Shown: positions 1 through 4,823 of the stretch, piece after piece
Numbering within the stretch: position 1 is the first letter of the stretch
Layout of the letters: the number at the start of each line of letters is the position of its first letter
IMG/VR virus record: IMGVR_UViG_2531839486_000010
DNA from: a virus
Taxonomy: Duplodnaviria > Heunggongvirae > Uroviricota > Caudoviricetes
Length of the DNA: 4,823 nt
Reading direction: 5' to 3' (one strand)
The notes under the pieces: generated by a model
Told to the model about the DNA's origin: nothing
Databases searched by the model: none
The model's input: the letters and a program-made list of their open reading frames with translations, nothing else
Position numbers and translations under genes: made by a program

Positions 1-2325
1 AAAAGCAGCCACATGCGCGGCGGTTAAAGTGATATCAGTAGAACCATCAAATGGAACACCGGATATTTTTCTTGCAGTCTGAAGTTTTGTAGCAGTTGCA
101 GCATTACCAGTGGTGTTCTGATTACCCGTAGTGTTTACACCTGGAAGGTTAATATTTGCAGAACCGTCGAAAACAACTCCACCGATAGATCTTGCCGTCT
201 GCAATTTCGTGGCTGTACTTGCATTACCATTCAATGAACCAGTTAATCCACCTGTAACAGACAACGGACCTGAAACTGTTCCTCCGGTTGTTGGCAGTGC
301 TCCAATATCTGATGGTGTAGGTTTCTGATGTGAGCTATACATCGTATAAACAACACCATAGGTAACGCTGGAAGGCTTACTCGCTGAATATGTTGGCGAG
401 GTATAAACAGAAACTGACGCATTTGCAGTACAATCCCAATGGATATTTACACTCGTCGCATAATTGCCAATCTCAACGTAAATATCATATGTATCGCCGG
501 ATGTGTTGATCCAGGCGAAATTCGTTAATCCGACGGCTGTACGCTTCCACAAAGCCCCGGTAATTCCTTTGGGGTTTCCATTGCCTGCTCGTAGAACCAG
601 TTCTGAAATGCCTGCCTGATGTGGGGAACCGACGTTGTAACCAGCGCCACCAATCAATGCGATGTAAACGATGGAACTCGCTTGTGGCATGGTAACCGTA
701 GCCAGTTTGAACCACCCAGCCCCGCCAGAGAAAGACATCGTTACTGAATTTAAAGTACCAATATCTTTCGGCGTTAATGTTATATCCGCAGTCAATGCTT
801 TTCCGTTAACTTTTCGGTTAGATGGCACCCTGCTATTCGCATTGTCATTGGCTGCTTTAACTGCTTTTGGCGTTGCGGCCAGCGATTCACTGGTGCTATC
901 AACAGCACTGCTAAGTTTCACAACACCTTTAGTTGTAAGGCTTGCGTCTTCCATCGCAACTGCACCGGCAATCTCTTCAGCACGATCAGCAGCAGCTTCC
1001 GCACGGGTCGCAGCGGATTCAGCAGCAGTTTTGCTCTGAGATGCTGCCGTCGCACTGCCTGCCGCCTCTGTTGCTTTCGTGGATGCCGTCGTGGCGCTGC
1101 CCTTCGCTGCTGACGCCTGTCTGGTCGCCTCATCTTTTGAAGCAGACGCAGATGATGCCGATGACGCTGCCGAACTGGCGGACGATGCGGCTGCCGTTTT
1201 TGAGGATTCTGCACGGGTTTCCGACGCTTTCGCATTCGTTTCGGATGTCTTCGCTGCGGAAGCAGACCTCGCTGCTGCGCTGGCCTGTACAGCGGCTTCG
1301 CCAGCCTTCGTTGTGGCTGTTGAAGCGGACGATGCAGCACTTTCTGCCGATTTTCCGGCGGCGGTGGCACTGGCTGAGGCCTGCCCGGCACTTGTTGACG
1401 CGGCACTGGCAGACGACGCAGCCGCTGTTTTTGAGCCTGCCGCAGCTGAGGCACTCTGTCCCGCTGCCGTTTCAGAAGACCTGGCGTTCGTCTCGGACGT
1501 CTTTGCCGCCTTCGCGGAATTTCCTGCCGCCGTTGCCGAGGAAGCGGCACTACTGGCGCTTGATGATGCGTTCGTTTCTGATGATTTCGCTGCCTCTTTT
1601 GAGGCCGCCGCATCCCGGGCTGAGGTGGCAGCTTCTGACGCCTTTGTGGTCGCGGCGGATGCAGAAGTGGCTGCTGATTGTTGTGACGCTGCCGCATTCG
1701 TTTCTGACGTTTTCGCGGCACTGGCACTGGTAGCTGCCGCGCTTTTTGAGGACTCTGCAGCGGCAGCACTTTTTGATGCTTCAGTGGCCTTTGTTGATGC
1801 CGTTCCTGCGCTGGAAGTCGCTGACTGAGCCGACGACGCGGCCTGTCCGGCTGACGTGCTGGCTGCGTGTGCTGAGCCTGCAGCATCAGTCGCATGGGTT
1901 GCCGCCTCACGGGCTGATGTGCTGGCATCACTGGCTGACTTCTTCGCGGCTGCCGTGTTCTGTGCCACCACGGACGCGTTACGCGCCACCTCTTCCACCA
2001 TCAGCTCAAAACGGCGCAGTGCCTCCGGACGGGCATCATCCTCAGTCATGGCACCGAGAAAATCATTCAGCGTACCGGGTCGGGAATCTTCATACACGGT
2101 AATGGTCCCGGCATGTGATGGCGGGAATCCCTCCACCAACAGAATAACGCTGTACTGACCGTACTCAACGTCCATGCTGTAACGCCCGGCTTCATCCGGA
2201 TTTTCTGAGGCAAGCGTGTTCACCACCACCGTGTTGCTGTTACGTTTTGCTTTCAGCTGGATTGTGCAGTTCTGTACCGGTTTTCCTGTGCCGTCTTTCA
2301 GTACACCTGAAATCTTTACTGCCAT
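1..2325 (-). CDS. stf: Side tail fiber protein Stf, 3'-partial: N-terminal 775 codons present, C-terminus beyond the window start
   Basis: Hand translation of the minus strand from ATG at 2325..2323 gives MAVKISGVLKDGTGKPVQNCTIQLKAKRNS..., which I recognise as the lambda Stf N-terminus. The frame is open for all 775 codons to position 1, ending ...GVPFDGSTDITLTAAHVAAF. SD-like GGGGTG lies 5 nt upstream of the ATG. Domain order: conserved N-terminal domain (aa 1-~122), Ala/Ser/Thr-rich shaft (aa ~123-450), conserved collar motif KGVVKLSSAVDSTSESLAATPKAVKAA (aa 466-492), non-repetitive domain (aa ~497-690), then two TATKLQTAR tail-fibre repeats. Not in the ORF track because no in-window stop. 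Confidence 0.9.
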   Translation of the reverse strand, partial: MAVKISGVLKDGTGKPVQNCTIQLKAKRNSNTVVVNTLASENPDEAGRYSMDVEYGQYSVILLVEGFPPSHAGTITVYEDSRPGTLNDFLGAMTEDDARPEALRRFELMVEEVARNASVVAQNTAAAKKSASDASTSAREAATHATDAAGSAHAASTSAGQAASSAQSATSSAGTASTKATEASKSAAAAESSKSAAATSASAAKTSETNAAASQQSAATSASAATTKASEAATSARDAAASKEAAKSSETNASSSASSAASSATAAGNSAKAAKTSETNARSSETAAGQSASAAAGSKTAAASSASAASTSAGQASASATAAGKSAESAASSASTATTKAGEAAVQASAAARSASAAKTSETNAKASETRAESSKTAAASSASSAASSASSASASKDEATRQASAAKGSATTASTKATEAAGSATAASQSKTAAESAATRAEAAADRAEEIAGAVAMEDASLTTKGVVKLSSAVDSTSESLAATPKAVKAANDNANSRVPSNRKVNGKALTADITLTPKDIGTLNSVTMSFSGGAGWFKLATVTMPQASSIVYIALIGGAGYNVGSPHQAGISELVLRAGNGNPKGITGALWKRTAVGLTNFAWINTSGDTYDIYVEIGNYATSVNIHWDCTANASVSVYTSPTYSASKPSSVTYGVVYTMYSSHQKPTPSDIGALPTTGGTVSGPLSVTGGLTGSLNGNASTATKLQTARSIGGVVFDGSANINLPGVNTTGNQNTTGNAATATKLQTARKISGVPFDGSTDITLTAAHVAAF
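25..231 (-). repeat. Two tandem ~40-aa phage tail fibre repeats (TATKLQTAR type) within distal stf
   Basis: Stf aa 699-727 (NGNASTATKLQTARSIGGVVFDGSANINL, nt 145..231) and aa 739-767 (TGNAATATKLQTARKISGVPFDGSTDITL, nt 25..111), about 120 nt apart. These resemble the repeat family found in T-even and lambdoid distal tail fibers. Confidence 0.75.
978..1959 (-). repeat. Low-complexity Ala/Ser/Thr-rich coding region (fiber shaft) of stf with recurring K(T/S)SETNA motifs
   Basis: Stf aa ~123-450 are dominated by A, S, T, K and E. The motif KTSETNA/KSSETNA recurs at nt 1693..1713, 1567..1587, 1483..1503 and 1231..1251, and the corresponding plus-strand DNA shows imperfect repeats of ttcgtttc(g/t)ga(c/t)g. 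GC is about 60-65% here. Confidence 0.8.
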
Positions 2326-2328
2326 ATT

Positions 2329-2334
2329 CACCCC
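2329..2334 (-). promoter_or_regulatory. Ribosome-binding site of stf
   Basis: Minus-strand GGGGUG(A) about 5 nt upstream of the stf ATG at 2325. Confidence 0.55.
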
Positions 2335-2336
2335 AC

Positions 2337-2363
2337 AAAAAAGCCCGCCTGAACCGGCGGGCT
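2337..2363 (-). terminator. Rho-independent terminator between lom and stf
   Basis: Minus-strand RNA reads AGCCCGCC-GGUUCA-GGCGGGCU followed by UUUUU: a perfect 8-bp GC-rich stem (plus-strand 2342-2349 pairing with 2356-2363), a 6-nt loop and a U-tract. It lies 26 nt after the lom stop and immediately upstream of the stf RBS. Confidence 0.8.
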
Positions 2364-2389
2364 GTCATAACACTGTGTTACCTGGCTAA

Positions 2390-2989
2390 TCAGAATTTAT
2401 AACCGACACCCACGATGAAACCGTCAGTGCGCCAGTCACCACTGCCGGAGCCTTCATAAGCAATATCAATGGCCACGGATTCGGTCGGGTTAAACTGCAC
2501 GCCAGCTCCCCACGCCAGAGAGGTGTTACTGTGGCGAGCGTCATCACTTCCGGTCAGCACGTCGTGCCTTTTTCCCTTGTTGTCAGTTACGCGGAGATAA
2601 TCCCCGGAAAAAGTCGACACACGGCTGTAAGCCACGCCTGCCATCGCATACGCGCTGAACCATTCATTCACGCGTACAGACGGCCCCGCCATCACGCTGA
2701 ACCAGCGGTTACGCACGGAATCTTCATGCCAGCGGGTATCGCTGTAACGGGTCAGCTGGCGATTCTTGTCTCCTGCATAGCTGAACGACGTCACCATCCC
2801 CAGTGTGTCCGTAAACTCATAACGGTATTTCACGTTAATCCCGTTCAGATCATCACTGCCGGGAACGTTCGTCCGGGCATGAAGATACCCCGCGCTCAGC
2901 GTGGACTGATGTTCAGACGCCCATGCAGGCGCACCGGATACGGCCAGACAAATGGCTGCGGACAAAATGGCGGCATAAAGTTTACGCAT
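2390..2989 (-). CDS. lom: Lom outer membrane protein (Ail/Lom/PagC/OmpX family beta-barrel), lysogenic conversion / virulence-associated
   Basis: 199-aa ORF starting MRKLYAAILSAAICLAVSGAPAWA (typical Sec signal peptide ending AWA) and ending ...GFIVGVGYKF (C-terminal aromatic residue typical of OM beta-barrels). Sequence and position between J and stf match lambda lom as I recall it. SD GAGAGG 5 nt upstream of ATG at 2989; TGA stop at 2390-2392. Confidence 0.93.
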   Translation of the reverse strand: MRKLYAAILSAAICLAVSGAPAWASEHQSTLSAGYLHARTNVPGSDDLNGINVKYRYEFTDTLGMVTSFSYAGDKNRQLTRYSDTRWHEDSVRNRWFSVMAGPSVRVNEWFSAYAMAGVAYSRVSTFSGDYLRVTDNKGKRHDVLTGSDDARHSNTSLAWGAGVQFNPTESVAIDIAYEGSGSGDWRTDGFIVGVGYKF

Positions 2990-2994
2990 AATTA

Positions 2995-3000
2995 CCTCTC
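2995..3000 (-). promoter_or_regulatory. Ribosome-binding site of lom
   Basis: Minus-strand GAGAGG with a 5-nt spacer (UAAUU) before the lom ATG. Confidence 0.6.
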
Positions 3001-3010
3001 GCTTTTCTGC

Positions 3011-3038
3011 AATAAAAAAGGCGTCATTTCTGACGCCC
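3011..3038 (-). terminator. Rho-independent terminator between J and lom
   Basis: Minus-strand RNA reads GGCGUCA-GAAA-UGACGCC followed by UUUUUUAUU: a 7-bp GC-rich stem (plus-strand 3020-3026 pairing with 3031-3037), a GAAA tetraloop and a U-tract. It starts 17 nt after the J stop. Confidence 0.75.
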
Positions 3039-3055
3039 GTTCTGGGTTATAAAAT

Positions 3056-4823
<1,768 letters not shown>

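Follow-up and report, generated by a model that had tools for sequence, protein, structure and literature searches.

Gene order of the window and anatomy of the side tail fibre

The window, meaning the whole 4,823-nt stretch analysed here, is the complete 4,823-bp draft contig APYD01000116.1, and its source assembly contains no further flank. It carries, on the minus strand like every feature located below, the 3' part of gene J, encoding the tail tip attachment protein (3056..4819, 5'-truncated at the contig boundary), lom, encoding an Ail/Lom outer-membrane protein (2390..2989; PF06316, E = 5.7e-120), and stf, encoding the side tail fibre (1..2325, 3'-truncated at the other boundary). The J fragment matches the Pfam families Ig_J, Ig_J_second, Phage_Tail_Tip and Ig_GpJ_C and shares 81% amino acid identity with lambda J 546–1131. 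ORFs and Pfam matches give the order J–lom–stf on one strand, which recurs in lambda, Rac, phi458 and SW071618; a lambdoid E. coli prophage is represented here by its J(3')-lom-stf(5') end. The gap between lom and stf contains a terminator-like hairpin (2342..2363), with an 8-bp stem that includes seven GC pairs and is followed by a T-run. A promoter scan near lom and stf detected none, and an Rfam scan of the window gave no match at gathering thresholds. Long opposite-strand ORFs in the shaft region were rejected as genes, being artefacts of GC-rich periodic sequence. An invertase-driven switch inside the window was also rejected, as the 4.8 kb contain neither an invertase gene nor an inverted segment.

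The stf frame opens at ATG 2325 and runs stop-free to nt 1, giving 775 codons; because the contig boundary falls inside the gene, its reading frame breaks off at codon 775. The N-terminal domain of Stf (aa 1–134, 1924..2325) matches Pfam PF08400 phage_tail_N (E = 3.8e-71) over profile positions 1–134 of 134 and is 97.8% identical to Rac stfR at the nucleotide level. An Ala/Ser/Thr-rich shaft of 49 heptads (aa 120–462, 940..1968) keeps a 7-residue period without breaks, with an Ala autocorrelation of 0.34–0.47 at lags 7, 14, 21 and 28, a spectral power at period 3.5 of 9.3 (shuffle maximum, 1.65) and DNA repeat spacings that are in most cases multiples of 21 nt. This heptad shaft is probably a coiled coil. 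Its Ala/Ser-rich composition and its closure with the conserved KG(I/V)VxLSS...ATPKAVK motif, seen in the lambda/Rac alignments and the heptad periodicity, are a signature of lambda-type Stf. The description of the first ~465 residues as lambda-like, made in a first-pass annotation of this DNA, holds in part. Residues 1–303 are collinear with Ur-lambda Stf (megablast, 86.8% nucleotide identity over 909 nt) and residues 409–490 align to lambda Stf 304–387, but the alignments give no lambda counterpart for residues 304–408 (1102..1416), a shaft segment of 105 aa, or exactly 15 heptads, and identity falls towards the motif. This segment is found in Rac StfR, PhiR29_1, phi458 and Cyrano.

The conserved junction, or collar, motif KGVVKLSSAVDSTSESLAATPKAVKAA, which the first-pass annotation had placed correctly (aa 466–492, 850..930), contains residues that are invariant across six fibres and is common to lambda Stf. 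It is followed by NDNANSR (aa 493–499, 829..849), the final residues still alignable to lambda or Rac, in which R499 pairs with lambda R393. From ~codon 430 to ~740, a lower-GC internal cassette stands in for the middle of a lambda/Rac-type fibre; it consists of its own diverged collar copy, a predicted jelly-roll knob of ~150 aa and two tail-fibre repeats.

Base composition and the 5' breakpoint

The hand counts of GC that had pointed to a module of different composition were all exact (46.7% at 1–60, 38.3% at 421–480, 40.0% at 721–780 and 65.0% at 1381–1440), and by segment GC is 0.61 at nt 931–1923 and 0.452 at nt 1–849. Such a shift could have arisen with no horizontal exchange, simply from the contrast between Ala/Ser-rich shaft codons (GCN, TCN) and ordinary globular sequence, and the drop in GC2 from 0.80 in the Ala/Ser/Thr-rich shaft to 0.54 distally does explain much of the raw GC gap. 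GC3, however, also declines, from 0.59 in the N-terminal domain and 0.48 in the shaft to 0.33–0.35 distally. A single change-point fit places a fall from 0.52 to 0.33 after codon 426 (nt ~1047), within a wide 2-log-likelihood support interval of codons 411–630, and its likelihood-ratio statistic of 28.6 was reached in 0 of 500 permutations. The difference persists in Cochran–Mantel–Haenszel tests stratified by amino acid, whether the shaft (p = 6e-4) or all upstream sequence (p = 4.5e-7) is compared with the rest, and GC3 declines within individual amino acids (Ala, 0.57 to 0.33; Gly, 0.55 to 0.25; Lys, 0.39 to 0.12). Composition is thus not uniform once amino-acid bias is accounted for, and the codon-position and stratified tests led us to reject this bias alone as the cause of the GC shift. 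Given that the GC3 change-point also falls where nucleotide identity to both Rac and PhiR29_1 is lost, an origin without exchange is very improbable. The low GC3 of the cassette would be in the direction expected of T-even-type phages.

Nucleotide comparison with Rac stfR and PhiR29_1 located the 5' breakpoint. Along stf, the Rac stfR match starts at 97.8% nucleotide identity and goes through 95% and 91% before falling to ~65% from query nt ~1291 (window nt ~1035); around this position, identity to Rac stfR/PhiR29_1 drops from 0.91/0.89 (query nt 1226–1290) to 0.66/0.64 (query nt 1291–1395). Identity loss and the GC3 change-point together place the cassette 5' breakpoint within the heptad shaft, at codons ~426–431 (1035..1047). 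The crossover positions are defined solely against Rac, PhiR29_1 and lambda, and among the comparators used we identified no donor fibre carrying the cassette in its original context. The idea of a module swap at a conserved junction stands as regards mosaicism relative to lambda and Rac, the differing composition and the role of the collar, but the break in composition and identity falls ~100–115 nt upstream of the motif, at nt ~1035–1047 and not at 930.

The collar motif itself is 72% identical to those of Rac and PhiR29_1 at the nucleotide level, and the copy present here is a diverged version imported together with the cassette. The junction in the collar region is genuine. The nucleotide match to PhiR29_1 stops at query nt 1487. 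As the first-pass annotation had noted, resemblance to lambda Stf is lost past the collar, the protein similarity ceasing right after ATPKAVK, and in the variant P0004 a Rac-type collar is fused straight to NSRVPSNRK of the cassette. In lambda Stf, R393 and S528 are the two points bounding where the cassette family departs from lambda, and both have served as fusion points for functional lambda STF chimeras (PMC11338833), R393 in a functional lambda–P2 STF chimera (PMC11338833). One of the natural junctions mapped here thus coincides with a position already used to build lambda STF chimeras.

The join could also have been produced during assembly, as a chimeric contig of stf pieces from two prophages in one genome, considering that the contig is only 4,823 bp long, that both of its ends lie in repeat-prone phage genes and that the homologues in databases are for the most part 'partial' proteins located at contig boundaries. 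Against this, the join recurs collinearly in 632 complete E. coli genome records, which cover at least 80% of the window with up to 97.7% identity, as well as in the isolated phage phi458, and the cassette is found in 618 of 5,426 complete E. coli genomes. We rejected a misassembled chimera, which is barely credible given the presence of the join in closed genomes and in phi458. In the complete E. coli genomes the cassette has 744 matching places, 143 of them on plasmids, including records of ~108–115 kb, and it is also present in SSU5-like phage-plasmids.

The internal cassette and the missing tip

The knob (aa ~525–672, 310..753) is predicted to be an all-beta jelly-roll sandwich, in a monomer model whose underlying alignment is shallow (16 sequences) and whose mean pLDDT is 62. 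The beta-sandwich fold of the model is lectin/CBM-like and weakly resembles galectins and carbohydrate-binding modules, and Foldseek matched it to predicted gp37 structures (Shigella phage JK38 gp37, E = 6.6e-14, at moderate model confidence). Tail-fibre repeat 1, GNASTATKLQTARSIGGVVFDGSANINL (aa 700–727, 145..228), shares ~60% amino acid identity with T-even gp37 repeats. Tail-fibre repeat 2, GNAATATKLQTARKISGVPFDGSTDITL (aa 740–767, 25..108), contains the 3' junction, at which the sequence again resembles Rac stfR and phi458 departs. Rac stfR has no real homology over query nt 1501–2190, and its identity climbs back to 0.68–0.77 from query nt ~2221, that is, in the last ~100 nt of the window, while the phi458 nucleotide match stops at query nt 2279, with a different tip beyond. 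The final codons, TAAHVAAF (aa 768–775, 1..24), are common to Rac StfR and the 1,075-aa relatives. In the distal 283 residues (aa 493–775), Pfam searches detected no family even at E <= 1, so that PF03406 (Phage_fiber_2), a precomputed match on near-identical relatives, was not recovered here, and phmmer searches against PDB sequences returned nothing at E <= 1. The cassette matches PHROG tail-fibre profiles at internal positions only.

The nearest full-length relative is the Stf of E. coli SW071618 (WP_074439502.1, 1,075 aa, annotated as 'prophage tail fiber N-terminal domain-containing protein'), with 99.1% amino acid identity over the 775 aa. J-lom-stf synteny, shaft, collar variant, knob and repeats are as in the window. 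Past the window boundary, SW071618 Stf continues for 300 residues with an ARRATG module and a lambda-like tip carrying every HxH box, followed by tfa and hypothetical genes, with no invertase. Pfam matches in this tip region are Collar (PF07484), Phage_fiber (PF03335) and gp37_C (PF12604). The HxH tip followed by tfa is a lambda-type Stf feature, and an HxH tip is also seen in P0034. The Escherichia phage phi458 (OP434518.1) shares the window's synteny, shaft, collar variant, knob and repeats, whereas after aa ~760 it has an unrelated tip, with IS1 and a Pin-type invertase downstream. The window stops short of the point at which SW071618 and phi458 diverge, and its last eight residues are of the SW071618 type. 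Same-cassette relatives show at least three different C-termini, and some of these relatives are deletion derivatives. The homologues returned by a protein search were mostly shorter than 500 aa, many of them 'partial' at contig boundaries.

These relatives bear on the original reading of nt 1–930 as a distal receptor-binding module swapped at the collar, with a receptor specificity unlike that of lambda. This reading accommodates the end of lambda similarity after ATPKAVK, the lower GC, the lectin/CBM-like fold of the knob with its weak galectin and carbohydrate-binding-module similarity, and the absence of HxH histidine boxes, which we verified across the 775 aa. However, 'distal' is a misnomer, since the contig boundary cuts the ORF; 99%-identical relatives extend 300 aa further into a lambda-like HxH tip and tfa; the window's final codons agree with that continuation; and cassette homologues in other fibres are always internal (PHROG profiles, T2 gp37). 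We consider a distal module improbable, and no change in receptor specificity can be inferred; the 99.1%-identical relative has every HxH box. The absence of the receptor-binding tip is due solely to the contig stopping inside the gene, and both tip and tfa lie beyond it. Most likely, to judge from the relatives, as the 3' end of this copy is outside the window, its Stf continues with the ARRATG... module and a lambda/T4-gp37-type HxH tip; the closing TAAHVAAF agrees with an SW071618-type continuation and with Rac StfR, not with the phi458 tip.

As for the knob, its likeliest role is structural, as a bulge in the shaft or a trimer clamp lengthening the fibre, and it might bind glycans. That it forms a lateral glycan-binding (lectin/CBM-like) site rather than mere shaft filler seems to us unlikely. 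If it did, cassette fibres could bind both through the HxH tip and through a second site that contacts sugar side-on. Shuffling of the cassette between lambdoid prophages, SSU5-like phage-plasmids and T-even phages would then adjust host range with no need for the tip to change.

Origin of the mosaic and comparison with known fibres

Stf in this window is thus very probably a mosaic in which a lambda/Rac-type N-terminus and shaft lead into an imported low-GC cassette and then return to Rac-type sequence, with the tip beyond the contig. The cassette was probably installed by homologous or homeologous recombination between the fibre genes of different phages, with crossovers presumably located in conserved stretches bordering variable modules. 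The 5' crossover would lie among the shaft heptads, a short way upstream of the collar, and the 3' crossover in the repeat GNAxTATKLQTxR...FDGSxDITLTAAHVAAF. Between lambda and Rac or Qin, exchange across stf/tfa proceeds by relaxed homologous recombination (PMC3945230). Exchangeability of the modules is apparent in phi458, with a window-type fibre to aa ~760 and another tip, in Cyrano and CMS-2020a, with another N-terminus, and in P0004, with its Rac-type collar.

The stf gene is nothing out of the ordinary: as a side-tail-fibre allele of E. coli prophages it is already catalogued, and it exemplifies textbook tail-fibre mosaicism; descriptions of mosaic tail-fibre genes swapped at conserved motifs go back to around 1990. 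It is collinear over 2,279 nt with phi458 (97.8% nucleotide identity), and RefSeq prophage proteins are likewise collinear with it. Such full-length collinear identity to a single known Stf, which the first-pass annotation would have taken as evidence against a mosaic, identifies the mosaic as an established allele and does not show mosaicism to be absent. Annotated as it already is in hundreds of genomes and an isolated phage, the allele carries little weight as a discovery. Its value lies in the mapping of natural junctions, at the heptad shaft and collar on the 5' side and at a fibre repeat on the 3' side, and in a caution: where a contig boundary falls within a fibre gene rich in repeats, a receptor-binding domain can look as if it were 'missing'.

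Among known fibres, Rac prophage StfR (E. coli K-12 b1372, 1,120 aa) is collinear and 91–98% identical at the nucleotide level over codons 1–430, including the 105 aa missing from lambda. From codons ~431 to ~740 it is homeologous in the collar (~72% nucleotide identity) and thereafter unrelated, having its own, different middle module of ~270 aa. Similarity returns in the second fibre repeat (...DITLTAAHVAAF) and is followed in Rac by an ARRATD module and an HxH tip. Ur-lambda Stf (774 aa), which corresponds to orf-401 and orf-314 of lambda PaPa once the missing C is put back, is collinear over the N-terminal domain and shaft to aa 303 but lacks 15 of the window's shaft heptads, and its aa ~394–528 are replaced here by the ~370-aa cassette and ARRATG module, with boundaries that match the fusion points R393 and S528. 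In the full-length relatives the tip is lambda-like from ~GAPIPWPSD on, HxH boxes included. The SSU5-like phage-plasmid fibres (Escherichia phage Cyrano CYRAN_21, 1,341 aa; CMS-2020a) are 95–97% identical at the nucleotide level from shaft codon ~180 through the cassette, whereas their N-terminal attachment domain is unrelated, they carry extra repeats and modules, and they end in a different, non-HxH tip. Finally, T-even gp37, the distal subunit of the long tail fibre, shares with the window only the knob and the repeats (~60% identical by tblastn), the remaining gp37 being unrelated. By tblastn the knob is 42–50% identical to an internal gp37 segment (aa ~822–924 of 1,341 in T2 gp37, X04442.1), with E values down to ~1e-33 for T-even gp37 records. 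The virion context also differs, gp37 belonging to the long fibre of a myovirus and the Stf described here to the side fibre of a siphovirus.

Gene layout and contig ends

By ORF and Pfam analysis, the minus strand of the window carries all three genes: the tail-tip gene J, represented by its 3' 587 codons (nt 3056-4819), lom (nt 2390-2989) and the side tail fibre gene stf, which runs from its ATG at 2325 to nt 1 as 775 codons with no stop. An exact-protein match of Lom showed the window to be the entire draft contig APYD01000116.1 (assembly GCA_000357025.2, 4,823 bp); both ends are therefore assembly breaks within phage genes, and stf is cut off by assembly, not biology. Position 1 lies inside a shared tail-fibre repeat and nt 4823 inside J; both recur in other lambdoid prophages, which probably explains why assembly broke off at these points. 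Among database relatives of the imported, lower-GC stf segment described below, the cassette, many are also 'partial' proteins located at the ends of contigs. Of 5,426 complete E. coli genomes, 5,080 match the window in part; in 634, at least 80% of it is covered, with identity up to 97.7%, and these matches are always annotated as J, Lom and 'prophage tail fiber N-terminal domain-containing protein'.

Terminator-like GC hairpins with a T-run were observed at 2342-2363 (-), directly after lom and immediately upstream of the ribosome-binding site of stf, and at 3019-3038 (-), directly after J, two in all and so no excess over the 1.2 expected from shuffling. Long ORFs in other frames or on the opposite strand of the shaft at 918-1931 (-), 942-1733 (+) and 1079-1828 (+) (337, 263 and 249 aa), and a 57-aa ORF spanning the stf start at 2216-2389 (+), have low-complexity translations, rich in Arg/Pro/Gln or in Ala/Asp. 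Lambda orf206b and phi458 Orf44/Orf45 are annotated counterparts. The ORFs look like side effects of a periodic, GC-rich coding sequence rather than genes.

Extent and boundaries of the cassette

For comparison, Ur-lambda Stf (774 aa) was reconstructed from J02459 by adding back a missing C, which lambda PaPa stf reportedly lacks, as Hendrix and Duda are said to have described in 1992. The PaPa stf frameshift is mentioned in PMC3945230. Residues 1-303 of the window Stf are collinear with Ur-lambda Stf (the stf megablast match to lambda is 86.8% over 909 nt), and residues 409-490, collar motif included, align to lambda 304-387; past ATPKAVK, the end of the motif, the two proteins are unrelated. 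The first-pass description of the first ~465 aa as lambda-like is thus right in outline only. The 105-aa block at 304-408 has no lambda counterpart. It is present in Rac StfR, PhiR29_1, phi458 and Cyrano, making lambda the odd one out.

The Ala/Ser/Thr shaft, 940-1968 (-), aa 120-462, keeps a 7-residue register unbroken over 49 heptads (rows such as ASTSAGQ and AASSAQS), a pattern suggestive of an extended coiled coil. The 105 aa that lambda lacks amount to exactly 15 heptads, and the register also contains the 5' recombination breakpoint.

The collar motif KGVVKLSSAVDSTSESLAATPKAVKAA was confirmed at nt 850-930 (aa 466-492), and the four earlier hand counts of GC proved exact (46.7, 38.3, 40.0 and 65.0%). 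By segment, GC drops from 0.61 in the shaft to 0.45 over nt 1-849. GC2 (0.80 vs 0.54) explains much of this drop, although composition remains non-uniform once amino-acid bias is removed. GC3 is 0.59 in the N-domain, 0.48 in the shaft and 0.33-0.35 thereafter. A one-change-point likelihood scan placed the GC3 break, 0.52 to 0.33, after codon 426 (nt ~1047), with a wide 2-log-likelihood support interval (codons 411-630) and a statistic reached by none of 500 permutations; an amino-acid-stratified test gave p = 6e-4 for shaft versus rest and 4.5e-7 for all upstream versus rest.

Numbered along stf, nucleotide identity to Rac stfR is 97.8% over query nt 1-402, 95.0% over 403-1225 and 90.8% over 1226-1290, then 65.7% over 1291-1395 and 71.6% in the collar motif; there is no real homology over 1501-2190, and from ~2221 identity is 68-77% in 60-nt windows, the last ~30 nt of stf in the window being identical. 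Relative to the comparators used, the 5' break lies at window nt ~1035 (codon ~431), inside the shaft, and coincides with the GC3 change-point. In other alleles the crossover does fall at the collar, earlier proposed as the junction: the DNA match to PhiR29_1 stops at query nt 1487, and the related database protein P0004 joins a Rac-type collar straight to NSRVPSNRK. Here, however, the break is ~100 nt upstream, and the window collar is therefore a homeologous copy imported with the cassette. The second fibre repeat (nt 25-108) forms the 3' junction, and phi458 departs from the alignment there too (query nt 2279).

The cassette is thus flanked by two conserved stretches, with abrupt changes in identity and GC3, and fibres that differ in N-terminus and tip carry the same cassette. 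It would have been installed by homologous or homeologous recombination at the two stretches. Lambda x Rac/Qin recombination across stf/tfa, by relaxed homologous recombination, has been shown experimentally (PMC3945230).

Relatives, predicted fold and distribution of the cassette

PHROG profiles match the cassette strongly, always at internal profile positions (e.g. 490-766 of 1,385). Tblastn against phages found relatives of three kinds. The SSU5-like phage-plasmids CMS-2020a and Cyrano carry the cassette in nearly identical form; aa ~525-672 are 42-50% identical to internal parts of T-even gp37 (in T2 gp37, aa ~822-924 of 1,341), Felix-O1-like fibres and SSU5 fibres; and the two GNAxTATKLQTAR...FDGS repeats are ~60% identical to those of gp37. 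Together with the low GC3, the gp37, Felix-O1 and SSU5 relatives would be consistent with a phage lineage of lower GC as the source.

The domain at aa ~525-672, a predicted jelly-roll, is read as a shaft knob; its structure model is monomeric and of moderate confidence. In WceF, each chain separately forms a jelly-roll sandwich after the triple beta-helix, the sole element of that size with eight-stranded two-sheet architecture (PMC7949094). The structural match of the model, reported without aligned residues, is probably to this element. A glycan-binding role of the knob is possible.

The 690-nt cassette core occurs in 618 of 5,426 complete E. coli genomes at 744 places (601 chromosomal, 143 plasmid); in 183 records identity is 99% or more. 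In Cyrano (4469-8494), shaft and cassette lie inside a 1,341-aa tail fibre; SSU5-like phage-plasmids carry ParA and a toxin-antitoxin pair near the tail fibre. The sharing of shaft and cassette with phage-plasmids, and the plasmid share of the places, imply that integrated lambdoid prophages and phages borne on plasmids have recently exchanged sequence.

The missing tip and engineered chimeras

None of the 775 residues forms an HxH box, as first reported. The best full-length relative, the 1,075-aa Stf of E. coli SW071618 (99.1% aa identity over all 775 codons), continues after ...TAAHVAAF into an ARRATGSYAD... module and a tip that, from ~PVGAPIPWPSD, aligns with lambda 540-774, holds all the HxH boxes and matches Pfam Collar (PF07484), Phage_fiber (PF03335) and gp37_C (PF12604); tfa follows. 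Rac StfR and the partial proteins P0002 and P0034, 100% identical to the window over the overlap, continue likewise. The cassette is therefore internal, and calling it a distal module was misleading. Other C-termini also occur behind it, so we infer the tip of the window copy from relatives: it would be of the HxH type, consistent with its last eight residues. The Cyrano fibre has additional repeats and ends differently, and phi458 has an unrelated tip.

In phi458, stf is followed (6874-9169) by a 'tail fiber' fragment in opposite orientation, IS1 (insA/insB) and a DNA invertase of the Pin type. The arrangement resembles a locus for alternative tips that is invertible or has decayed; the SW071618 relative lacks it. 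P0004, P0005 and P0027 are naturally rearranged versions of this fibre: P0004 has two collar motifs in tandem, P0005 fuses Stf and Tfa in frame directly after TAAHVA, and in P0027 a deletion brings PSDIG directly up to the last HxH boxes. They suggest that recombination or decay is frequent at repeated motifs.

The stf allele, the mosaic phenomenon and even the engineering junction were all known before. What is useful here is a correction: the absence of HxH boxes, earlier taken to indicate a receptor specificity different from lambda's, is a truncation artefact, and no such change can be read from the window.

The receptor-binding end of J, its last ~165 codons (3056-3555 (-)), is also swapped, so this prophage probably does not use lambda J specificity. 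Up to lambda residue ~965, J is almost completely identical to lambda J; over the final ~165 residues identity drops sharply, and GC there is 0.48 vs 0.567 in the rest of J. The drop in identity is at the same point as position 964, where gpJ chimeras were engineered (PMC11338833). In Stf, the cassette replaces lambda residues ~394-528, and its boundaries match R393 and S528, the fusion points of functional lambda STF chimeras (PMC11338833).

Follow-up and report, generated by a model that had tools for sequence, protein, structure and literature searches.

Trimeric phage fibres carry discrete globular modules, or knobs, along their length, which are mobile across fibre classes and mostly without known function (PMC12143355). 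The module described here resembles several of them in concept: the P-domains of T4 gp34, the D-domains of gp37, the pyocin knob and the RBPseg pseudo-domains (D42). For lambda-type side fibres, a proximal coiled coil has been described in Ur-lambda's Stf protein (PMC12617516). A further comparison is offered by WceF of Pantoea stewartii, which consists of a 113-residue head with helices, a 64-residue neck, a β-helix and a short triple β-helix, followed by an eight-stranded jelly-roll sandwich at residues 531-667; in the trimer, the sandwiches are joined by salt bridges (PMC7949094). The C-terminal sandwiches of Acinetobacter APK16_gp47 make hydrophobic contacts in the trimer, according to the literature.

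Here we analyse a stretch in the interior of a side tail fibre gene. It is a real coding sequence under purifying selection, with hundreds of homologues, and the prediction for it is an all-β sandwich that folds independently, a mid-fibre module some 150-165 residues long.

The host gene is a lambda-type side tail fibre

The window is the whole 4,823-nucleotide stretch of DNA taken from the Caudoviricetes record IMGVR_UViG_2531839486_000010. It contains the following features:

3056..4819, minus strand: C-terminal part of J, the central tail fibre gene (ORF and GE3 annotation; context)
2390..2989, minus strand: lom, Ail/Lom outer-membrane protein (ORF, GE3 and phi458 annotation; context)
1..2325, minus strand: stf, side tail fibre gene, 5' 775 codons (translation; PF08400; GE3 identity)
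1924..2325, minus strand: N-terminal tail-attachment domain of Stf, aa 1-134 (PF08400 phage_tail_N, E 3.8e-71)
961..1923, minus strand: Ala/Ser/Thr-rich proximal rod, aa 135-455 (composition; aligns to lambda orf-401)
820..942, minus strand: Phage_fiber_2 motif (TKGVVKLSSAVDSTSESLAATPKAVKAANDNAN...), aa 462-502 (PF03406, E 2.5e-19)
298..792, minus strand: domain as delimited by homology, aa 512-676; the KPTPSDIGA linker at its end is aa 668-676 (core HMM match extent)
343..750, minus strand: confidently predicted β-sandwich core, aa 526-661, about 10 strands (AlphaFold2)
1..228, minus strand: two 40-aa GNxATATKLQTAR...DGS.NI repeats, aa 700-775+, to about 779 (motif positions 700 and 740)

The stf reading frame starts with an ATG at 2325..2323 and remains open for 775 codons, up to the left edge of the window. 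In Escherichia coli GE3 the full-length protein has 1075 aa (L003:5098-8325, minus strand); in this and other strains, a chromosomal prophage at the ydfJ (Qin) locus is 100% identical to window bases 1-1000. The gene order J - lom - stf - tfa is found in the window ORFs and the GE3 annotation (gpJ, Ail/Lom, stf, tfaQ), tfaQ coming after stf in the GE3 prophage. Residues 1-94 of Stf match the N-terminal part of its Ur-lambda counterpart, for which a structure is solved (9e7m, E 4.8e-51). Taken with the PF08400 domain and the identity to GE3 stf with its tfaQ, this match identifies the host protein as a lambda-type side tail fibre.

With 63.6% alanine plus serine and 0.3% hydrophobic residues, the proximal rod is equivalent to the coiled coil of lambda Stf. 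The Phage_fiber_2 motif that follows it has a match in fibre S of phage Mu (5yvq, residues 105-156). Outside the window, full-length Stf has a Pfam gp37_C domain (aa 786-855), then Collar (aa 866-913), and it possesses a gp37/lambda-type receptor-binding tip: aa 862-1075 align with residues 69-314 of lambda orf-314 at 67% identity, the Pfam matches in the tip region being Collar, Phage_fiber and gp37_C.

The original prediction placed the domain between a collar motif and tail-fibre repeats. Repeats do lie downstream, matching no Pfam model, but the upstream motif is Phage_fiber_2: the Phage Tail Collar family PF07484 is absent within or next to the flagged region, and Collar occurs only at aa 866-913. 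These domain positions also exclude the module as a Collar-associated or tip element.

Several further observations concern the locus. Two intrinsic-terminator-like hairpins with T-tails (0.7 expected) are present on the coding strand, at 3019-3038 and 2342-2363 (both minus strand): one after J and before lom, the other after lom and about 10 bases short of the stf start codon region. Overlapping the stf rod in alternative frames or on the opposite strand, further long ORFs (100-337 aa; 918-1931, minus; 942-1733, 1079-1828 and 1746-2158, plus) encode low-complexity products, rich in Arg/Pro/Gln or Ala/Asp. They have the look of a side effect of the GCN/AGC-rich repeats and not of genes; the lambda annotation has a comparable antisense 'orf206b' within orf-401. 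In phage phi458 (OP434518; L001 2111-7343), the annotation splits the homologous stf into several short CDSs called 'hypothetical protein' or 'tail protein'. A Pin-type DNA invertase and an IS1 (InsA/transposase B) are close by, which suggests that the fibre region is disrupted or invertible and the annotation poor.

The flagged stretch is predicted to fold as an all-β sandwich

Positions 256-837 of the window (minus strand) correspond exactly to Stf aa 497-690 and include the peptide quoted in the original prediction, which had described a discrete, non-repetitive domain of normal composition with a hydrophobic pattern suggestive of β structure. All of this was borne out. The stretch contains 20.6% alanine plus serine and 30.9% hydrophobic residues, against the values of the rod given above. 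Homology boundaries of about aa 512-676 follow from how far the core HMM matched across 180 proteins. An AlphaFold2 monomer prediction of aa 487-700, made with an alignment of 48 sequences, yielded an all-β sandwich in all five models (mean pLDDT 77.7, pTM 0.69). Its roughly 10 strands occupy model residues 40-175 (aa 526-661), and ten-residue blocks have a pLDDT of 83-95 over most of the core.

Scans of the domain against Pfam and NCBIfam gave no match; the sole listed Pfam match, to a deaminase family at E 0.14, was dismissed as noise. PDB sequence and profile searches (E<=10) left the module unmatched and found the flanks only, the sequence matches being to Mu S, the S16 distal fibre and the lambda Stf N-terminus.

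A fold search against experimental structures did give a strong match to the module model. The sandwich of WceF (6TGF) has the same fold; next come the depolymerase tailspikes 6C72, 6E1R, 8OQ0 and 5W5P. Judging from the domain sizes and secondary structure of WceF, we infer that the matched segment is its jelly-roll sandwich. In BFVD, sequence homologues in gp37-type fibres come first, then exopolysaccharide (EPS) depolymerases of Erwinia, Pantoea and Xanthomonas phages, which are the phage relatives of WceF.

The fold is common to the module and these tailspikes, whereas no sequence-level homology was detected between them in the PDB searches, and identity to the WceF and depolymerase-tailspike sandwich is 10-12%. 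Their settings differ too. In the tailspikes the sandwich comes after a catalytic right-handed β-helix, near the C-terminus; in Stf there is no β-helix, and the module sits in mid-fibre with 385 residues after it.

The module is widespread and interior

An exhaustive homologue search returned 664 cluster representatives with the threshold set to E<=1e-3; at E<=1e-10, 214 remained. The module is present in the PHROG tail-fibre families 3299, 21552, 6722, 22609 and 11029 (E 3e-129 to 2e-24), and by tblastn 299 deposited phage genomes contain it. Carriers include K3 and many other T-even gp37 proteins, FelixO1-like phages (wV8, HY02, Mushroom), ST64B, a T5-like phage and Acinetobacter T4-like phages. 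Among 5,426 complete E. coli genomes, about 2,000 show a match of some degree to window bases 1-1000. The domain had been flagged as one of unrecognised identity. This holds as far as Pfam, NCBIfam and PDB sequence matches go, but with its representatives, PHROGs and a copy in K3 gp37 it is no orphan. The RBPseg mobile domain D42 was considered as a candidate identity but not adopted; no Vequintavirinae-sized genome was among the tblastn matches listed.

The K3 copy is instructive. At aa 766-915 of the 1243 residues of gp37 lies a homologue of the whole module (E 4.6e-45; about 40-47% identity) with the motifs MPQ, GGxGxN and SGDTYDIY, lacking a Pfam model as in Stf. It is found immediately after Pfam gp37_trimer and some 230 residues ahead of the Peptidase_S74 chaperone. 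The two fibres differ at their ends: K3 gp37 terminates in this chaperone and is used with a gp38 adhesin, whereas Stf has a phage_tail_N anchor and a gp37/lambda-type needle tip with Tfa. In T2/K3-type gp37, FelixO1-like, ST64B and T5-like L-shaped fibres the module is likewise interior, between trimerisation or shaft elements and the tip. The cryo-EM paper on Bas63 (Felixounavirus) does not single out the homologous segment.

Near-complete copies were examined in 91 proteins at least 400 aa long, and in none of them does the module come last at the C-terminus, the only apparent exception being a truncated sequence. In the others at least 74 residues follow it (median 329).

It is also optional, since the Stf of phage lambda and gp34-gp38 of T4 have no copy. 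In lambda Stf, a six-frame search found none (E >= 0.15), and the module is absent from T4 gp34-gp38; the expectation of finding it in T4 gp37 or lambda Stf was tested and ruled out. Lambda orf-401 aligns up to Stf aa 499 and the alignment to orf-314 resumes at aa 862; therefore aa ~500-861 form an extra block relative to lambda. It begins with the module and continues with the two 40-aa repeats and the small domain matching gp37_C; window positions 1-822 hold part of it.

Near-identical copies join different anchors and tips

The homologue search proposed with the original prediction did reveal other fibre contexts, with various anchors and tips. In IMG/VR, 80 loci have module copies 93-100% identical to that of the window, in fibres of 490-1432 aa. 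Three types of N-terminal anchor precede these near-identical copies: lambda-type (MAVKISG...), MWYREGTITF... and P2 H-like (MSTTTRKFKTVITDTG...). They are joined to several unrelated C-termini, among them a gp37/lambda needle (...IAFNYIVRLA) and a chaperone-type end (...HHIQQLTKRVEELE...). More distant homologues are followed by Gp34_trimer, Gp10_C, Collar plus S_tail_recep_bd, or fibre repeats.

Junctions coincide with both edges of the module. Homology to PhiR29_1 ends at window position 839, and P0122 departs just after aa ~696, a few residues past the KPTPSDIGALP linker. The module is flanked by the linkers LTPKDIGT upstream and KPTPSDIGA downstream, and of the 91 long proteins, 45 have a KPTxxDhGA-type linker behind the domain. 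Mapping breakpoints across the 80 close loci by the ends of BLAST HSPs proved too coarse, as Ala/Ser rods align promiscuously: right ends fell at aa ~760-779, at ~860-879 or at full length, not at the module edge.

The linker pattern [FY]x..KPTxxD[IV]GA also recurs between globular modules of very long fibres, many times in P0190 (2682 aa), and may serve generally as a boundary between modules and a joint for recombination. Two proteins contain the module twice. In P0121 (791 aa), a block of ~330 aa comprising fibre repeats, the module and a Gp34_trimer-like segment is in near-exact tandem duplication; the two copies in P0165 (1422 aa) have diverged.

A near-identical module with much of the rod is found on ~100-kb elements (the IMG/VR contigs L017, L046, L065, L068 and L073; 100-114 kb) and in CMS-2020a and Cyrano, phages of about 108 kb. 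The ~100-kb elements may be phage-plasmid-like; if so, fibre modules would be exchanged between lambdoid prophages and a very different type of phage. The MWYREGTITF fibres come from the same 80-locus set.

The conserved part of the module is under purifying selection

We estimated dN/dS by pooled Nei-Gojobori counts from the distinct alleles of the 80-locus set; the estimates are indicative only, because non-independent pairs are pooled and recombination is ignored.

Domain, aa 497-690: dN/dS 0.17
Conserved part, aa 526-612: dN/dS 0.15
Variable part, aa 613-668: dN/dS 0.59, noisy because dS is only 0.05
N-terminal anchor, aa 1-134: dN/dS 0.10
gp37-type receptor-binding tip: dN/dS 0.39

Across genera, 29-40% identity is kept. 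In a non-redundant profile, the motifs MPQ, GGxGxN, V.R..N..P.G and NTSGDxYDIY are invariant or near-invariant, and all fall within aa 530-612; the last third (aa 613-668) is variable.

Discussion

We propose, with moderate confidence, that the module serves as a structural knob, or registration node, in the trimer and is transferred between fibres as a cassette. The proposal starts from the independent fold, the interior homology and position, the optionality, the mosaic distribution and the purifying selection described above. Three copies of the jelly-roll-like sandwich, one per chain, would most likely pack round the fibre axis as a knob. Such a knob could lock the register of the three chains right after the switch from the α-helical Ala/Ser rod to a β-structured distal shaft. 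It could also act as a rigid spacer, lengthening the fibre and pushing the receptor-binding tip outward. Being optional, it would recombine as a cassette among fibres with differing virion anchors and tips, with receptor specificity residing in the distal Collar plus HxH needle and not in the module. The trimeric packing and the stabilising or spacer role are suggested by analogy with the sandwich that comes after the β-helix in WceF and the depolymerase tailspikes.

Two points sit less well with a structural node. The variable aa 613-668, with their elevated dN/dS, could be an exposed, adapting surface. Moreover, with the fibres of lambda and T4 functioning without the module, it is not obvious that it meets a purely structural need.

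A different possibility is that of a lectin-like secondary receptor-binding module. Beta-sandwiches of this size frequently bind glycans, and carbohydrate-binding modules and galectins are two-sheet sandwiches of similar size. The module would then bind a surface glycan along the shaft (LPS core, O-antigen, ECA or capsule), its low-affinity pre-binding supplementing an OmpC-type tip. The fold itself, the company it keeps with glycan-processing proteins and the variable last third leave room for this reading. However, the most conserved elements are structural Gly/Pro/Asn motifs, kept across phages whose hosts have unrelated surface glycans, and the overall dN/dS is near that of the anchor. The same allele is common to fibres with different tips, and the literature on the WceF and Acinetobacter sandwiches attributes no sugar binding to them; the high ratio of the variable part is the noisy one. 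We therefore regard a lectin as unlikely. A more specific version, in which a mid-fibre lectin binds a common enterobacterial glycan through its variable C-terminal sheet and belongs to the same evolutionary unit as the depolymerase-tailspike sandwich, is somewhat less likely again. If true, it would give lambda-type Stf, T2/K3 gp37, FelixO1-like and T5-like fibres a common second attachment that does not depend on the tip.

The original prediction had suggested a receptor-binding knob, against which clear homology to a known structural fibre segment would count. Such homology exists, for instance to the interior of K3 gp37. The receptor-binding knob is unsupported; overall, the original interpretation is partly supported.

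The mosaic distribution could also mean that the module is chiefly a recombination joint, persisting as homology, through its own sequence and the flanking linkers, for swaps of anchor and tip, with little other role. Near-identical copies linking different anchors and tips, the junctions exactly at the module edges in PhiR29_1 and P0122 and the KPTxxDhGA linker behind the domain in half of the long proteins agree with this, and RBPseg proposes the same for mobile domains (PMC12143355). Yet the low dN/dS of the conserved part and the identity kept across genera argue that the fold itself is constrained, which makes this an improbable sole explanation.

We give less weight still to a docking platform, a knob to which a further protein (for instance a tail fibre assembly chaperone, or else an accessory fibre or branch) would attach, likened to the interior pseudo-domains of branched fibre networks. 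RBPseg reports mobile interior pseudo-domains at the contacts that fibres make with other baseplate fibres in Bas49 and Bas54 (PMC12143355), and a tfa gene comes after stf. But lambda-type side fibres are unbranched by cryo-ET (PMC12617516), Tfa proteins act at the C-terminal tip, the genes next to the module are unrelated across its sipho-, myo- and T5-like settings, and an unsystematic look found no co-varying partner gene. Docking and recombination are minor readings, partly compatible with a structural node. That the stretch is no separate domain, only continued fibrous shaft (triple β-helix or coiled coil) or else an enzyme domain, is hardly credible, even though it lies inside a fibre and trimeric fibres modelled as monomers can mislead.

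Modular fibre knobs are a known class, and the module is a new member of it that has no name yet and is widely shared. Since it is swappable and interior in phage fibres, its lack of a name is an annotation gap and not a surprise. Our understanding of how the fibre recognises the host is unchanged, unless the lectin reading is true. Defining the module would improve the annotation of tail fibre genes: it is common and present in fibres as well studied as K3 gp37, yet has no Pfam or NCBIfam model and no sequence match to a solved structure. Its edges would mark natural cassette boundaries for the engineering of chimeric fibres. Finally, it connects the shafts of fibres, in structural terms, with the sandwich at the C-terminus of depolymerase tailspikes.
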